DNA from: Shigella phage ESH35
DNA length: 64,000 nucleotides
Strand: one strand, 5' to 3'
Sequence record: ON528745
In this document: in pieces, positions 1 through 64,000 of the stretch
How positions within the stretch are numbered: the stretch's first letter is position 1
Layout of the letters: each line of letters opens with the position of its first letter
Made by a program: the position numbers and the translations under genes
The notes under the pieces: generated by a model
Databases searched by the model: none
Seen by the model: only the letters and a program-made list of their open reading frames with translations
What the model was told of the DNA's origin: nothing

Positions 1-2
1 AT

Positions 3-650
3 GGTCGACATATAACTAATAACATCAATGATTCGTATGTTGGTAGTGGAAATTATATAGAACGTGTAAAAGTGTCAAATGACCACATATTATCAAAAAC
101 GGTTTTAGAAGTTTTTGATAATTATGATAAAATGGTACAAGCTGAAATATTATATATCATGGCAGGTAAATTGAAATATGGAAAAAACTGTGTTAACCTG
201 TCATACGGGGGTGAAGGAGGAAAGGTTGCAGATGAAACTAGGATAAAATGCAAAAAGCATTCTATAAATTTATGGAAAAATCCTAATCATATACAGCATA
301 TGAAGAAAAAGATGAAAGAGGTCACATCCACGCCGGAAGCTAAATTAAACACTTCAATAAAAACTTCGCAACGATATAAGGACCCAGTTTTTGTTAGAAA
401 AGTTAGTAATATTATTAAAAAGAAACTAAACAATCCTGCAGTAAAAGAAAAGCATATTAATGGAATTAAAGCTGCAAAGCGTTCTCATTTAACTATATGG
501 CAGTATGAAGATGAATTATTCGAGCTTTGGAAAGAAACTAAATATGGATGGAGAAAATTTACAAAGGAAGCTATAAAACACGGATATCCAAATGAACCGT
601 ATCGTAGTATGGTATCAACTTTTCAGAAAAGACATTTAGAAGAATCCTAA
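3..650 (+). CDS. GIY-YIG-family homing endonuclease (Seg-like), 5' end outside window
   Basis: Frame of track ORF 72..650 stays open to the window edge; upstream residues ...NDSYVGSGNYIERVKVSNDH resemble the YIG-Arg-His half of the GIY-YIG motif (cf. I-TevI); basic C-terminal half looks like a DNA-binding domain. Confidence 0.5.
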   Translation, partial: GRHITNNINDSYVGSGNYIERVKVSNDHILSKTVLEVFDNYDKMVQAEILYIMAGKLKYGKNCVNLSYGGEGGKVADETRIKCKKHSINLWKNPNHIQHMKKKMKEVTSTPEAKLNTSIKTSQRYKDPVFVRKVSNIIKKKLNNPAVKEKHINGIKAAKRSHLTIWQYEDELFELWKETKYGWRKFTKEAIKHGYPNEPYRSMVSTFQKRHLEES

Positions 651-720
651 GACAAAAAGGCAGTTCAGAAATAGATTATATGGACTGCCATCAAAAAGAT
701 GACTAGAATTAAACTGGTAA

Positions 721-1035
721 ATGGAGGTAATGATGTTATACTCAAAGGCTCGTGAAATTTATGAAACTAAAATTAAAGAAGCAGTATTTCAGTTCGCAAC
801 GACAATGCGTTGGACAAATGATTGGGAGTATTCAAAAAATCATAAGAAGCCCTTGGTGACAAGAAAGGCTCATATGTTAGTGTTAATAGACCGTGAGCAG
901 ATTAAAGCCCGAGAAGCCCTCCAGAATCATAAAAAGGCTGCCTTTGAATGGTTTATGGATAACACTGCTCCTGAGACTAAGAAAGCAGTGAGCGCTTGGT
1001 TCAGTGGAAAAAATTGTGAAAGAAGTTTCTTTTAG
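721..1035 (+). CDS. hypothetical early protein
   Basis: 104-aa track ORF with GGAGG just upstream of in-frame ATGs at about 730/733; sits in nrdC-distal plastic region. Confidence 0.4.
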   Translation: MEVMMLYSKAREIYETKIKEAVFQFATTMRWTNDWEYSKNHKKPLVTRKAHMLVLIDREQIKAREALQNHKKAAFEWFMDNTAPETKKAVSAWFSGKNCERSFF

Positions 1036-1037
1036 TT

Positions 1038-1095
1038 GTTTACAAGACTGTTCCTCTGTGGTACTATACAACTATCAACTACGGAGGAACAGAAA
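1038..1095 (+). promoter_or_regulatory. early promoter/leader cassette copy A (PeSL-like)
   Basis: GTTTAC -35, TACTAT -10 after TGTGG, leader ACAACTATCAACTACGGAGGAACAGAAA; 9-bp arms CTGTTCCTC/GAGGAACAG flank the -10; coordinates +/-2. Confidence 0.6.
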
Positions 1096-1623
1096 ATGAA
1101 CGCTAAAGATATTTTCAACTTGGTAAATTACAACGATGGTAAATTTAAATCTGAAGCACAAAGCAAGTTCTTTAATGACATCTCAATCGGAGGTGAAATC
1201 ACTGTTGATGGAGGACAAATTTACAAATCCCGTTGGAATTGGATCGTTATTATCGATGAGATTGGTATTGTAGAAATTTACAAGAATACGAATAAAAATC
1301 GTACATTACACTGGTCTCGTGATACTAACGAACAGTACAAAAAGGATAAAGCATCTAAATTATCTCGTGTAACTCAAGAAGATATTGAGTTCATCAAGAA
1401 AGATATTTTGATGTATGATAACTTAATTGCTGAAGAGCAAGCTGTTATTGATAAATTTGACGAGATTAAAGCTTCTCGTGAAATTCCTGATTTTATGAAA
1501 GAATCAGTAAATGAACGATACACTCTCATTTCAGAGCGTATTGAAACTTACAAAAAGCAAAGAGCTGAACGCCAAAATACTCTTCGGAAGTTTGAAGAAC
1601 GGTTAAAGACGGTACTCGCATAA
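1096..1623 (+). CDS. hypothetical protein with helical/basic C-terminal tail
   Basis: Track ORF 1036..1623 begins inside the promoter cassette; start moved to internal ATG (index 21) preceded by GGAGGAACAGAAA. Confidence 0.55.
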   Translation: MNAKDIFNLVNYNDGKFKSEAQSKFFNDISIGGEITVDGGQIYKSRWNWIVIIDEIGIVEIYKNTNKNRTLHWSRDTNEQYKKDKASKLSRVTQEDIEFIKKDILMYDNLIAEEQAVIDKFDEIKASREIPDFMKESVNERYTLISERIETYKKQRAERQNTLRKFEERLKTVLA

Positions 1624-1678
1624 CCGCTTTATACCAAGGATGGTATAATGGTTCTAAGCCCTTTTAATTGAGATTATT

Positions 1679-2086
1679 ATGAAACAGTTGATAATTAAAA
1701 GATTGAATTTATTGATATGTTGTTTATGTGTAGTAGTTGCATATGGTTATTACGCAATTAATGATTATATGCATTATAAAGATTATGATGTTACTGTAGT
1801 TAATACCCTTACAGGAACTCAAGGAAAGGGGTCTAGTTTATCGTTTATTGCCGTATATGAACTCAAAGACGGTTATAGATTTAGCGAATATATTTCACCA
1901 GAGATGTATTCTTCAATAGAAAAAGGTGATAATATTACTGTAAGTTTACGTCCTTTCGACGTAAAACAGACATTGTTTGATAATATTGTTTGGTTCTTTG
2001 GAATGGTATTAGTTCAATCTGTATGCGGTGCTTATATAGTCTTTTCCATCATATTCTGCGTATTTAGTAAAATTGAAATTGAGTGA
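1679..2086 (+). CDS. small membrane protein (two hydrophobic segments)
   Basis: 135-aa ORF; N-terminal LLICCLCVVVAYGYYAI and C-terminal IVWFFGMVLVQSVCGAYIVFSIIFCVF hydrophobic stretches. Confidence 0.5.
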   Translation: MKQLIIKRLNLLICCLCVVVAYGYYAINDYMHYKDYDVTVVNTLTGTQGKGSSLSFIAVYELKDGYRFSEYISPEMYSSIEKGDNITVSLRPFDVKQTLFDNIVWFFGMVLVQSVCGAYIVFSIIFCVFSKIEIE

Positions 2087-2093
2087 GGAAAAT

Positions 2094-2981
2094 ATGTCAG
2101 TAGTAATTAATAATGTCAATGCAGTAATTAAATCTTTAGTTAATAAAAAATTGAATGAATGGACTGTACTTCGTCGTGGAGAGCCAGATAAATTTTTTCA
2201 TAGATTTAACCCAACTTTGGATTTGAATGTTATTGACAGAGATGTTCATGCTGAAATTTTAGATAAATTTAAAGTTGATATTGGGTTTGGATTAGATAAA
2301 CATTTACAGCGAACAAACGGGTCTGGAATGAGTTTATCTAATCGCATCATGAAAGCCCTTAATAAAATTGGAGCATTGTCTCGTATTAATGCAAGTGAAA
2401 TTCTTCGCAATTATAATAAAGGCTATGATCTTTACGGTCGACTAATGCCGAAATTATCATTTGACCAAATGATCGCAGATTTGTGGGAAAATCAACGACG
2501 ATTATTAGCATTAGGCGCTCGATTAGCTAAAGGTCTAGATAAACAAATGATTTTTAAGACCAATAATACAGAAGACCTTAAATGCTTTAAATTTAGCACT
2601 CGTGGAGATGATTATTACGTCAGAGCTCACTCTACAGATTATGCCAATATGGGTCATCATCTCTGTTTAGCTTTTGAAATTTTAAAAGAAGCCGGAACAT
2701 TAGAATATTCATCTGGTGCAAAATGTCCAATTGGTTCAAGTTGTATTTTAATTTATCGCCCGGATGAATCCAGTTCATCTAAATTACCTACAAAACCTGT
2801 ACCAGTTCGTAGTAACGAAAAACATTCTGAACAAATTGATTATTTTAATAAGCAAATTGAAGAGCTGAATATTTCTATTCAGCAATATGATGATGAAATT
2901 TTCAGACTATCTGGACTGAGTAGTAAAGCTAAATCTGAGCGTGAAAAGTTAATTAAAATTGTTGATTTACTTAAATCTTAA
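2094..2981 (+). CDS. hypothetical protein with C-terminal coiled coil (tandem family member 1)
   Basis: Track ORF 2073..2981 trimmed to ATG after GAGGAAAAT; about 295 aa; C-terminal heptad-like helix. Confidence 0.55.
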   Translation: MSVVINNVNAVIKSLVNKKLNEWTVLRRGEPDKFFHRFNPTLDLNVIDRDVHAEILDKFKVDIGFGLDKHLQRTNGSGMSLSNRIMKALNKIGALSRINASEILRNYNKGYDLYGRLMPKLSFDQMIADLWENQRRLLALGARLAKGLDKQMIFKTNNTEDLKCFKFSTRGDDYYVRAHSTDYANMGHHLCLAFEILKEAGTLEYSSGAKCPIGSSCILIYRPDESSSSKLPTKPVPVRSNEKHSEQIDYFNKQIEELNISIQQYDDEIFRLSGLSSKAKSEREKLIKIVDLLKS

Positions 2982-2989
2982 GGAACACT

Positions 2990-4015
2990 ATGAAAACTCG
3001 TTCTCAAATTGAAGATATGGTTCGTAATTGCAGCTATACTCGTGATGTTATGACATTTTTGTGCCAAAATAATTTAGACCCTGATAAAGTTAATCGTGAT
3101 ATTCACTTTAAATATATGAATAGCAGTGAATGGTTACGTCATTTTAGTAAAGCAGGGTATATTACGCAAATGACTGCTCGTGAACAGCTCACCGATTTCT
3201 GTAAAACTATTGATTATAAAAATCCTCTATTTGTTCAAGGTGTTGGTCAGAGTAAGGTCGATTTATCATCTGGATTTTTCAATCCAAATCATTATCGTAT
3301 TGAATGGAGATTTATTGCTCTATTCCGTAAACAATTAAAGCAAATTTTGTCGACGGCTAGTCGATTAAAAGGTTCTGACATTAACTTAAAGAATCTGAAA
3401 TTTGATGGTTATACTCTTCAGATGGAAGTAAGACCATTAAAAGAAAATAATAGAACTGCACGAATTAGCTTTAAACCTAGTACTAAAAATTCTCTTTCAA
3501 TTTGTGAATGTCTTAAATCACAGCTGACAGAAGCATTTAAGTATATGGATGTTGTTGCTGCTGTTCAATCTAAGATTTCGCAGCATTTCGAACGATTTAA
3601 ATTAGATACGACAACATATGAACTTGATATGATCGTTTCATTTAAATATGATTTTTTGAGAAAGGACGAAGTTACACAAGAGAAAAAGCAGGAAGTGCAA
3701 GATAACTTAAATTTAAATTTATCCAATTACTTATCAAACGATCCTAAATTTTGGATGTATAGTTCAGGTAATAAGGATGCATGGAAATTCAATAAAGTGA
3801 ATTTTCTTCCTATTGAAAATCCTAGTCTTAAACCTGTTGAAAAATGGCATGCAGATGCGATTGAGAAGTCTCTTAAGGCAGTAGATGATGAACTCGTTAA
3901 AGCGACCAATGAAGTGCTAGAAGCTGAAAAGGCGTTAGAACAAGCTCAGTCAAGGGTTCAAAATCTGACAAAGCAACGTTCTAAACTGAACAATGCACTA
4001 AATGCACTGAACTAG
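2990..4015 (+). CDS. hypothetical protein with C-terminal coiled coil (family member 2)
   Basis: 341-aa ORF starting MKTR..; ends in about 45-aa predicted coiled coil (EAEKALEQAQSRVQNLTKQRSKLNNALNALN). Confidence 0.6.
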   Translation: MKTRSQIEDMVRNCSYTRDVMTFLCQNNLDPDKVNRDIHFKYMNSSEWLRHFSKAGYITQMTAREQLTDFCKTIDYKNPLFVQGVGQSKVDLSSGFFNPNHYRIEWRFIALFRKQLKQILSTASRLKGSDINLKNLKFDGYTLQMEVRPLKENNRTARISFKPSTKNSLSICECLKSQLTEAFKYMDVVAAVQSKISQHFERFKLDTTTYELDMIVSFKYDFLRKDEVTQEKKQEVQDNLNLNLSNYLSNDPKFWMYSSGNKDAWKFNKVNFLPIENPSLKPVEKWHADAIEKSLKAVDDELVKATNEVLEAEKALEQAQSRVQNLTKQRSKLNNALNALN

Positions 4016-4044
4016 TTTACTTTGCCACAAGGATGTGGTATAAT
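4015..4044 (+). promoter_or_regulatory. early promoter (second repeated type)
   Basis: GTTTACTTTGCCACAAGGATGTGGTATAAT; near-identical copy at about 49027. Confidence 0.55.
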
Positions 4045-4072
4045 GTTCTTACTTTCTACTGAGGAGATTATT

Positions 4073-5074
4073 ATGACTCGTAACGAATATATCAAATCAT
4101 TCAATAGCGTTATTGATGATAAAGCTATACCGATGTTTGGACAAAATAGCGTTCTTTCTATTATCAATCAATGGCTCAATAGTGTTGATGCAGGTATTGT
4201 TTCTTCTGCTAAATTTATTCATGAAATTCGTAAAATTTCTAGCCGTGTAGATAAAGATAATATCAAGAAAACCTTTAAAGAGTCTCGTCTTCTTTCATAT
4301 TTGGTTAATCGGGATATTCTTGGTAATTTTGGGAAAGAAATTAAACGAACCAAAGATGTAGTAGGATATAATTGGTTCGGTGATGTTAATTCTTATCATC
4401 TTAATAATAAAGAAGACCCTGAGAATATTTTTACTCGTCGTTGGATTAGTAATTTCAGACTTTTCAAAGGACAAATTCTAAAATCAGCTTCTAAATTATG
4501 TTATGGCGATTATCGTCAAATTCATCCTTTGGCTTCTGATATGATTATCGTAAAAGAATATGAGCTTGATGAAAATAAAGTATCTATTTTTGTGAATTAT
4601 GGATTTTTTACACCAGAAACTAACCAAAAGAATATTAATAAATTTTTCTCAATTGCTAGCACTATAACTCGTCAATTAGAGACCGCATTACTTTGTATGG
4701 AAACAGTAGAAAATATTCATACTTATCCTTTTAAGAATATATGCGGTTGGGAAGGATATAAAATTATAATTAGCCTTCGTGAAGTGAAATGTGCGTACTC
4801 ACCGACTGATAAAGAAATTTACCAACAAAAATGTGAAGAAATTGTGAATACTCCTAAAGAAGAAACTACCCTTGAGGAACTAATGGAATGTCTTGACGAT
4901 TCACCTGAACCGGTAGAAATTCGTCCAGAAGTTATTGCACTAGAAAAAGCTTATAAAGAAGTTCTAGAAATTTCTAATAAAGCACAGAAAGAATATGAGC
5001 AGGCTAAAAGGATTTGGGAAGAATCTGTTAATCGCTTGGATCGTCTTGAACAAGCTTTACAGTTAATTAAGTAA
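4073..5074 (+). CDS. hypothetical protein with C-terminal coiled coil (family member 3)
   Basis: Track ORF 4022..5074 trimmed to ATG (index 18) after GAGGAGATTATT; early promoter GTTTAC..TATAAT upstream; C-terminal coiled coil. Confidence 0.6.
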   Translation: MTRNEYIKSFNSVIDDKAIPMFGQNSVLSIINQWLNSVDAGIVSSAKFIHEIRKISSRVDKDNIKKTFKESRLLSYLVNRDILGNFGKEIKRTKDVVGYNWFGDVNSYHLNNKEDPENIFTRRWISNFRLFKGQILKSASKLCYGDYRQIHPLASDMIIVKEYELDENKVSIFVNYGFFTPETNQKNINKFFSIASTITRQLETALLCMETVENIHTYPFKNICGWEGYKIIISLREVKCAYSPTDKEIYQQKCEEIVNTPKEETTLEELMECLDDSPEPVEIRPEVIALEKAYKEVLEISNKAQKEYEQAKRIWEESVNRLDRLEQALQLIK

Positions 5075-5126
5075 TTTAAAGCCAAGGATGGCTCGGAGTA
5101 TAAATCATTAACCAAGTGAGAAGAAC

Positions 5127-6056
5127 ATGAAAACTCGTAAACATTATATTGATTATTTTGATAGTCTTATTACTAAACACCGTAATTATCAGATCGGACA
5201 CAGAGCAGTAATCAATAATATTCTTCGTGATTTCCTTCAATATGTTGGCCAGGAAAATCATATCTGTAAAGATACTCAGAACGCTTATTCTTATTCGGTA
5301 GGCAATTTGCTTGAATGGTTTAAACGTTCTCGTATGTTATCTTCTACTGTAGCTCGTGATAACATTGAAAACTTTATGAAGCCGAGCTTCATTAAATCTG
5401 CGACATCTATAACCGATTTGGTTGAATTTACTATTGTTAACGATGTTAAAAAGACCCATTTGGCTGATTGGTTATCTACCATTCCTGAAACTAAATTTGC
5501 TGATAAATTTGCTTGTCAATTCAATGACCAAGTGAATATGCTTTTTAAGCATGCTCGCAAACTATTTACCGCGGGCGATGACCGTACAAATACAGTTCAT
5601 GTTAAGGACTGGGTTATTGCTGATGAAGTAACACACAAGCCAGGTGGTTCATCAGTATTAATTAATATCCAGGTTCCTTATTATTACTCACGTAATCTTG
5701 GCACCATGACAGCTAAAGAAATTAATAAGCACAACAAAACTATTCGTTCGTTGTCTTATAAACTCCGCATGGTGTTAAAAATTATGGACGTAGTGGAAAT
5801 GTATGACGAAACCGAAGATAATGGTTCAATGTTATACAGTTCACGCATTCTAATTAAACTGAAGAACCCTAATACATATAAGACAGTTGTAAAAGAGCCT
5901 AAAGTAGAAAAGGTTGATAATCTGAGTGAAGAACGTGAATATCTCAATGCCCGTTTGATTGAAGTTGAAGCCCAAATTACAGAACACACCAAATTGTTAA
6001 AAGCTCTTAATGCAAAAGCAAATGGTTTACGTAATGCTATTGAGGTATTGAAATGA
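5127..6056 (+). CDS. hypothetical protein with C-terminal coiled coil (family member 4)
   Basis: 309-aa ORF starting MKTRK..; C-terminal helix [42 protein letters not shown]. Confidence 0.6.
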   Translation: MKTRKHYIDYFDSLITKHRNYQIGHRAVINNILRDFLQYVGQENHICKDTQNAYSYSVGNLLEWFKRSRMLSSTVARDNIENFMKPSFIKSATSITDLVEFTIVNDVKKTHLADWLSTIPETKFADKFACQFNDQVNMLFKHARKLFTAGDDRTNTVHVKDWVIADEVTHKPGGSSVLINIQVPYYYSRNLGTMTAKEINKHNKTIRSLSYKLRMVLKIMDVVEMYDETEDNGSMLYSSRILIKLKNPNTYKTVVKEPKVEKVDNLSEEREYLNARLIEVEAQITEHTKLLKALNAKANGLRNAIEVLK

Positions 6057-6442
6057 AAAAGCGTTTATTAGAAGACATTGCAGCTTCAAGTAATTCCAGT
6101 TTAATTAAAATTATTATGGCTGGTGAGGAAGATGATATGGAAATGCGTGGAAAGATTCACGGCTGCGACGATTTAGATTTTAAACCTCCAGCATGGGATG
6201 CTATTATGGCTATGGTTGAACGACGTGAAAGAGCTTCTAAAAACGTTCCTAATTGCCCTGAATGCGGTACTGAACAAGTTCAATTGATTAACTGGCGTAA
6301 ACCAGAGCTTGAATATAAATGCCGTCAATGTAAACATAAATTCAGTAAGCATGCTCCGGAAATGGTTAAATTGCCTGACTCTACTGAGTTCTTTAAAGAA
6401 CTTGTGAGTGTTCAACCAATGCCTAATAATATTTTGGATTAA
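6053..6442 (+). CDS. zinc-ribbon protein
   Basis: 129 aa; CPECG...CRQCKHKF CxxC-x18-CxxC motif; start overlaps upstream stop (ATGA). Confidence 0.5.
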
Positions 6443-6444
6443 AA

Positions 6445-6687
6445 ATGACCAAGCGTAAAGAATATATGGAGGCTGCTGAAAAGGCAGTCCGTGAATTAGC
6501 AATAGCTTATTATAATGAACATGGTAAATTTCCTGATAGATACAGCGTGCTTAAATCTGCTTTAACTCGTTCATATAAAAATATGCTATCAGAAGTAAGT
6601 GATATTATATACAAACATAAAGAACAAACGGGCCAAAGTCTTGATTACGACGAGACTTTTAAACAAGTACTAGGAATTAAGGAATAA
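6445..6687 (+). CDS. hypothetical early protein
   Basis: 80-aa ORF tightly packed between neighbours. Confidence 0.45.
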
Positions 6688-6688
6688 T

Positions 6689-6952
6689 ATGTTTAAAGTA
6701 TATGGTTATGATAGCAACATTCATAAATGTGTGTATTGCGATAATGCAAAACGTCTTTTGACCGTGAAGAAACAGCCGTTTGAATTTATCAACATTATGC
6801 CGGAAAAAGGTGTTTTTGATGATGAGAAAATCGCTGAGCTTCTGACTAAACTAGGTCGTGATACTCAAATCGGCTTGACAATGCCCCAGGTATTTGCTCC
6901 TGATGGAAGTCATATTGGTGGATTTGACCAACTGCGAGAATATTTTAAATGA
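6689..6952 (+). CDS. nrdC: thioredoxin/glutaredoxin NrdC
   Basis: 87 aa, CVYC redox motif, sequence recognised as T4 thioredoxin. Confidence 0.85.
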   Translation: MFKVYGYDSNIHKCVYCDNAKRLLTVKKQPFEFINIMPEKGVFDDEKIAELLTKLGRDTQIGLTMPQVFAPDGSHIGGFDQLREYFK

Positions 6953-7164
6953 TGCTCGAAGGAACTGACTATATTCATGATTACCGCGGAAGCGCGGTAT
7001 ATGTAGGTGATGAAGTTGCAGTTTATTATGGGTATGGAACTTTGATGACAGCCAAGGTTATTCAAATTAAAAATAATCGTGCTAAACTTGAAGTTTATTA
7101 TTCTAATGGTGAAAAGTCTATTTCTAAGTGGAAATACGGCGATTGTATGGTCAAACTGGGGTAA
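6949..7164 (+). CDS. hypothetical protein (49.3 position)
   Basis: 71-aa ORF overlapping nrdC stop by 4 nt. Confidence 0.45.
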   Translation: MMLEGTDYIHDYRGSAVYVGDEVAVYYGYGTLMTAKVIQIKNNRAKLEVYYSNGEKSISKWKYGDCMVKLG

Positions 7165-7166
7165 AT

Positions 7167-7337
7167 ATGATTTACGATATTAATGTAGCAAGAGCTCCGT
7201 CAATGGTTACTATTCCTGCTGAAGAACTAGATCGTCTTCATAAAATTGAAGAACTTCTTTGGGAAATTGAATCTGATTTGCCATCAGGATTAGAATCCTG
7301 GATTGATTATGAAGAACTTAATAAATTGCGAAATTAA
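7167..7337 (+). CDS. hypothetical protein (49.2 position)
   Basis: Track ORF 7128..7337 trimmed to internal ATG (index 14). Confidence 0.4.
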   Translation: MIYDINVARAPSMVTIPAEELDRLHKIEELLWEIESDLPSGLESWIDYEELNKLRN

Positions 7338-7347
7338 TTGGTGAAAA

Positions 7348-7668
7348 ATGACTATTGAAAATAAATTAGATGTTGATGCAGTTCTGAGCGAAATCATTGA
7401 AGACCATGATGCATTTTCGGAAAACTATGATTTCGATTTTTCCGATTATCTTAAACCTATCGAAATAGAAGACTGGGTGCAAGATGGTAAATGCCAATAT
7501 CGTCAGTGTGTTTACTTTAGTCCAAAACATAATGTACATGTAGCGGTAAATGAATCTCGGTCAGGTTCTTATCATTCTGACTGGTATTATGCAGTTCCGA
7601 CTGTTGAACTAGTCGAGCCCCGTGAACGTGTAGTAACTCAGATAGTACGAGAATGGATTACGATATAA
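7348..7668 (+). CDS. hypothetical acidic protein (49.1 position)
   Basis: 106-aa ORF, acidic N-terminus. Confidence 0.5.
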   Translation: MTIENKLDVDAVLSEIIEDHDAFSENYDFDFSDYLKPIEIEDWVQDGKCQYRQCVYFSPKHNVHVAVNESRSGSYHSDWYYAVPTVELVEPRERVVTQIVREWITI

Positions 7669-7791
7669 AACCTTGGTGGGCGGCTAGATGGGAAACTGTA
7701 GAGCCAGAGCCGGAAGAACCGGTTTACACTGATGAAGAAACAGTATATAATGAACCAACGATAAATGACTTAATTGATATGGATATGGGAC

Positions 7792-8277
7792 ATGATTACA
7801 GTAGATAAGTGGTTTAGAATTAATCGTGCTGATACAGGGCTGTGTAATTACTGGCCGGAACTTAGTGCAGGTACTGTCTTTAAAGTTCGTGAACTTGCAA
7901 AAGAATGTGAAGATGATATAGAGCCTGATACTGGAATTATTGAAATTGAACTTTCCGACGGAAAGATTATTAATATCTATGATAAGCCAATTACGTATTG
8001 GTGCTTATGGAATACTGAATCCATTGAAAATGGCGAAATTGAAGAAGTTGTAGAGCGAACTAATCAAGTTGTTCAGAAGCCTAAAGCCGATTTTCAAGGT
8101 GAACGTATTTCATACGCATTAGCTAAATTAGCTGCACAAGAAAATAACGATGGCTATGAAGGAAATTTGATGCAAACTGCGGCAGAATATATTGAATGGC
8201 TTGAAACCCAAATTTCTTTTTCTGACCAAAAGATTCGGCAATATAAGCGATTGAATCAAATGTTTTACAATACTTGA
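7792..8277 (+). CDS. pin: possible Pin (protease inhibitor) homologue
   Basis: Track ORF 7774..8277 (TTG start) trimmed to ATG, giving 161 aa, the T4 Pin length; position immediately upstream of gene 49 matches T4 synteny; no sequence identity check possible. Confidence 0.45.
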   Translation: MITVDKWFRINRADTGLCNYWPELSAGTVFKVRELAKECEDDIEPDTGIIEIELSDGKIINIYDKPITYWCLWNTESIENGEIEEVVERTNQVVQKPKADFQGERISYALAKLAAQENNDGYEGNLMQTAAEYIEWLETQISFSDQKIRQYKRLNQMFYNT

Positions 8278-8319
8278 AAATAATAAATACCCTTATCTAT
8301 TTAAGGTAAGGGTTTTATT

Positions 8320-8793
8320 ATGTTATTGACTGGCAAATTATACAAAGAAGAAAAACAGAAATTTTATGATGCACAAAATGGTAAATGCTTAATTTGCCAA
8401 CGAGAACTAAATCCTGACGTTCAAGCTAATCACCTCGACCATGACCATGAATTAAATGGACCAAAAGCAGGAAAGGTACGTGGATTGCTTTGTAATCTCT
8501 GCAATGCCGCAGAAGGTCAAATGAAGCATAAATTTAATCGTTCTGGCTTAAAGGGACAAGGTGTTGATTATCTTGAATGGTTAGAAAATTTACTTACTTA
8601 TTTAAAATCCGATTACACCCAAAATAATATTCACCCTAACTTCGTTGGAGATAAATCAAAGGAATTTTCTCGTTTAGGAAAAGAGGAAATGATGGCCGAG
8701 ATGCTTCAAAGAGGATTTGAATATAATGAATCTGACACCAAAACACAATTAATAGCTTCATTCAAGAAGCAGCTTAGAAAGAGTTTAAAATGA
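8320..8793 (+). CDS. 49: endonuclease VII (Holliday junction resolvase)
   Basis: 157 aa; N-terminal zinc-binding CLICQ..HLDHDH..CNLCN; recognised as T4 gp49. Confidence 0.85.
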   Translation: MLLTGKLYKEEKQKFYDAQNGKCLICQRELNPDVQANHLDHDHELNGPKAGKVRGLLCNLCNAAEGQMKHKFNRSGLKGQGVDYLEWLENLLTYLKSDYTQNNIHPNFVGDKSKEFSRLGKEEMMAEMLQRGFEYNESDTKTQLIASFKKQLRKSLK

Positions 8794-10607
8794 CAATTGA
8801 AAAAGAAATTGAAGGATTGATTCATAAAACTAATAAAGACCTTTTGAACGAGAATGCTAATAAAGATTCTCGTGTTTTTCCAACTCAACGGGACCTTATG
8901 GCTGGTATTGTGTCTAAACACATTGCCAAAAATATGGTCCCGTCTTTTATTATGAAAGCGCATGAAAGCGGAATTATTCATTTCCATGATATTGATTATT
9001 CCCCTGCTCTTCCATTTACTAATTGTTGTTTAGTAGATTTAAAAGGAATGCTTGAAAACGGATTTAAGCTAGGTAATGCACAGATTGAAACTCCTAAATC
9101 AATTGGAGTTGCTACTGCAATTATGGCACAAATTACTGCGCAAGTTGCTTCTCACCAATACGGCGGAACGACTTTTGCGAATGTAGATAAAGTACTTTCT
9201 CCTTATGTTAAACGCACCTATGCAAAACATATTGAGGATGCAGAAAAATGGCAAATCGCTGATGCGTTAAATTATGCTCAATCTAAAACAGAAAAAGATG
9301 TATACGATGCATTCCAAGCTTATGAATATGAAGTAAATACTCTCTTTAGTTCAAACGGACAGACTCCTTTTGTAACAATTACATTTGGTACGGGAACTGA
9401 CTGGACTGAACGAATGATTCAGAAAGCAATTCTGAAAAATCGTATTAAAGGTCTCGGTCGTGATGGGATAACTCCTATTTTCCCTAAGCTTGTTATGTTC
9501 GTTGAAGAAGGTGTTAATCTTTATAAAGACGATCCGAACTATGATATTAAGCAGCTTGCTCTAGAGTGTGCAAGCAAAAGGATGTATCCTGATATTATTT
9601 CAGCTAAGAACAATAAAGCTATCACCGGCTCATCTATTCCTGTTTCTCCAATGGGTTGCCGCAGTTTCTTGAGTGCGTGGAAAGATTCAACCGGTAATGA
9701 AATTCTTGATGGACGTAATAATCTTGGTGTTGTAACACTGAATCTTCCTCGTATTGCGTTGGATTCTTATATTGGAACACAGTTCAATGAACAGAAATTT
9801 ACTGAATTGTTCAATGAGCGAATGGATTTATGTTTTGAAGCTTTGATGTGTAGAATTAGTTCCTTAAAAGGAGTTAAAGCGACTGTTGCTCCTATTCTTT
9901 ATCAAGAAGGTGCATTCGGGGTTCGTCTTAAACCTGATGACGACATAATTGAGTTATTTAAAAACGGTAGAAGTTCAGTGTCTTTAGGATACATTGGTAT
10001 TCATGAATTGAATATTCTTGTCGGTCGTGATATTGGACAAGAAATTTTAACTAAAATGAATGCTCGTCTTAAACAGTGGGCTGAAAGAACTGGGTTTGCT
10101 TTTAGTTTGTATTCGACTCCTGCTGAAAACCTTTGTTATCGCTTCTGTAAACTTGATACAGAAAAATATGGAAGTGTAAAAGATGTTACCGATAAAGGAT
10201 GGTACACTAACAGTTTCCATGTTTCAGTAGAAGAAAATATTACTCCGTTTGAAAAGATTTCTCGCGAAGCCCCATATCATTTCATTGCGACAGGTGGTCA
10301 CATTTCTTATGTTGAACTTCCTGATATGAAAAATAACCTAAAAGGTCTTGAGGCTGTCTGGGATTATGCTGCACAACATTTAGATTATTTTGGTGTTAAT
10401 ATGCCAGTAGATAAATGTTTTACATGTGGAAGTACCCATGAAATGACTCCTACTGAAAACGGATTTGTTTGTTCTATTTGTGGAGAAACTGATCCTAAAA
10501 AGATGAACACAATAAGAAGAACATGTGGTTATTTGGGAAATCCGAACGAACGCGGATTTAATCTCGGCAAAAATAAAGAAATCATGCATAGGGTTAAGCA
10601 CCAATGA
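8790..10607 (+). CDS. nrdD: anaerobic ribonucleotide reductase large subunit NrdD
   Basis: 605-aa continuous ORF; C-terminal Zn site CFTCGS..CSICG and glycyl-radical motif RRTCGYLG. Confidence 0.92.
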   Translation: MTIEKEIEGLIHKTNKDLLNENANKDSRVFPTQRDLMAGIVSKHIAKNMVPSFIMKAHESGIIHFHDIDYSPALPFTNCCLVDLKGMLENGFKLGNAQIETPKSIGVATAIMAQITAQVASHQYGGTTFANVDKVLSPYVKRTYAKHIEDAEKWQIADALNYAQSKTEKDVYDAFQAYEYEVNTLFSSNGQTPFVTITFGTGTDWTERMIQKAILKNRIKGLGRDGITPIFPKLVMFVEEGVNLYKDDPNYDIKQLALECASKRMYPDIISAKNNKAITGSSIPVSPMGCRSFLSAWKDSTGNEILDGRNNLGVVTLNLPRIALDSYIGTQFNEQKFTELFNERMDLCFEALMCRISSLKGVKATVAPILYQEGAFGVRLKPDDDIIELFKNGRSSVSLGYIGIHELNILVGRDIGQEILTKMNARLKQWAERTGFAFSLYSTPAENLCYRFCKLDTEKYGSVKDVTDKGWYTNSFHVSVEENITPFEKISREAPYHFIATGGHISYVELPDMKNNLKGLEAVWDYAAQHLDYFGVNMPVDKCFTCGSTHEMTPTENGFVCSICGETDPKKMNTIRRTCGYLGNPNERGFNLGKNKEIMHRVKHQ

Positions 10608-11074
10608 ATTATGATAGATTTTATCCTTGCGATTTTGTTAATGGTCCTGGCTGTAGGACCGTTCTTTTCGTTACAGGTTGTTTGCATAAATGTGAAGGGT
10701 GTTATAATAAATCAACATGGAATGCTAGAAATGGTGTTCCATTCACTGGTGAAACACTAGAACAATTAATTGAATGTTTGAATAATGATTATATAGAAGG
10801 ATTGACTATAACCGGAGGTGACCCTCTCTATCCTGATAACCGAGATGTTGTTCATTGCATTGTTCAAACAGTAAAAAATTTTTATCCCAATAAAAGCATT
10901 TGGTTGTGGACAGGATATAAATTTGAAGATATTAAACAACTAGAAATGCTTAAATATGTTGATGTTATTATTGATGGGAAGTATGAGAAAAATCTTCCGA
11001 CCAAAAAGCTGTGGCGAGGATCAGATAATCAGCGACTTTGGTCAAATACCGATGGGGTGTGGAAACATGATTAA
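10604..11074 (+). CDS. nrdG: anaerobic RNR activating protein NrdG (radical SAM)
   Basis: 156 aa; CLHKCEGC radical-SAM cysteine motif; start overlaps nrdD stop. Confidence 0.88.
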   Translation: MNYDRFYPCDFVNGPGCRTVLFVTGCLHKCEGCYNKSTWNARNGVPFTGETLEQLIECLNNDYIEGLTITGGDPLYPDNRDVVHCIVQTVKNFYPNKSIWLWTGYKFEDIKQLEMLKYVDVIIDGKYEKNLPTKKLWRGSDNQRLWSNTDGVWKHD

Positions 11075-11188
11075 ATTGAATTATATTATGGACACTATAA
11101 ATGATATGATTTTTCATTTTGGTCCAGAATTTTATTCGCAATATAGTTTAGTGCTTATCAATGCTTGGTTAATCAATTAAGGGTAAAT

Positions 11189-11401
11189 ATGTATAAATTT
11201 CGTAAAGGTTTAGCTGATTTTCTTACAACCGTAACATTCTTTTTGTTTATGGCAGTTGGAGCTATTTTCCTTATTCCTTTTATTGCTATATTTTTCGTGA
11301 TTAGTTTGATTTCTCCAGAAAAAGGACTATCTTCTAGTGAGTTCAATGAGCGTCTGGATAAAATTACTAATAAGCTGAATGCTGCTCTTAGTAAGGAATA
11401 G
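11189..11401 (+). CDS. small membrane protein
   Basis: Track ORF 11165..11401 trimmed to internal ATG; hydrophobic core TVTFFLFMAVGAIFLIPFIAIFFVISLI. Confidence 0.4.
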   Translation: MYKFRKGLADFLTTVTFFLFMAVGAIFLIPFIAIFFVISLISPEKGLSSSEFNERLDKITNKLNAALSKE

Positions 11402-11403
11402 TT

Positions 11404-11712
11404 GTGAAACAAAACAAGATTGAAGTCTATGGAATTCCAGATGAAGTAGGTCGTTGTCCTGGATGTCAATCAGTTACAAAACTTCTAAAGGAGCTCAATG
11501 CTCCTTTTACTTTCTATAAAGTTCTTACAAATAATGGTAAGATTGAGTATGATCGTCCACTGATTGTATCTCTTGCTAAACGCGCTGGATTCACATCTCT
11601 TAACATTCGTTATCCAGTCATTTTCATCAATGATTCTAGACAAAAGAACATTAAACACTTCAAAGAAACTCTCATTTCACTTGGATATGATAGAGATATC
11701 ATAGAAGACTAA
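11404..11712 (+). CDS. nrdH: glutaredoxin-like protein NrdH
   Basis: 102 aa, CPGC redox motif, GTG start; followed by terminator hairpin. Confidence 0.7.
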   Translation: MKQNKIEVYGIPDEVGRCPGCQSVTKLLKELNAPFTFYKVLTNNGKIEYDRPLIVSLAKRAGFTSLNIRYPVIFINDSRQKNIKHFKETLISLGYDRDIIED

Positions 11713-11715
11713 GAC

Positions 11716-11737
11716 GGGCCCTCTGGGCCTTTCTTTC
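11716..11737 (+). terminator. intrinsic terminator
   Basis: GGCCC-TCT-GGGCC hairpin followed by TTTCTTTCT after nrdH. Confidence 0.5.
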
Positions 11738-11809
11738 TCGCATTCTGTATATTACCATTCTAAGCTATCGTTCCCTTCTTATCGTTCCCTAAAATAATTT
11801 CACAAAGTT

Positions 11810-11839
11810 GTTTACAAGAAGTTCAAACTGTGGTATTAT
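11810..11839 (+). promoter_or_regulatory. early promoter
   Basis: AATTTCACAAAGTTGTTTACAAG...TGTGGTATTATT; coordinates approximate. Confidence 0.5.
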
Positions 11840-11869
11840 TAACATATGAATTGCCTTTGAGGATTTGAT

Positions 11870-12046
11870 ATGGTTGATAAAGAGATTAAAAAGGATCAGT
11901 ATTATCGTGTTAACGGACATATTGTTATTGTTACAGCAGTAGATGATCTAGATGTTCATTATACTGTACTTAAATGGAATAAACAGATGATTTGCGATCG
12001 TGCTGTATTTAGTTCAGTTGCTAAGGAAATTAAACTCCATGGGTAA
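11870..12046 (+). CDS. hypothetical small protein (58 aa)
   Basis: Not in track (<60 aa); read by eye after early promoter and GAGGA; stop overlaps next start (ATGGGTAA); coordinates approximate. Confidence 0.3.
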   Translation: MVDKEIKKDQYYRVNGHIVIVTAVDDLDVHYTVLKWNKQMICDRAVFSSVAKEIKLHG

Positions 12047-12332
12047 AACGTATCGTCGTAAAGATTTAAAAGTACGTGATTATGACTATTTCGGAAAGCG
12101 TAAAGCTCCTGATGGTGTAAGTCATAAAGATATGGTTGAAAACATTTTTCGCTCAGATAAATGGCGTAGAATGAAAGGCATTGATTCAGAAGTTAAAGAT
12201 GAGTTAAATCGTCAATTACGTGGTGAAGTAAGAAAGTTGAAAAAATCAGTTTACATTGACGATGATTTTGATTACAATACTTCTCAACGAGTTGCTAAGC
12301 GTAAATCAAACGAGTGCTATCGTTACAGCTGA
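12039..12332 (+). CDS. hypothetical basic protein
   Basis: Track ORF 12000..12332 (GTG) trimmed to ATG index 14; Lys/Arg-rich. Confidence 0.45.
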   Translation: MGKTYRRKDLKVRDYDYFGKRKAPDGVSHKDMVENIFRSDKWRRMKGIDSEVKDELNRQLRGEVRKLKKSVYIDDDFDYNTSQRVAKRKSNECYRYS

Positions 12333-12339
12333 GGAAAAT

Positions 12340-12471
12340 ATGAATATCAAACGCATGCTTTTTAAACAGGGATTATATACTTTAAATGTTGCTCCAAAAG
12401 GCGATACGACCAAGTGGTCAGTAAATGACTGGATTAAATTTATTGATGAAAATGGTAATTGGAAAATTTAA
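12340..12471 (+). CDS. hypothetical small protein
   Basis: Internal ATG of track ORF 12256..12471 preceded by GAGGAAAAT. Confidence 0.3.
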   Translation: MNIKRMLFKQGLYTLNVAPKGDTTKWSVNDWIKFIDENGNWKI

Positions 12472-12672
12472 ATGAATCCTGAATCTAAATTATCGCAACG
12501 AATTGCTGAAGCTCGTCGCCAGTTCTTTGAAAATATGATAGCCCAGGGTATTGATGACGAAGTTTTTCTGAACTGGTTTTGGAATCACAAATATTCAAAA
12601 TGCGCAGGAGCAATATTAATATCAGCCGCAATGATGTACGAAGGCTGGAAGGGTGCCAAACAGTTTAGCTAA
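12472..12672 (+). CDS. hypothetical protein
   Basis: 66-aa ORF followed directly by GGGCTTCGGCCC terminator. Confidence 0.45.
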   Translation: MNPESKLSQRIAEARRQFFENMIAQGIDDEVFLNWFWNHKYSKCAGAILISAAMMYEGWKGAKQFS

Positions 12673-12690
12673 GGGCTTCGGCCCTTTTTG
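12672..12690 (+). terminator. intrinsic terminator (UUCG tetraloop)
   Basis: GGGCTTCGGCCC + TTTTTG. Confidence 0.6.
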
Positions 12691-12724
12691 GATAATAAAA
12701 TTTTAACGCAATTGAGGATAATGT

Positions 12725-13051
12725 ATGACTATTCAAATTAAAAACGCCATCAATTCTTATGCATATGATAAAGTAGTTTCTCTGCTAGAAAAAGGCGATA
12801 TTGTAACTCCTCAAATTTTGGATAAATGGGAAAAAGAGCTTCATCAGACGATGAAACAGAATGATCAGAAGATTGGACGAAATACTGTCCGTGAATTGTT
12901 GGTTCAATATATCTTGTCAGAATTTGATGTTAAAGCTTTTGGTGTAGAATCTAAAGCTTATCAAAAACATGAAATTTCCGATAAAACTATTCGTCGTATG
13001 AAAAATCAACGCAAGAAAAAATTTGCTGACCTGAAAATTGCTAAGGTATGA
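12725..13051 (+). CDS. hypothetical protein
   Basis: 108-aa ORF with AGGA upstream. Confidence 0.5.
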   Translation: MTIQIKNAINSYAYDKVVSLLEKGDIVTPQILDKWEKELHQTMKQNDQKIGRNTVRELLVQYILSEFDVKAFGVESKAYQKHEISDKTIRRMKNQRKKKFADLKIAKV

Positions 13052-13269
13052 ATATGAACGAAGCTCTTATTAACGATTTACGTCTTGCCGGATATGAAGT
13101 AAATACAAATGGCATTGGTTTAACTCAAATTGAAGGAAATGGATTCATCCTTGAGTATGAATTTAGCCAATGGTGGTTATACGCTAATTATGGCGAATTG
13201 ATTGAATACGTTGACCAGTTTGATTCACTAGATGCAGCTCTCGAAGCGGCTAAGTTGATGAATGTATGA
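13048..13269 (+). CDS. hypothetical acidic protein
   Basis: 73-aa ORF, start overlaps upstream stop. Confidence 0.5.
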   Translation: MNMNEALINDLRLAGYEVNTNGIGLTQIEGNGFILEYEFSQWWLYANYGELIEYVDQFDSLDAALEAAKLMNV

Positions 13270-13535
13270 AATTTATTAATATTTCTATTACTATTGAAAA
13301 TTATGGCATTTTCTATGTTGACCAATACATGAAAATTTCATTTTTCCCAAATAAGACTGGTATTGGATATTGGGAAAGCCATGTTTCTGAATTAAATGAA
13401 AGTGAATATGTTAGTACACATGAAAAGTTTTTAGACTTTTTATATCATGCTGATCTAACTAGTCATTATATAGATATTCATGAATTTAAAAAGATGATGG
13501 AAAAAGTATTCCAAGCATACTGTTTACTTAGATAA
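13266..13535 (+). CDS. hypothetical protein
   Basis: 89-aa ORF, start overlaps upstream stop. Confidence 0.45.
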   Translation: MKFINISITIENYGIFYVDQYMKISFFPNKTGIGYWESHVSELNESEYVSTHEKFLDFLYHADLTSHYIDIHEFKKMMEKVFQAYCLLR

Positions 13536-13613
13536 CTGATATCCTCTATGCTTTAAGATAGATCTTCAAATATTATGATATAATAGATCTATGAATTGAG
13601 CTAAGAGGTGAAA

Positions 13614-14171
13614 ATGACAGAAACTAAGCCTAAATATAATTACGTAAACAATAAAGAGCTTTTACAAGCTATTATTGATTGGAAAACAGAATTAGCAAAT
13701 AATAAAGACCCAAATAAAGTAGTTCGTCAGAATGATACTATCGGATTAGCCATTATGCTTATTGCAGAAGGCTTATCTAAGCGTTTCAACTTTTCAGGAT
13801 ACACCCAGTCCTGGAAACAAGAAATGATTGCAGATGGTATAGAAGCTTCTATTAAGGGGCTTCATAATTTTGATGAAACGAAATATAAAAACCCACATGC
13901 ATATATAACTCAAGCTTGTTTTAATGCATTCGTCCAACGTATTAAAAAAGAACGTAAGGAAGTTGCAAAGAAATATAGTTACTTCGTTCACAATGTCTAT
14001 GACAGCCGTGACGACGATATGGTTGCGTTAGTAGATGAAACTTTTATTCAAGACATCTATGATAAAATGACGCATTACGAAGAATCAACCTATAGAACAC
14101 CGGGGGCTGAAAAGAAAAGTGTTGTAGACGATTCTCCTAGTTTGGATTTTTTATATGAGGCTAACGATTAA
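13614..14171 (+). CDS. 55: late-transcription sigma factor gp55
   Basis: Track ORF 13608..14171 trimmed to ATG; [23 protein letters not shown]... recognised as T4 gp55 (about 185 aa). Confidence 0.9.
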
Positions 14172-14373
14172 CCTCTCCGGATTCTTGGAAGAAATACCTG
14201 AAGTTGAAGCTATTCCCTATTTACTTAAAATGTATCTCAGGGAAGTTTTAGCTCTTGACATTGATATTGATCCAGAAAATCCGTATGATACCGCTTTTAA
14301 ATCTAATGGTGTAGAATTAAACTATCGGTATCATTTAACAGATGATGATTTTTATTTTATATTAGAGAAATAA
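14155..14373 (+). CDS. hypothetical protein
   Basis: 72-aa ORF overlapping gene 55 end. Confidence 0.4.
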
Positions 14374-14374
14374 T

Positions 14375-14692
14375 ATGACTGATAAACCCGAAATTAATGA
14401 TGAAGTGGAAAAGCTTATTTCTTCTATTGAAGAAAAGAACCGTCTTGAAGCAGAAAGAAAAGCAAATAAGTTATTGTCTAAAAACAAACGCGAACTGAAC
14501 CGTCTTTATAAGCACGCTCAGATTGCAGCTGAAAACAATAATTTCGCTCAATACGAATATGCTATCAAGAAAAGTCGGGATATTCTAAAACAGCCATATA
14601 ACGATGAACTCATTAGTATTCTTTGGAAGACTACTAGATCGCAGATTGAGGATATGATTGATGCTTACACACGTAAAATTCAAGCGTCTTAA
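14375..14692 (+). CDS. hypothetical helical protein
   Basis: 105-aa ORF, charged helical composition. Confidence 0.5.
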   Translation: MTDKPEINDEVEKLISSIEEKNRLEAERKANKLLSKNKRELNRLYKHAQIAAENNNFAQYEYAIKKSRDILKQPYNDELISILWKTTRSQIEDMIDAYTRKIQAS

Positions 14693-14864
14693 AATTAATG
14701 CAGGATTTACTGAATCTTTGAATGGTCATCTTTGCGTGAAAATTTCTGAAAAAGAATACCATGATAGTTCAATTAAAGAAGTTAATCCTCCTATTGTAAG
14801 AGCAGACCCTAATATGAAAGTGTGGGTTGATTCCTATCAAGTCAAAAAATGGTGGCAACTGTGA
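14658..14864 (+). CDS. hypothetical protein
   Basis: 68-aa track ORF (TTG/ATG start) overlapping upstream ORF by 35 nt. Confidence 0.35.
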   Translation: MMLTHVKFKRLKINAGFTESLNGHLCVKISEKEYHDSSIKEVNPPIVRADPNMKVWVDSYQVKKWWQL

Positions 14865-15040
14865 AAGATGAACACCCAGACTTCTGAAATAGATTATAAT
14901 AAAATTCGTTCCTCTAAAGAGGAAATGATGAGACGCTTTAAAGAGTCTCATGATAAAGCTAAAGCAGAAGGAACTATAAAATATAAGCGCATAAAATTTA
15001 AAAGTTCTAACGAGCCTCTGTATGGCGTATTATGTGGATA

Positions 15041-15066
15041 GGAGCTTCGGCTCCTATATTGCTTTA
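15041..15066 (+). terminator. intrinsic terminator (UUCG tetraloop)
   Basis: GGAGCTTCGGCTCC then T-rich tract, upstream of alpha-gt. Confidence 0.5.
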
Positions 15067-15107
15067 TAAATTTTTGGTAAAATAAACCAAAACAAAGAGG
15101 ATATTAA

Positions 15108-16310
15108 ATGAAAGTATGTATTTTTATGGTTCGAGGTCTTGAAGGTTGTGGTGTAACTAAATTTTCTCTTGAGCAACGTGATTGGTTTATTAAGAATGGT
15201 CATGAAGTAACTTTGGTTTATGCTAAAGATAAATCATTTACTCGTAATTGCGCGCATGATTATAAATCATTTTCAATTCCGGTTTTATTGGCAAAAGAAT
15301 ATGATAAAACACTTAAGCTGGTAAATGATTGTGATATTCTAATTATCAATTCAGTTCCTGCTACTTCGGTTGAAGAAGACACTATTAATAACTATAAAAA
15401 AATTATTGATAACATTAAACCTTCTGTTCGTGTTGTAGTTTATCAACATGACCATTCTTCTCTTTCTTTGCGCCGAAATTTGGGATTAGAAGAAACTGTT
15501 CGTCGAGCTGATGTTATTTTTAGCCATTCTGATAATGGTGATTTTAATAAAGTTCTGATGAAAGAATGGTATCCTGAAACAGTTTCTCTGTTTGATGATA
15601 TTGAAGAAGCACCGACAGTATATAACTTTCAGCCTCCTATGGATATTGCGAAGGTTCGGTCAACCTACTGGAAAGATGTTTCTGAAATTAACATGAATAT
15701 CAACCGTTGGATTGGTCGTACGACCACATGGAAAGGTTTTTATCAGATGTTTGATTTTCATGAAAAACATCTTAAACCTGCAGGACTAAGTACTATTATG
15801 GAAGGTCTGGAACGTTCTCCAGCGTTCATTCCTATTAAAGAAAAAGGAATTCCATACGAGTATTATCGTCTTCATCAAGTAGACCAAATTAAAATTGCTC
15901 CTAATTTGCCAACGCAAATTCTTGACCGTTATGTAAATAGCGAAATGCTTGAACGTATGAGTAAATCCGGATTTGGTTATCAGTTGAGTAAGTTGGATAA
16001 AAAATATCTACAGCGTTCTTTAGAATATACTCATCTCGAGCTTGGTGCATGTGGAACAATTCCGGTATTTTGGAAATCTACTGGCGAAAATTTAAAATTC
16101 CGTGTTGATAATACTCCTTTGACCTCGCATGATAGCGGTATCATTTGGTTTGATGAAAATGATATGGAATCAACATTTGAACGTATTAAAGAACTGTCAT
16201 CTGACCGAGCTCTTTATGACCGTGAGCGAGAAAAAGCATATGAATTTTTGTATCAGCATCAAGATTCAAGCTTCTGCTTTAAAGAACAGTTTGACATTAT
16301 TACAAAATAA
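15108..16310 (+). CDS. a-gt: DNA alpha-glucosyltransferase
   Basis: 400 aa; near-identical to remembered T4 alpha-gt N-terminus MRICIFMARGLEGCGVTKFSLEQRDWFIKNGHEV. Confidence 0.9.
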   Translation: MKVCIFMVRGLEGCGVTKFSLEQRDWFIKNGHEVTLVYAKDKSFTRNCAHDYKSFSIPVLLAKEYDKTLKLVNDCDILIINSVPATSVEEDTINNYKKIIDNIKPSVRVVVYQHDHSSLSLRRNLGLEETVRRADVIFSHSDNGDFNKVLMKEWYPETVSLFDDIEEAPTVYNFQPPMDIAKVRSTYWKDVSEINMNINRWIGRTTTWKGFYQMFDFHEKHLKPAGLSTIMEGLERSPAFIPIKEKGIPYEYYRLHQVDQIKIAPNLPTQILDRYVNSEMLERMSKSGFGYQLSKLDKKYLQRSLEYTHLELGACGTIPVFWKSTGENLKFRVDNTPLTSHDSGIIWFDENDMESTFERIKELSSDRALYDREREKAYEFLYQHQDSSFCFKEQFDIITK

Positions 16311-16335
16311 AGGGCTTCGGCCCTTTAGCTTTATA
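16311..16335 (+). terminator. intrinsic terminator (UUCG tetraloop)
   Basis: GGGCTTCGGCCC + TTTAGCTTTA after alpha-gt. Confidence 0.6.
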
Positions 16336-16349
16336 CGGAGTTTGATATA

Positions 16350-16490
16350 ATGATATTTCTTGGATATGTGATACTTTTTCTTGCATTTTATCTATTCACT
16401 AGAGCATGCTGGATTGGGTTCTTTAGCACTCCAGATGGATTTATTTCAATAATTTTATTTTGCATTTCAATGACGGTTCTTGATATATGA
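16350..16490 (+). CDS. small hydrophobic protein (47.1 position)
   Basis: Not in track; about 46-aa hydrophobic ORF ending in ATGA overlap with gene 47 start; coordinates approximate. Confidence 0.3.
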   Translation: MIFLGYVILFLAFYLFTRACWIGFFSTPDGFISIILFCISMTVLDI

Positions 16491-17506
16491 AAATTTTAAA
16501 TTTAGGTGATTGGCATTTAGGCGTTAAAGCCGATGATGAGTGGGTTCAATCCATTCAGTTAGATGGAATTAAACAAGCAATAGAATATTCTAAGAAAAAT
16601 GGAATTACTACCTGGATTCAATATGGTGATATTTTTGATGTGCGAAAAGCAATCACACATAAAACTATGGAGTTCGCTCGTGAAATAGTTCAAATGCTTG
16701 ATGATGCTGGTATTACCCTGCATACTGTTGTAGGAAACCATGATATGCACTTTAAAAATACTTTAACTCCAAATGCCTCTACTGAGCTTTTGGCTAAATA
16801 TCCTAATGTTAAAGTATATGATAAGCCTACTACAGTAGATTTTGACGGATGTTTAATTGATTTAATTCCTTGGATGTGTGAAGAAAATACTGGTGAAATT
16901 CTCGAGCACATAAAAACTTCTTCTGCTTCTTTTTGTGTTGGTCACTGGGAACTGAATGGATTTTATTTTTATAAAGGAATGAAATCTCACGGTCTTGAAC
17001 CTGATTTCCTTAAGACTTATAAAGAGGTGTGGTCTGGTCACTTCCATACTATTTCTGAGGCTGCAAACGTCAGATATATTGGGACACCATGGACACTAAC
17101 TGCAGGTGACGAGAATGACCCTCGTGGGTTCTGGATGTTTGATACAGAAACAGAACGAATGGAATTTATTCCAAACAACACTACCTGGCATCGTAGAATT
17201 CATTATCCATTTAAAGGAAAAATTGACTATAAAGATTTTACAAATCTATCAGTACGTGTTATAGTAACTGAAGTAGACAAAAATCTAACGAAGTTCGAAT
17301 CTGAACTAGAAAAAGTTGTGCATTCGTTACGAGTTGTGTCAAAGATTGATAACTCTGTCGAGTCAGATGACAGTGAAGAAGTTGAAGTTCAATCTCTTCA
17401 GACGTTGATGGAAGAATACATTAATGCAATTCCAGACATCACTGATTCTGACCGCGAAGCACTTATTCAATATGCAAATCAGTTATATGTAGAGGCAACG
17501 CAATGA
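16487..17506 (+). CDS. 47: recombination nuclease subunit gp47 (Mre11-like)
   Basis: 339 aa; phosphoesterase motifs DWHLG, GDIFD, GNHD, GHWE, GHFH. Confidence 0.9.
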   Translation: MKILNLGDWHLGVKADDEWVQSIQLDGIKQAIEYSKKNGITTWIQYGDIFDVRKAITHKTMEFAREIVQMLDDAGITLHTVVGNHDMHFKNTLTPNASTELLAKYPNVKVYDKPTTVDFDGCLIDLIPWMCEENTGEILEHIKTSSASFCVGHWELNGFYFYKGMKSHGLEPDFLKTYKEVWSGHFHTISEAANVRYIGTPWTLTAGDENDPRGFWMFDTETERMEFIPNNTTWHRRIHYPFKGKIDYKDFTNLSVRVIVTEVDKNLTKFESELEKVVHSLRVVSKIDNSVESDDSEEVEVQSLQTLMEEYINAIPDITDSDREALIQYANQLYVEATQ

Positions 17507-17766
17507 CTTTTGATGAATTTAAAAATGTTATGATGAGTCAGCATTTTGAATGCGAAGTAAAAGATGATATTGGTCATAAAGAAATTATTGAATATTGGTT
17601 TGAACCGTTAGAGGTTGAAGATAATTGTATTAAAAAGGTTACAGTCTGCACTGACTGGGCTGTATCTTTTAACTTCAACATTTTAGATAATGACACACCT
17701 AAATCATTACAAGATATGGCTGTATCTTGTATTAAGGATGCATACTGTGAAGTTTTCGACATTTGA
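17503..17766 (+). CDS. hypothetical protein (46.2 position)
   Basis: 87-aa ORF overlapping gene 47 stop. Confidence 0.45.
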   Translation: MTFDEFKNVMMSQHFECEVKDDIGHKEIIEYWFEPLEVEDNCIKKVTVCTDWAVSFNFNILDNDTPKSLQDMAVSCIKDAYCEVFDI

Positions 17767-17953
17767 CATTAATGATGAATTCATAGCAAACATTGATTAT
17801 ACCGAAGAAGATTCTAGATATGTTGGAATAATTTATATCACATCAAAAACAGCACAAGGCGTTGTTTGCATGGCTGAATTTGATGAATACTTTTTAGATT
17901 ATGATGATATGATAGAATGGTCTAAAAGATACATTAAAAGGAATCTTTTGTGA
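17738..17953 (+). CDS. hypothetical protein (46.1 position)
   Basis: Track ORF 17690..17953 trimmed to internal ATG to reduce overlap; start uncertain. Confidence 0.4.
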   Translation: MHTVKFSTFDINDEFIANIDYTEEDSRYVGIIYITSKTAQGVVCMAEFDEYFLDYDDMIEWSKRYIKRNLL

Positions 17954-19638
17954 AGAATTTTAAACTAAACCGAGTTAGGTATCAAAATATAATGTCAGTA
18001 GGTGGAAATCCTATTGACATTCAATTAGATAAGGTTCAAAAAACTCTTATTACTGGACGAAATGGCGGTGGTAAGTCTACTATGTTAGAAGCCATCACAT
18101 TTGGGCTTTTTGGCAAGCCATTTCGTGATGTAAAGAAAGGTCAATTAATAAACAGCACAAATAAGAAAGAACTTTTAGTTGAACTGTGGATGGAATATGA
18201 TGAGAAAAAGTACTATATCAAAAGAGGACAAAAACCAAACGTTTTCGAAATCACCGTTAACGGTACACGTCTTAATGAATCTGCCAGCAGTAAAGATTTC
18301 CAAGCAGAATTTGAACAGCTTATCGGAATGTCATATGCCAGTTTCAAGCAGATTGTTGTCCTTGGTACAGCAGGGTATACCCCTTTCATGGGTTTGTCGA
18401 CCCCTGCACGAAGAAAGCTTGTGGAAGACCTGCTTGAGGTAGGAACATTAGCTGAAATGGATAAGCTTAATAAAGCACTAATACGTGAATTAAATTCACA
18501 AAACCAAGTGCTTGATGTTAAAAAAGATAGTATTATCCAACAAATTAAAATATATAATGATAACGTTGAACGCCAGAAAAAATTAACTGGTGACAACCTT
18601 ACTCGTCTTCAAAATATGTATGATGATTTGGCAAAAGAAGCTAGAACGCTAAAATCAGAAATAGAAGAAGCTAATGAAAGATTAGTTAATATTGTTTTAG
18701 ACGAAGACCCGACTGATGCATTTAATAAAATCGGTCAAGAAGCAGTTTTAATTAAATCAAAAATTGACTCGTATAATAAAGTCATTAATATGTATCATGA
18801 AGGTGGATTATGTCCAACCTGCTTGTCACAATTAAGTTCCGGTGATAAAGTTGTTTCTAAAATTAAAGATAAAGTTTCTGAATGTACGCATTCGTTTGAA
18901 CAGCTTTCAACACATCGTGATAATTTAAAAGTTCTTGTTGATGAATACCGAGATAATATTAAAACCCAGCAGTCGTTGGCAAATGATATTCGCAATAAAA
19001 AGCAATCTCTAATCACGACGGTAGATAAAGCTAAAAAAGTTAAAGCAGCTATAGAAAAAGCATCTTCTGAGTTTATTGACCATGCTGATGAAATAGCATT
19101 GCTTCAAGAAGAACTTGATAAAATTGTTAAGACAAAAACTAATTTAGTAATGGAAAAATACCACCGAGGAATTTTGACTGATATGCTCAAAGATTCTGGT
19201 ATTAAAGGTGCTATTATTAAAAAGTACATTCCATTATTTAATAAGCAGATTAACCATTATCTTAAAATAATGGAAGCGGATTATGTGTTTACATTAGATG
19301 AAGAATTTAATGAGACAATTAAATCCCGTGGTCGTGAAGATTTTAGTTATGCTTCATTCAGTCAAGGTGAAAAAGCGCGAATTGATATTGCTCTTTTATT
19401 TACTTGGCGTGATATTGCTGAAAAAGTTTCAGGTGTTAAAATAAGTTGTTTATTTCTTGATGAAGTGTATGACGGTGCATTTGATGCTGAAGGCATTAAA
19501 AATGTAGCTAAAATTTTAGATGGTTTGAAGGATACCAACTTCTTCATAATTTCGCATAAAGACCATGATCCGCAGGATTATGGACAGCATATTAAAATGG
19601 AAAAAGTTGGTAGATTTAGTGTTGCCACTATTAATTAA
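17950..19638 (+). CDS. 46: recombination ATPase subunit gp46 (Rad50/SbcC-like)
   Basis: 562 aa; Walker A GRNGGGKST, central coiled coil with CPTC zinc hook, C-terminal signature/Walker B. Confidence 0.9.
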   Translation: MKNFKLNRVRYQNIMSVGGNPIDIQLDKVQKTLITGRNGGGKSTMLEAITFGLFGKPFRDVKKGQLINSTNKKELLVELWMEYDEKKYYIKRGQKPNVFEITVNGTRLNESASSKDFQAEFEQLIGMSYASFKQIVVLGTAGYTPFMGLSTPARRKLVEDLLEVGTLAEMDKLNKALIRELNSQNQVLDVKKDSIIQQIKIYNDNVERQKKLTGDNLTRLQNMYDDLAKEARTLKSEIEEANERLVNIVLDEDPTDAFNKIGQEAVLIKSKIDSYNKVINMYHEGGLCPTCLSQLSSGDKVVSKIKDKVSECTHSFEQLSTHRDNLKVLVDEYRDNIKTQQSLANDIRNKKQSLITTVDKAKKVKAAIEKASSEFIDHADEIALLQEELDKIVKTKTNLVMEKYHRGILTDMLKDSGIKGAIIKKYIPLFNKQINHYLKIMEADYVFTLDEEFNETIKSRGREDFSYASFSQGEKARIDIALLFTWRDIAEKVSGVKISCLFLDEVYDGAFDAEGIKNVAKILDGLKDTNFFIISHKDHDPQDYGQHIKMEKVGRFSVATIN

Positions 19639-20348
19639 TGTTTGTGCTTACAGTTATCATTATGCCACCTTGATAAATTTCCGAAAGTGGTAACTTTACC
19701 ACAATGGACGCAAGTACCAGTCTTTTCAGTTTTCTTGCGTCCATTTGGATTTTTCTTGCAGAAATTTCTATGCGCTGCGATAACGCATTTCTTGCCTATC
19801 ATTCCGCAGAATTCGCAGGATGTTTCTTCAAGAATGATTGCTTTAAGCCCGTTTGAGATATTATTTCTGTGTTCTTTAGACATCGGTGGTCTAACTTTAG
19901 GATTAGGGTGATTCGGGCAGTTATCAAAATGCCATCGATTCATATTCCCGCTTAATCCGGACTTACCGCAATGTGGACAAGTTAGTCTTGCTTTATTAGC
20001 TACTGCATCAGACATTTTCTTTCGTGTCTCCTGGGAGAATTCTTTATTCTTTTCTATTTCCCAGAGTTTACGACGAATCCAACCGAAAGTTTTATTGTTA
20101 CGTTTAGCGTATTTCGTGGAAACTGTCATCATGTTAGCAGCATAGACTAATTTTGGTTCAGAAGGATAAATTTTTACTAAAAGTTGATGAGCTACATAGT
20201 GCTCTTCCGGTGTTAAATCTACTAAGTTTGAAGCATCATCGCTGCCATTTAAACAGCGTGGTATAATGTGATGAGATTCAGTATAGCAATCAAGTTTTCG
20301 AGATTTAGCATTAGAGATTAACTTTTCATAAATTAGTTTATAATTCAT
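19635..20348 (-). CDS. freestanding HNH homing endonuclease with three C-terminal zinc-finger repeats
   Basis: 237 aa; HNH motif ESHHIIPRCLNGSDDASNLVDLTPEEHYVAH; three CxxCG..RWH..NC modules; opposite strand to all neighbours; TATAAATA late-promoter match about 34 nt upstream. Confidence 0.8.
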   Translation of the reverse strand: MNYKLIYEKLISNAKSRKLDCYTESHHIIPRCLNGSDDASNLVDLTPEEHYVAHQLLVKIYPSEPKLVYAANMMTVSTKYAKRNNKTFGWIRRKLWEIEKNKEFSQETRKKMSDAVANKARLTCPHCGKSGLSGNMNRWHFDNCPNHPNPKVRPPMSKEHRNNISNGLKAIILEETSCEFCGMIGKKCVIAAHRNFCKKNPNGRKKTEKTGTCVHCGKVTTFGNLSRWHNDNCKHKH

Positions 20349-20381
20349 AACATATCCTTTTGATACAGCGAGTGATAAACA

Positions 20382-20389
20382 TATTTATA
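20382..20389 (-). promoter_or_regulatory. late promoter (TATAAATA) for the HNH endonuclease gene
   Basis: + strand TATTTATA, i.e. TATAAATA on - strand, about 34 nt upstream of the HNH ATG. Confidence 0.55.
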
Positions 20390-20399
20390 CGGAGGAACT

Positions 20400-20591
20400 G
20401 TGGCAGAATATTCAACTGGACAGCATCTATTAACTTTTCCTGAAATAAAACGATATATTCTGAGAAATAATTTTTCTAATGAAGAGCATATAGTTACTGA
20501 ATCTATGCTTAGGAATGCATTTAAAGCAGAATATACAAAAATAATGTCCAATAGAAATGAAGCTTGGACTGTTACTGATTATTATGACTAA
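20400..20591 (+). CDS. hypothetical protein (45.2 position)
   Basis: 63-aa ORF with GTG start after GGAGGA. Confidence 0.5.
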   Translation: MAEYSTGQHLLTFPEIKRYILRNNFSNEEHIVTESMLRNAFKAEYTKIMSNRNEAWTVTDYYD

Positions 20592-20600
20592 AGGTGTATT

Positions 20601-20990
20601 ATGACTAAAATTACTGTGAATTATACTGTTGATGTAAAAGATATTCAGCCAAAACACGTGCGTTCTGAATCAAATCCACAAAACCAAAATAAAATTCGTC
20701 GAGCATGGGTTTTGTCTCTTTCTGATAACGCAATGGAAGTTATTCAGAACAAAATTAAATCTGCACCTGCTCGTCATGCGTATTATGAAGCTATCGATCG
20801 TGAAGTAAGTAATAAATGGATTGAACTAATGCGCAAACATACTACAGAATCCCTAAACGCCGGTGCTAAATTTATTATGACTTCATGCGGTGAACGTCTT
20901 GAAGATGAATATTGCGGCAATGCAGATGAACGTCTGATTGTTGCTGCTCAAATTGTTGCCGAAACAATCGCAGCTGATTTTAATCGTTAA
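20601..20990 (+). CDS. rpbA: RNA polymerase-binding protein RpbA
   Basis: 129 aa (T4 RpbA length) immediately upstream of gene 45, matching T4 synteny. Confidence 0.7.
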
Positions 20991-21045
20991 TTGCTTTATT
21001 AAATTAGTTATAAAATTAAATCTCATTTGAATTGAAGGAAATTAC

Positions 21046-21732
21046 ATGAAACTGTCTAAAGATACTACTGCTCTGCTTAAAAATTTCGCTACTATTAACT
21101 CTGGTATTATGCTTAAATCAGGTCAATTTATTATGACTCGTGCGGTTAATGGTACAACTTATGCGGAAGCAAATATTTCTGACGTTATTGATTTTGATGT
21201 AGCAATTTACGATTTGAACGGTTTTCTCGGTATTCTGTCTCTAGTTAATGATGATGCAGAAATTTCCCAGTCAGAAGATGGAAATATTAAAATTGCTGAT
21301 GCCCGCTCAACAATTTTTTGGCCAGCAGCCGATCCGAGTACAGTAGTTGCTCCTAATAAACCAATTCCATTCCCGGTAGCATCTGTTGTTACTGAAATTA
21401 AAGCTGAAGACCTTCAACAGCTGTTGCGTGTATCTCGTGGTCTGCAGATTGATACAATTGCTATCACGGTAAAAGAAGGTAAAATCGTAATTAACGGTTT
21501 TAATAAAGTAGAAGATTCTGCTCTTACCCGTGTTAAATATTCTTTGACTCTTGGTGATTATGATGGTGAAAATACATTTAATTTCATTATCAATATGGCA
21601 AATATGAAAATGCAACCAGGAAATTATAAACTTCTGCTCTGGGCAAAAGGTAAACAAGGCGCTGCTAAATTTGAAGGTGAACACGCGAATTATGTAGTAG
21701 CTCTTGAAGCTGATTCTACCCACGATTTTTAA
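21046..21732 (+). CDS. 45: sliding clamp gp45
   Basis: 228 aa; MKLSKDTTALLKNFATINSGIMLKSGQFIMTRAV recognised as T4 gp45. Confidence 0.95.
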   Translation: MKLSKDTTALLKNFATINSGIMLKSGQFIMTRAVNGTTYAEANISDVIDFDVAIYDLNGFLGILSLVNDDAEISQSEDGNIKIADARSTIFWPAADPSTVVAPNKPIPFPVASVVTEIKAEDLQQLLRVSRGLQIDTIAITVKEGKIVINGFNKVEDSALTRVKYSLTLGDYDGENTFNFIINMANMKMQPGNYKLLLWAKGKQGAAKFEGEHANYVVALEADSTHDF

Positions 21733-21734
21733 TA

Positions 21735-21755
21735 GAGGGCTTCGGCCCTTTATAA
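21735..21755 (+). terminator. intrinsic terminator (UUCG tetraloop)
   Basis: GGGCTTCGGCCC + TTTATAATTT after gene 45. Confidence 0.6.
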
Positions 21756-21783
21756 TTTACACTAAAACTTGAATGAGGAAATT

Positions 21784-22743
21784 ATGATTACCGTAAATGA
21801 AAAAGAACACATTCTTGAACAGAAATATCGTCCATCTACTATCGATGAATGTATTCTTCCCGCCTTTGATAAAGAAACCTTTAAATCTATTACAAGTAAA
21901 GGTAAGATTCCACATATTATTCTTCATTCTCCTTCTCCAGGAACAGGTAAAACAACTGTAGCAAAAGCATTGTGTCATGATGTAAATGCTGATATGATGT
22001 TTGTGAATGGGTCAGATTGTAAAATTGATTTCGTTCGTGGTCCTTTGACTAATTTTGCCAGCGCCGCTTCATTTGATGGTCGTCAAAAAGTAATCGTTAT
22101 TGATGAATTTGACCGTTCAGGGTTAGCAGAGTCTCAGCGACATCTTCGTTCCTTTATGGAAGCTTATAGTTCAAACTGCAGTATTATTATTACTGCTAAC
22201 AATATTGATGGTATTATTAAACCGCTTCAGTCACGCTGTCGAGTTATTACATTCGGTCAACCAACTGATGAAGATAAAATTGAAATGATGAAGCAGATGA
22301 TTCGTCGATTAACTGAAATCTGCAAGCATGAAGGAATTGCTATAGCTGATATGAAAGTTGTAGCAGCTTTGGTTAAAAAGAATTTTCCTGATTTTCGTAA
22401 AACTATTGGTGAGCTCGATAGTTATTCATCTAAAGGTGTTTTGGATGCTGGTATTTTATCACTGGTTACTAACGATCGTGGTGCTATTGATGATGTTCTT
22501 GAATCTCTCAAAAATAAAGATGTTAAACAGCTCAGAGCTTTAGCGCCAAAATATGCAGCTGATTATTCGTGGTTCGTAGGTAAACTTGCCGAAGAAATCT
22601 ATACACGCGTAACTCCACAAAGTATTATTCGTATGTATGAAATTGTTGGTGAAAATAACCAGTATCACGGAATTGCGGCTAATACTGAATTACATTTAGC
22701 ATATCTTTTCATTCAATTAGCATGCGAAATGCAGTGGAAGTGA
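21784..22743 (+). CDS. 44: clamp loader large subunit gp44 (AAA+)
   Basis: Track ORF trimmed to [11 protein letters not shown] (319 aa); Walker [11 protein letters not shown]; arginine finger SRC. Confidence 0.95.
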
Positions 22744-22744
22744 T

Positions 22745-23308
22745 ATGAGCTTATTTGAAGATGATATTCAATTAAACGAGCATCAAGTTGCTTGGTATTC
22801 AAAAGATTGGACAGCTGTCCAATCTGCTGCTGATTCTTTTAAGGAAAAAGCTGAAAATGAATTTTTTGAAATAATTGGAGCTATTAATAATAAAACTAAA
22901 TGCTCTATTGCTCAAAAAGATTATTCAAAATACATGGTTGAGAATGCATTATCACAATTTCCTGAATGCATGCCAGCTGTATATGCTATGAATTTAATTG
23001 GATCAGGTTTAAGCGATGAAGCCCATTTTAATTATCTGATGGCTGCTGTTCCTCGTGGTAAAAGATATGGTAAATGGGCAAAACTGGTCGAAGATTCTAC
23101 TGAAGTATTGATTATTAAGTTGCTTGCTAAGCGATATCAAGTTAATACAAATGATGCAATTAACTATAAATCAATTCTTACTAAAAATGGAAAACTTCCT
23201 TTAGTATTAAAAGAACTAAAAGGTTTAGTCACGGATGATTTTTTAAAAGAAGTGACTAAGAATGTAAAAGAACAGAAACAACTCAAAAAACTAGCATTGG
23301 AATGGTAA
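22745..23308 (+). CDS. 62: clamp loader small subunit gp62
   Basis: 187 aa; start coupled to gene 44 stop (TGATATG). Confidence 0.9.
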
Positions 23309-23309
23309 A

Positions 23310-23678
23310 ATGATTGAAATTACTCTTAAAAAACCTGAAGATTTTCTGAAAGTAAAAGAAACTTTGACTCGTATGGGAATTGCTAATAATAAAGATAAAG
23401 TTCTGTATCAGTCCTGCCACATTCTTCAGAAAAAAGGACTATACTATATCGTCCATTTTAAAGAAATGCTTCGTATGGATGGTCGTCAGGTTGAAATGAC
23501 AGAAGAAGATGAAGTTCGTCGTGATTCGATTGCGTGGCTGTTAGAAGATTGGGGATTGATTGAAATCGTTCCTGGTCAAAGAACTTTTATGAAAGATTTA
23601 ACCAATAACTTCCGAGTTATTTCTTTTAAACAAAAACATGAATGGAAACTTGTTCCTAAATATACGATTGGTAATTAA
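23310..23678 (+). CDS. regA: translational repressor RegA
   Basis: 122 aa; recognised T4 RegA sequence and position. Confidence 0.9.
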   Translation: MIEITLKKPEDFLKVKETLTRMGIANNKDKVLYQSCHILQKKGLYYIVHFKEMLRMDGRQVEMTEEDEVRRDSIAWLLEDWGLIEIVPGQRTFMKDLTNNFRVISFKQKHEWKLVPKYTIGN

Positions 23679-23679
23679 T

Positions 23680-23901
23680 ATGACTGCTATAATTCCGCAA
23701 GAATACATGGCGTCTCTTAAAGAAAAATATAATCTTTCTGCAACAGAAACACTTTTTGATTTACCAGAAAACCTCCAACTAAAATTTCAGGTAGAATTTC
23801 AAAAATTAGTTCACCCAGAACAAAAACACTTTACCGCAGTGGTTAAGTCAATTAATGCAGATGGATTAACAATTTTTCACCGACAACTGGTATTAATTTA
23901 A
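23680..23901 (+). CDS. hypothetical protein
   Basis: Track ORF 23638..23901 trimmed to ATG index 15; followed by GGGGCTTCGGCCCC terminator. Confidence 0.45.
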   Translation: MTAIIPQEYMASLKEKYNLSATETLFDLPENLQLKFQVEFQKLVHPEQKHFTAVVKSINADGLTIFHRQLVLI

Positions 23902-23904
23902 GCA

Positions 23905-23927
23905 AGGGGCTTCGGCCCCTTATTTGG
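23905..23927 (+). terminator. intrinsic terminator (UUCG tetraloop)
   Basis: GGGGCTTCGGCCCC + TTATTTGG before gene 43. Confidence 0.6.
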
Positions 23928-23942
23928 AGTATAATATATCAA

Positions 23943-23961
23943 GAGCCTAATAACTCGGGCT
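23943..23961 (+). promoter_or_regulatory. gene 43 translational operator hairpin
   Basis: GAGCCTAATAACTCGGGCT stem-loop about 20 nt upstream of the gene 43 ATG, matching the remembered T4 gp43 autoregulatory operator. Confidence 0.6.
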
Positions 23962-23979
23962 ATAAACTAAGGAATATCT

Positions 23980-26676
23980 ATGAAAGAATTTTATATCTCT
24001 ATCGAAACAGTCGGAAATAATATTGTTGAACGTTATATTGATGAAAATGGAAAGGAACGTACCCGTGAAGTAGAATATCTTCCGACTATGTTTAGGCATT
24101 GTAAGGAAGAGTCAAAATACAAAGACATTTATGGTAAAAATTGTGCTCCTCAAAAATTTCCATCAATGAAAGATGCACGAGACTGGATGAAACGAATGGA
24201 AGACATTGGTCTCGAAGCTCTCGGTATGAACGATTTTAAACTCGCTTATATCAGTGATACATATGGTTCAGAAATTGTTTATGACCGAAAATTTGTTCGT
24301 GTAGCTAACTGTGACATTGAGGTTACTGGTGATAAATTTCCTGACCCAATGAAAGCAGAATATGAAATTGATGCTATCACTCATTATGATTCAATTGACG
24401 ATCGTTTTTACGTCTTTGATTTGTTGAATTCAATGTACGGTTCAGTATCAAAATGGGATGCAAAGTTAGCTGCTAAGCTTGACTGTGAAGGTGGTGATGA
24501 AGTTCCTCAAGAAATTCTTGACCGAGTAATTTATATGCCATTTGATAATGAGCGTGATATGCTCATGGAATATATTAATCTCTGGGAACAGAAACGACCT
24601 GCTATTTTTACCGGTTGGAATATTGAGGGATTTGACGTTCCGTATATCATGAATCGTGTTAAAATGGTTCTCGGTGAACGTAGTATGAAACGCTTCTCTC
24701 CAATCGGTCGAGTAAAATCTAAACTAATTCAAAATATGTACGGTAGCAAAGAAATTTATTCTATTGATGGCGTATCTATTCTTGATTATTTAGATTTATA
24801 CAAGAAGTTCGCATTTACTAATTTGCCATCGTTCTCTTTGGAATCAGTTGCTCAACATGAAACCAAAAAAGGTAAATTGCCGTACGATGGTCCTATTAAT
24901 AAACTTCGTGAGACTAATCATCAACGATACATTAGTTATAACATCATTGACGTAGAATCAGTTCAAGCAATTGATAAAATTCGTGGGTTTATCGATCTAG
25001 TTTTAAGTATGTCTTATTACGCTAAAATGCCTTTTTCTGGTGTAATGAGTCCTATTAAAACTTGGGATGCTATTATTTTTAACTCACTGAAAGGTGAACA
25101 TAAGGTTATTCCTCAACAAGGTTCGCACGTTAAACAGAGTTTTCCAGGTGCATTTGTGTTTGAACCTAAACCGATTGCTCGTCGATACATTATGAGTTTT
25201 GACTTGACGTCTCTGTATCCTAGCATTATTCGTCAGGTTAACATTAGTCCTGAGACTATTCGTGGGCAGTTTAAAGTTCATCCAATTCATGAATATATCG
25301 CAGGAACAGCTCCTAAGCCAAGTGATGAATATTCTTGCTCTCCGAATGGATGGATGTATGATAAGCACCAAGAAGGTATCATTCCAAAGGAAATCGCTAA
25401 AGTATTTTTCCAGCGTAAAGATTGGAAAAAGAAAATGTTCGCGGAAGAAATGAATGCCGAAGCTATTAAAAAGATTATTATGAAAGGTGCAGGGTCTTGC
25501 TCAACTAAACCAGAAGTTGAACGATATGTTAAGTTCAATGATGATTTCTTAAACGAATTATCGAATTACACTGAATCTGTTCTTAATAGTCTGATTGAAG
25601 AATGTGAAAAAGCTGCTACACTCGCTAACACAAATCAGCTGAACCGTAAAATTCTTATTAACAGTCTTTATGGTGCTCTTGGTAATATTCATTTCCGCTA
25701 CTATGATTTGCGAAATGCTACTGCTATCACAATTTTCGGTCAAGTCGGTATTCAGTGGATTGCTCGTAAAATTAATGAGTATCTAAATAAAGTATGTGGA
25801 ACTAATGGTGAAGATTTCATCGCAGCAGGTGATACTGATTCGGTATATGTTTGTGTAGATAAAGTTATTGAAAAAGTAGGTCTTGACCGCTTTAAAGAAC
25901 AAAATGATTTAGTTGAATTCATGAATCAGTTCGGTAAGAAAAAGATGGAACCTATGATTGATGTTGCATATCGTGAGTTATGTGATTATATGAATAATCG
26001 CGAGCATCTGATGCATATGGACCGTGAAGCTATTTCTTGTCCTCCGCTTGGTTCAAAGGGTGTTGGTGGATTTTGGAAAGCGAAAAAACGTTATGCTCTG
26101 AACGTTTATGATATGGAAGATAAGCGATTTGCTGAACCACATCTAAAAATCATGGGTATGGAAACTCAGCAGAGTTCAACACCAAAAGCAGTACAAGAAG
26201 CTCTCGAAGAAAGTATTCGTCGTATTCTTCAAGAAGGTGAAGAGTCTGTCCAAGAATATTACAAGAACTTCGAGAAAGAATATCGTCAACTTGACTATAA
26301 AGTTATTGCTGAAGTAAAAACTGCGAACGATATAGCGAAATATGATGATAAAGGTTGGCCAGGATTTAAATGCCCGTTCCATATTCGTGGTGTGCTAACT
26401 TATCGTCGAGCTGTTAGCGGTTTAGGTGTAGCTCCAATTTTGGATGGAAATAAAGTAATGGTTCTTCCATTGCGTGAAGGAAATCCATTTGGTGACAAAT
26501 GCATTGCTTGGCCGTCGGGTACAGAACTTCCAAAAGAAATTCGTTCTGACGTACTGTCTTGGATTGACTACTCAACTTTGTTCCAAAAATCGTTTGTTAA
26601 ACCGCTTGCGGGCATGTGTGAATCGGCTGGTATGGACTATGAAGAAAAAGCTTCGTTAGACTTCCTGTTTGGCTGA
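23980..26676 (+). CDS. 43: DNA polymerase gp43 (family B, with 3'-5' exonuclease)
   Basis: 898 aa; Exo I DIE, polymerase motifs DxxSLYPS and YGDTDS; translational operator hairpin upstream. Confidence 0.97.
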   Translation: MKEFYISIETVGNNIVERYIDENGKERTREVEYLPTMFRHCKEESKYKDIYGKNCAPQKFPSMKDARDWMKRMEDIGLEALGMNDFKLAYISDTYGSEIVYDRKFVRVANCDIEVTGDKFPDPMKAEYEIDAITHYDSIDDRFYVFDLLNSMYGSVSKWDAKLAAKLDCEGGDEVPQEILDRVIYMPFDNERDMLMEYINLWEQKRPAIFTGWNIEGFDVPYIMNRVKMVLGERSMKRFSPIGRVKSKLIQNMYGSKEIYSIDGVSILDYLDLYKKFAFTNLPSFSLESVAQHETKKGKLPYDGPINKLRETNHQRYISYNIIDVESVQAIDKIRGFIDLVLSMSYYAKMPFSGVMSPIKTWDAIIFNSLKGEHKVIPQQGSHVKQSFPGAFVFEPKPIARRYIMSFDLTSLYPSIIRQVNISPETIRGQFKVHPIHEYIAGTAPKPSDEYSCSPNGWMYDKHQEGIIPKEIAKVFFQRKDWKKKMFAEEMNAEAIKKIIMKGAGSCSTKPEVERYVKFNDDFLNELSNYTESVLNSLIEECEKAATLANTNQLNRKILINSLYGALGNIHFRYYDLRNATAITIFGQVGIQWIARKINEYLNKVCGTNGEDFIAAGDTDSVYVCVDKVIEKVGLDRFKEQNDLVEFMNQFGKKKMEPMIDVAYRELCDYMNNREHLMHMDREAISCPPLGSKGVGGFWKAKKRYALNVYDMEDKRFAEPHLKIMGMETQQSSTPKAVQEALEESIRRILQEGEESVQEYYKNFEKEYRQLDYKVIAEVKTANDIAKYDDKGWPGFKCPFHIRGVLTYRRAVSGLGVAPILDGNKVMVLPLREGNPFGDKCIAWPSGTELPKEIRSDVLSWIDYSTLFQKSFVKPLAGMCESAGMDYEEKASLDFLFG

Positions 26677-26687
26677 TAGAATAAATC

Positions 26688-26711
26688 TAGGGACCTCCGG
26701 GTCCCTTTTTC
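26688..26711 (+). terminator. intrinsic terminator
   Basis: GGGACCTCCGGGTCCC + TTTTTC after gene 43. Confidence 0.65.
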
Positions 26712-26779
26712 ATACAAGTAATATAAATCTATACTTATGAAAAACAGATGATTCTGGACCTTTAGAATTCCCTAAAAAA

Positions 26780-26859
26780 TTTTCACAAAACTGTTTACAA
26801 GACTGTTCTTCTGTGGTACTATACAACTATCAACTACTGATACAGATTTGGAGAATAAA
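26780..26859 (+). promoter_or_regulatory. early promoter/leader cassette copy B
   Basis: TTTTCACAAAA UP-like, GTTTACAAGACTGTTCTTCTGTGGTACTATACAACTATCAACTACTGATACAGA leader. Confidence 0.6.
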
Positions 26860-27096
26860 ATGAAAATTGTTATGGGATGCTTAGCAGTTTGTTTAGTTGC
26901 ATTAGTAGCAGTTCCATTTGTTAGTGTTGAAAATGATACTCAACCTGTGATTAAATCTAGCACCGTTATTCACACTAATGGTAAAATATCAGTTAAAATT
27001 GATGATAATCTTCATATGAATACTAATGGAACGTTGGGTGTTCAATTAGGTAATACCTGTGTAAGCACTACTGGAGTAATTACTACTTGTATTTGA
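26860..27096 (+). CDS. small secreted protein (signal peptide)
   Basis: Track ORF 26848 (TTG) trimmed to ATG after GGAGAATAAA; N-terminal MKIVMGCLAVCLVALVAVPFVSV signal-like. Confidence 0.55.
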   Translation: MKIVMGCLAVCLVALVAVPFVSVENDTQPVIKSSTVIHTNGKISVKIDDNLHMNTNGTLGVQLGNTCVSTTGVITTCI

Positions 27097-27106
27097 GGAA
27101 ATTATT

Positions 27107-27487
27107 ATGAAAATCGCTATTTTGGTTATTGCATTAGGTCTTACTGGCTGTGTAGCTCAAGGACCGGTAGTAAATCAATCTGATGTAGGAAAAATTGTAA
27201 ACTGTTCAAGCAAATTTTATAATCCTAATGTTAAGTGTTATAAAGAAGCTCCAAAACAGACAGTAGAACAGATGCAGGCGAATTTTGACGAAGCTATTCG
27301 CCCAGATGAATCTGCTCAAGCATATCGTAATTCAGATGTAATTACACGCGAAGAAAAAATTGAAAACTACTGCGCCGAAATTTGGGCTAATTGGGCTAAT
27401 AATTACCAATGGCGTACTGGTAAAAATGCTCCGATGGAGTATGTAGTGAATTCTTATAATTCATGTGTAAAAAATTTGACTAAGTGA
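27107..27487 (+). CDS. putative lipoprotein
   Basis: 126 aa; N-terminal MKIAILVIALGLTGC lipobox (L-T-G-C). Confidence 0.6.
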   Translation: MKIAILVIALGLTGCVAQGPVVNQSDVGKIVNCSSKFYNPNVKCYKEAPKQTVEQMQANFDEAIRPDESAQAYRNSDVITREEKIENYCAEIWANWANNYQWRTGKNAPMEYVVNSYNSCVKNLTK

Positions 27488-27494
27488 GGAAAAC

Positions 27495-27746
27495 ATGGAA
27501 ACTTTAGTAGCAGGTTCAATTTTTATGGTTTTAGTTTCAGGTGTGTTGGCTATTATTATATACATGCTTCCATGGTTCATCGCCTTGATGCGTGGGTCAA
27601 AATCAACAGTAGGAATCTTTTTCACGTCTTTACTGTTTAACTGGTCAATTATTGGTTGGTTTATTACATTTATTTGGTCAATTGCGGGTGAAACTAAAAA
27701 GTCTGCACAACCAAATCAGGTAATTATCATCAGAGAGAAGGAATGA
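27495..27746 (+). CDS. imm: Imm-like two-helix membrane protein (superinfection immunity)
   Basis: 83 aa (T4 Imm length), two hydrophobic helices, position between 43 and 42. Confidence 0.55.
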   Translation: METLVAGSIFMVLVSGVLAIIIYMLPWFIALMRGSKSTVGIFFTSLLFNWSIIGWFITFIWSIAGETKKSAQPNQVIIIREKE

Positions 27747-27892
27747 AAAGCAAAATTATAGCAGTGTTGCTTTTAATCTTGATGATTATAATAAGTATAT
27801 ACTATAGTGTAACGGTTCCTCTTATGATTCCAACTATTATTTTAGGTTGGGGTTTATTACTGTTACAAGTTAAATATGAATGTATCAATTGA
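27743..27892 (+). CDS. small hydrophobic protein
   Basis: Not in track; about 49-aa ORF read by eye, ATGA overlap with upstream stop; coordinates approximate. Confidence 0.3.
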   Translation: MKSKIIAVLLLILMIIISIYYSVTVPLMIPTIILGWGLLLLQVKYECIN

Positions 27893-27899
27893 GGTTTAA

Positions 27900-28640
27900 A
27901 TGATTAGTGACTCTATGACAGTTGAAGAAATCCGTCTTCATTTGGGGCTTGCATTAAAAGAAAAAGATTTCGTAGTTGATAAAACTGGTGTTAAAACTAT
28001 TGAAATTATTGGCGCATCATTTGTAGCAGATGAACCGTTTATTTTTGGCGCTCTTAATGATGAATACATTCAGCGTGAACTTGAATGGTATAAATCTAAG
28101 AGCTTGTTTGTTAAAGATATTCCAGGTGAAACACCAAAGATTTGGCAGCAGGTAGCATCTTCTAAAGGCGAAATTAACTCGAATTATGGTTGGGCTATCT
28201 GGTCAGAAGATAACTATGCCCAGTATGATATGTGTTTAGCTGAACTTGGTCAAAATCCTGATTCTCGACGTGGTATCATGATTTATACTCGTCCATCCAT
28301 GCAATTTGACTACAATAAAGATGGTATGTCAGATTTCATGTGTACGAATACAGTACAGTACCTGATTCGTGATAAGAAAGTCAATGCAGTAGTAAGCATG
28401 CGTTCAAATGACGTGGTCTTCGGATTCCGTAATGATTATGCATGGCAAAAATACGTATTAGATAAATTAGTATCTGATTTGAATGCAGGTGATTCAACTC
28501 GTCAGTATAAAGCAGGTTCCATTATATGGAATGTCGGGAGCCTTCATGTGTATTCCCGTCATTTTTATTTGGTTGACCATTGGTGGAAAACTGGTGAAAC
28601 ACATATTGCGAAAAAAGATTATAACGGTGAGTGGAAATGA
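27900..28640 (+). CDS. 42: dCMP hydroxymethylase gp42
   Basis: 246 aa (T4 gp42 length), thymidylate-synthase-like, conserved position. Confidence 0.9.
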   Translation: MISDSMTVEEIRLHLGLALKEKDFVVDKTGVKTIEIIGASFVADEPFIFGALNDEYIQRELEWYKSKSLFVKDIPGETPKIWQQVASSKGEINSNYGWAIWSEDNYAQYDMCLAELGQNPDSRRGIMIYTRPSMQFDYNKDGMSDFMCTNTVQYLIRDKKVNAVVSMRSNDVVFGFRNDYAWQKYVLDKLVSDLNAGDSTRQYKAGSIIWNVGSLHVYSRHFYLVDHWWKTGETHIAKKDYNGEWK

Positions 28641-29479
28641 TTCAATTCGTAATTCCAAGCTATCAACGCGTAGGGGCAGTTTCTGCCCTTGATATGTTTC
28701 CATCTGATTATGAACCGCATATTGTAGTACGTGAACACGAAGAAAAAGCTTATTATGACGCTTACGGGTCTAGAGCTAAAATTATAACTATTCCTGATGA
28801 TGTTAACGGAATTGCTGGTACTCGTAAAGCAATTACTGATATGTATGCAGGTCAACGAATTTGGATGATTGATGATGATACTACTATTTGTATGAGTTCA
28901 ATGCGAAAGAAAGATGATCGTCGCTGTGTAGATAAAATTAATCAATTAACTCGTGAACAGTTCTATGAATTGATTCAATACGTTAAAGATGCCATGGATT
29001 GCGGTTATTATCATGGCCATGCTCGTCTACCTATTTTTAAAATTACTTCATCTTGGGGTAATTATCGTGAAAATTCATATGGATTCACGAATACTTGGTA
29101 TGACCTTGGAAAACTTACAACAGAACAAATTGGGTATGGAAAAATTGATTTATGCGAAGATATGTATGCATTTCTCAATTTAATTAATCAAGGTTATCCG
29201 CATTTGGCCTTGTTCAAATATCTGGTTGTATCTGGAAAAGCACAGGCTCCGGGCGGGTGCAGTTCAATTCGTAGTAATTCAAAACATAATAGAGCTCTTG
29301 AGCAAATCAATAGAGAGTTTCCAGAGCAAGCTCGTTGGAAAACTTCTAATATTGAAAAACGAAAATCGTTGGGTGAAGAAGACGAGCCATTAAAGGTTCT
29401 TCGCATGTGTGTTTCGCGCAAAGAAAAATCAGAAGCATTTCATAAGTTTAATGCTATTCATCCAATAGCAGTTGATTAA
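28631..29479 (+). CDS. GT-A-type glycosyltransferase (DxD motif) in the locus where T4 has beta-gt
   Basis: 282 aa; RIWMIDDDTT DxD motif; no similarity to remembered T4 beta-gt. Confidence 0.6.
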   Translation: MEMIQFVIPSYQRVGAVSALDMFPSDYEPHIVVREHEEKAYYDAYGSRAKIITIPDDVNGIAGTRKAITDMYAGQRIWMIDDDTTICMSSMRKKDDRRCVDKINQLTREQFYELIQYVKDAMDCGYYHGHARLPIFKITSSWGNYRENSYGFTNTWYDLGKLTTEQIGYGKIDLCEDMYAFLNLINQGYPHLALFKYLVVSGKAQAPGGCSSIRSNSKHNRALEQINREFPEQARWKTSNIEKRKSLGEEDEPLKVLRMCVSRKEKSEAFHKFNAIHPIAVD

Positions 29480-29556
29480 TGCCTAAATTTATTGTGTTAT
29501 AATTACTCTATCTTTAACCAGTGAGGAAAATATAATGATGCCTATGGAAAAAATGA

Positions 29557-30738
29557 ATGTCTATTGCAGATTTAAAATCCCGTTTGATTAAAGCTTCCAC
29601 TTCTAAAATGACTGCTGAACTGACTACATCTAAATTCTTTAATGAAAAGGATGTAATCCGTACAAAAATCCCAATGCTTAATATTGCTATTTCTGGTGCG
29701 ATTGATGGCGGCATGCAGTCTGGTTTAACTATTTTCGCAGGGCCTTCTAAACACTTTAAATCAAATATGTCTTTGACTATGGTTGCGGCATATTTGAACA
29801 AATATCCTGACGCGGTTTGTCTATTCTATGATAGTGAATTTGGTATTACTCCAGCTTATTTGCGATCTATGGGAGTTGACCCGGAACGAGTAATTCATAC
29901 GCCGATTCAGTCAGTTGAACAGCTGAAAATTGATATGGTGAACCAGCTTGAAGCTATTGAGCGTGGTGAAAAGGTTATTGTATTCATCGACTCAATTGGT
30001 AATATGGCTTCTAAGAAAGAAACGGAAGATGCCTTGAATGAAAAATCTGTGGCAGATATGACTCGTGCTAAATCACTGAAGTCATTATTCCGTATTGTTA
30101 CTCCTTATTTTAGTATTAAAAATATTCCATGTGTTGCAGTTAACCATACAATTGAAACAATTGAAATGTTTAGTAAAACCGTGATGACAGGTGGTACAGG
30201 CGTAATGTATTCGGCTGATACTGTATTCATTATCGGTAAGCGTCAGATTAAAGATGGTTCTGATCTTCAGGGGTATCAATTTGTTCTAAATGTAGAAAAA
30301 TCTCGTACCGTTAAAGAAAAAAGTAAATTCTTTATTGATGTTAAATTTGACGGTGGTATCGATCCTTATTCTGGATTGTTAGATATGGCTCTAGAATTAG
30401 GATTTGTAGTAAAACCTAAAAATGGCTGGTATGCTCGTGAATTTCTTGACGAAGAAACCGGCGAGATGATTCGCGAAGAAAAATCTTGGCGTGCAAAAGA
30501 TACTAACTGCACTACATTCTGGGGTCCTTTATTTAAGCATCAACCATTCCGAGATGCTATTAAACGTGCTTATCAGTTAGGTGCTATTGATAGTAATGAA
30601 ATTGTTGAAGCTGAAGTTGATGAATTGATTAACTCAAAGGTTGAAAAATTTAAATCTCCAGAAAGTAAAAGTAAATCAGCTGCTGATTTAGAAACTGACC
30701 TCGAGCAGTTAAGTGATATGGAAGAATTTAATGAATAA
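29557..30738 (+). CDS. uvsX: recombinase UvsX (RecA-like)
   Basis: 393 aa; MSIADLKSRLIKASTSK... recognised; Walker A GPSKHFKS. Confidence 0.95.
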   Translation: MSIADLKSRLIKASTSKMTAELTTSKFFNEKDVIRTKIPMLNIAISGAIDGGMQSGLTIFAGPSKHFKSNMSLTMVAAYLNKYPDAVCLFYDSEFGITPAYLRSMGVDPERVIHTPIQSVEQLKIDMVNQLEAIERGEKVIVFIDSIGNMASKKETEDALNEKSVADMTRAKSLKSLFRIVTPYFSIKNIPCVAVNHTIETIEMFSKTVMTGGTGVMYSADTVFIIGKRQIKDGSDLQGYQFVLNVEKSRTVKEKSKFFIDVKFDGGIDPYSGLLDMALELGFVVKPKNGWYAREFLDEETGEMIREEKSWRAKDTNCTTFWGPLFKHQPFRDAIKRAYQLGAIDSNEIVEAEVDELINSKVEKFKSPESKSKSAADLETDLEQLSDMEEFNE

Positions 30739-31075
30739 AGATGATTTAGATTTAGATCTAGAAATTATCGATGAATCCCCCTCTTCGGAGGGGGAAGAAG
30801 AAAGAAAAGAACGTCTTTTTAATGAATCTCTTAAGATAATTAAATCCGCTATGGAAAATGTTATCCAGGAGATTGTCATTAAACTAGAAGATGGTTCTAC
30901 ACATATAGTGTATGTAACTAAACTGGATTGGGTTGATGGAAAGGTTGTAATGGACTTTGCTGTTCTTGACCAAGAAAGAAAAGCTGAGTTAGCTCCTCAT
31001 GTAGAAAAATGTATTACAATGCAACTACAAGATGCATTTAATAAAAGGTCAAAGAAAAAGTTTAAATTCTTTTAA
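30731..31075 (+). CDS. 40: gp40 head-vertex assembly chaperone (by position)
   Basis: Track ORF 30713 (GTG) trimmed to ATG overlapping uvsX stop (ATGAATAA); acidic N-terminus. Confidence 0.6.
   Translation: MNKDDLDLDLEIIDESPSSEGEEERKERLFNESLKIIKSAMENVIQEIVIKLEDGSTHIVYVTKLDWVDGKVVMDFAVLDQERKAELAPHVEKCITMQLQDAFNKRSKKKFKFF
30777..30794 (+). other. stable hairpin inside the 5' end of gene 40
   Basis: CCCCCTC-TTCG-GAGGGGG (7-bp G/C stem, UUCG loop) encoding ..SPSSEGE..; no U-run after it. Confidence 0.4.
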
Positions 31076-31084
31076 GGAGTAAGT

Positions 31085-32512
31085 GTGGTAGAAATTATTC
31101 TTTCTCATCTTATATTTGATCAAGCTTATTTTTCAAAAGTTTGGCCATATATGGATTCAGAATATTTTGAAAGTGGTCCAGCTAAAAATACATTCAAATT
31201 AATTAAATCTCATGTTAATGAGTACCATAGCGTTCCATCTATTAATGCGTTAAATGTTGCATTAGAAAATAGTTCATTTACTGAAACAGAATATTCTGGT
31301 GTAAAAACACTTATTTCAAAACTGGCTGATTCTCCGGAAGACCACAGCTGGTTAGTAAAAGAAACAGAAAAATATGTTCAGCAAAGGGCGATGTTTAACG
31401 CCACATCTAAAATAATTGAAATTCAAACTAATGCTGAGCTTCCTCCGGAAAAACGAAATAAGAAAATGCCGGATGTTGGTGCTATTCCTGACATCATGCG
31501 CCAAGCATTATCAATTTCATTTGATAGTTACGTTGGTCATGATTGGATGGATGACTACGAAGCACGTTGGCTATCTTATATGAATAAAGCTCGTAAGGTT
31601 CCATTTAAACTCAGAATTCTAAACAAAATTACGAAAGGCGGAGCTGAAACTGGAACGCTGAACGTTTTAATGGCTGGCGTTAACGTTGGTAAGTCATTAG
31701 GATTGTGTTCATTGGCAGCAGATTATTTACAGCTCGGACATAATGTTCTTTACATTTCCATGGAAATGGCAGAAGAAGTCTGCGCTAAACGTATTGATGC
31801 TAATATGCTTGATGTTTCTCTTGATGACATTGATGATGGGCATATTTCTTACGCTGAGTATAAAGGAAAAATGGAAAAATGGCGTGAGAAATCTACTCTC
31901 GGTCGTTTAATCGTTAAACAGTATCCTACTGGTGGAGCAGATGCTAATACATTTCGATCGCTTTTAAACGAATTAAAGCTCAAGAAGAATTTTGTTCCAA
32001 CAATCATTATTGTCGACTATCTGGGTATTTGTAAATCTTGCCGCATTAGAGTTTACTCAGAAAATAGTTACACAACTGTTAAAGCCATTGCAGAGGAATT
32101 ACGTGCTCTTGCTGTTGAAACCGAAACTGTTCTTTGGACTGCAGCACAGGTTGGTAAACAAGCTTGGGATTCTTCTGATGTTAACATGAGCGATATTGCA
32201 GAATCTGCCGGTCTTCCAGCAACAGCTGATTTTATGCTTGCGGTCATTGAAACCGAGGAGTTAGCAGCTGCTGAACAACAACTTATTAAGCAAATCAAAT
32301 CACGATATGGTGATAAGAATAAATGGAATAAGTTTTTGATGGGTGTTCAAAAAGGAAATCAGAAATGGGTAGAAATTGAACAAGATTCTACTCCAACCGA
32401 AGTGAGTGAAGTAGCAGGTTCACAACAGATTCAGGCTGAACAGAATCGCTATCAAAGAAACGAATCAGCTCGAGCTCAGTTAGATGCTTTGGCAAATGAA
32501 TTAAAATTTTAG
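31085..32512 (+). CDS. 41: replicative DNA helicase gp41 (DnaB family)
   Basis: 475 aa; Walker A GVNVGKS; GTG start. Confidence 0.95.
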   Translation: MVEIILSHLIFDQAYFSKVWPYMDSEYFESGPAKNTFKLIKSHVNEYHSVPSINALNVALENSSFTETEYSGVKTLISKLADSPEDHSWLVKETEKYVQQRAMFNATSKIIEIQTNAELPPEKRNKKMPDVGAIPDIMRQALSISFDSYVGHDWMDDYEARWLSYMNKARKVPFKLRILNKITKGGAETGTLNVLMAGVNVGKSLGLCSLAADYLQLGHNVLYISMEMAEEVCAKRIDANMLDVSLDDIDDGHISYAEYKGKMEKWREKSTLGRLIVKQYPTGGADANTFRSLLNELKLKKNFVPTIIIVDYLGICKSCRIRVYSENSYTTVKAIAEELRALAVETETVLWTAAQVGKQAWDSSDVNMSDIAESAGLPATADFMLAVIETEELAAAEQQLIKQIKSRYGDKNKWNKFLMGVQKGNQKWVEIEQDSTPTEVSEVAGSQQIQAEQNRYQRNESARAQLDALANELKF

Positions 32513-32545
32513 TTTACAAGCTGACAAGACTATGGTATAGTAGTC
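32512..32545 (+). promoter_or_regulatory. early promoter upstream of dmd with 9-bp inverted repeat across the -10
   Basis: GTTTACAAGCTGA CAAGACTAT GGT ATAGTCTTG. Confidence 0.5.
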
Positions 32546-32570
32546 TTGTTGGTTAAATGAGGAGATTGTT

Positions 32571-32747
32571 ATGGAATTGGTAAAGGTAGTTTTTATGGGG
32601 TGGTTTAAGAATGAAAGCATGTTTACTAAAGAAATCACAATGATGAAAGATGACGTTCAATGGGCTACTACTCAATATGCTGAAGTTAATAAAGCATTAG
32701 TTGAAGCTTTCATTGATGACAAGAAAGTATGTGAAGTGGATTGCTGA
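32571..32747 (+). CDS. dmd: Dmd antitoxin (inhibitor of RnlA/LsoA)
   Basis: Not in track (58 aa); MELVKVVFMGWFKNESMFTKEITMMKDDVQWATTQYAEVNKALVEAFIDDKKVCEVDC recognised as T4 Dmd. Confidence 0.8.
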   Translation: MELVKVVFMGWFKNESMFTKEITMMKDDVQWATTQYAEVNKALVEAFIDDKKVCEVDC

Positions 32748-32754
32748 GGATAAT

Positions 32755-33012
32755 ATGCATATTGTTTTATTTAAACCTACTCCGTATAACGTCAGGAAAA
32801 ATACTCAATTCAAAGCACTTATTGCAGATACATGGGAATTGGTGTTAGATATTCCAGCAGAAGAAAGTCCTCCATTTGGTCGAGTGGAATTTATTAAGTT
32901 TGCTGTACGTCCTACGAAGAGGCAGATTCGTCAGTATAAAAGGTATTTTCGTAAAATCGTTAAGCTAGAGAAACAGTTTGTAACATGTGATTACGCAGAA
33001 GTTTTAAAATAG
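32755..33012 (+). CDS. gene 61.4-position protein (possible TifA-like ToxN inhibitor)
   Basis: Track ORF 32701 (TTG) trimmed to ATG after GAGGATAAT; 85 aa; assignment is by synteny and memory only. Confidence 0.5.
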   Translation: MHIVLFKPTPYNVRKNTQFKALIADTWELVLDIPAEESPPFGRVEFIKFAVRPTKRQIRQYKRYFRKIVKLEKQFVTCDYAEVLK

Positions 33013-33072
33013 CTGTTTACTTTTGTTGGAAATTGAGATACTATATAAACATAAACTACTGAGGAGATTATC

Positions 33073-33366
33073 ATGAAAAAATTTATTTTTGCTACAATTT
33101 TTACTTTGGCTTCTTGTGCTGCTCAGCCTGCTATGGCAGGTTATGATAAAGATTTGTGCGAATGGTCTATGACTGCTGATCAGACTGAGGTTGAAACTCA
33201 AATTGAAGCAGATATTATGAATATCGTTGAGCGCGATCGCCCTGAAATGAAAGCTGAAGTGCAAAAACAGCTTAAGTCTGGTGGTGTAATGCAGTATAAT
33301 TATGTTCTATATTGCGATAAAAACTTTAATAATAAAAATATCATCGCTGAAGTGGTAGGTGAATAA
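33073..33366 (+). CDS. sp: Spackle periplasmic protein
   Basis: 97 aa with signal peptide MKKFIFATIFTLASCAAQPAMA; T4 Sp length and position. Confidence 0.75.
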   Translation: MKKFIFATIFTLASCAAQPAMAGYDKDLCEWSMTADQTEVETQIEADIMNIVERDRPEMKAEVQKQLKSGGVMQYNYVLYCDKNFNNKNIIAEVVGE

Positions 33367-33992
33367 TGCTCTATCAAATGCACAAGTGCAAAGATACATA
33401 CAAATATAAAGGTGCCCAGTGTTATATCATTAATCGTGAAAACGCGGGTCCAGGTCATTCGCATCAATCACGGTTTGTATTCGTTAAAAACAATGAAATT
33501 ATAGCAGTTGCTAATTATATGCTTGTGACTAATGATGTTAATCCGGTGCCTTTTACATATTATAATCTAATGGACTTGGCGTACGATTATAATTGGTTTA
33601 ATCATGACACTTTGGCTCATATCGAAGGCGTAGGATTTGACATCTCTTATTCTAGTTACTCGTTGTGTCCTATGAGCAGAGCTCATAAAGAGCCTGAATA
33701 TTTTTCATTTCGTCGGCGTGTAGACTCTAAACGCAGTACAGAGTATGTCGGTGGAATCTTTGTTAAAGATAATCGAATTACTCGCATTATTTATCCTTTG
33801 GGCTGTGGTCAAAAAGATATTGATGTTGATTTAGACTTTACTGAAAACATCATTAATCATATTGCTTCTGTGTATTTTGATATTGATCACAAAATTGTAA
33901 TATGTGGATATGAATTACCATCAGAAAAACAGTCTAAAGTAGATGTTTCTATTGATGACCAAATTTTTAATGCTTTTATGAATAGAGGTTAA
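33366..33992 (+). CDS. gene 61.2-position protein (possible AdfA-like anti-DarT factor)
   Basis: 208 aa; syntenic with T4 61.2; function from memory, unverified. Confidence 0.5.
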   Translation: MLYQMHKCKDTYKYKGAQCYIINRENAGPGHSHQSRFVFVKNNEIIAVANYMLVTNDVNPVPFTYYNLMDLAYDYNWFNHDTLAHIEGVGFDISYSSYSLCPMSRAHKEPEYFSFRRRVDSKRSTEYVGGIFVKDNRITRIIYPLGCGQKDIDVDLDFTENIINHIASVYFDIDHKIVICGYELPSEKQSKVDVSIDDQIFNAFMNRG

Positions 33993-33993
33993 T

Positions 33994-34158
33994 ATGAAAA
34001 CATATAAAGAATTTATTAAAGAAGATATGGTAGCTGGAGATTCAGGTGGTAATCCTGAAAATATCTCTACTGGAACAACGTCAGGTGCTGTAGTAAATAA
34101 AGGTCCTGAACAGATTCCTAAAAAGAAAAAAGAGGAATCTAAAGAAAAAGAAGAGTAA
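33994..34158 (+). CDS. small Lys/Glu-rich protein (61.1 position)
   Basis: Not in track; about 54-aa ORF between 61.2 stop and gene 61 start. Confidence 0.35.
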   Translation: MKTYKEFIKEDMVAGDSGGNPENISTGTTSGAVVNKGPEQIPKKKKEESKEKEE

Positions 34159-34160
34159 AA

Positions 34161-35189
34161 ATGTCATTAATACCTTGGATTGATAATGAGTTTGCATACC
34201 GTGCATTGGCTCATTTACCTAAATTCGCACAAGTAAATAATAGTTCAACTTTTAAATTACGGTTTAGATGTCCCGTTTGTGGAGATTCAAAAACCGATCA
34301 AAATAAAGCCCGTGGATGGTATTATGGCGATAATAATGAAGGAAATATTCATTGTTATAACTGTAACTATCATGCACCAATTGGAATATATTTAAAGGAG
34401 TTTGAACCTGATTTATATCGTGAGTATATCTTTGAAATAAGAAAAGAAAAAGGTAAAAGTCGTCCAGTAGAAAAACCTAAAGAACTTCCTAAACAACCTG
34501 AGAAAAAAATAATTAAATCTCTTCCGTCATGTATTAGATTAGATAAACTGGCGGAAGACCATCCAATTATAAAATATGTAAAAGCTCGTTGTATTCCAAA
34601 GGATAAATGGAAATATCTTTGGTTTACAACCGAATGGCCTAAATTAGTTAATAGTATAGCGCCAGGAACATATAAAAAGGAAATACCTGAGCCTCGTCTT
34701 GTTATTCCAATTTATAATGCTAACGGAAAAGCCGAGTCTTTTCAAGGCCGTGCATTAAAGAAAGATGCTCCTCAAAAATATATCACCATAAAAGCTTATC
34801 CTGAAGCAACAAAAATCTATGGCGTTGAACGAGTTAAAGATGGTGATGTATATGTTCTAGAAGGACCTATAGATTCACTTTTTATTGAAAATGGTATAGC
34901 TATTACGGGTGGTCAATTAGACCTAGAAGTTGTTCCATTTAAAGATAGACGTGTGTGGGTTTTAGATAATGAACCTCGTCATCCTGACACTATTAAACGA
35001 ATGACTAAATTAGTTGATGCAGGAGAAAGGGTTATGTTTTGGGACAAATCTCCCTGGAAATCAAAAGATGTTAATGATATGATTAGAAAGGAAGGTGCAA
35101 CCCCTGAACAAATTATGGAATATATGAAAAATAATATTGCTCAGGGGTTGATGGCTAAAATGCGGTTATCTAAATATGCTAAGATTTAA
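34161..35189 (+). CDS. 61: DNA primase gp61
   Basis: 342 aa; zinc ribbon CPVCGDS...CYNCNYH, TOPRIM core; recognised T4 gp61. Confidence 0.95.
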   Translation: MSLIPWIDNEFAYRALAHLPKFAQVNNSSTFKLRFRCPVCGDSKTDQNKARGWYYGDNNEGNIHCYNCNYHAPIGIYLKEFEPDLYREYIFEIRKEKGKSRPVEKPKELPKQPEKKIIKSLPSCIRLDKLAEDHPIIKYVKARCIPKDKWKYLWFTTEWPKLVNSIAPGTYKKEIPEPRLVIPIYNANGKAESFQGRALKKDAPQKYITIKAYPEATKIYGVERVKDGDVYVLEGPIDSLFIENGIAITGGQLDLEVVPFKDRRVWVLDNEPRHPDTIKRMTKLVDAGERVMFWDKSPWKSKDVNDMIRKEGATPEQIMEYMKNNIAQGLMAKMRLSKYAKI

Positions 35190-35386
35190 ATTAACCCAAC
35201 TAAAGCGAATGCTAAATCTACAAATGTATCAAGAGTAACTACTGGAATATTAATACCATGTGCAATTGCAACAGGTGATAGAATAAAGTTCCAGAGTAAA
35301 ATTCCTACCATAGCAGAAATAGTAAAAGCTATACGTTTTTTATTACCTTTTATGGCATTAACAAGTGCCATTAATTTTTGTACCAT
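35186..35386 (-). CDS. antisense small membrane protein
   Basis: 66-aa ORF on opposite strand with GGAGGA 5 nt upstream of ATG; two hydrophobic segments; stop overlaps gene 61 stop. Confidence 0.4.
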   Translation of the reverse strand: MVQKLMALVNAIKGNKKRIAFTISAMVGILLWNFILSPVAIAHGINIPVVTLDTFVDLAFALVGLI

Positions 35387-35459
35387 ATGTCCTCCTTATT
35401 GCTTTATATATTTATTGTATAATTAATCTACTAACCCATGAATTGAAAGGAAAAATAAC

Positions 35460-35978
35460 ATGCCACATTTCAACGAATGTAGTCAACTGATCGAAGGCGC
35501 TGATAAAGCTCAAAATGAATATTGGGATATTCTCGGTGATGAAAAAGACCCGCTGCAGGTAATGCTTGACATGCAGAAATCTCTGCAGATTCGTTTAGCT
35601 AAAGATAAACCTGAATATAATCGTCATCCTGATGATTTGGCTACTGCCGGTGAAGTTGTTGATTGGCTACGTAATCAGAAAGATTATATTGACGATGAAT
35701 TCCGTGAACTTCTGACATCTCTTGGCGGTATGAGCAATGGCGAAAAAGATGCATCTGCTGTATGGAAGCCTTGGAAAGCTCAACATGGTGAACGCCGTGA
35801 AACTCTGATTACTGATTTGTCTCCACAAGACCAATTGGAAATTAAATTTGAAATGATTGATATTCTCCATTTCGTTCTGAACATGTTCCAAGGTCTTGGT
35901 CTTACAGCTGAAGAAATCTTTAAACTTTATTACCTGAAAAATGCTGAAAATTTCGCACGTCAAGACCGAGGTTATTAA
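35460..35978 (+). CDS. 56: dCTP pyrophosphatase gp56
   Basis: 172 aa; MPHFNEC..IEGADKAQNEYWDILGDEKDPLQVMLDMQ recognised as T4 gp56. Confidence 0.9.
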   Translation: MPHFNECSQLIEGADKAQNEYWDILGDEKDPLQVMLDMQKSLQIRLAKDKPEYNRHPDDLATAGEVVDWLRNQKDYIDDEFRELLTSLGGMSNGEKDASAVWKPWKAQHGERRETLITDLSPQDQLEIKFEMIDILHFVLNMFQGLGLTAEEIFKLYYLKNAENFARQDRGY

Positions 35979-36046
35979 CAGCTCGTCTTAAAAGCCGCGA
36001 GAATTTATTATAAATAATCATGTAATTTAAATAAAAGGAGAATTAC

Positions 36047-36304
36047 ATGGCTAGTACTCGCGGTTATGTTAATATCAAAACATTTGACCAAGCAGTTGAT
36101 GGTGGTACAATTCAGGGTAAAGAAATTTCTGTAGCTTTCCCTCTTTATTCTGATGTTCACAAAATTTCTGGTGCTCATTATCAGACATTCCCTTCTGAAA
36201 AAGCAGCATATTCTACAGTATATGAAGAAAATCAGCGTACTAAATGGATCACTGCTAATGAAGGTCTTTGGACTGTTACACCGACACCAGGTGTCGGTGG
36301 TTAA
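36047..36304 (+). CDS. soc: small outer capsid protein Soc
   Basis: 85 aa; MASTRGYVNIKTF..ISVAFPLYSDVHKISGAHYQTFPSEKAAYSTVYEENQRT recognised as T4 Soc. Confidence 0.9.
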   Translation: MASTRGYVNIKTFDQAVDGGTIQGKEISVAFPLYSDVHKISGAHYQTFPSEKAAYSTVYEENQRTKWITANEGLWTVTPTPGVGG

Positions 36305-36311
36305 ATAATTT

Positions 36312-36338
36312 AAGGAATCCTCCGGGATTCCTTTTTTC
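36312..36338 (+). terminator. intrinsic terminator
   Basis: GGAATCCTCCGGGATTCC + TTTTTTC after soc. Confidence 0.65.
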
Positions 36339-36402
36339 ATTTTATGGTTTACATGTCAAAATGAGTGTGGTATAATAAAAATATCTTATAGAGGAGAACA
36401 CT

Positions 36403-36615
36403 ATGTTAAATCGTTGGATTAAACCAAATGAAGACCTCCAGAAGGTTCTTGATAAAGCTATCGCTGATAAATGGGGTATGAAAAGCTGGGATTGTGATGT
36501 CGTCACGCATTCATTCATGATGCACGCAGATGGTTCAGTCGAGTTCAATGCTGAAATGCGATATACTGACTGGGGTGGATTTCAAAGAGTCGAATTTCAA
36601 AGAGGATTTTTGTGA
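36403..36615 (+). CDS. hypothetical protein
   Basis: 70-aa ORF after promoter GTTTAC..TATAAT and AGAGGAG. Confidence 0.45.
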   Translation: MLNRWIKPNEDLQKVLDKAIADKWGMKSWDCDVVTHSFMMHADGSVEFNAEMRYTDWGGFQRVEFQRGFL

Positions 36616-36956
36616 TGTTTATCTTTAATTGGTTTAAAAGTTTCTTTACGGATTTTTTCTCTACGACTCCTGGGGAAGGTGTAGTTCCTATTTCAAATGA
36701 CTACCTCCCTTTAACTGTAGTTGAATATGTTTATATGGGAGATGGAACAGTAGAAGCAGTTACTATGACTTATGAAGAAGCCCAAGAATATTATAAAAAT
36801 CCTTGGCGCTGGTCAACACCTACTACATCATCTAATACGCAGAATACACAGTCTAGTTCTGATTCATATGACACTAATGTTCCTGTTCATGTATGGACGG
36901 GCGATTCGTGTGGAAGTTCTTGCGATTCTAGTTGTTCATCTACATCATGCGATTGA
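36615..36956 (+). CDS. hypothetical protein with Cys/Ser-rich C-terminal tail
   Basis: 113 aa; tail ...[20 protein letters not shown]. Confidence 0.45.
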
Positions 36957-36964
36957 GGAAAAAT

Positions 36965-37450
36965 ATGGAAGCGATTTTGTTTGAAATGTATATTAGCAGT
37001 AATAGCATGTCGTTTGCTAAAGACGTTCCAATTACCGTAGCAGTAATGATTGATAAGGGTTATTGTGACCCAATGTATCTCGTAGAAAATTTTGTTTCAA
37101 TGCCAGTTCCAGAAGATGCTGAAATAAAACTTAAAAAGATTGGTATTATTGAAACTGTACCAAATATTCCGTTTAGAGCAATTGAAGCATTTACTAAATC
37201 TGAATACATTAATGTTAGCACAGAACATTATAATGATAAACCTTTATCTTTCTATTCGTATGATTCAGTATATAGTTGGAAAATAGATAAAGGAAATAAA
37301 TTTATAATTGTGAGTGAAGATGCTTTATCATACTTTATTTCTTCTGTATGGAATAGTTTACATCCAAATTTGCTAAAAATTCATGAATTTGATGATGCTC
37401 CTACTGTTGTTTTAGGTAAAACAAATGAAAGTTCTGAAGAAAATGTTTGA
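36965..37450 (+). CDS. mrh: possible Mrh (modulator of host rpoH)
   Basis: Track ORF trimmed to ATG after GAGGAAAAAT gives 161 aa, the T4 Mrh length; position downstream of soc fits. Confidence 0.5.
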
Positions 37451-37628
37451 ATGGTTCAATAGACCAAACTCAATGTACATTGATGATGGTTGGGTTGAAC
37501 AAGCAAATAAAGAAATGCAGAACGAGTCAGAAGAATGGATGAAATCAATGATTAGTGCTGAGAAAGAAAAGAAATTAGAACGCTCAGCGCTTAAATTGAT
37601 GAGAGACATCTATGGTGATAAATCATGA
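37443..37628 (+). CDS. hypothetical small protein
   Basis: Track ORF 37425..37628, internal ATG chosen (ATGTTTGA overlap with upstream stop). Confidence 0.35.
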
Positions 37629-37789
37629 CCAAAGATATGACGTTAGAAGAGGCTAAAGCTAAAGCAAATGAAGCCTTGGATTTGCTTCTTAAAATTGGCA
37701 GTAAAATGATGGAAGAAAATGAGAAGTATATCCAGGAAAATAAAATTCCTGACGGTCCATTAGTAGGCAAAAGGAAATCACATGATTGA
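37625..37789 (+). CDS. hypothetical small protein
   Basis: Not in track; about 54-aa ORF linked by ATGA overlaps at both ends; approximate. Confidence 0.3.
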
Positions 37790-38252
37790 AGTAGCAAAAT
37801 TATATTCAATAGAATTTATGTCCAAAGAAGGTAAATCAGTAAATACACTTGATAAAAAATGCTCATTGATTATTCCTTTAGCAGAAAATCCGGATTTTTT
37901 AATTAAAGATATAAAAGAAAGAAAATATCCAGAAAATGTTATTCTAATTATAAAGCATACTGAAGATATTTTGCAGAATACTGATTCACCGTTTTCTTCT
38001 TCTGAAGCTTTAACTATTAAAGGCTATAAAAGAGCTCATGAATATGGTCTTTTTGACCTGTTTGAAGATGATAAAGTTAAATTAGCGAGTCAGCCTTTTA
38101 AAAGTAAAACATTCATTATTGAAGATATTAAAGATATAAATGCATTTGTTAAGATGGTCTGGGCTCATTTTGATGTTGGACTACGCTGGAGAATGTCCGA
38201 AGAAGAAAGAAAGATTATTGAAGCTAATCGTCAATTTGGTTTTTATCGCTAG
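37782..38252 (+). CDS. hypothetical protein
   Basis: 156-aa ORF. Confidence 0.5.
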
Positions 38253-38260
38253 GAATTAAT

Positions 38261-38443
38261 ATGGATTTATTTGAGATGTTAGAAGATAATCATTCTACGA
38301 ATATCCAGAATGATTCTAGTGATTATAAGAAAGAGTACCGTATAGTATTACAGAATTATGGAATTGAAGCCCCAGATGCTCTTCTAGAAGAACTAGCTTC
38401 ATACCATCTTGACCCTCCGCCTTGGGCTCCCTGGGCAAAATAA
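38261..38443 (+). CDS. hypothetical acidic small protein
   Basis: 60-aa ORF. Confidence 0.4.
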   Translation: MDLFEMLEDNHSTNIQNDSSDYKKEYRIVLQNYGIEAPDALLEELASYHLDPPPWAPWAK

Positions 38444-38510
38444 TTCAAAAAGTTGTTTACTTTCCTTTCTAACGATGATATGATAGCTTCTGAAGTATAC
38501 GGAGGCTATC

Positions 38511-39134
38511 ATGATTATTAATCTTGCAGATGTTGAACAGTTATCTATAAAAGCTGAAAGCGTTGATTTTCAATATGATATGTATAAAAAGGTCTGTGAA
38601 AAATTTACTGACTTTGAACAGTCAATTCTTTGGCAATGTATGGAAGCCAAAAAGAATGAAGCTCTTCATAGGCAGTTGAATAAAATCATTAAAAAGCATT
38701 TAACTAAATCACCTTATCAGTTATATCGTGGTATATCAAAATCGACAAAAGAACTCATTAAAGATTTACAAGTTGGAGAAGTGTTTTCAACGAACAGGGT
38801 AGATTCATTTACTACTAGTTTGCACACAGCATGTGGTTTTTCTTATGTTGAGTATTTCACTGAAATAATATTTCGCTTAAAAACTGATAAAGCTTTTAAT
38901 TATTCTGACCATATCAGCGATATTATACTTTCTTCTCCTAATACTGAGTTTAAGTACACGTATGAAGATACTGGTGGGCTAGATTCAGAGCGTACTGATA
39001 ACTTAATGATGATTGTGCGTGAACAAGAATGGATGATTCCAATTGGAAAGTATAGAATAACTTCTATTTCAAAAGAAAAATTACACGATTCATTTGGAAC
39101 ATTTAAAGTGTATGATATTGAGGTAGTTGAATGA
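38511..39134 (+). CDS. modB: ADP-ribosyltransferase ModB
   Basis: 207 aa; R-S-E triad candidates (YRGIS, STS, EQEWMIP); paralogous to next ORF. Confidence 0.7.
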   Translation: MIINLADVEQLSIKAESVDFQYDMYKKVCEKFTDFEQSILWQCMEAKKNEALHRQLNKIIKKHLTKSPYQLYRGISKSTKELIKDLQVGEVFSTNRVDSFTTSLHTACGFSYVEYFTEIIFRLKTDKAFNYSDHISDIILSSPNTEFKYTYEDTGGLDSERTDNLMMIVREQEWMIPIGKYRITSISKEKLHDSFGTFKVYDIEVVE

Positions 39135-39733
39135 AATATTCAGCAATGCAATTAAAAGATTTTAAAATCAAATCAATGGATGCATCTGTGCGTGCTTCTA
39201 TTCGTGAAGAATTACTTTCCGAAGGATTTAATTTATCTGAAATTGAACTTTTAATTCATTGTATTACTAATAAACCAGACGATCATTCTTGGTTAAATGA
39301 AATAGTCAAATCTCGTTTGGTTCCAAACGATAAACCTCTTTGGAGAGGTGTTCCAGTTGAGACTAAACAGGTGTTAAATCAAGGAATTGATATTATTACA
39401 TTTGATAAAGTAGTATCAGCTTCATATGATAAAAATATAGCTCTACATTTTGCTTCTGGATTAGAATACAACACACAAGTTATTTTTGAATTCAAAGCTC
39501 CTATGGTGTTTAATTTCCAGGAGTATGCTATAAAAGCTTTACGTTGTAAAGAATATAGTCCGAGTTTTAAGTTTCCGGATAGCCATCGCTATCGTAATAT
39601 GGAATTAGTTTCAGATGAACAAGAAGTAATGATACCAGCTGGAAGTGTATTTAGAATTGCGGATAGATACGAGTATAAAAAGTATTCAACATACACTATC
39701 TATACTCTTGATTTTGAAGGATTTAATCTATAA
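39131..39733 (+). CDS. modA: ADP-ribosyltransferase ModA
   Basis: 200 aa; LWRGV, S-x-S, EQEVMIP motifs; start overlaps modB stop. Confidence 0.7.
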   Translation: MKYSAMQLKDFKIKSMDASVRASIREELLSEGFNLSEIELLIHCITNKPDDHSWLNEIVKSRLVPNDKPLWRGVPVETKQVLNQGIDIITFDKVVSASYDKNIALHFASGLEYNTQVIFEFKAPMVFNFQEYAIKALRCKEYSPSFKFPDSHRYRNMELVSDEQEVMIPAGSVFRIADRYEYKKYSTYTIYTLDFEGFNL

Positions 39734-39849
39734 TGGAAGGACTTAGATTCATTATACCATGAAAGTTTTAAAGCATTTTTCATAAAGTTGTTTACAAGCC
39801 AAGGTAAAAATGTTATAGTATAAGTAGTTAACCCGTCCGTGAGAAAAAT

Positions 39850-40596
39850 ATGAAACTGTCTAAAAATCAAATTCGTAAAATTACACGTCGTCTAGAGCAC
39901 ACTCAGGCATCTGCTAAAAGACGTTCTAAAGATTTTAACTTAGACTTCAATTACATTAAGAACATTTTAGATCAGAAAGTTTGCGCTTACTCAGGAGAAC
40001 CTTTTGATAATCGTATTGAAGGAGAGAAATTATCATTAGAACGTTTTGATAATAACGTTGGATACATTAAAGGGAATGTTATTGCAGTAAAGAAAAAGTA
40101 CAATACATTTCGTTCTGATTATACTTTAGAAGAGTTGATTGAAAAACGGGATTTATTTGCTTTGCGAATTGGTCGTTCATCTGCGAAAAAAGTTCATAAA
40201 CTAAATTTAGATGAAAAGAAATGGGCTAAAATCAAAAAGACTTATAATCAAATTAAAGCTATACAGAAAAAACGTGAAAATCGAATTGAACACATTTCTC
40301 AGCTTTCTAAATCAAAACAGACCTCTGACATTAAGCTAAGGATTATAGCACTTAAAGCTCGTATTGATGGTTCTCGCATAGCAGAAGGCGCTGAAGTTGT
40401 TAAACTGAACGTTCTTCTTAAAGGCTCGGATTGGAAAATTGTGAAAAAGTTGTCAGAAGCAGAAATGCAATATGATATGTGTGATAAAATTATTCAAGGT
40501 GTAGAGCGGTATCAAAACTTGTCTTTTATTGATAAACTTAAACTGAAAAGAGGATACCCGCTAAATTGTTCAATTTTTAAACTTATCCGAGGATAA
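39850..40596 (+). CDS. srd: Srd-like protein
   Basis: 248 aa, basic; length and position match T4 Srd; early promoter upstream. Confidence 0.55.
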   Translation: MKLSKNQIRKITRRLEHTQASAKRRSKDFNLDFNYIKNILDQKVCAYSGEPFDNRIEGEKLSLERFDNNVGYIKGNVIAVKKKYNTFRSDYTLEELIEKRDLFALRIGRSSAKKVHKLNLDEKKWAKIKKTYNQIKAIQKKRENRIEHISQLSKSKQTSDIKLRIIALKARIDGSRIAEGAEVVKLNVLLKGSDWKIVKKLSEAEMQYDMCDKIIQGVERYQNLSFIDKLKLKRGYPLNCSIFKLIRG

Positions 40597-40597
40597 T

Positions 40598-40909
40598 ATG
40601 GTTTATGTATATGCGATAGTTTACCGAGACAAAGACGGATTTACGGCGCCAGTTCCACTTGATGAACATCGTCCTGCTGTGTTTTTTGAAAGAGAGATTG
40701 CTGATAGAGTTTTTACTACTCTCAAAGACCAATATAAACTAGCTTTAGGTATGGGAATTCCAAGACTAGTTGAGACTCCACGCAAGTTTTGGTTTAATAA
40801 AATAGAAGTTAAACATGTTAAGCCTGATGTAGATACACAAAGATTATATCAACGAATTCTAGATACTGGGCGTATTGTTAGTATTCCAATTGCAGGGACT
40901 TTCCGATGA
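40598..40909 (+). CDS. hypothetical protein (dda.1 position)
   Basis: 103-aa ORF overlapping dda start. Confidence 0.45.
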   Translation: MVYVYAIVYRDKDGFTAPVPLDEHRPAVFFEREIADRVFTTLKDQYKLALGMGIPRLVETPRKFWFNKIEVKHVKPDVDTQRLYQRILDTGRIVSIPIAGTFR

Positions 40910-42225
40910 CATTTGATGATTTGACAGAAGGCCAGAAAAACGCCTTTAACATCGTTATGAGGGCTATTAAAGAAAAGAAACATCATGTAACTATTAATGG
41001 ACCTGCTGGTACTGGTAAGACTACTCTTACTAAGTTCATCATTGAAGCTTTAATATCAACAGGCGAAACTGGTATCATTTTGGCAGCTCCTACACATGCA
41101 GCTAAAAAGATTCTTTCAAAACTGTCGGGGAAAGAAGCGAGTACTATTCACAGCATTCTTAAAATTAACCCGGTAACATATGAAGAAAATGTTCTTTTTG
41201 AACAGAAGGAAGTACCAGATTTAGCTAAATGCAGGGTATTAATCTGCGATGAAGTGTCAATGTATGATAGAAAGCTATTTAAAATTCTGCTTTCAACTAT
41301 TCCACCTTGGTGTACTATAATTGGAATAGGGGATAATAAGCAAATTAGACCTGTTGATCCAGGAGAAAATACTGCTTATATCAGTCCATTCTTTACACAC
41401 AAAGATTTTTATCAGTGTGAACTTACTGAAGTTAAACGCAGTAATGCTCCTATTATTGATGTAGCTACTGATGTTCGTAACGGTAAGTGGATTTATGATA
41501 AAGTTGTTGACGGGCATGGAGTACGTGGATTTACTGGTGATACCGCTTTACGCGATTTTATGGTAAATTATTTTTCAATCGTCAAATCGCTAGATGATTT
41601 GTTTGAAAATCGCGTAATGGCATTTACGAATAAATCTGTTGACAAGTTAAACAATATTATTCGCAAAAAGATTTTTGAAACTGATAAAGATTTTATTGTC
41701 GGTGAAATTATTGTAATGCAAGAACCGTTAATTAAAACATATAAAATTGATGGAAAGCCTGTATCAGAAATTATTTTTAATAACGGACAATTAGTTCGTA
41801 TTATAGAAGCAGAGTATACATCGACGTTTGTTAAAGCTCGTGGTGTTCCTGGAGAATATCTAATTCGTCATTGGGATTTAACAGTAGAAACTTACGGTGA
41901 TGATGAATATTATCGTGAAAAGATTAAAATAATTTCATCTGATGAAGAGTTATATAAGTTTAACCTATTTTTAGGTAAAACGGCAGAAACTTATAAAAAT
42001 TGGAACAAAGGCGGAAAAGCTCCGTGGAGTGATTTTTGGGATGCTAAATCACAGTTCAGTAAAGTGAAAGCACTTCCTGCATCAACATTCCATAAAGCTC
42101 AGGGTATGTCTGTAGACCGTGCTTTCATTTATACGCCTTGTATTCATTATGCAGATGCTGAATTAGCTCAACAACTTCTTTATGTTGGTGTTACCCGTGG
42201 TCGTTATGACGTATTTTATGTGTGA
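40906..42225 (+). CDS. dda: Dda DNA helicase (SF1)
   Basis: 439 aa; Walker A GPAGTGKTT, Walker B LICDEVSM. Confidence 0.92.
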   Translation: MTFDDLTEGQKNAFNIVMRAIKEKKHHVTINGPAGTGKTTLTKFIIEALISTGETGIILAAPTHAAKKILSKLSGKEASTIHSILKINPVTYEENVLFEQKEVPDLAKCRVLICDEVSMYDRKLFKILLSTIPPWCTIIGIGDNKQIRPVDPGENTAYISPFFTHKDFYQCELTEVKRSNAPIIDVATDVRNGKWIYDKVVDGHGVRGFTGDTALRDFMVNYFSIVKSLDDLFENRVMAFTNKSVDKLNNIIRKKIFETDKDFIVGEIIVMQEPLIKTYKIDGKPVSEIIFNNGQLVRIIEAEYTSTFVKARGVPGEYLIRHWDLTVETYGDDEYYREKIKIISSDEELYKFNLFLGKTAETYKNWNKGGKAPWSDFWDAKSQFSKVKALPASTFHKAQGMSVDRAFIYTPCIHYADAELAQQLLYVGVTRGRYDVFYV

Positions 42226-42231
42226 GGATAT

Positions 42232-42492
42232 ATGATTAACATCAATTCAAAATATTTAAATCGTCTAATAGATGGTATAAGGAAGCATACTAATAAGCAA
42301 GATAATCTCGATGTTATGGTAACAGGAGCTGAGCTCCTTCATAAGCTTTATCTTATAAGTGATACTATATTAGCAATTAAACGAATTGAAAAACAATCAT
42401 ATCACAGTAATACAGATACGGTAATTACACTAGATGAAAGTGTCTGTAAATTACTAATTAAATTTGAGGAAGCTATTCGTGGAAATAACTAA
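42232..42492 (+). CDS. hypothetical protein (paralog triplet 1)
   Basis: 86-aa ORF. Confidence 0.45.
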   Translation: MININSKYLNRLIDGIRKHTNKQDNLDVMVTGAELLHKLYLISDTILAIKRIEKQSYHSNTDTVITLDESVCKLLIKFEEAIRGNN

Positions 42493-42724
42493 AGACCAGT
42501 TTTATCTGCTTCAAGATAAAGTGAGCGAAATTTATGAAATAGCTTATAGTAAAAATCGTAGAAATGTAAAAATTGAATCTGGCAAGTTAATGCTTCAATT
42601 AGAAGAAATTGAACGAGATTTAATTGCGTTAGAATTCTTTTGTGGTGAAGTGAAAACTGTTACAATCAGTGATTATGTTTTAGGCGAAATTAGCCATCTT
42701 TATAAGGCGATTATTAATGATTGA
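42464..42724 (+). CDS. hypothetical protein (paralog triplet 2)
   Basis: 86-aa ORF; C-terminal ..DYVLGEISHLYKAI. Confidence 0.45.
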   Translation: MRKLFVEITKDQFYLLQDKVSEIYEIAYSKNRRNVKIESGKLMLQLEEIERDLIALEFFCGEVKTVTISDYVLGEISHLYKAIIND

Positions 42725-42959
42725 ATTAAGTTGGTATCAGTTTAAATCTCTTATGGCAAATGTTAAAGCTGTCATTGAAGAAAATCCAGGACCTGAAAAT
42801 GTAACTATTCGTGAAAAAGCTTCAAAGATAGTATACAGTCTTGAAGAGATGCAAAAAGATATTGAATCTATGGCAAAATTTATTGATGAGCCCATTAATA
42901 AAGTTTATATCCAAGATTATACTGTAGGTCAAATTCGCGATTTAGCGAGGAAAGTTTAA
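42717..42959 (+). CDS. hypothetical protein (paralog triplet 3)
   Basis: 80-aa ORF; C-terminal ..DYTVGQIRDLARKV similar to previous ORF. Confidence 0.45.
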   Translation: MIELSWYQFKSLMANVKAVIEENPGPENVTIREKASKIVYSLEEMQKDIESMAKFIDEPINKVYIQDYTVGQIRDLARKV

Positions 42960-43642
42960 TGTTTGATTTTATTATAGATTTTGAAACGATGGGAAGCGGT
43001 GAAAAAGCAGCTGTTATTGATTTGGCTGTAATTGCTTTTGACCCTAACCCGGAAGTTGTTGAAACATTCGATGAACTAGTTTCACGTGGCATTAAAATTA
43101 AATTTGACTTAAAAAGTCAAAAAGGACATCGTCTTTTTACTAAAAGCACTATCGAATGGTGGAAGAATCAATCTCCTGAAGCTAGAAAAAATATTGCACC
43201 ATCAGATGAAGATGTAAGCACTATCGATGGTATTGCAAAATTCAATGATTACATCAATGCACATAACATCGATCCTTGGAAATCTCAAGGTTGGTGCCGT
43301 GGAATGTCGTTTGATTTTCCAATTTTAGTCGATCTCATTCGCGATATTCAACGTCTTAACGGCGTTTCCGAGAATGAGCTTGATACATTTAAGTTAGAAC
43401 CGTGTAAATTCTGGAATCAACGCGACATTCGTACTAGAATTGAAGCACTTCTCCTTGTTCGTGATATGACCACTTGTCCTCTTCCAAAGGGAACTTTAGA
43501 TGGATTCGTTGCACATGATTCTATTCATGACTGTGCGAAAGACATCCTGATGATGAAGTATGCTTTGCGATACGCTATGGGTCTTGAAGATGCTCCGTCA
43601 GAGGAAGAGTGCGATCCTCTGTCTCTTCCAACAAAACGATAA
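42959..43642 (+). CDS. dexA: exonuclease A DexA (DEDDh 3'-5' exonuclease)
   Basis: 227 aa; N-terminal DFETMG motif; length and position match T4 DexA. Confidence 0.8.
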   Translation: MFDFIIDFETMGSGEKAAVIDLAVIAFDPNPEVVETFDELVSRGIKIKFDLKSQKGHRLFTKSTIEWWKNQSPEARKNIAPSDEDVSTIDGIAKFNDYINAHNIDPWKSQGWCRGMSFDFPILVDLIRDIQRLNGVSENELDTFKLEPCKFWNQRDIRTRIEALLLVRDMTTCPLPKGTLDGFVAHDSIHDCAKDILMMKYALRYAMGLEDAPSEEECDPLSLPTKR

Positions 43643-43705
43643 AAAGTTGTTTACTTCCTCGGTTAGTTGTGGTATTATAACACCATAGCTACTGAGGATA
43701 ATAAA

Positions 43706-44218
43706 ATGAAAATTTATCGTGTTGAATCATCGTTTAGCGCATTAAATGATGATAGTGGTATAATGAAAATTAGGCAAGAGTTATGTGTTCAATCAACTCC
43801 TTATCGTGGATTTGATTCTATGAAAACTCGAACTTGGCTAAAATTTTGCGGTATTAATTCATCGTCATTTCATCATCATAGCGATAATTATGAAAGCCAT
43901 GAAAGTATTCCTATTCCACACGATGATAAGTTATTAGTTGAAAATGCTAATGATGCTATTAAAACTAAATGGAATAAAGATTATTCACGAATTGAAAATT
44001 ATATTCCATTGTGGTTTATTGCATTATATCATTTTGCTTTCGCTAGTGAATATGATATAATGAGATGGTTTACTCGAGAAGAGCGTGAAGACTTAAAAGA
44101 TCGTGGAATGTACATTGCGATTTATGAAGTGCCAGATGATCAAGTTATCATTGGTGGGCATCAAGTAATGTTTCGCAAATCGCATGCCGAATTAAAAGGC
44201 TTTATTACCTTAGATTAA
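43706..44218 (+). CDS. hypothetical protein (motB-region)
   Basis: Track ORF 43667 trimmed to ATG after GAGGATAATAAA; 170 aa. Confidence 0.5.
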   Translation: MKIYRVESSFSALNDDSGIMKIRQELCVQSTPYRGFDSMKTRTWLKFCGINSSSFHHHSDNYESHESIPIPHDDKLLVENANDAIKTKWNKDYSRIENYIPLWFIALYHFAFASEYDIMRWFTREEREDLKDRGMYIAIYEVPDDQVIIGGHQVMFRKSHAELKGFITLD

Positions 44219-44227
44219 AGGAAAATT

Positions 44228-44728
44228 ATGATTAAAATTAATACTACGTATCAAATGAAAAAACCATCTGAAATTGATTTCCAGACAATGTCGAATACGA
44301 CTGATAGCAAGTTTTGGGAACTTCTTGGTACAACTGGCGGATATCCTTTTACTGTTATTAGTGTTAATAGCGGAATTCTCATTGGTACAGTGTACATGGA
44401 AATTAGAAACTATTATGGAAGGGTATCATCATTCATCATCTATGAAGAAGATTTCAATTTATTGACAGAAATTGAAAAAGAAGAACAAGAAAAATCCCAT
44501 ATTGATATGGATTTAGTTTCTATGTATGTAACACCAGTTGAAAAAATTGAAGACCCGACTGATTTGTTGTGTAAGGCAGTTTATATTCGTCGTCCATTCG
44601 CGAATCCGATTGGCGGTTGGGTAACTGATCAGTGGATTGAAGATGGTGTTGAACTTCTGAACGTAGTTCATGCTGGAGAGTACTCTGTAGTTCCTCGCAG
44701 CGCAGTGATTAATGTTCGTGTAAGCTAG
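44228..44728 (+). CDS. hypothetical protein (paralog pair A)
   Basis: 166 aa; C-terminal motif VTDQWIEDGVELLNVVHAGEYSVVP. Confidence 0.5.
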   Translation: MIKINTTYQMKKPSEIDFQTMSNTTDSKFWELLGTTGGYPFTVISVNSGILIGTVYMEIRNYYGRVSSFIIYEEDFNLLTEIEKEEQEKSHIDMDLVSMYVTPVEKIEDPTDLLCKAVYIRRPFANPIGGWVTDQWIEDGVELLNVVHAGEYSVVPRSAVINVRVS

Positions 44729-44801
44729 TTTACAAACTCTTGGGATCAGAGTATAATGGTCCTGCGGAGTATAAAATCTTTTTAACAAGTGAGAGATAAT
44801 T

Positions 44802-45293
44802 ATGAATATTAATATCGGTGAAATTGCTCGTGTATCTGATAAATCCCGTTCTAAAGCAGCAGGAAAATTGGTTGAAGTCGTAAGCATTCAGCTTAAACAT
44901 GGTGTTAAAGATGAAGATTCTGAAGTAAAAGTGCGTATCATTCCTAAAGATGGAATGTCTAAACCTCAGTTTGGTTATGTTCGATGGAAATTTCTTGAGC
45001 CTGCGTTTTTGAAAGCTGTTCCCGCTAAAGGAATTGAAACGATTGATACTTCGCATGTAGGTGTAGACTTTAAGTGGAAACTTGGTCAAGCTATCAAGTT
45101 CGTTGCTCCTTATGAGTTTGAATTTACTGAAGGTGAGGAAGGTGTTGTTAACCGTACTCGCGCTATGTGTGCATACATTACTGATCAATGGGTAGAAGAT
45201 GGCGTTAAGTTATACAACGCGGTATTTTTAGGAACATACAAAGTCATTCCTGAAAGTTGGATTAAACACTACAGCAAAGCTCGCTATGCATAA
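44802..45293 (+). CDS. hypothetical protein (paralog pair B; MotB-sized)
   Basis: 163 aa; C-terminal motif ITDQWVEDGVKLYNAVFLGTYKVIP shared with previous ORF. Confidence 0.5.
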   Translation: MNINIGEIARVSDKSRSKAAGKLVEVVSIQLKHGVKDEDSEVKVRIIPKDGMSKPQFGYVRWKFLEPAFLKAVPAKGIETIDTSHVGVDFKWKLGQAIKFVAPYEFEFTEGEEGVVNRTRAMCAYITDQWVEDGVKLYNAVFLGTYKVIPESWIKHYSKARYA

Positions 45294-45310
45294 AGTTTAA
45301 TTTTTTTTTC

Positions 45311-45391
45311 ATAAAACTATATACATCAGTAGTTGATTATGGTACTATATCAATATCAACTACTGATACAGAAAACAACTTGGAGAATAAA
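45311..45391 (+). promoter_or_regulatory. promoter/leader cassette copy C (degenerate -35, 11-bp inverted repeat)
   Basis: CAGTAGTTGAT...TATGGTACTATATCAAT...ATCAACTACTGATACAGA; same downstream leader as copy B. Confidence 0.5.
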
Positions 45392-45661
45392 ATGGAAAAC
45401 TTAATTATCATCGAGCAATCTTTCAACGATTATGGTATGGCTTACGGTTATCGTGCGATAATGGAAGATTCTCGTGGATGTGTTATCGATATTGCTGAAT
45501 GTAAAGATTTACTGCAGCTTTTGAAGATTGTTCGCAAAAATTGGGATTGTGAAAACATTAAAGCTCGTGTTGTTACAGAAGAAGAAACTGTTTTTCATGA
45601 TGTAAAATTCGCTAAAGGTGCTGCTACTCTTCTGAAACGTATCGCTCCACTGTTCAATTAA
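45392..45661 (+). CDS. hypothetical protein
   Basis: Track ORF 45380 (TTG) trimmed to ATG after GGAGAATAAA, same leader as ORF 26860. Confidence 0.5.
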   Translation: MENLIIIEQSFNDYGMAYGYRAIMEDSRGCVIDIAECKDLLQLLKIVRKNWDCENIKARVVTEEETVFHDVKFAKGAATLLKRIAPLFN

Positions 45662-45674
45662 TGAGGAAATTGTA

Positions 45675-45890
45675 ATGAAACGTAAAATTGTTCAGAATTG
45701 CACTAATGACGAATTTGAAGATGTATTATTTGATCCAGATTTGGTAGTGGTTCAAAAGGAACATACCGTTAAGTTTACTCACTTGACTTCGGTTTATGTG
45801 TATGAAAAGGTTGGTGATAAACAACCAATTTACGGTGTATTTCGTGAAATTACTGAAGATGGCACAACTTACTGGAAGGAAATTTATTAA
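45675..45890 (+). CDS. hypothetical protein
   Basis: 71-aa ORF. Confidence 0.45.
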
Positions 45891-46315
45891 TGGCTATTAA
45901 ATTTGAAGTTAATAAATGGTATCAATTTAAAAATAAACAAGCTCAAGAAGATTTTATCAAGGACCATACTGAAAACGGAATTTATGCACGACGTCTTGGT
46001 ATGGAACCTTTTAGAGTTACAGATATTGACTATCTTGGTCGTCCTACTAAAATTATGTCATTTACTGGCACAATTGGATATGCAACACATGGTGATATCC
46101 TTGACGAAAACTTTATCTGGCTCTCTACTAACGAAGCCGAGTTCTTTGATGAAGTGGAAAATCCATATCAGGCAGCTGAAGAGCAAGAGCAGGAAGAGAA
46201 AGAGCAAGAACAAATAGAAGATTTCACAGAATTTCCTGTCATGAAAGTTACTATTGAAAATAATGAACAGGCATGGTCCTTGTATCAAATGCTGAAAGCA
46301 CACTTTAAGGAATAA
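45890..46315 (+). CDS. hypothetical protein with strongly acidic C-terminal tail
   Basis: 141 aa; tail ..[28 protein letters not shown]. Confidence 0.5.
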
Positions 46316-46317
46316 TT

Positions 46318-46494
46318 ATGCCAACGTATGATTATAAATGCCAATCCGAAGATTGCGGGCATGAATATGAAAAAATTAAAAAGATTTCTGAACGAGAAAA
46401 TGATGTTTGCCCTAAATGTCATCGTTTGTCTACTCGTCGGCCTTCTGCTCCTAAGCATGTGAATGGCGGTTTTTACGATTTACTTAAAGGGTGA
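46318..46494 (+). CDS. small zinc-ribbon protein
   Basis: Not in track; about 58 aa; YDYKCQSEDCGH..CPKCH CxxC..CxxC. Confidence 0.35.
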   Translation: MPTYDYKCQSEDCGHEYEKIKKISERENDVCPKCHRLSTRRPSAPKHVNGGFYDLLKG

Positions 46495-46496
46495 TT

Positions 46497-46871
46497 ATGT
46501 TTAAAATCGGTAAGAAATATCGTGTTCGCGAAGGTGAAGAAAAGAAATATCTACTTTCTGCTAGTAATAGGAATGGTTCTATTAATGCCGTAATATCTAC
46601 AAGCGAATTTATCGTTGAAGATATGAAAGGTCATAATGTTACAATGATTAGTACAGCAACTAGCAGAAATGCTGGAAAAATTCTTCACAGTCTGCGGAGT
46701 GAAGTTCTAATTTATGATGAAGAATTTGACTTCTTCGAAGAAGTTCCTGAAGATTTTGATTTTGAATGCACTATCACTATGAAATCTGGTGACCCTCTTT
46801 CTTTTACAGTTAAAGATGAAAGAAGCCGTTTGAGAATTATTAGTCTCCTTCAAGCCATTAAATTTAAGTGA
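46497..46871 (+). CDS. hypothetical protein
   Basis: Track ORF 46491 (GTG) trimmed to ATG. Confidence 0.45.
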   Translation: MFKIGKKYRVREGEEKKYLLSASNRNGSINAVISTSEFIVEDMKGHNVTMISTATSRNAGKILHSLRSEVLIYDEEFDFFEEVPEDFDFECTITMKSGDPLSFTVKDERSRLRIISLLQAIKFK

Positions 46872-47137
46872 AAATTATGAAATATATTAATCGTTCTATC
46901 GCGGCATTAGTATTAGCAGTGTCTTTAGCAGGATGTACTGATGCTGATAATGCAACCAAAGTTTTATCTTCAAGTGGTTTTACTAATATTGAAATCACTG
47001 GATATAATTGGTTTGGTTGTTCTGAAAATGATTTCCAACATACTGGATTTCGTGCTATTGGACCTACTGGGCAGAAAGTAGAAGGAACAGTATGTTCTGG
47101 GCTGTTCTTTAAGGATTCAACTATTCGTTTTAAATAA
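46868..47137 (+). CDS. putative lipoprotein
   Basis: 89 aa; signal plus lipobox ..LAVSLAGC; followed by terminator. Confidence 0.5.
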   Translation: MKIMKYINRSIAALVLAVSLAGCTDADNATKVLSSSGFTNIEITGYNWFGCSENDFQHTGFRAIGPTGQKVEGTVCSGLFFKDSTIRFK

Positions 47138-47160
47138 AAGGCCTTCGGGCCTTTAGCTTT
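47138..47160 (+). terminator. intrinsic terminator (UUCG tetraloop)
   Basis: AGGCCTTCGGGCCT + TTAGCTTTA before gene 39. Confidence 0.55.
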
Positions 47161-47206
47161 ATGATTGCCGGAGTATAATATTCCCGAAACCAAACGAGGA
47201 TAAGTG

Positions 47207-49024
47207 ATGATTAAGAATGAAATTAAAATTCTGAGCGATATTGAACATATCAAAAAGCGTAGCGGCATGTATATTGGCTCTTCTGCTAATGAAATGCATG
47301 AGCGCTTTCTGTTTGGTAAATGGGAAAGTGTTCAGTATGTACCTGGTCTTGTTAAGCTTATTGATGAAATTATCGATAACTCAGTAGATGAAGGTATTCG
47401 TACTAAGTTTAAATTCGCGAATAAAATTAATGTTACCATTAAAGATAATCAGGTAACAGTTGAAGATAACGGTCGCGGTATTCCACAAGCGATGGTTAAA
47501 ACACCTACTGGTGAAGAAATTCCTGGTCCTGTTGCTGCCTGGACTATTCCAAAAGCAGGTGGTAACTTCGGTGATGATAAAGAACGCGTCACCGGTGGTA
47601 TGAATGGTGTTGGTTCTAGTTTGACAAACATTTTTTCTGTGATGTTTGTCGGTGAAACTGGCGATGGTCAAAATAATATTGTAGTTCGTTGTTCAAATGG
47701 TATGGAAAATAAATCCTGGGAAACTATTCCTGGAAAATGGAAAGGAACTCGTGTTACTTTCATTCCTGATTTTATGTCATTTGAAACTAATGAGCTGTCT
47801 CAGGTTTATCTTGACATTACACTGGACCGTCTCCAGACACTTGCTGTCGTTTATCCTGATATTCAATTTACTTTTAATGGTAAAAAGGTTCAGGGCAATT
47901 TTAAGAAATATGCACGACAGTATGATGAACATGCTATTGTTCAAGAACAAGAAAATTGTTCTATTGCGGTTGGTCGTTCACCGGATGGTTTTCGTCAATT
48001 AACTTACGTGAATAACATTCATACTAAGAATGGTGGCCATCACATTGACTGTGTTATGGATGATATTTGCGAAGACCTTATTCCACAAATCAAACGTAAA
48101 TTCAAAATTGATGTAACTAAAGCACGCGTTAAAGAATGTTTGACTATCGTTATGTTTGTTCGTGATATGAAAAACATGCGATTTGATTCTCAAACTAAAG
48201 AGCGTTTGACTTCTCCATTTGGCGAAATTCGTAGTCATATTCAACTTGATGCTAAAAAGATTTCACGCGCTATTCTAAATAATGAAGCAATTCTGATGCC
48301 GATTATTGAAGCTGCGTTGGCTCGTAAATTGGCGGCAGAAAAAGCAGCAGAAACTAAAGCAGCTAAAAAGGCTTCTAAAGCTAAGGTTCATAAACATATC
48401 AAAGCGAATCTTTGTGGTAAAGATGCTGACACTACTCTTTTCTTGACTGAGGGTGATTCTGCTATCGGATATCTTATTGATGTTCGTGATAAAGAACTTC
48501 ATGGTGGTTATCCATTGCGTGGTAAAGTTCTTAACAGCTGGGGTATGTCATATGCTGATATGCTTAAAAACAAAGAACTATTTGATATTTGCGCAATCAC
48601 TGGATTAGTTCTTGGTGAAAAAGCTGAAAACTTGAATTATCATAATATTGCTATTATGACCGATGCTGACCATGATGGTCTAGGAAGCATTTATCCTTCT
48701 CTGCTCGGGTTTTTTAGTAATTGGCCAGAATTGTTTGAGCAAGGACGAATTCGCTTTGTCAAAACTCCTGTAATCATCGCTCAGGTCGGTAAAAAACAAG
48801 AATGGTTTTATACAATCGCTGAATATGAGAGTGCCAAAGATGCTCTACCTAAACATAGCATCCGTTATATTAAAGGACTTGGCTCTTTGGAAAAATCTGA
48901 ATATCGTGAGATGATTCAAAATCCAGCATATGATGTTGTTAAACTTCCTGAGAACTGGAAAGAGCTTTTTGAAATGCTCATGGGAGATAATGCTGACCTT
49001 CGCAAAGAATGGATGAGCCAGTAG
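47207..49024 (+). CDS. 39: DNA topoisomerase II large subunit, fused gp39+gp60 type (GHKL ATPase + TOPRIM)
   Basis: About 605-aa single ORF (track 47204 GTG, ATG at 47207); MIKNEIKILSDIEHIKKRSGMYIGS.. recognised; longer than split T4 gp39. Confidence 0.92.
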   Translation: MIKNEIKILSDIEHIKKRSGMYIGSSANEMHERFLFGKWESVQYVPGLVKLIDEIIDNSVDEGIRTKFKFANKINVTIKDNQVTVEDNGRGIPQAMVKTPTGEEIPGPVAAWTIPKAGGNFGDDKERVTGGMNGVGSSLTNIFSVMFVGETGDGQNNIVVRCSNGMENKSWETIPGKWKGTRVTFIPDFMSFETNELSQVYLDITLDRLQTLAVVYPDIQFTFNGKKVQGNFKKYARQYDEHAIVQEQENCSIAVGRSPDGFRQLTYVNNIHTKNGGHHIDCVMDDICEDLIPQIKRKFKIDVTKARVKECLTIVMFVRDMKNMRFDSQTKERLTSPFGEIRSHIQLDAKKISRAILNNEAILMPIIEAALARKLAAEKAAETKAAKKASKAKVHKHIKANLCGKDADTTLFLTEGDSAIGYLIDVRDKELHGGYPLRGKVLNSWGMSYADMLKNKELFDICAITGLVLGEKAENLNYHNIAIMTDADHDGLGSIYPSLLGFFSNWPELFEQGRIRFVKTPVIIAQVGKKQEWFYTIAEYESAKDALPKHSIRYIKGLGSLEKSEYREMIQNPAYDVVKLPENWKELFEMLMGDNADLRKEWMSQ

Positions 49025-49026
49025 TT

Positions 49027-49056
49027 TACTTTACCACAAGGATGTGGTATAATTAA
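49027..49056 (+). promoter_or_regulatory. early promoter upstream of rIIA.1/rIIA
   Basis: GTTTACTTTACCACAAGGATGTGGTATAAT, one mismatch from the 4015 copy. Confidence 0.55.
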
Positions 49057-49078
49057 TTGGGCAAATGAGGATATTGGA

Positions 49079-49282
49079 ATGAAATCATATAAAGTAAATT
49101 TAGAACTTTTTGATAAAGCAGTTCATCGAGAATATAGAATCATTCAACGCTTTTTCGATATGGGAGAAGCCGAAGAATTTAAAAACCGCTTTAAAGATAT
49201 TAGAGATAAAATTCAATCCGACACTGCAACTAAAGATGAACTACTAGAAGTTGCTGAAGTTATTAAGCGTAATATGAATTAA
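49079..49282 (+). CDS. hypothetical protein (rIIA.1 position)
   Basis: 67-aa ORF after early promoter GTTTAC..TATAAT. Confidence 0.5.
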
Positions 49283-49292
49283 TGAGGAAATT

Positions 49293-51470
49293 ATGATTAT
49301 CACCACTGAAAAAGAAACAATTCTTGGTAATGGTTCTAAATCAAAAGCATTTAGCATCACAGCATCTCCTAAAGTATTTAAAATTCTGTCATCTGATTTG
49401 TATACAAACAAAATTCGCGCAGTTGTTCGTGAATTGATTACCAACATGATTGATGCCCATGCTCTCAATGGAAATCCTGAAAAATTTATCATTCAAGTTC
49501 CTGGACGTTTAGATCCACGATTTGTTTGTCGAGATTTTGGTCCGGGTATGAGTGATTTTGATATTCAGGGTGATGATAATTCTCCTGGGTTATATAATTC
49601 ATACTTCAGTTCATCTAAGGCTGAATCTAACGATTTCATTGGCGGATTTGGTTTAGGTTCTAAATCTCCGTTTAGTTATACTGATACGTTTAGTATTACT
49701 TCGTATCATAAAGGTGAAATTCGTGGTTATGTAGCTTACATGGATGGTGATGGTCCACAAATTAAACCTACATTCGTGAAAGAAATGGGTCCAGATGATA
49801 AAACTGGTATTGAAATCGTAGTTCCAGTTGAAGAAAAAGACTTTAGAAACTTTGCTTATGAAGTTTCTTATATCATGCGACCGTTCAAAGATTTGGCTAT
49901 TATTAATGGTCTTGACCGCGAAATTGATTATTTTCCGGATTTTGATGACTATTACGGTGTAAATCCAGAAAGATACTGGCCTGATCGTGGTGGATTATAT
50001 GCTATCTATGGTGGTATTGTTTATCCTATCGATGGTGTTATTAGAGACCGTAACTGGCTAAGCATTCGCAATGAAGTGAATTACATTAAATTTCCAATGG
50101 GTTCACTTGATATTGCTCCATCTCGCGAGGCTCTTTCACTGGATGATCGTACTCGTAAAAATATTATTGAACGAGTTAAAGAACTCAGTGAGAAAGCATT
50201 TAATGAAGATGTAAAACGATTTAAAGAATCTACATCTCCCCGTCACACATATCGTGAATTGATGAAGATGGGGTATTCTGCTCGAGATTATATGATTAGT
50301 AATTCAGTCAAATTCACGACTAAAAATCTGTCATATAAAAAGATGCAGAGCATGTTTGAACCTGACAGTAAGTTATGTAATGCAGGCGTGGTGTATGAAG
50401 TAAATCTTGACCCTCGACTGAAACGCATTAAGCAAAGTCATGAAACATCAGCCGTTGCGTCAAGTTATCGTCTGTTTGGTATTAATACAACAAAAATTAA
50501 TATCGTTATTGATAATATTAAAAATCGTGTTAATATTGTCCGTGGATTAGCACATGCGCTAGATGATAGTGAATTTAATAACACTTTAAATATTCATCAC
50601 AATGAGCGTCTTCTGTTTATTAATCCGGAAGTAGAATCGCAGATTGATTTACTACCTGATATTATGGCAATGTTTGAAAGTGATGAAGTTAACATTCATT
50701 ATTTGTCAGAAATTGAAGCTTTAGTTAAAAGCTATATTCCAAAGGTAGTTAAAAGTAAAGCTCCTCGTCCTAAAGCTGCTACAGCATTTAAGTTTGAAAT
50801 TAAAGATGGGCGTTGGGAAAAAGAGGAATTATTTACACTTACGTCAGAAGCAGATGAAATTACTGGTTATGTAGCGTATATGCATCGTTCTGATATTTTC
50901 TCTATGGATGGTACTACATCACTTTGTCATCCATCTATGAATATTTTGATTCGTATGGCTAATCTTATTGGCATTAATGAATTTTATGTTATTCGTCCGC
51001 TTTTACAGAAAAAGGTAAAAGAACTCGGTCAGTGCCAATGTATTTTTGAAGCTTTGCGTGATTTATATGTAGATGCTTTTGATGATGTAGATTATGATAA
51101 GTATGTAGGTTATTCAAGTTCAGCTCAACGATATATTGATAAAATTATCAAGTATCCTGAACTAGATTTTATGATGAAGTACTTCAGTACAGATGAAGTT
51201 TCTGAAGAATATACACGACTTGGTAATATGGTTAGTTCATTACGCGGTGTGTATTTCAATGGTGGAAAAGATACCATCGGTCATGATATCTGGACAGTAA
51301 CTAATCTCTTTGATGAATTATCACGTAATGCTTCAAAAAATAGTGATAAAATGGTTGCTGAGTTTACCAAGAAATTCCGTATTGTTTCCGACTTCATCGG
51401 ATATCGCAACTCTTTAAGTGATGATGAAGTTTCCCAAATCGCTAAAACTATGAAGGCCCTTGCGGCCTAA
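49293..51470 (+). CDS. rIIA: RIIA protein
   Basis: 725 aa, exact T4 RIIA length, adjacent to 312-aa RIIB. Confidence 0.9.
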
Positions 51471-51481
51471 TAAGGAAAATT

Positions 51482-52420
51482 ATGTACAATATTAAATGCC
51501 TGACCAAAAACGAACAAGCTGAAATTGTTAAGCTGTATTCAAGTGGTAATTACACCCAACAGGAATTGGCTGATTGGCAAGGTGTATCGGTTGACACAAT
51601 TCGTCGTGTTTTGAAAAATGCTGAAGAAGCTAAACGCTCTAAAGTTACTATTAGCGGTGATATTACAATTAAAGTTAATAGCGATGCAGTTATTGCTCCA
51701 GTTGCTAAATCTGACATTATTTGGAATGCATCTAAAAAATTCATTTCAATTACTGTTGACGGTGTAACTTATAACGCAACTCCTAATACTCATTCAAACT
51801 TCCAGGAAATTCTTAATCTGCTTGTAGCAGATAAGTTGGAAGAAGCGGCACAAAAAATTAATGTTCGTCGCGCTGTTGAAAAATATATTTCCGGCGATGT
51901 TCGAATTGAAGGCGGAAGCTTGTTCTATCAAAATATCGAATTACGGTCTGGTTTAGTTGATCGTATTCTCGATTCGATGGAAAAAGGTGAAAACTTTGAA
52001 TTTTATTTTCCGTTCTTGGAAAATCTGCTGGAAAACCCAAGCCAGAAAGCGGTATCTCGACTCTTTGATTTCTTGGTAGCAAACGATATTGAAATTACAG
52101 AAGATGGTTACTTCTATGCTTGGAAAGTAGTTCGTGACAACTACTTTGACTGTCACTCAAACACCTTTGATAACAGTCCTGGTAAAGTAGTTAAAATGCC
52201 GCGTACTCGTGTGAATGACGATGATACACAAACTTGTTCTCGTGGTCTGCATGTGTGTTCTAAATCTTATATTCGTCACTTTGGCAGTTCAACCAGCCGA
52301 GTTGTAAAAGTTAAAGTACATCCACGTGATGTAGTATCAATTCCGATTGATTACAACGATGCTAAAATGCGTACCTGCCAATACGAAGTAGTTGAAGACG
52401 TTACTGAACAATTTAAATAA
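51482..52420 (+). CDS. rIIB: RIIB protein
   Basis: 312 aa, exact T4 RIIB length; followed by terminator. Confidence 0.9.
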   Translation: MYNIKCLTKNEQAEIVKLYSSGNYTQQELADWQGVSVDTIRRVLKNAEEAKRSKVTISGDITIKVNSDAVIAPVAKSDIIWNASKKFISITVDGVTYNATPNTHSNFQEILNLLVADKLEEAAQKINVRRAVEKYISGDVRIEGGSLFYQNIELRSGLVDRILDSMEKGENFEFYFPFLENLLENPSQKAVSRLFDFLVANDIEITEDGYFYAWKVVRDNYFDCHSNTFDNSPGKVVKMPRTRVNDDDTQTCSRGLHVCSKSYIRHFGSSTSRVVKVKVHPRDVVSIPIDYNDAKMRTCQYEVVEDVTEQFK

Positions 52421-52440
52421 GGGCTTCGGCCCTTATCATA
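52418..52440 (+). terminator. intrinsic terminator (UUCG tetraloop)
   Basis: AAGGGCTTCGGCCCTT after rIIB. Confidence 0.55.
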
Positions 52441-52452
52441 TTAAGGAAAATT

Positions 52453-52647
52453 ATGTTAGGTTATCAAGCACGAGTAAAAGAAGAATACGATCAATTAATG
52501 CTCAAAATTAATGCACTGAGCAAATTTTTAGAAAGCGCAAAGTTTCTAACAGTTAACGCAGTTGAGCAAGAACTGCTACTTTCGCAGTTCATCTCAATGA
52601 AATCTTATGCTGAGTGTCTAGAGAAAAGAATCGCACAATTCAAATAA
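52453..52647 (+). CDS. hypothetical helical protein bracketed by two terminators
   Basis: 64-aa ORF; AAGGGCTTCGGCCCTT hairpins immediately before and after. Confidence 0.45.
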   Translation: MLGYQARVKEEYDQLMLKINALSKFLESAKFLTVNAVEQELLLSQFISMKSYAECLEKRIAQFK

Positions 52648-52649
52648 AA

Positions 52650-52674
52650 TAAGGGCTTCGGCCCTTTTGTTTTA
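52650..52674 (+). terminator. intrinsic terminator (UUCG tetraloop), duplicate of 52418 copy
   Basis: AAGGGCTTCGGCCCTTTTGTTTT. Confidence 0.6.
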
Positions 52675-52710
52675 AGAGAAATTATGATTCCGACATAAAG
52701 GAAAGTTTAA

Positions 52711-53268
52711 ATGCAGAAAACGAATCCGGGTTTACAGAGACTATTTCAGATTCCGACATTTACCCTATCGAACAGTGACTTGACTAGTGAAATGAAGGTC
52801 AAAATTGCTGATACAGCAAGATACTCTTTAAAACAAAACCCGAACCAGGATAAAGCAGAAGTTATCGAAAGATGCCGTATCGCTGTGTACGCAGAGTTTT
52901 TTGTGGCAGATTGGCTAAGCGGATATGTCAATAAAGGCCAAGAAAATGTCGATGATCCGTACACGTATGCATGGGATGTTTTAGCGCATCCAAAATATTG
53001 CGGGCTTCGTGTAGAAGTCAAAACACATCAAACTGACTCGCGTTGGATTTCGGTAACAACGGGATGCAGCGGAGAGTATCCATATGGTTCTGGAATAAAT
53101 TTAGGGCCCATTCTAAATCATCAAGTCGCTGACTGTATAATTATATTCAACACTAAAGAAATTCATCCAGGTGTCATCCAGTACACTCCGAAGTTCATCG
53201 GTGACAGAGAAGACCTTCGTAAGGTTGTAAGAAAAAGCAACTACAACGGATGGTATCTTTCCATTTAA
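52711..53268 (+). CDS. denB: probable endonuclease IV DenB
   Basis: 185 aa (T4 DenB length) in the position after rIIB. Confidence 0.6.
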   Translation: MQKTNPGLQRLFQIPTFTLSNSDLTSEMKVKIADTARYSLKQNPNQDKAEVIERCRIAVYAEFFVADWLSGYVNKGQENVDDPYTYAWDVLAHPKYCGLRVEVKTHQTDSRWISVTTGCSGEYPYGSGINLGPILNHQVADCIIIFNTKEIHPGVIQYTPKFIGDREDLRKVVRKSNYNGWYLSI

Positions 53269-53269
53269 A

Positions 53270-53344
53270 AATTTTTTCACAAAACGGTTTACATACCACA
53301 AGGACCGTGGTACTATTACCCTATCAACTACGGAGGAGCGGAAA
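53270..53344 (+). promoter_or_regulatory. early promoter/leader cassette copy D
   Basis: TTTTCACAAAACGGTTTAC...CGTGGTACTATTACCCTATCAACTACGGAGGAGCGGAAA. Confidence 0.6.
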
Positions 53345-53608
53345 ATGAAATTTAAATTTTATTACGCTAAACATAAAATAACTGATGAGTTTGTGTCAGT
53401 TGAATATTCTAGCGATGATGAAGGCATGATTTATACTCGCTTAGGATTATCGCATTGGGAGTCTGATCAGCCTTATTTTTCAACTCCCGAAGAAATTACA
53501 CGCTTAGTTAATGGTCATATGAATGACCACTGGAATGTAATTCTTTCAGATAGTCTTAAAGCGGCTATTAATAGTAATGAAATGAAAATCGCTGAGATTG
53601 AGCTATGA
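53345..53608 (+). CDS. hypothetical protein
   Basis: 87-aa ORF driven by promoter-cassette copy D. Confidence 0.45.
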   Translation: MKFKFYYAKHKITDEFVSVEYSSDDEGMIYTRLGLSHWESDQPYFSTPEEITRLVNGHMNDHWNVILSDSLKAAINSNEMKIAEIEL

Positions 53609-54263
53609 GTTCATTATGGTGGTGTTTCGTTTGGTTAATTAGTATTCCATTAATTTGTTTAACATTTACTTTTGTGATGAGGTTATTATGAAAATTTTGA
53701 ATTCTGTACTTATTGCTTGTGCGTGGTGGGTTGCACAGGTTTCAGCAGTGGTGATTGGTATTCACATTTATTACGAATATTTTTAAAAAGTTGTTTACAA
53801 GACTGTTCTTCCGTGGTACTATTACCCTATCAACTACGGAGGAACAGAAAATGAAAAAGATTGTTAAAGCTATATGGAATGTAGTTATAATACTAATAGT
53901 TTTGAGTATATTCCCAATCGTTTTAATGATTGATGTATTAAACGTTTACTTTGGATTTATGTGAGGAAAATATGAATATTGCAAAATTATTAGGAGTTAT
54001 TTCATTTATTTGTTGGATAGTAGCATGTGTTTTAACTATCTGTATTGATGCTAGCAGTGTGTTTTCACAAGCTTTAGCCCAGGGTATGTGTGCATATTTA
54101 ACATTTGTGTTGTTATCTACTAATGATTAAGAAAATCTTGGGCTATTCACTAGCCCTTGCTACTTTATTGGTAGCACTATATTATGGAGTAATGTTCGGA
54201 TTAATTCAAGTCGTGCTTTTCATTTCTGATGTTATTATGGCACTACATTCACTAGTATGGTAA
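53604..54263 (+). other. cluster of at least five short hydrophobic ORFs (28-52 aa), ndd/ac/stp-equivalent region
   Basis: Read by eye: MSSLWWCFVWLISIPLICL.., MKILNSVLIACAWWVAQV.., MKKIVKAIWNVVIILIVLSIFPIVLMI.. (track 53755..53964 trimmed), MNIAKLLGVISFICWIVACVL.., MIKKILGYSLALATLLVALYYGVMFGL..; individual coordinates approximate. Confidence 0.35.
53787..53850 (+). promoter_or_regulatory. early promoter/leader cassette copy E
   Basis: GTTTACAAGACTGTTCTTCCGTGGTACTATTACCCTATCAACTACGGAGGAACAGAAA. Confidence 0.6.
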
Positions 54264-54267
54264 ATTT

Positions 54268-55596
54268 ATGCAACTGAATAATCGCGATTTAAAAAGTATC
54301 ATTGATAATGAAGCACTGGCTTATGCTATGTACACGGTTGAAAATCGTGCTATCCCAAATATGATTGACGGATTTAAGCCAGTTCAACGATTTGTTATTG
54401 CTCGAGCTCTTGATTTGGCACGAGGAAATAAAGATAAGTTTCACAAACTCGCTTCTATCGCAGGTGGTGTAGCGGACCTTGGATATCATCATGGCGAAAA
54501 CTCTGCACAAGACGCAGGTGCTTTGATGGCTAACACTTGGAATAATAACTTTCCTCTGTTAGATGGTCAAGGAAACTTCGGTTCTCGTACCGTTCAAAAA
54601 GCAGCGGCAAGTCGTTATATTTTTGCTCGTGTAAGTAAAAATTTCTATAACGTATATAAAGATACTGAGTATGCTCCGGTACATCAAGATAAAGAACACA
54701 TTCCGCCTGCTTTCTATTTGCCTATTATTCCTACTGTTCTTCTTAATGGCGTTTCCGGTATTGCAACTGGTTATGCAACTTACATTCTTCCTCATAGTGT
54801 TTCTTCTGTCAAGAAAGCTGTACTGCAAGCTCTTCAAGGAAAGAAAGTAACTAAACCGAAGGTAGAATTCCCAGAATTTCGTGGTGAAGTTGTTGAAATT
54901 GATGGGCAGTATGAAATTCGTGGAACATATAAGTTTACTTCACGAACTCAAATGCATATCACTGAGATTCCATATAAGTATGATCGTGAAACTTATGTGA
55001 GTAAAATCTTAGACCCACTTGAAGATAAAGGCTTCATTACATGGGATGATGCTTGCGGTGAGCACGGTTTTGGATTCAAAGTTAAATTCCGCAAAGAATA
55101 TTCTTTGAGCGATAATGAAGAAGAACGCCATGCAAAAATTATGAAAGACTTCGGGTTGATTGAGCGTCGTTCTCAGAATATTACGGTTATTAATGAGAAA
55201 GGAAAACTACAAGTTTACGATAACGTAGTTGATTTAATTAAAGATTTCGTTGAAGTTCGTAAAACTTATGTCCAAAAACGAATTGATAACAAAATTAAAG
55301 AAACTGAGTCAGCTTTTCGTTTAGCCTTTGCCAAGGCACATTTCATTAAGAAAGTAATTTCAGGTGAAATTATTGTACAGGGTAAAACTCGTAAAGAACT
55401 GACCGAAGAACTTTCGAAAATCGATATGTATTCTTCTTATGTTGATAAATTAGTTGGAATGAATATTTTTCATATGACTTCCGACGAAGCAAAGAAACTT
55501 GCTGAAGAAGCTAAAGCTAAAAAAGAAGAAAACGAATATTGGAAAACTACTGATGTAGTTACTGAATACACCAAAGATTTAGAGGAAATCAAATGA
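54268..55596 (+). CDS. 52: DNA topoisomerase II medium subunit gp52 (GyrA-like)
   Basis: 442 aa; IPNMIDGFKPVQRFVIARAL.. recognised as T4 gp52. Confidence 0.93.
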   Translation: MQLNNRDLKSIIDNEALAYAMYTVENRAIPNMIDGFKPVQRFVIARALDLARGNKDKFHKLASIAGGVADLGYHHGENSAQDAGALMANTWNNNFPLLDGQGNFGSRTVQKAAASRYIFARVSKNFYNVYKDTEYAPVHQDKEHIPPAFYLPIIPTVLLNGVSGIATGYATYILPHSVSSVKKAVLQALQGKKVTKPKVEFPEFRGEVVEIDGQYEIRGTYKFTSRTQMHITEIPYKYDRETYVSKILDPLEDKGFITWDDACGEHGFGFKVKFRKEYSLSDNEEERHAKIMKDFGLIERRSQNITVINEKGKLQVYDNVVDLIKDFVEVRKTYVQKRIDNKIKETESAFRLAFAKAHFIKKVISGEIIVQGKTRKELTEELSKIDMYSSYVDKLVGMNIFHMTSDEAKKLAEEAKAKKEENEYWKTTDVVTEYTKDLEEIK

Positions 55597-55742
55597 GTCC
55601 ATTCATTGGTATTACAAGCGCTGCATTAGTATCTGGTAGCATTTTACTGGCGGGTTTAGGCGTTGTTCCAGCCGTAGCAGGAGGTCTTCTTGCGTTCGGA
55701 ATTCAACGTGTTATCATGACAGTTATCACAGTCATGCAGTAA
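55593..55742 (+). CDS. small membrane protein (52.1 position)
   Basis: Not in track; about 49-aa Gly/Ala-rich hydrophobic ORF with ATGA overlap at gene 52 stop. Confidence 0.3.
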   Translation: MSPFIGITSAALVSGSILLAGLGVVPAVAGGLLAFGIQRVIMTVITVMQ

Positions 55743-55745
55743 TTT

Positions 55746-55776
55746 TAGGGAGAGCCGAGGCTCTCCCTTTTTTATT
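55746..55776 (+). terminator. intrinsic terminator
   Basis: GGGAGAGCCGAGGCTCTCCC + TTTTTTATTTT after gene 52.1. Confidence 0.7.
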
Positions 55777-55779
55777 TTA

Positions 55780-55869
55780 AAATTTTTTTCACAAAACGGT
55801 TTACAACCAAAGCATACTGTGGTACTATACAACTATCAACTACTGATACAGAATTACGGAGATTAGAAA
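55780..55869 (+). promoter_or_regulatory. early promoter/leader cassette copy F (upstream of motA)
   Basis: TTTTCACAAAACGGTTTAC...CTGTGGTACTATACAACTATCAACTACTGATACAGA. Confidence 0.6.
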
Positions 55870-56505
55870 ATGTCTAAAGTAACTTACATCATCAAAGCTT
55901 CTAACGATGTTCTGAATGAAAAAACTGCTGCGATTTTAATTACTATTGCTAAGAAAGATTTCATTACAGCTGCAGAAGTTCGTGAGGTGCATCCAGATTT
56001 AGGTAACGCAGTAGTTAATAGTAATATTGGGGTATTGATTAAAAAAGGCCTGGTGGAGAAATCTGGTGATGGATTAATCATTACAGGTGAAGCTCAGGAT
56101 ATTATTTCAAACGCAGCAACTTTATACGCGCAGGAAAATGCTCCGGAACTGCTGAAAAAACGAGCAACTCGTAAAGCTCGTGAGATTACTTCTGATATGG
56201 AAGAAGATAAAGACCTCATGTTAAAACTTTTAGATGAAAATGGATTTGTTCTTAAAAAGGTCGAAACTTATCGCAGTAACTATCTCGCTATTTTAGAAAA
56301 ACGCACTCACGGAATTCGTAATTTTGAAATTAACAATAATGGAAATATGCGAATTTTTGGATACAAAATGATGGAACATCATATTCAGAAATTTACTGAT
56401 ATCGGAATGTCATGTAAAATCGCTAAAAACGGTAATGTGTATCTTGACATTAAACGTTCAGCAGAAAACATTGAAGCTGTAATCACTGTAGCATCTGAAC
56501 TGTGA
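55870..56505 (+). CDS. motA: middle-transcription activator MotA
   Basis: 211 aa (T4 MotA length); sequence recognised. Confidence 0.85.
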   Translation: MSKVTYIIKASNDVLNEKTAAILITIAKKDFITAAEVREVHPDLGNAVVNSNIGVLIKKGLVEKSGDGLIITGEAQDIISNAATLYAQENAPELLKKRATRKAREITSDMEEDKDLMLKLLDENGFVLKKVETYRSNYLAILEKRTHGIRNFEINNNGNMRIFGYKMMEHHIQKFTDIGMSCKIAKNGNVYLDIKRSAENIEAVITVASEL

Positions 56506-56515
56506 GGAATAAATA

Positions 56516-56845
56516 ATGAACAAGTTAGAAATTATCAATGAACTTCGTCGTTGTGCAGAACCTACTCAAGAGGGTTGGGATATCTGGTACCATGGAGCTT
56601 ATCTTGGAAGTATCGTAAAGATTAAGACTGGTAAATATTTAATCATCCGTGGCGGTTCTGAAGCCTCTATGGGAATTCGCAAGAACTTTATGGCAGCGAT
56701 CAGTACTTTTGTTCAAGCGGCTTATGAAATTTACCTTGCTGATTATAAAGAATTCCAGGAATCTCAACCAGTTATTCGCTCAATTGGTGTTAACAAAGCT
56801 CAACAGAAAACTTTGTGGCAGCGTATTAAAGGATGGTTTAAATGA
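56516..56845 (+). CDS. hypothetical protein
   Basis: 109-aa ORF. Confidence 0.5.
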
Positions 56846-57303
56846 ACCCATTTATTAATCGTTTAAAAATGTTGAATGTTCCTTTATCTCGTGAGACTCC
56901 AGAAAGTCTTGTTGAAAAATTTAAAGCGCATGGTTATAAATGCACAGAAGAAGATATTCTGAAAGAAGTTCCTGAAATCTGTTGGCAGTCTGCATATTGG
57001 GACGAAAATCAAAAATATCAACGACGAATTGTTTGCGCAGCCAACCGTTTTAAATTAAAAGATGGACGAACTCTTATTATTCCAGGTGCTCGTCATTATT
57101 CTAAAGATATGGCAGAAGTTTTAGATGTAGTTAAACCTCAATTAGTTACTCAGCAAGTTTGTGATGATGACCAAGGGTTTATTGACCAATATAGTAATTA
57201 TTGGACACGTGAAGAAGCAATGATTATTGCAACTTACGCCGGACAAGTACGTATTGAACGCGGTGGTAGTGAAAAAGAACTTTACTCTGAGGACCTTTAC
57301 TAA
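56842..57303 (+). CDS. hypothetical protein
   Basis: 153-aa ORF, start overlaps upstream stop. Confidence 0.5.
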
Positions 57304-57599
57304 TGAATATTAAAAAGTTTCAAATTGATGGAATTATGAATCAAATCCAGGCATTGGAATATGCCAATAAAATGATGTCAACTAATTGGGGAATTTATGC
57401 CAATGAACCGGTATTTAAGTTCTGTAATATGGAATTCACCAAAAAGCTCGTAGGAAAAGATTATGTATGTCCATTTAGTTCTCCAATAAATGGAATGCTA
57501 AAACCTGCTTTACGCGATCTTTATATTGCGATGAACGAAGAAATGATAAAAGAATTAAAACGTCAACTGAAGGTGATTCAATTTGGCCAGGGAAATTAA
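57303..57599 (+). CDS. hypothetical protein
   Basis: 98-aa ORF. Confidence 0.45.
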   Translation: MNIKKFQIDGIMNQIQALEYANKMMSTNWGIYANEPVFKFCNMEFTKKLVGKDYVCPFSSPINGMLKPALRDLYIAMNEEMIKELKRQLKVIQFGQGN

Positions 57600-57801
57600 T
57601 TCAAAATCTGACTATTTTAATTCTCTCAATGATAAAGATAAAAATCTAATACGGCATTTTATCGTTGAGATGGGATATACTGATACACGTGATTTAAGAG
57701 AACATATATTTGAATGTGGTGTAGCTAAAAAGTTTTCATTCACATGCAAATGTTTAAGAGAGGTAATTCAGCACTATGAACAATTTAGTCGCAAAACATA
57801 A
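57583..57801 (+). CDS. hypothetical protein
   Basis: 72-aa track ORF; start uncertain. Confidence 0.35.
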   Translation: MAREINSKSDYFNSLNDKDKNLIRHFIVEMGYTDTRDLREHIFECGVAKKFSFTCKCLREVIQHYEQFSRKT

Positions 57802-57884
57802 TTTTAATAAAGCTTCTGTTCATAAGGATAAGAAGAAAGCGTTTAAAGAATCTAATCGCAAACAGAAACATAAGGGGAAGGTCT

Positions 57885-58163
57885 ATGATTATTGATTCTC
57901 AATCCGTGGTTCAATACACAATCAAAATTGATATTCTAGAAAAGCTATATAAGTTTCTACCAAATCTATACCATTCAATTGTCAATGAATTAGTTGAAGA
58001 ACTACATCTTGAGAATAACGATTTCTTAATTGGAACTTATAAAGACCTCTCAAAAGTAGGATATTTTTACGTAATTCCAGCTCCAGGAAAAAGTATTGAT
58101 GATGTATTAAAAACTATAATGATTTATGTCCATGATTACGAAATTGAAGATTATTTCGAATGA
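57885..58163 (+). CDS. arn: possible Arn (anti-restriction, McrBC inhibitor)
   Basis: 92 aa acidic protein (T4 Arn length) near asiA; assignment by size and synteny only. Confidence 0.4.
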   Translation: MIIDSQSVVQYTIKIDILEKLYKFLPNLYHSIVNELVEELHLENNDFLIGTYKDLSKVGYFYVIPAPGKSIDDVLKTIMIYVHDYEIEDYFE

Positions 58164-58312
58164 GTCATAATCTTGAAATGGTAATCGAGCATAATGCAGC
58201 TCAGGAACGCGAGTCGTTCAAGGAATTCGTAGAAAAAATTTTTGAAGAAAATAACACAGACCAGTTTACAAATCAAGCGTCTGATGATATTATAACAAAG
58301 TCAACTAATTGA
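58160..58312 (+). CDS. hypothetical acidic small protein
   Basis: Not in track; about 50-aa ORF with ATGA overlap. Confidence 0.3.
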   Translation: MSHNLEMVIEHNAAQERESFKEFVEKIFEENNTDQFTNQASDDIITKSTN

Positions 58313-58324
58313 GTGGTATAGTTA

Positions 58325-58597
58325 ATGAATAAAAATATTGATACAGTTCGTGAAATTATTACTGTTGCGTCTATTTTGATTAAATTTTCCAGAGAAGATA
58401 TTGTTGAGAATCGTGCTAATTTTATTGCATTTCTGAATGAGATTGGAGTAACGCATGAAGGTAGAAAATTAAATCAGAATTCATTCCGTAAAATTGTTTC
58501 TGAATTAACCCAAGAAGATAAGAAAACCCTCATCGACGAATTCAACGAGGGTTTTGAGGGTGTATATCGATATCTAGAGATGTATACAAACAAATAA
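58325..58597 (+). CDS. asiA: anti-sigma-70 factor AsiA
   Basis: 90 aa; MNKNIDTVREIITVASILIKFSREDIVENRANFIAFLNEIG.. recognised as T4 AsiA. Confidence 0.9.
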   Translation: MNKNIDTVREIITVASILIKFSREDIVENRANFIAFLNEIGVTHEGRKLNQNSFRKIVSELTQEDKKTLIDEFNEGFEGVYRYLEMYTNK

Positions 58598-59254
58598 TTA
58601 TTTAGCCCTTCCTAATATTCTGGCCGCCTGAGAACATATTGATTCAAGGCGGTCATTACTTATATGATCATTTCTATACCAGTACATGGTTATTGTTCCA
58701 GCATAGATGTTATCCAAATTAAAATATGGACAACTGTACATGTAGTTTATTTCGGGAGTAGGCTTTTTAGTTGGTAAAAAAGCAAATTTTGAGTTGGAAT
58801 AATAATGACGTCCATTTAAATGAACTGTATATTCATCCATAGTTTTATCAACAGGATATCCTCCAAGTGATTTTTCACTTATTGTTGAAGGTAATTTTCC
58901 TTCATATGCTATAACATCAACAAAATAGTTTAAGTTTTTAGGGCGGAAAGAATACACCGCACTAAAGTCTGCCTCAGATGATATGTGAACTATCTGGAGT
59001 TGTTCCAGGGCGACAGATTCAAAGCGTGCATTTCTTTCCTTTTCAATAATTTCACTGTATGTTTCATACTTTGATTGCTTATAGTACTCAAAGAAACTAT
59101 CTCCCCTATACCAAACAATCGCCATCATAAATAAAAGAATTACGACAGCTACCCGGGAAGCAAGAACTTTCCCGGTAGCGTTATCTTTGAACAAGCGATC
59201 TAGAACACCAAATAGAATATCAGAGGGCGAAAATGATATTCTAGGTGCTGCCAT
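58598..59254 (-). CDS. t: holin T
   Basis: 218 aa (T4 T length); N-terminal TM segment VAVVILLFMMAIVWY; AGGAGG upstream. Confidence 0.9.
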   Translation of the reverse strand: MAAPRISFSPSDILFGVLDRLFKDNATGKVLASRVAVVILLFMMAIVWYRGDSFFEYYKQSKYETYSEIIEKERNARFESVALEQLQIVHISSEADFSAVYSFRPKNLNYFVDVIAYEGKLPSTISEKSLGGYPVDKTMDEYTVHLNGRHYYSNSKFAFLPTKKPTPEINYMYSCPYFNLDNIYAGTITMYWYRNDHISNDRLESICSQAARILGRAK

Positions 59255-59284
59255 AGACCCTCCTTTTAAGGATATTTATTCAAA

Positions 59285-60073
59285 TTATACTCTTGGACCA
59301 TATATTGCTCCAACGTTTTGCCATGTCGGTGTAGACCCTATGACGGCATAACCAGCAGCTCCGCCATCGTATTCAGATCCTTGACCACGAATATTACATC
59401 TACCTCCTGCGGAGCCAACTTCGCCACCGCCACCGCCGCTATAGATACCGTTCACAGACCCTGCGCCAGGCGCAGAAATAGTACCAGCAGTTGCTCCTGA
59501 TTGCATATCAATAGATCCGCCCGGTGCGCCAAACGGACGCCCGCCGCCGCCGCCAAAAGTCAATCTCATTTGTGAAAAAGGAGAATAATATCCGCCGCCG
59601 CCACCGCCGCCACCTCCAGCAATAGCTCCGCCATTATTAATTCTTAGTCTCCCACCAATATCGTTTTGAATACAATGACCTCCAGCTGAGCCAGGACTAT
59701 TGCTACCGCCATTACCGCCACGTCCATACATCGTTACGCCGTGTATATTCAACTGAACATATTCATTCGGTGTATCTCCATACATGAAGAATAAAGGAAC
59801 ATCTTTAGAATATGATACTAAATCTCCAGTGATATTAAACACTATAGGTGCACTACCTGCCTCAAAACATCTATCTCGGAACCATTGACCATTGAAGTTA
59901 TGGTCTGCTCCAAGTGTGTGAATTACTTCAACAGATCGACCTATCATATTACTCATCCAAAACGGAATTCCCATTCTCAATCTCTGTGCGGCACCACCCA
60001 TCCAAGGATCTCCAGTCTGTACCCTTGCAGACCATCCTACCCACGGTCCTGTTACTGCCATATAAACCTCCAA
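59285..60073 (-). CDS. 38: T2-type tail-fibre adhesin gp38 with glycine-rich motifs
   Basis: 262 aa; several poly-Gly islands ([39 protein letters not shown]). Confidence 0.8.
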
Positions 60074-60088
60074 GGGGCCGAAGCCCCT
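60073..60088 (-). other. stem-loop in the gene 37-38 intergenic region
   Basis: GGGGCTTCGGCCCC (on - strand) between gp37 stop and the GGAGG RBS of gp38; no U-run on the late strand. Confidence 0.4.
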
Positions 60089-60092
60089 CTTA

Positions 60093-63000
60093 TTATTTTA
60101 ACAATGATTTAACTAATGCTTTAAGTTCTTCAATTTCTGATTTAAGTTCCGCAATTTCTGCAGTATGCTCATTGATTGCAGCTGTATTTAAACCAATTAC
60201 ACCGTTATAGTTCAAACGAAGTAAAGCTTCGCCATCAGGGTCACCTTCAACTAATTCAGGCAAAATAGCTTGAACTTCTTGAGCTATCAAACCGGCGTTT
60301 GGTTCCCATTTCTGATTACCTTCTTCATCTAGGCCTCGCTTCTGCATATAAGTGTAACCATTAATTTTTGAAAGCTTCTCAGAAGCATTTTCAAATTTAA
60401 CGAGGTCTTTTTTAACACGAATATCAGAACGGACATAAACATCACGGACAAACGTTGAATAACTATCATTTGCCTGAACGAGATGCCCATGAGAAACGAT
60501 AGCTCTTCCAACTTCTGTCCAAAAAGCACCGGTTGAATCCCAAAGCCCAGGATGAGATTGATAGCCTGCTCCCCAGTTTGCAATATGTATACCATTGGCA
60601 ACCATATTGATTCGGCCGTCACCGCCATGAACTAACCCAGTGTCATTATCACCAATAACAACGCATGCGCCTGTCCATACAGGGTCACCTCCACCAGCTG
60701 ATAATCTTACTCCAGCTTTAACCATGTCAGGAACGTACATGTTTCCATTATGGTGGAATTCGAAGATAGCTTGCGGATCGCTAGCATTTTCCTGATTACC
60801 TACACGGATAATACCTTGTGCCCAGTTATTAGTAATGCGTCGCATACCGAAATCAACACCAGATACGTACCCTTCATTAGTAATAACAGATTTTCCTTTA
60901 ATAATAGGATAATAGCAGTCATTGCCGACACTACCAAAATCCACAAATATAGGAGCTTCTTGATGCCATTGGTTTCCCCAGTCACCAGCTTGATGCGCAG
61001 TCCATTGAGTCCCATTTATATGGAGACGATCGCAGTTAAAGTTAAATGTTGCAGCACCTTGTGGAATCAGCGCGATTTCACCAATAGAGTTAATTTGCAC
61101 AGCCCCATTGGTTTTATAGTTGTAGAATGATACGGTATTATCAGCGCCGCCTTTACCAATATACCATTGATTTTCTCCACCGCCAGTAGAAAGAAGGTAG
61201 CTTGCATCAGTCGCTGAAGGCGCAGCTAAGTTAATAGCATCAGAATCTCTTCTAATAATCAACTTGCCGGTCATCGTGTCGCCTTCTTTCGAAACACGAG
61301 TCGCAATAGCATCGCGAATATTAGTTACGTCGCCAGCTGAAGTAAACGTTTTCCAGATATCAGACCAGATATTACCATTGCGAGCAATAGTAGCTTCACC
61401 GCCGCCAACAGAAACGTTATCTGGGAAGTTAACAGTACCGTCTTGATTAAAACGAGACGTATGGCCTTGTGAACCATCTTCTTTCAGATGATGAATAACG
61501 AATGTACCCGAATTAATTTCAGTACCTAAAGACCAAACGGATTTACCGTTTAGAAACTTCTGTTTAACAATAGGATAATATTTGCTTACAGCATCGTCAT
61601 CGATTTCCTGGAAAACAGGAGCTGCTTGAGCATATTGAATATCATAACCACCAGCGCCTGCACCATGGCCAACAAATTTAATATAGCCGTTCGCAGTGAT
61701 CGTATTGTATTTTGATTGTAAATCTGGAATAGTAACTTTACCAGTATCTAAAGCCATACTAAACGGGCGAAGTGGACCGATATCGCCATCTTTGCCTTCG
61801 CCATAAGCAGTTGGAATAATATGAAGACTTTCTTCTGAACGTCTAAAAATGGCTCCATAATCTGCGTTCCAAATACGAAGAGCATTCACTGCTCCAGATG
61901 AAATTTCACCTGTTGTGTGAACTCCTCTATCTCCAGCAGTAACACCAGATGATTCAAATGAACCATTAACGTTCATTTCTACTTCACCTGTTGTAAGTCT
62001 TTGAATATAGCTCATCCAACTAGTTGCATCAGAAATTTCCATGACATTTTTACGATTACCTACGCTAGGATTAGTAAACGTGTTACCCCACACGGAAATT
62101 GTCATATTATCAACTGAACTACTACCAGTTGTGTTACCTCTAAACAACAGAGTAGATGCATTGTTGCGGCCGTCAATATTAACCGAACCACCAATAACAT
62201 TAATATCACCTGGAGTAACTAACAAACCGCCTTGAGTATTAATGTTTGTAGTACCCTTACCGCGGAAATAATGATGATAGTTACCGCCTTGGTAATATCC
62301 TAAAAGAGTTTGACCGTCACCATACGCGTTATTATCATGGTAAGTAACAACAGTGGCCAAAGCATAGTTTTCTGTCGGTGGCGTTGTCATAAGAAGCCCA
62401 TCTGGAGAATAAGCCATAACCATTTTTCTAAGGCTTTGCGTTTCTCCTGGGCCATAGATGAAAGTTTTTGTTCCGTTGTTTACTGTATAGAAATATCCAT
62501 CTTGATGCCATTTTAACCCAGTGTCATTATCACCAAGAGCAATTGAGGCAGTCCCTAATTCAGAATATCCTTTTGGACCGCCTGGGGTACCTATAGAAAT
62601 AGAATGACCCGCTTTCAACCCACCGGACCACGTAAACGACCAAAGATAGGCATCTAACCCGTCACCGGCGTACCAGGTTATCCCGTCGTTATCTTTAACT
62701 TCATGGAATATACCAGATCCTACGGCATTTCGCATAACACGGAGGTGGTTAATAGCCGTTTCGCTTTCTGCCAATGGAGTGTTATTTGCTAATGAATAGA
62801 TATCATAATCGCCTGTCTTCTTCCCATTTGTAATAACTTTATCGGTCAGAATTTGTGGAGACGAAATAGATTTCCATGCTGATACTTCAGGTGAAGTAAA
62901 TAGGCCACTGCCTGAAAATGCATAAGTGCTTTCGCTACCAGCGGCGTAGTCTTGAACCCTGATATTAAGTACTTGTGTAGTTAAACCATCATTAGCCGGG

Positions 63001-63407
63001 GCATAAATGATTCCACGTTCGCGACTATTGCCATCGAAAAAACGAACATGCGCTGTACCTGAACTTTTTGTAATAAGTTCTCCGCCTTCAGTCATAATCT
63101 GCCCGGCGGCAATAATATCACGAGTTACTCGAGCAATACCAGTTAAATTAAAATTACCTGTCTGAGTGAATGTGCCATTTAAAGTATAATCGCCAGTTTG
63201 GTTATAATTGCCTGTATGAATAACATTCCCGTCAATATTACCGCCTTTAGCAAAACCCAGATCAATAATATTTCCTTGGTCATCTTTAGTAAAAAGTACA
63301 CGGTCTTTTAAGTTTATAGCCAATTCACCTTCGGCTAATACTGAAGCGGCAGGACGTGCTCCTGCAGTTTTGCTTCTTTTAAATTGTATTTGTTTTAAAG
63401 TAGCCAT
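60093..63407 (-). CDS. 37: long tail fibre distal subunit gp37
   Basis: 1104-aa ORF rich in G/T/N/S repeats immediately upstream of gp38 on the late strand. Confidence 0.85.
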
Positions 63408-63415
63408 AAGTCCTC

Positions 63416-64000
63416 TTAATAATAGCCGAAATCTTGAACAGAATCCTTAATAACAATTTGGTCAAATCGTGGAACATGTGAGGGTTGAGATGCAGGATTC
63501 TGTGAAAAAAGGTTTGGCGCAGTTAAATTTCCTGTCATAGTGTCTCCAGAGCGTAATACCCTAGAGTTTGCGTTTGCTGTAACAATATTTATTGCTCCAT
63601 CAACATAATCTTTCCGCGTAAGGTCATAATTATTTACTGGTGATAACGAAGTTACACGGATTTGTGATGCTTCAATTACGCCCTTTGAGCTAATATCTCC
63701 ATTTCGTGTGTTAATTACTACAGTTCTACCTGCTGTTCCTTGTGATGATTTAAAACCAATACCATACCACGAAACAATATCCATATTTGTAGTATCATAC
63801 GTGGCACTATCACCAGGACCAGCAAAAATACCATTATCGCCTGACCCTGCGCCAGGAACAGTCATTCCTTTATTAAAAATTACTTTATTTAAATAAGTAC
63901 CACCATTAGCTTTAGAAACGAAATCGTTATCTGCAGCTTGTGGTTTATTATATTCTGAATATATTTTAAATGATTTATAGAGTACATCGTCACCGGCTGG
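63416..64000 (-). CDS. 36: tail fibre protein gp36, 5' end outside window
   Basis: Track ORF 63416..63865; I read the frame as open past the track ATG to the window edge. Confidence 0.65.
   Translation of the reverse strand, partial: PAGDDVLYKSFKIYSEYNKPQAADNDFVSKANGGTYLNKVIFNKGMTVPGAGSGDNGIFAGPGDSATYDTTNMDIVSWYGIGFKSSQGTAGRTVVINTRNGDISSKGVIEASQIRVTSLSPVNNYDLTRKDYVDGAINIVTANANSRVLRSGDTMTGNLTAPNLFSQNPASQPSHVPRFDQIVIKDSVQDFGYY

Follow-up and report, generated by a model that had tools for sequence, protein, structure and literature searches.

Known small hydrophobic-peptide genes of the T4 D region and a probable repeat-mediated loss of ndd.3 through stp in a Tequatrovirus phage

Three products of the interval between denB and gene 52 of phage T4 are the reference points for the locus described here. 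Ndd (PF06591) is the nucleoid disruption protein, of about 150 aa, and is encoded between ndd.1 and stp/ac. Stp (PF08133) is a 26-aa activator of the host PrrC anticodon nuclease, a suicide system. The ac gene is the acridine-sensitivity determinant of classical T4 genetics. Deletions between short repeats arise readily in T4 stocks.

The T4 deletions sa-delta-9 and rII-delta-DD2, in the stretch from rIIB to gene 52, show that T4 can do without this entire interval in laboratory hosts (PMC6071114). T4 carrying sa-delta-9 is viable and gives about half the wild-type yield; the deletion abolishes the rise in phospholipid synthesis, and in that of phosphatidylglycerol in particular, which the phage otherwise induces (PMC6071114). 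T4-type phages also contain PeSL (promoter-early stem-loop) cassettes, repeated units about 70-80 bp long that combine an AT-rich tract with a sigma-70-like early promoter and with a stem-loop able to overlap the -10 element (PMC2839356; PMC4122927). PeSLs sit at insertion/deletion borders in hyperplastic regions (Arbiol et al., 2010, PMC2839356; Comeau et al., 2014, PMC4122927), and the exchange at T4 ndd.4/.5 is one of the examples in the 2014 paper (PMC4122927), which was the only relevant hit in a full-text literature search for ndd.4, ndd.5 and ndd.6 by name. The 2010 paper refers to Singer et al. (1982) for small patches of homology (PMC2839356).

The DNA analysed here, called the window throughout, is a 64-kb stretch of the Shigella phage ESH35 genome (ON528745). 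Between 51482 and 56505 its + strand carries, in this order, rIIB, denB.1, denB, a run of small ORFs, gene 52, a 49-aa ORF and MotA. Alignment and annotation show the gene order to be colinear with T4, wV7 and Sf25. The locus is the "D region", rIIB-denB-52-motA, of a T4-like Tequatrovirus phage, and the colinearity with T4 bears out its previous placement in the T4 denB-to-52 interval. Megablast with 53250-54300 finds 506 matching phage records, nearly all of Escherichia, Shigella or Yersinia Tequatrovirus; the nearest sequenced relatives are about 94-96% identical over 20 kb, and the order denB, peptides, gene 52 is the same in 28 close relatives among the 31 loci compared. The phage is thus an ordinary member of Tequatrovirus. 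Our joint reading of the locus, to which we give a probability of about 0.88, is that it holds the standard small early membrane-protein genes of the T4 D region, arranged like a leader to gene 52, together with a repeat-mediated loss of ndd.3 through stp.

The segment 53604-54263 contains at least five hydrophobic ORFs lying head to tail on the + strand, as an earlier note on this DNA had described. That note regarded them as novel. The claim fails, since they are T4 ndd.6, ndd.5, ndd.4, ac and 52.1 at 96-98% full-length identity. To assess orthology, the 64-kb window was searched by tblastn with annotated proteins of T4 and wV7, and T4 Ndd.6, Ndd.5, Ndd.4, Ac and gp52.1 each find a full-length match in it (E 1e-17 to 1e-29). 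Each of the five peptides also matches a PHROG profile from end to end. Ordinary homology to T4 ac/ndd.x, which the earlier note had set down beforehand as evidence against novelty, is what both the tblastn and the PHROG matches reveal. The same note had correctly named ac among the T4 genes of this region but had not recognised its own fourth ORF as ac.

The first gene, the ndd.6 orthologue (53605-53691), encodes 28 aa with one hydrophobic segment; it is 96.4% identical to T4 Ndd.6 over 28/28 residues and matches phrog_8851 over positions 1-28/28. The ndd.5 orthologue (53688-53786; 32 aa, one hydrophobic segment; phrog_5011) is 96.9% identical to T4 Ndd.5 and 100% to wV7 gp006. The ndd.4 orthologue (53851-53964; 37 aa, one TM segment; phrog_3098) is 97.6% identical to T4 Ndd.4 and 100% to wV7 gp007, and is of the RB32ORF264c type. 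The acridine sensitivity/resistance gene ac follows at 53972-54130 (52 aa; T4 Ac 96.1%; phrog_2501). The last gene, the 52.1 orthologue (54123-54263), encodes a 46-aa membrane peptide (T4 gp52.1 97.8%; phrog_3595) that matches PF24129 (DUF7396) with E 3.5e-23 and 81.9 bits against a cut-off of 27. In a local Pfam scan 52.1 alone was matched; ndd.6, ndd.5, ndd.4, ac and motA.1 gave no match. Precomputed Pfam assignments place PF26889 (Phage_T4_Y16N) on proteins identical to ndd.4 and PF26944 (Phage_T4_Ac) on Ac in relatives.

Besides T4 and wV7, hundreds of records have annotated counterparts of the five peptides; 498 phage records contain the ndd.6-ndd.4 block and 501 the ac-52.1 block. The mechanical ORF list had given longer lengths for four of them. 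TTG-started versions of 43, 69, 59 and 52 aa were considered as genes and rejected, as the orthologues, the positions of the Shine-Dalgarno (SD) sequences and the gene overlaps favour internal ATG codons; the conserved lengths from these starts are 32, 37, 52 and 46 aa, respectively. An antisense gene was also considered, and the minus strand has no ORF of at least 20 aa inside 53484-54288.

The membrane-type character proposed for the peptides is borne out by their hydrophobicity, with mean Kyte-Doolittle values of 1.26-1.87 and best 19-residue windows of 2.2-3.1. The proposal of one transmembrane helix each agrees with the hydrophobicity profiles of ndd.6, ndd.5 and ndd.4, but not with that of Ac, which has two apolar segments (residues 6-25 and 38-50). 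A two-helix hairpin has been predicted independently for Ac (bioRxiv 10.1101/2025.06.30.662393). The 52.1 peptide is hydrophobic nearly throughout and long enough for two segments, which suggests a similar reading. The peptides would most likely enter the inner membrane as microproteins with one or two helices. Taken by itself, hydrophobicity is weak evidence for a gene and lies within chance here, because 32 of the 217 ATG-ORFs of 28-60 aa in the six frames of the whole window have a mean of at least 1.2.

The sole unusual feature of the locus is the loss of the ndd-stp cassette; the five peptides are already catalogued as T4 genes. An Ndd-sized ORF had been reported missing, and in the whole 64-kb window the best tblastn match to Ndd indeed has an E value of only 0.22-0.30. 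The failure to find Stp was equally sound: its best match in the whole window covers 14 residues at 36% identity (E 0.05), and ac is immediately preceded by the end of ndd.4, with no Stp-like 26-aa peptide there. Alignment places window 53576-53976 on T4 167,025-166,624 and window 53961-56600 on T4 165,508-162,872, so that the two blocks overlap by 16 nt, while T4 165,509-166,623 has no counterpart in the window. The overlap, at 53961-53976, is the junction of the deletion and consists of one copy of a 16-nt repeat, GTGAGGAAAATATGAA. In T4 this sequence constitutes the SD, the spacer, the ATG and one further base (A) of both ndd.3 and ac. T4 reads ...GGATTTAT-GTGAGGAAAATATGAA-CGTAAAC... at the ndd.3 start and ...GGACGCCA-GTGAGGAAAATATGAA-TATTGCAAAA... 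at the ac start; the window reads ...GGATTTAT-GTGAGGAAAATATGAA-TATTGCAAAA... at the junction. The deletion runs exactly from one copy to the other and measures 1,131 bp on the T4 map. Lost with it are ndd.3, ndd.2a, ndd.2, ndd.1, ndd and stp; ac stays intact with an unchanged ribosome-binding site (RBS), and nothing is inserted at the junction. The junction is directly visible in the sequence; its form suggests that homologous or slipped recombination between the GTGAGGAAAATATGAA repeats excised the 1,131 bp and put ac right after ndd.4.

The substrate for such a deletion is widespread, because GTGAGGAAAATATGAA occurs twice not only in T4 but also in 24 close relatives, where the copies lie about 1.12-1.135 kb apart and flank ndd.3 through stp. 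The product is unique so far among the collections searched. None of 50,697 phage records covers at least 80% of a 181-nt junction query by blastn, and a 34-nt exact pattern has no match in IMG/VR, in metagenome contigs or in GTDB genome contigs. DNA of the ndd-stp cassette is present in 546 phage records; ndd is kept in all 31 comparison loci and stp in 28, and each of the 20 contigs found through exact DenB and Ndd.4 protein matches has ndd.

This uniqueness, the retention of ndd in 31/31 loci and the ease with which short-repeat deletions arise in T4 stocks lend some weight to the view that the loss is not natural, and reflects either a collapse of the 16-nt repeat during assembly or the takeover of a laboratory stock by a deletion mutant. 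We consider this unlikely. The repeat is shorter than normal assembler k-mers, which makes collapse improbable, and the product is in frame, keeps the RBS of ac and loses only genes known to be dispensable, so the genome would be viable either way. A natural and a flask origin would moreover involve the same molecular event. The opposite view, that the loss is an adaptive natural variant, is about equally doubtful. The phage would then forgo nucleoid disruption and Stp, and would escape Stp-dependent and possibly Ndd-sensing abortive infection. Were this so, the membrane peptides would have been kept as the indispensable part of the D region, and the widespread 16-nt RBS repeat would be a built-in, recurrent "eject switch" for the ndd-stp cassette. 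Whichever its origin, the phage would, as judged from the 64 kb, be a ready-made ndd/stp null with an otherwise intact D region, useful for studying the roles of Ndd and Stp outside laboratory hosts, and its junction is a clean example of T4-type cassette loss that spares downstream translation signals.

That the five ORFs are real genes is argued by their conservation, by purifying selection and by their coupled gene junctions, and not by hydrophobicity. Comparison of up to 29 sequences per gene gave pN/pS values of 0.09 for ndd.6, 0.12 for ndd.5, 0.03 for ac and 0.30 for 52.1 (0.07 for motA.1), which points to purifying selection on these four peptide genes. The ac gene has 13 DNA variants and 2 protein variants, and its protein is 100% identical in many relatives. 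The value of 1.1 for ndd.4 is uninformative, as it comes from very low diversity (one synonymous and four amino-acid-changing variable codons). The more distant phage L011, whose DenB is 45% identical, has recognisable homologues of ndd.6, ndd.4, ac and 52.1.

In T4, all these genes have transcripts of the early class (PMC9697503 Table S2). Shotgun proteomics of T4 detected Ndd and Ndd.1, whereas Ndd.6, Ndd.5, Ndd.4, gp52.1, Ac, Stp and MotA.1 were undetected (PMC9697503 Table S2), as is expected for tiny hydrophobic peptides. Among the peptides, translation is genetically established for ac alone. One could hold that some of the ORFs, above all ndd.4 and ndd.6 with its weak initiation, arose by chance and go untranslated within a conserved 5' leader or regulatory stretch of the early transcript of gene 52. 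Chance hydrophobic short ORFs are common in this T-rich sequence (the 32/217 above), the pN/pS of ndd.4 is near 1, the SD of ndd.6 is weak, and both products are among those undetected by T4 proteomics. We nevertheless regard this as improbable. The pN/pS of ndd.6 is low, and its homologues are still 48-59% identical in phages whose DenB is 45-63% identical; ndd.4 is preceded by a promoter of its own and by a strong, ideally spaced GGAGG SD, has a homologue in L011 that is 61% identical, and carries the PF26889 assignment; and the reading frames stay open in the 27-28 loci that give full-length ungapped matches. The database label "outer membrane protein" on ndd.5 and ndd.6 stems from old localisation predictions and is, in our judgement, implausible for alpha-helical hydrophobic peptides.

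Expression of the genes is predicted to start from two copies of a repeated early-promoter cassette (repeat families; D1-D3 for cassette D). Both have GTTTAC, a 17-nt spacer, TGGTACTAT and an upstream A/T run (53270-53316 and 53776-53822), and a promoter scan finds the TG extension at both matches, 53288-53316 and 53794-53822. Cassette D (53270-53349, +) lies downstream of denB, with its -35 at 53288, the extended -10 TGGTACTAT ending at 53316 and a GGAGG SD. Cassette E (53776-53855, +), of PeSL type, stands directly before ndd.4, with its -35 at 53794 and its -10 ending at 53822. These sigma-70-type early promoters would fire immediately after infection. The proposal that the two cassettes each drive one of the small peptides is right for E; cassette D, in contrast, precedes an 87-aa ORF that begins outside 53604-54263.

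This ORF (53345-53608, +) encodes an acidic, soluble protein of the wV7 gp005 / RB69ORF270c type (phrog_2390; 98.9% identical to wV7 gp005). It has no T4 counterpart in the alignment, and the left border of its insertion relative to T4 lies in cassette D. The ndd.6 and ndd.5 genes follow it by ATGA overlaps at 53605 and 53688, and cassette D would drive all three genes, the last two by translational coupling. The remaining junctions are similarly tight: ac starts 7 nt after the ndd.4 stop, ac and 52.1 overlap by 8 nt, and gene 52 starts 4 nt past 52.1. Translation of the peptides would be coupled through the ATGA and 8-nt overlaps and through SDs that overlap the preceding stop codon.

Cassette E contains a 15-bp inverted repeat (53803-53817 / 53833-53847; dG -22.7 kcal/mol, z -3.98), the 3' arm of which covers the SD of ndd.4. 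The relatives inspected differ in the 5' arm by C/T exchanges that face a G, so that pairing is maintained. The stem may mask ndd.4 translation on read-through transcripts instead of terminating transcription. Cassette D has no significant hairpin (z -0.57). An Rfam scan of 52000-56500 at E <= 1 gave two sub-threshold chance matches (CrcZ, 22.6 bits vs 95, and REN-SRE).

Gene 52, for the topoisomerase II medium subunit (54268-55596, +; by annotation and synteny), is followed by the motA.1 orthologue (55593-55742, +; 49 aa, hydrophobic; T4 MotA.1 100%; phrog_3487), whose start overlaps the gene 52 stop codon. The latter is a sixth small hydrophobic peptide gene of like kind, just beyond 53604-54263. 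The strongest terminator-like site downstream of the cluster lies at 55747-55768 (+) and has a 9-bp stem with 6 G-C pairs and a T-run. Because the scan found no terminator-like site with a stem of more than 7 pairs from 53300 to 55747, transcripts probably continue through the peptide genes into gene 52 and motA.1 and end at 55747-55768. The peptide genes thus look like leader genes of early gene 52 transcripts.

Among the five peptides a function is known for ac only. Deletion of ac makes T4 acriflavine-resistant, and expression of Ac sensitises E. coli to acriflavine and ampicillin (bioRxiv 10.1101/2025.06.30.662393). Ac has been proposed to block AcrAB-TolC efflux, a hypothesis that the preprint puts forward (bioRxiv 10.1101/2025.06.30.662393) and that is repeated in a 2026 PNAS paper (PMC13250531). 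The Ac of the window is a T4-type allele with an extra Thr three codons before the stop; such an allele, as in PP01, is reported to retain acriflavine sensitivity (bioRxiv 10.1101/2025.06.30.662393). From its 96-100% identity to the studied alleles, the Ac encoded here would be expected to confer acriflavine sensitivity on the infected cell.

The genes ndd.6, ndd.5, ndd.4 and 52.1 are dispensable in the laboratory. Our best guess is that the peptides are early inner-membrane modulators of the host envelope or of membrane proteins, because the sa-delta-9 interval is needed for phosphatidylglycerol stimulation. The role in lipid synthesis maps to the 3.4-kb sa-delta-9 deletion as a whole, which also removes denB, ndd and stp. 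The strong purifying selection makes these microproteins reasonable targets in the study of how phages modulate the host membrane, through the putative efflux inhibition by Ac and through phosphatidylglycerol stimulation. That the peptides are instead novel, phage-specific host-interaction or abortive-infection modulators replacing ndd and stp is very improbable: they are small, hydrophobic, early and mostly without assigned function, and ndd and stp are missing from the window, but T4, wV7 and about 500 further records, which also carry ndd and stp, have all five at 96-100% identity, so they are neither novel nor replacements, and the gap is a clean deletion into which nothing was put. A role in abortive infection as such is neither favoured nor disfavoured for the four peptides other than Ac; Stp, the one peptide of the region with a known link to abortive infection, is the one that is deleted. 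As a discovery the locus is minor, the peptides being known from hundreds of genomes and the D region being a textbook hyperplastic region.

Among the closest known systems is T4 itself (165,209-166,996; ndd.6 NP_049886, ndd.5 NP_049885, ndd.4 NP_049884, ac NP_049877, 52.1 NP_049876). The window shares with it the order, orientation and overlaps of the genes and the early promoter before ndd.4, and the lengths are equal except for ndd.4 and Ac. T4 ndd.4 is annotated at 42 aa through a T4-specific ACG-to-ATG change, the conserved ORF being 37 aa, and the window Ac is one Thr longer. T4 differs further in having ndd.3, ndd.2a, ndd.2, ndd.1, ndd and stp between ndd.4 and ac, and in lacking the 87-aa ORF between denB and ndd.6. 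The D region of wV7, of the RB32 type (NC_019505 gp005-gp013), is 97.3% identical over window 52697-53976 and 100% over 53576-53964, and shares the 87-aa ORF. Unlike the window, wV7 has a divergent ac allele (45% identity), keeps ndd.3 through stp and has an extra DUF7418 gene before denB.

For Ac, AcrZ of E. coli offers a functional analogy. AcrZ is a small inner-membrane protein of 49 aa that binds AcrB and modulates its substrate preference without blocking it. Both are hydrophobic helical peptides of similar size, and Ac is proposed to act on AcrAB-TolC; Ac, however, is a proposed blocker with putative AcrB binding, and the likeness drawn here is a functional one.

Cassette E fits the description of a PeSL in its promoter, AT tract and stem-loop, its promoter activity being predicted, and differs in that the 3' arm of its stem is the SD sequence of ndd.4. 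Cassette D lacks a stem. The ndd.3-to-stp deletion, for its part, used the 16-nt RBS repeat and no PeSL. The T4 deletion sa-delta-9 spans about 3.4 kb and takes denB, all ndd.x genes, ndd, stp, ac and 52.1. The loss in the window is a smaller one inside the same interval, confined to the 1,131 bp of ndd.3-stp, and the five peptides and denB stay.

Cassettes A and E, copies of the repeated early-promoter unit, each carry a 15-bp inverted repeat around the -10 element (window 1034-1100 in cassette A, and 53803-53847 in cassette E, which adjoins ndd.4). In both cassettes the 5' arm lies inside the promoter spacer, and the 3' arm doubles as the Shine-Dalgarno sequence (GGAGG) of the next gene downstream. 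The predicted stem has a dG of -25.4 kcal/mol (z -5.6) in cassette A and of -22.7 kcal/mol (z -4.0) in cassette E. Variants of the 5' arm in the relatives inspected are C/T changes that face a G, so that pairing is retained. To judge from this arrangement, the stem would mask the ribosome-binding site on read-through transcripts; transcripts from the local promoter would be missing the 5' arm. Cassette D (53270-53349), which adjoins an 87-aa ORF, is without the stem.

This acidic ORF (53345-53608) lies between denB and ndd.6, has no counterpart in T4, and is found in 27 of the 31 related loci. It occurs in two allelic forms, with about 96-100% versus about 52-57% identity to the window copy, and its pN/pS is 0.43. 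It matches phrog_2390, a family of unknown function; a Pfam search gave no match. The gene ac is also polymorphic, with at least two strongly divergent alleles among close relatives. The window (53972-54130) has the T4-type allele, whose members are 96-100% identical, whereas the second allele, present in wV7 (positions 3339-3491 of the comparison locus) and FJ839693, is only 40-45% identical. Since the flanks of the divergent alleles are otherwise near-identical, the comparison points to allelic replacement at ac.

Many relatives have a gene between denB.1 and denB, which in wV7 encodes gp003, a 109-aa DUF7418 protein. The last 31 residues of gp003 match window 52683-52775 at 90% identity, and the stretch looks like the leftover of a deleted gene of this type. 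This match is out of frame with denB and overlaps codons 1-22 of the 185-aa DenB ORF, which puts the DenB start at 52711 in question; the other candidate is the internal Met of the wV7 annotation (158 aa). On either side of denB.1 there is a copy of a hairpin motif, GGGCTTCGGCCC, which has a GC stem closed by a TTCG loop, with an AT-rich tail. This motif is repeated at intergenic positions of the window (12661-12701, 16304-16334, 21729-21759, 23892-23921, 47132-47162, 52409-52449 and 52641-52681), and a terminator scan found the copy at 52651-52666 to be terminator-like on both strands.

A sixth ORF of the same kind as the five small hydrophobic ORFs at 53604-54263, left out of the earlier note, is motA.1 (55593-55742; 49 aa, Gly/Ala-rich). 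It overlaps gene 52 at that gene's stop codon, is followed by the strongest terminator-like site of the region, and is 100% identical to the T4 version.

For ndd.4, T4 is annotated with a 42-aa product (MEEQKMKK...) because it has ATG at a position that reads ACG in the window (53833-53853) and in the seven other relatives inspected. What is conserved is a 37-aa ORF that starts at the second ATG, and the T4 annotation is probably over-extended.

Follow-up and report, generated by a model that had tools for sequence, protein, structure and literature searches.

Which receptor does the long tail fibre of Shigella phage ESH35 (ON528745) use to recognize its host? The initial annotation of our window, a 64,000-nucleotide stretch of this record, described the locus as a T2-type receptor-binding module with a glycine-rich gp38 adhesin on a 1104-aa gp37. 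We find it very probable that the module is the distal receptor-binding end of a long tail fibre of the Tequatrovirus (T-even) type, in which a T6-subtype gp38 would cap a self-cleaving gp37 and bind the receptor Tsx.

Gene order and the start of gene 38

The fibre genes lie on the minus strand in the order 36-37-38-t, collinear with RB27, FL23, T6, and T2. Gene 37 (60093-63407), which encodes the precursor of the distal long-tail-fibre subunit, is an ORF of 1104 aa (phrog_1699, E=0). Only the 3' part of gene 36, the hinge/distal connector (63416-64000; Pfam Phage_T4_gp36, 7e-28), is present before the window end cuts it, and its position is syntenic with that in RB27, T6, and T2. The gene 38 tail-fibre adhesin (59285-60061) sits between gene 37, directly upstream, and the holin gene t, downstream (58598-59254; Pfam Phage_holin_T, 5e-117), as in RB27, T6, and T2. 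Gene t serves as the end marker of the fibre module. The best nucleotide match of the module is ESh32 at 95%, and over window positions 30000-54000 (24 kb) the best match reaches ~96%.

The spacer between genes 37 and 38 (60062-60092) contains a UUCG-tetraloop hairpin (60073-60088) and a GGAGG Shine-Dalgarno sequence (60067-60071). The GGGGCUUCGGCCCC hairpin gave an RNA fold of -17.8 kcal/mol (z = -2.3), and its stem was also picked up on the opposite strand by a terminator scan. The exact late promoter TATAAATA was absent in and near the module, with two copies in the entire window, and a late-promoter scan allowing one mismatch returned matches at chance level, as did the sigma-70 promoter and terminator scans.

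Gene 38 had been credited with 262 aa, which is what its open frame (59285-60073) gives when counted from a TTG at 60073. Translation from this TTG would be consistent with the reach of the open frame and with the length of T2 gp38, also 262 aa. However, the TTG has no Shine-Dalgarno sequence of its own and overlaps both the GGAGG and the foot of the GGGGCUUCGGCCCC hairpin, the first position of the Pfam Gp38_N profile falls on residue 5 of the ORF, and the extra residues of T2 gp38 are internal insertions with no N-terminal extension. Since the GGAGG lies 5 nt upstream of an ATG at 60061 and three close homologues (the gp38 proteins of RB27, FL23, and ESh32) are annotated from the homologous ATG at 258 aa each, we chose the ATG over the TTG. 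This is almost certainly the true start, giving a product of 258 aa that ends at the stop codon at 59285-59287; the equality of the 262-aa ORF with T2 gp38 is a coincidence. A TTG start is thus very improbable, and we rejected it on the Gp38_N start, the homologue annotation, the position of the Shine-Dalgarno sequence, and the hairpin.

gp38 belongs to the adhesins and not to the T4-type chaperones

The gene name and position are shared with T4 gene 38, and over its residues 1-640 gp37 has 35% identity with the distantly homologous T4 gp37 shaft. Both points would fit a reading in which gp38 is a T4-type assembly chaperone, absent from the virion, with receptor binding left to gp37 itself. 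Searches with the family profiles for adhesin-type gp38 (T2/T6/S16; Pfam PF05268/PF21721, curated cut-offs) argue for an adhesin: gp38 matched GP38 at 1.5e-70 (237.9 bits, cut-off 25) and Gp38_N at 5e-20 (71.6 bits, cut-off 25). It also matched the solved PP01 gp38 RBD (PDB 9v85) at 1e-80 and, over residues 1-255, S16 gp38 (PDB 6f45_D) at 1.6e-48, and it falls in phrog_2056 (1e-108), which PHROG labels "tail fiber protein; host specificity". T4 gp38, on the other hand, is assigned to phrog_105 ("tail fiber assembly") and is an unrelated protein, with no similarity to our gp38 in BLASTP (E=1.3). T4 gp37 has a receptor-binding needle of its own and no S74 domain; the gp37 described here lacks the T4 C-terminal needle and has an S16-like tip and an S74 chaperone instead. 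The BLASTP result and PHROG assignment effectively refute a T4-type chaperone, the chance of which we consider negligible, and the adhesin architecture proposed in the initial annotation holds.

As judged from its sequence, gp38 is an adhesin of the T2/T6/S16 class, for which "T2-type" is correct as a class name only. Its homology to two solved adhesins, 6F45 and 9V85, points to the fold: gp38 would adopt a polyglycine-II sandwich, and one monomer would sit on the tip of the virion gp37 trimer.

Domain layout and glycine islands of gp38

The N-terminal attachment domain (residues 1-40; 59942-60061) contains the Gp38_N match and three tryptophans, W7, W20, and W35, which are invariant in a 5-way gp38 alignment and align to W7, W20, and W35 of S16, whose Trp residues slot into pockets of the gp37 trimer (PMC6851490). 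It is followed by a central β-helix region (residues 41-112; 59726-59941), assigned from the homologous S16 and PP01 structures (PMC6851490); this region is identical to RB27 and FL23 at 72/72 residues and to the PP01 RBD at 71/72. In the C-terminal specificity domain (residues 113-258; 59288-59725), five glycine-rich motifs, all conserved (GRM1-5), separate four hypervariable segments (HVS1-4), as seen in both the alignment and the segment table, and a conserved C-end follows. Across this domain, the segment table records no difference from RB27.

Glycine accounts for 24% of gp38 and 34% of residues 113-258. Besides many GG pairs, there is one run of nine glycines (residues 149-157; 59591-59617) and two of five (residues 170-174 and 209-213; 59540-59554 and 59423-59437). 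Since glycine runs of at least four occur nowhere else in the 64-kb window, in any of its six frames, these runs are not due to chance, and the poly-Gly islands that had been noted between the variable segments are confirmed.

The S16 gp37(3)-gp38 complex (PDB 6F45) and the PP01 gp38 RBD (PDB 9V85), which show full-length homology, keep the three interface tryptophans, and align in their glycine-rich motifs, provide the model for capping and loop display (PMC6851490, PMC12892980). Both phages are OmpC binders, however, and have HVS loops unrelated to ours.

The hypervariable segments are of the T6 subtype

When the variable segments were aligned with adhesins of known specificity, all four were T6-type and unlike those of T2, RB32 (an OmpA binder), and PP01. 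HVS1 (residues 119-143; 59633-59707) is identical to T6, RB27, and FL23 at 25/25 residues, compared with 12/26 for T2, 19/25 for RB32, and 17/27 for PP01. HVS2 (residues 158-169; 59555-59590) matches RB27 and FL23 at 12/12 and T6 at 11/12, but RB32 at only 3/13 and T2 and PP01 at 0/12. For HVS3 (residues 183-208; 59438-59515), identity is 26/26 to RB27, 23/26 to FL23, and 21/26 to T6, falling to 6/26 for T2, 7/26 for RB32, and 7/27 for PP01. HVS4 (residues 221-232; 59366-59401) is identical to T6 and RB27 (12/12) and nearly so to FL23 (11/12), with 3/12 for T2 and PP01 and 1/12 for RB32.

Identity to T6 (MH550421), the Tsx-binding archetype, thus sums to 69/75 HVS residues; the GRMs are identical, gp38 is 85% identical overall, and the receptor we predict is that of T6. 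T6 differs in the gp38 attachment domain, which is identical at 20/42 positions with a 2-residue indel, and in gp37, which has 994 aa and is 26% identical outside the N-terminus and S74 motif. T2 (MH751506) shares the adhesin family, the domain plan, and a gp37 with an S74 chaperone and the same cleavage motif, but its gp38 is 49% identical overall, its receptor is FadL/OmpF, and its gp37 of 1341 aa is 35% identical. On these sequence comparisons, gp38 is assigned to the T6 and not the T2 subtype. The "T2-type" label therefore stands for the adhesin class and fails for the subtype, and we rejected a T2 subtype (FadL/OmpF) on the low HVS and overall identity.

gp37 carries an S74 chaperone and an S16-like tip

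The length and coordinates given for the 1104-aa gp37 were correct, but its resemblance to T2 is confined to the first 50 residues and the S74 domain. Its lineage is that of RB27 and ESh32, with 97.3% amino acid identity to ESh32 and 93.6% to RB27, against 35% to T2 and 26% to T6. A divergent patch in the shaft (62300-62830) was considered for an unusual origin, which we rejected, as gp37 genes from other coliphages match the patch at 92-94%.

Residues 913-1104, comprising the tip and chaperone, align to 6f45_A at 7e-44. The distal tip that would carry gp38 (residues 913-993; 60429-60671) aligns to the S16 gp37 tip (PDB 6f45_A), and gp37 residues 951-1000 show 100% identity with FL23 and ESh32 and 80% with RB27. 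The intramolecular chaperone (Peptidase_S74; residues 994-1104, 60096-60428) is recognized by Pfam PF13884 (1e-12), whose match spans residues 994-1053. The gp37 proteins of T2, T6, RB32, RB27, FL23, and ESh32 have in common the motif VY(V/I)RSDxR(V/L)K, which aligns to S16, and gp37 is predicted to be cut before Ser994, releasing the C-terminal chaperone. The Ser994 site is deduced from motif conservation only. PMC3157838 reports that gp37 of the T2/T6 type is cleaved C-terminally.

Tsx is the most likely receptor

We predict Tsx, the E. coli nucleoside channel, as the primary receptor of gp38 from its T6-type loops and its identity to RB27 gp38 from residue 33 onwards (100% over residues 33-258), and the sequence makes this the most likely assignment. 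RB27 and other T6-like adhesins are stated to recognize Tsx in PMC3157838, where the RB27 assignment rests on one statement and a table. FL23 and FL44, whose gp38 proteins are 97% identical to ours, lose infectivity on tsx deletion (PMC12032242).

That the variable segments set the receptor, as the initial annotation held, agrees with published domain swaps and receptor-deletion tests (PMC3157838; PMC12032242; bioRxiv 10.64898/2026.04.02.716166). A gp38 swap from HVS2 onwards switched the receptor, and the RB51/RB68 HVS3 substitution Q206L turned OmpF into OmpW specificity (bioRxiv 10.64898/2026.04.02.716166). Since single HVS3 substitutions can switch the receptor, subtype-level similarity is by itself no proof of it. 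Despite the T6-like loops, the phage could use a different or additional receptor: OmpA, LPS, or a Yersinia protein like the dual-receptor phage PST, or OmpF/FadL like T2. According to PMC3157838, the specificity of PST is broadened by a small number of point changes in its T6-like HVS2 and HVS3, three substitutions adding OmpA use, and RB27-like phages plate on Yersinia pseudotuberculosis at low frequency; our gp38 departs from T6 at 8 positions within residues 113-258 and from RB27 in its attachment domain. However, the positions that separate PST from T6 (Q167, M168, and G208, T6 numbering) are in the T6 state, residues 33-258 are those of RB27, reported as Tsx-dependent, and the HVSs of T2, RB32, and PP01 share little with ours, from 0/12 (HVS2, T2 and PP01) to at most 19/25 (HVS1, RB32). 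The concern over receptor switching is reduced because the whole specificity domain is identical to RB27, and we consider another receptor improbable, with Tsx remaining the preferred assignment. Separately, the N-terminal 32 residues of gp38 and the gp37 tip differ from RB27, which counts against Tsx by RB27 analogy, and PMC3157838 speculates that N-terminal sequence might influence specificity.

The fibre region is a fine mosaic

Sequence comparisons show the fibre region to be a fine mosaic built from known alleles. RB27 (KM607000) has the same gene order, the same gp38 and gp37 lengths (258 and 1104 aa), and an entirely identical gp38 β-helix and specificity domain, but differs by 8 substitutions in gp38 residues 10-32 (32/40 identical over residues 1-40), in the gp37 tip noted above, and in scattered divergent shaft patches. 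FL23 and FL44 (PP400787, PP400790), which are Tsx-dependent, have the same gp37 tip and a gp38 attachment domain identical at 39/40 residues, but carry 7 substitutions in gp38 HVS3, GRM4, HVS4, and the C-end, and their gp37 residues 701-800 are at 44-56% identity. A look-up of the exact 258-aa gp38 sequence in public assemblies found none on record. The adhesin could be an unrecorded natural chimera, with FL23-type residues 1-32 inherited together with the FL23/ESh32-type gp37 tip and joined to the RB27 specificity domain, and with a host range possibly unlike RB27; we think this unlikely. If the pairing of attachment domain and tip, or the differences from T6 in the specificity domain, alter the Tsx variants or extra receptors used, host range may differ from RB27 despite identical loops.

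Proposed mechanism and significance

The analysis establishes the order of the genes, the families and domain layout of their products, the adhesin subtype, and the mosaic ancestry. Cleavage, capping stoichiometry, and Tsx binding are proposed from homology with the S16 and PP01 structures and from published receptor tests on phages with identical or near-identical adhesins. In the proposed mechanism, the 1104-aa gp37 would trimerize with the aid of its own intramolecular chaperone, the C-terminal Peptidase_S74 domain, which would then be removed before Ser994 to leave a 993-residue fibre. The exposed tip would be capped by one copy of the 258-aa gp38, whose helical N-terminal attachment domain would insert its three tryptophans, all conserved, into the gp37 trimer, and the C-terminal domain would use a glycine-rich scaffold to display four hypervariable loops.

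None of this biology is new: the gp38 architecture and its receptor code are already established, as are the self-cleavage of gp37 and the mosaicism of tail fibres. The module is ordinary and well studied, and although its exact gp38 sequence is unrecorded, it is nothing new in kind. It governs the first step of host recognition, and its subtype gives a testable receptor prediction, Tsx, which is useful for choosing phage cocktails and for anticipating resistance via tsx loss.

Gene order and the adhesin character of gp38

Four genes are read in turn from the minus strand across 58598-64000: gene 36, present only as its 3′ portion (63416 to 64000, where the window ends), gene 37 (1104 aa, 60093-63407), a 262-codon gene 38 ORF (59285-60073) and the holin gene t (58598-59254). 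These coordinates and the gp37 length agree exactly with the initial annotation, which had proposed a T2-type receptor-binding module with a 262-aa glycine-rich gp38 adhesin on gp37, the distal long-tail-fiber subunit. Upstream, the plus strand carries gp52, motA, arn.4, arn.3, arn.2, an arn.1-like ORF, arn, asiA.1 and asiA, as in other T-even phages. A 72-aa ORF (57583-57801, plus strand, TTG start) matches phrog_4452 ("anti-restriction nuclease") over its full length and appears to occupy the arn.1 slot. RB27, T6, T2 and RB32 differ from the window in how this slot, between arn.2 and arn, is arranged.

The glycine islands ascribed to gp38 are real: G9 spans residues 149-157 and G5 residues 170-174 and 209-213, GG pairs are numerous, and glycine makes up 34% of the specificity domain (residues 113-258). 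No other run of at least four glycines occurs in the 64-kb window, whichever of the six frames is read. Local GC reaches 48-53% (51% at 59250-59750) against 35% for the window, and the plus strand there shows strongly negative GC skew; the GGN glycine codons of the specificity domain fully explain this, so the GC rise is no sign of foreign origin.

Profile searches matched gp38 to GP38 (PF05268, E = 1.5e-70), Gp38_N (PF21721, E = 5e-20) and phrog_2056 ("tail fiber protein; host specificity"). It also matched the PP01 gp38 receptor-binding domain (PDB 9V85, E = 1e-80) and, over residues 1-255, full-length S16 gp38 (PDB 6F45 chain D, E = 1.6e-48), which is anchored in the gp37 trimer by three tryptophans (PMC6851490), kept here as W7, W20 and W35. 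The initial annotation named a match to the T4-type chaperone as the outcome that would refute it, and we compared the two proteins directly: BLASTP found no similarity to T4 gp38 (E = 1.3), which belongs to a different family, phrog_105 ("tail fiber assembly"). This effectively rules out the chaperone, and the adhesin reading stands.

The gp38 start codon and possible regulatory signals nearby

The first possible start of the 262-aa ORF is a TTG at 60073, which overlaps a GGAGG Shine-Dalgarno sequence (60067-60071) serving an ATG at 60061. Since position 1 of Gp38_N aligns with ORF residue 5, and the homologous ATG is the annotated start of the 258-aa gp38 in each of RB27, FL23 and ESh32, we rejected the TTG and assign gp38 a length of 258 aa (59285-60061), four codons shorter than first annotated. 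The same TTG is at the base of a UUCG-tetraloop hairpin, GGGGCUUCGGCCCC (60073-60088, minus-strand RNA; -17.8 kcal/mol, z = -2.3), that separates the g37 stop from the g38 Shine-Dalgarno and may stabilize the RNA or modulate g38 translation. The exact late-promoter box TATAAATA is absent from the module and occurs only twice in the 64-kb window, against about 10 expected by chance. The 30 nt separating g38 from t contain, at 59273-59280 (minus), AATAAATA, which departs from the T4 late-promoter box at one position and shortly precedes the gene t Shine-Dalgarno. Scans for generic promoters and terminators gave matches at chance level.

Receptor subtype of gp38

We aligned gp38 with adhesins of T6, RB27 and FL23 (Tsx), T2 (FadL/OmpF), RB32 (OmpA/LPS) and PP01 (OmpC), delimiting glycine-rich motifs and hypervariable segments (HVS) by the scheme of Trojet et al. 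(PMC3157838). Identities to T6, T2, RB32 and PP01, respectively, were 25/25, 12/26, 19/25 and 17/27 in HVS1; 11/12, 0/12, 3/13 and 0/12 in HVS2; 21/26, 6/26, 7/26 and 7/27 in HVS3; and 12/12, 3/12, 1/12 and 3/12 in HVS4. By these identities the T2 subtype is rejected in favor of T6.

Single HVS3 substitutions can switch receptor, as with Q206L in RB51/RB68 (bioRxiv 10.64898/2026.04.02.716166), so confidence in a receptor call requires identical sequence; resemblance is not enough. Such identity exists with RB27, a characterized phage reported to use Tsx (PMC3157838): its gp38 and the window protein agree at every residue from 33 to the C-terminus, which includes the whole specificity domain, and differ only by eight substitutions within residues 10-32. 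FL23 and FL44, whose gp38 is 97% identical, depend on Tsx, as deletion mutants revealed (Lutz et al., PMC12032242), and the three positions that distinguish PST (dual Tsx/OmpA) from T6 remain in the T6 state. Together, these sequence comparisons make Tsx the best receptor prediction.

Lineage and predicted processing of gp37

Past the first 50 residues, gp37 resembles neither T2 (35% identity overall) nor T6 (26%); its first 640 residues share 35% identity with the T4 gp37 shaft. The 1104-aa proteins of Shigella phage ESh32 and RB27 are 97.3% and 93.6% identical, respectively, and by sequence gp37 is of the RB27/ESh32 lineage. Residues 450-550 form a Gp34_trimer-like segment, and an alignment with the S16 gp37 construct of 6F45 covers residues 913-1104 (E = 7e-44). 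A Peptidase_S74 intramolecular-chaperone domain starts exactly at Ser994, in a motif (VYVR/SDIRVKKD) conserved in T2, T6, RB32, RB27, FL23 and ESh32; the conserved serine is the self-cleavage site of S74 domains. Cleavage before Ser994 would yield a mature protein of 993 residues and free a 111-residue chaperone. In T2/T6-type phages, C-terminal processing of gp37 reportedly precedes gp38 capping (PMC3157838).

Mosaic ancestry of the module

Sliding 100-nt comparisons with ESh32, RB27 and FL23 revealed that g37-g38 (59255-63415) is a fine-scale recombination mosaic, with tracts of 100-1000 nt near-identical to each in turn. The tract 61515-60417 is near-identical to ESh32, 60016-59917 in the gp38 attachment domain is FL23-like, and 59916-59255 is RB27-identical; one of the junctions interrupts the attachment domain near residue 32. 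A gp37 shaft patch (62300-62830, approximately residues 195-370) is unlike all three, with 8-31 mismatches per 100 nt, and is closest to Escherichia phage phiC120 (94%); it is a further imported segment. At the gp37 tip (residues 951-1000), as in the attachment domain, the sequence is of FL23 type, a pairing that fits physical contact of the tip with gp38; since ESh32 breaks this pairing, the linkage is loose.

The exact 258-aa gp38 had no record in the assembly collection searched, and the module had no match above 95% among phage records. The initial observation is confirmed with the four-codon correction, and its interpretation is supported, refined to a T6/RB27 (Tsx) subtype with an RB27/ESh32-lineage gp37. 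Altogether, the g37-g38 module amounts to no more than known alleles in a new arrangement. It is a textbook T-even phage component whose kind, and in essence whose sequence, was known before.
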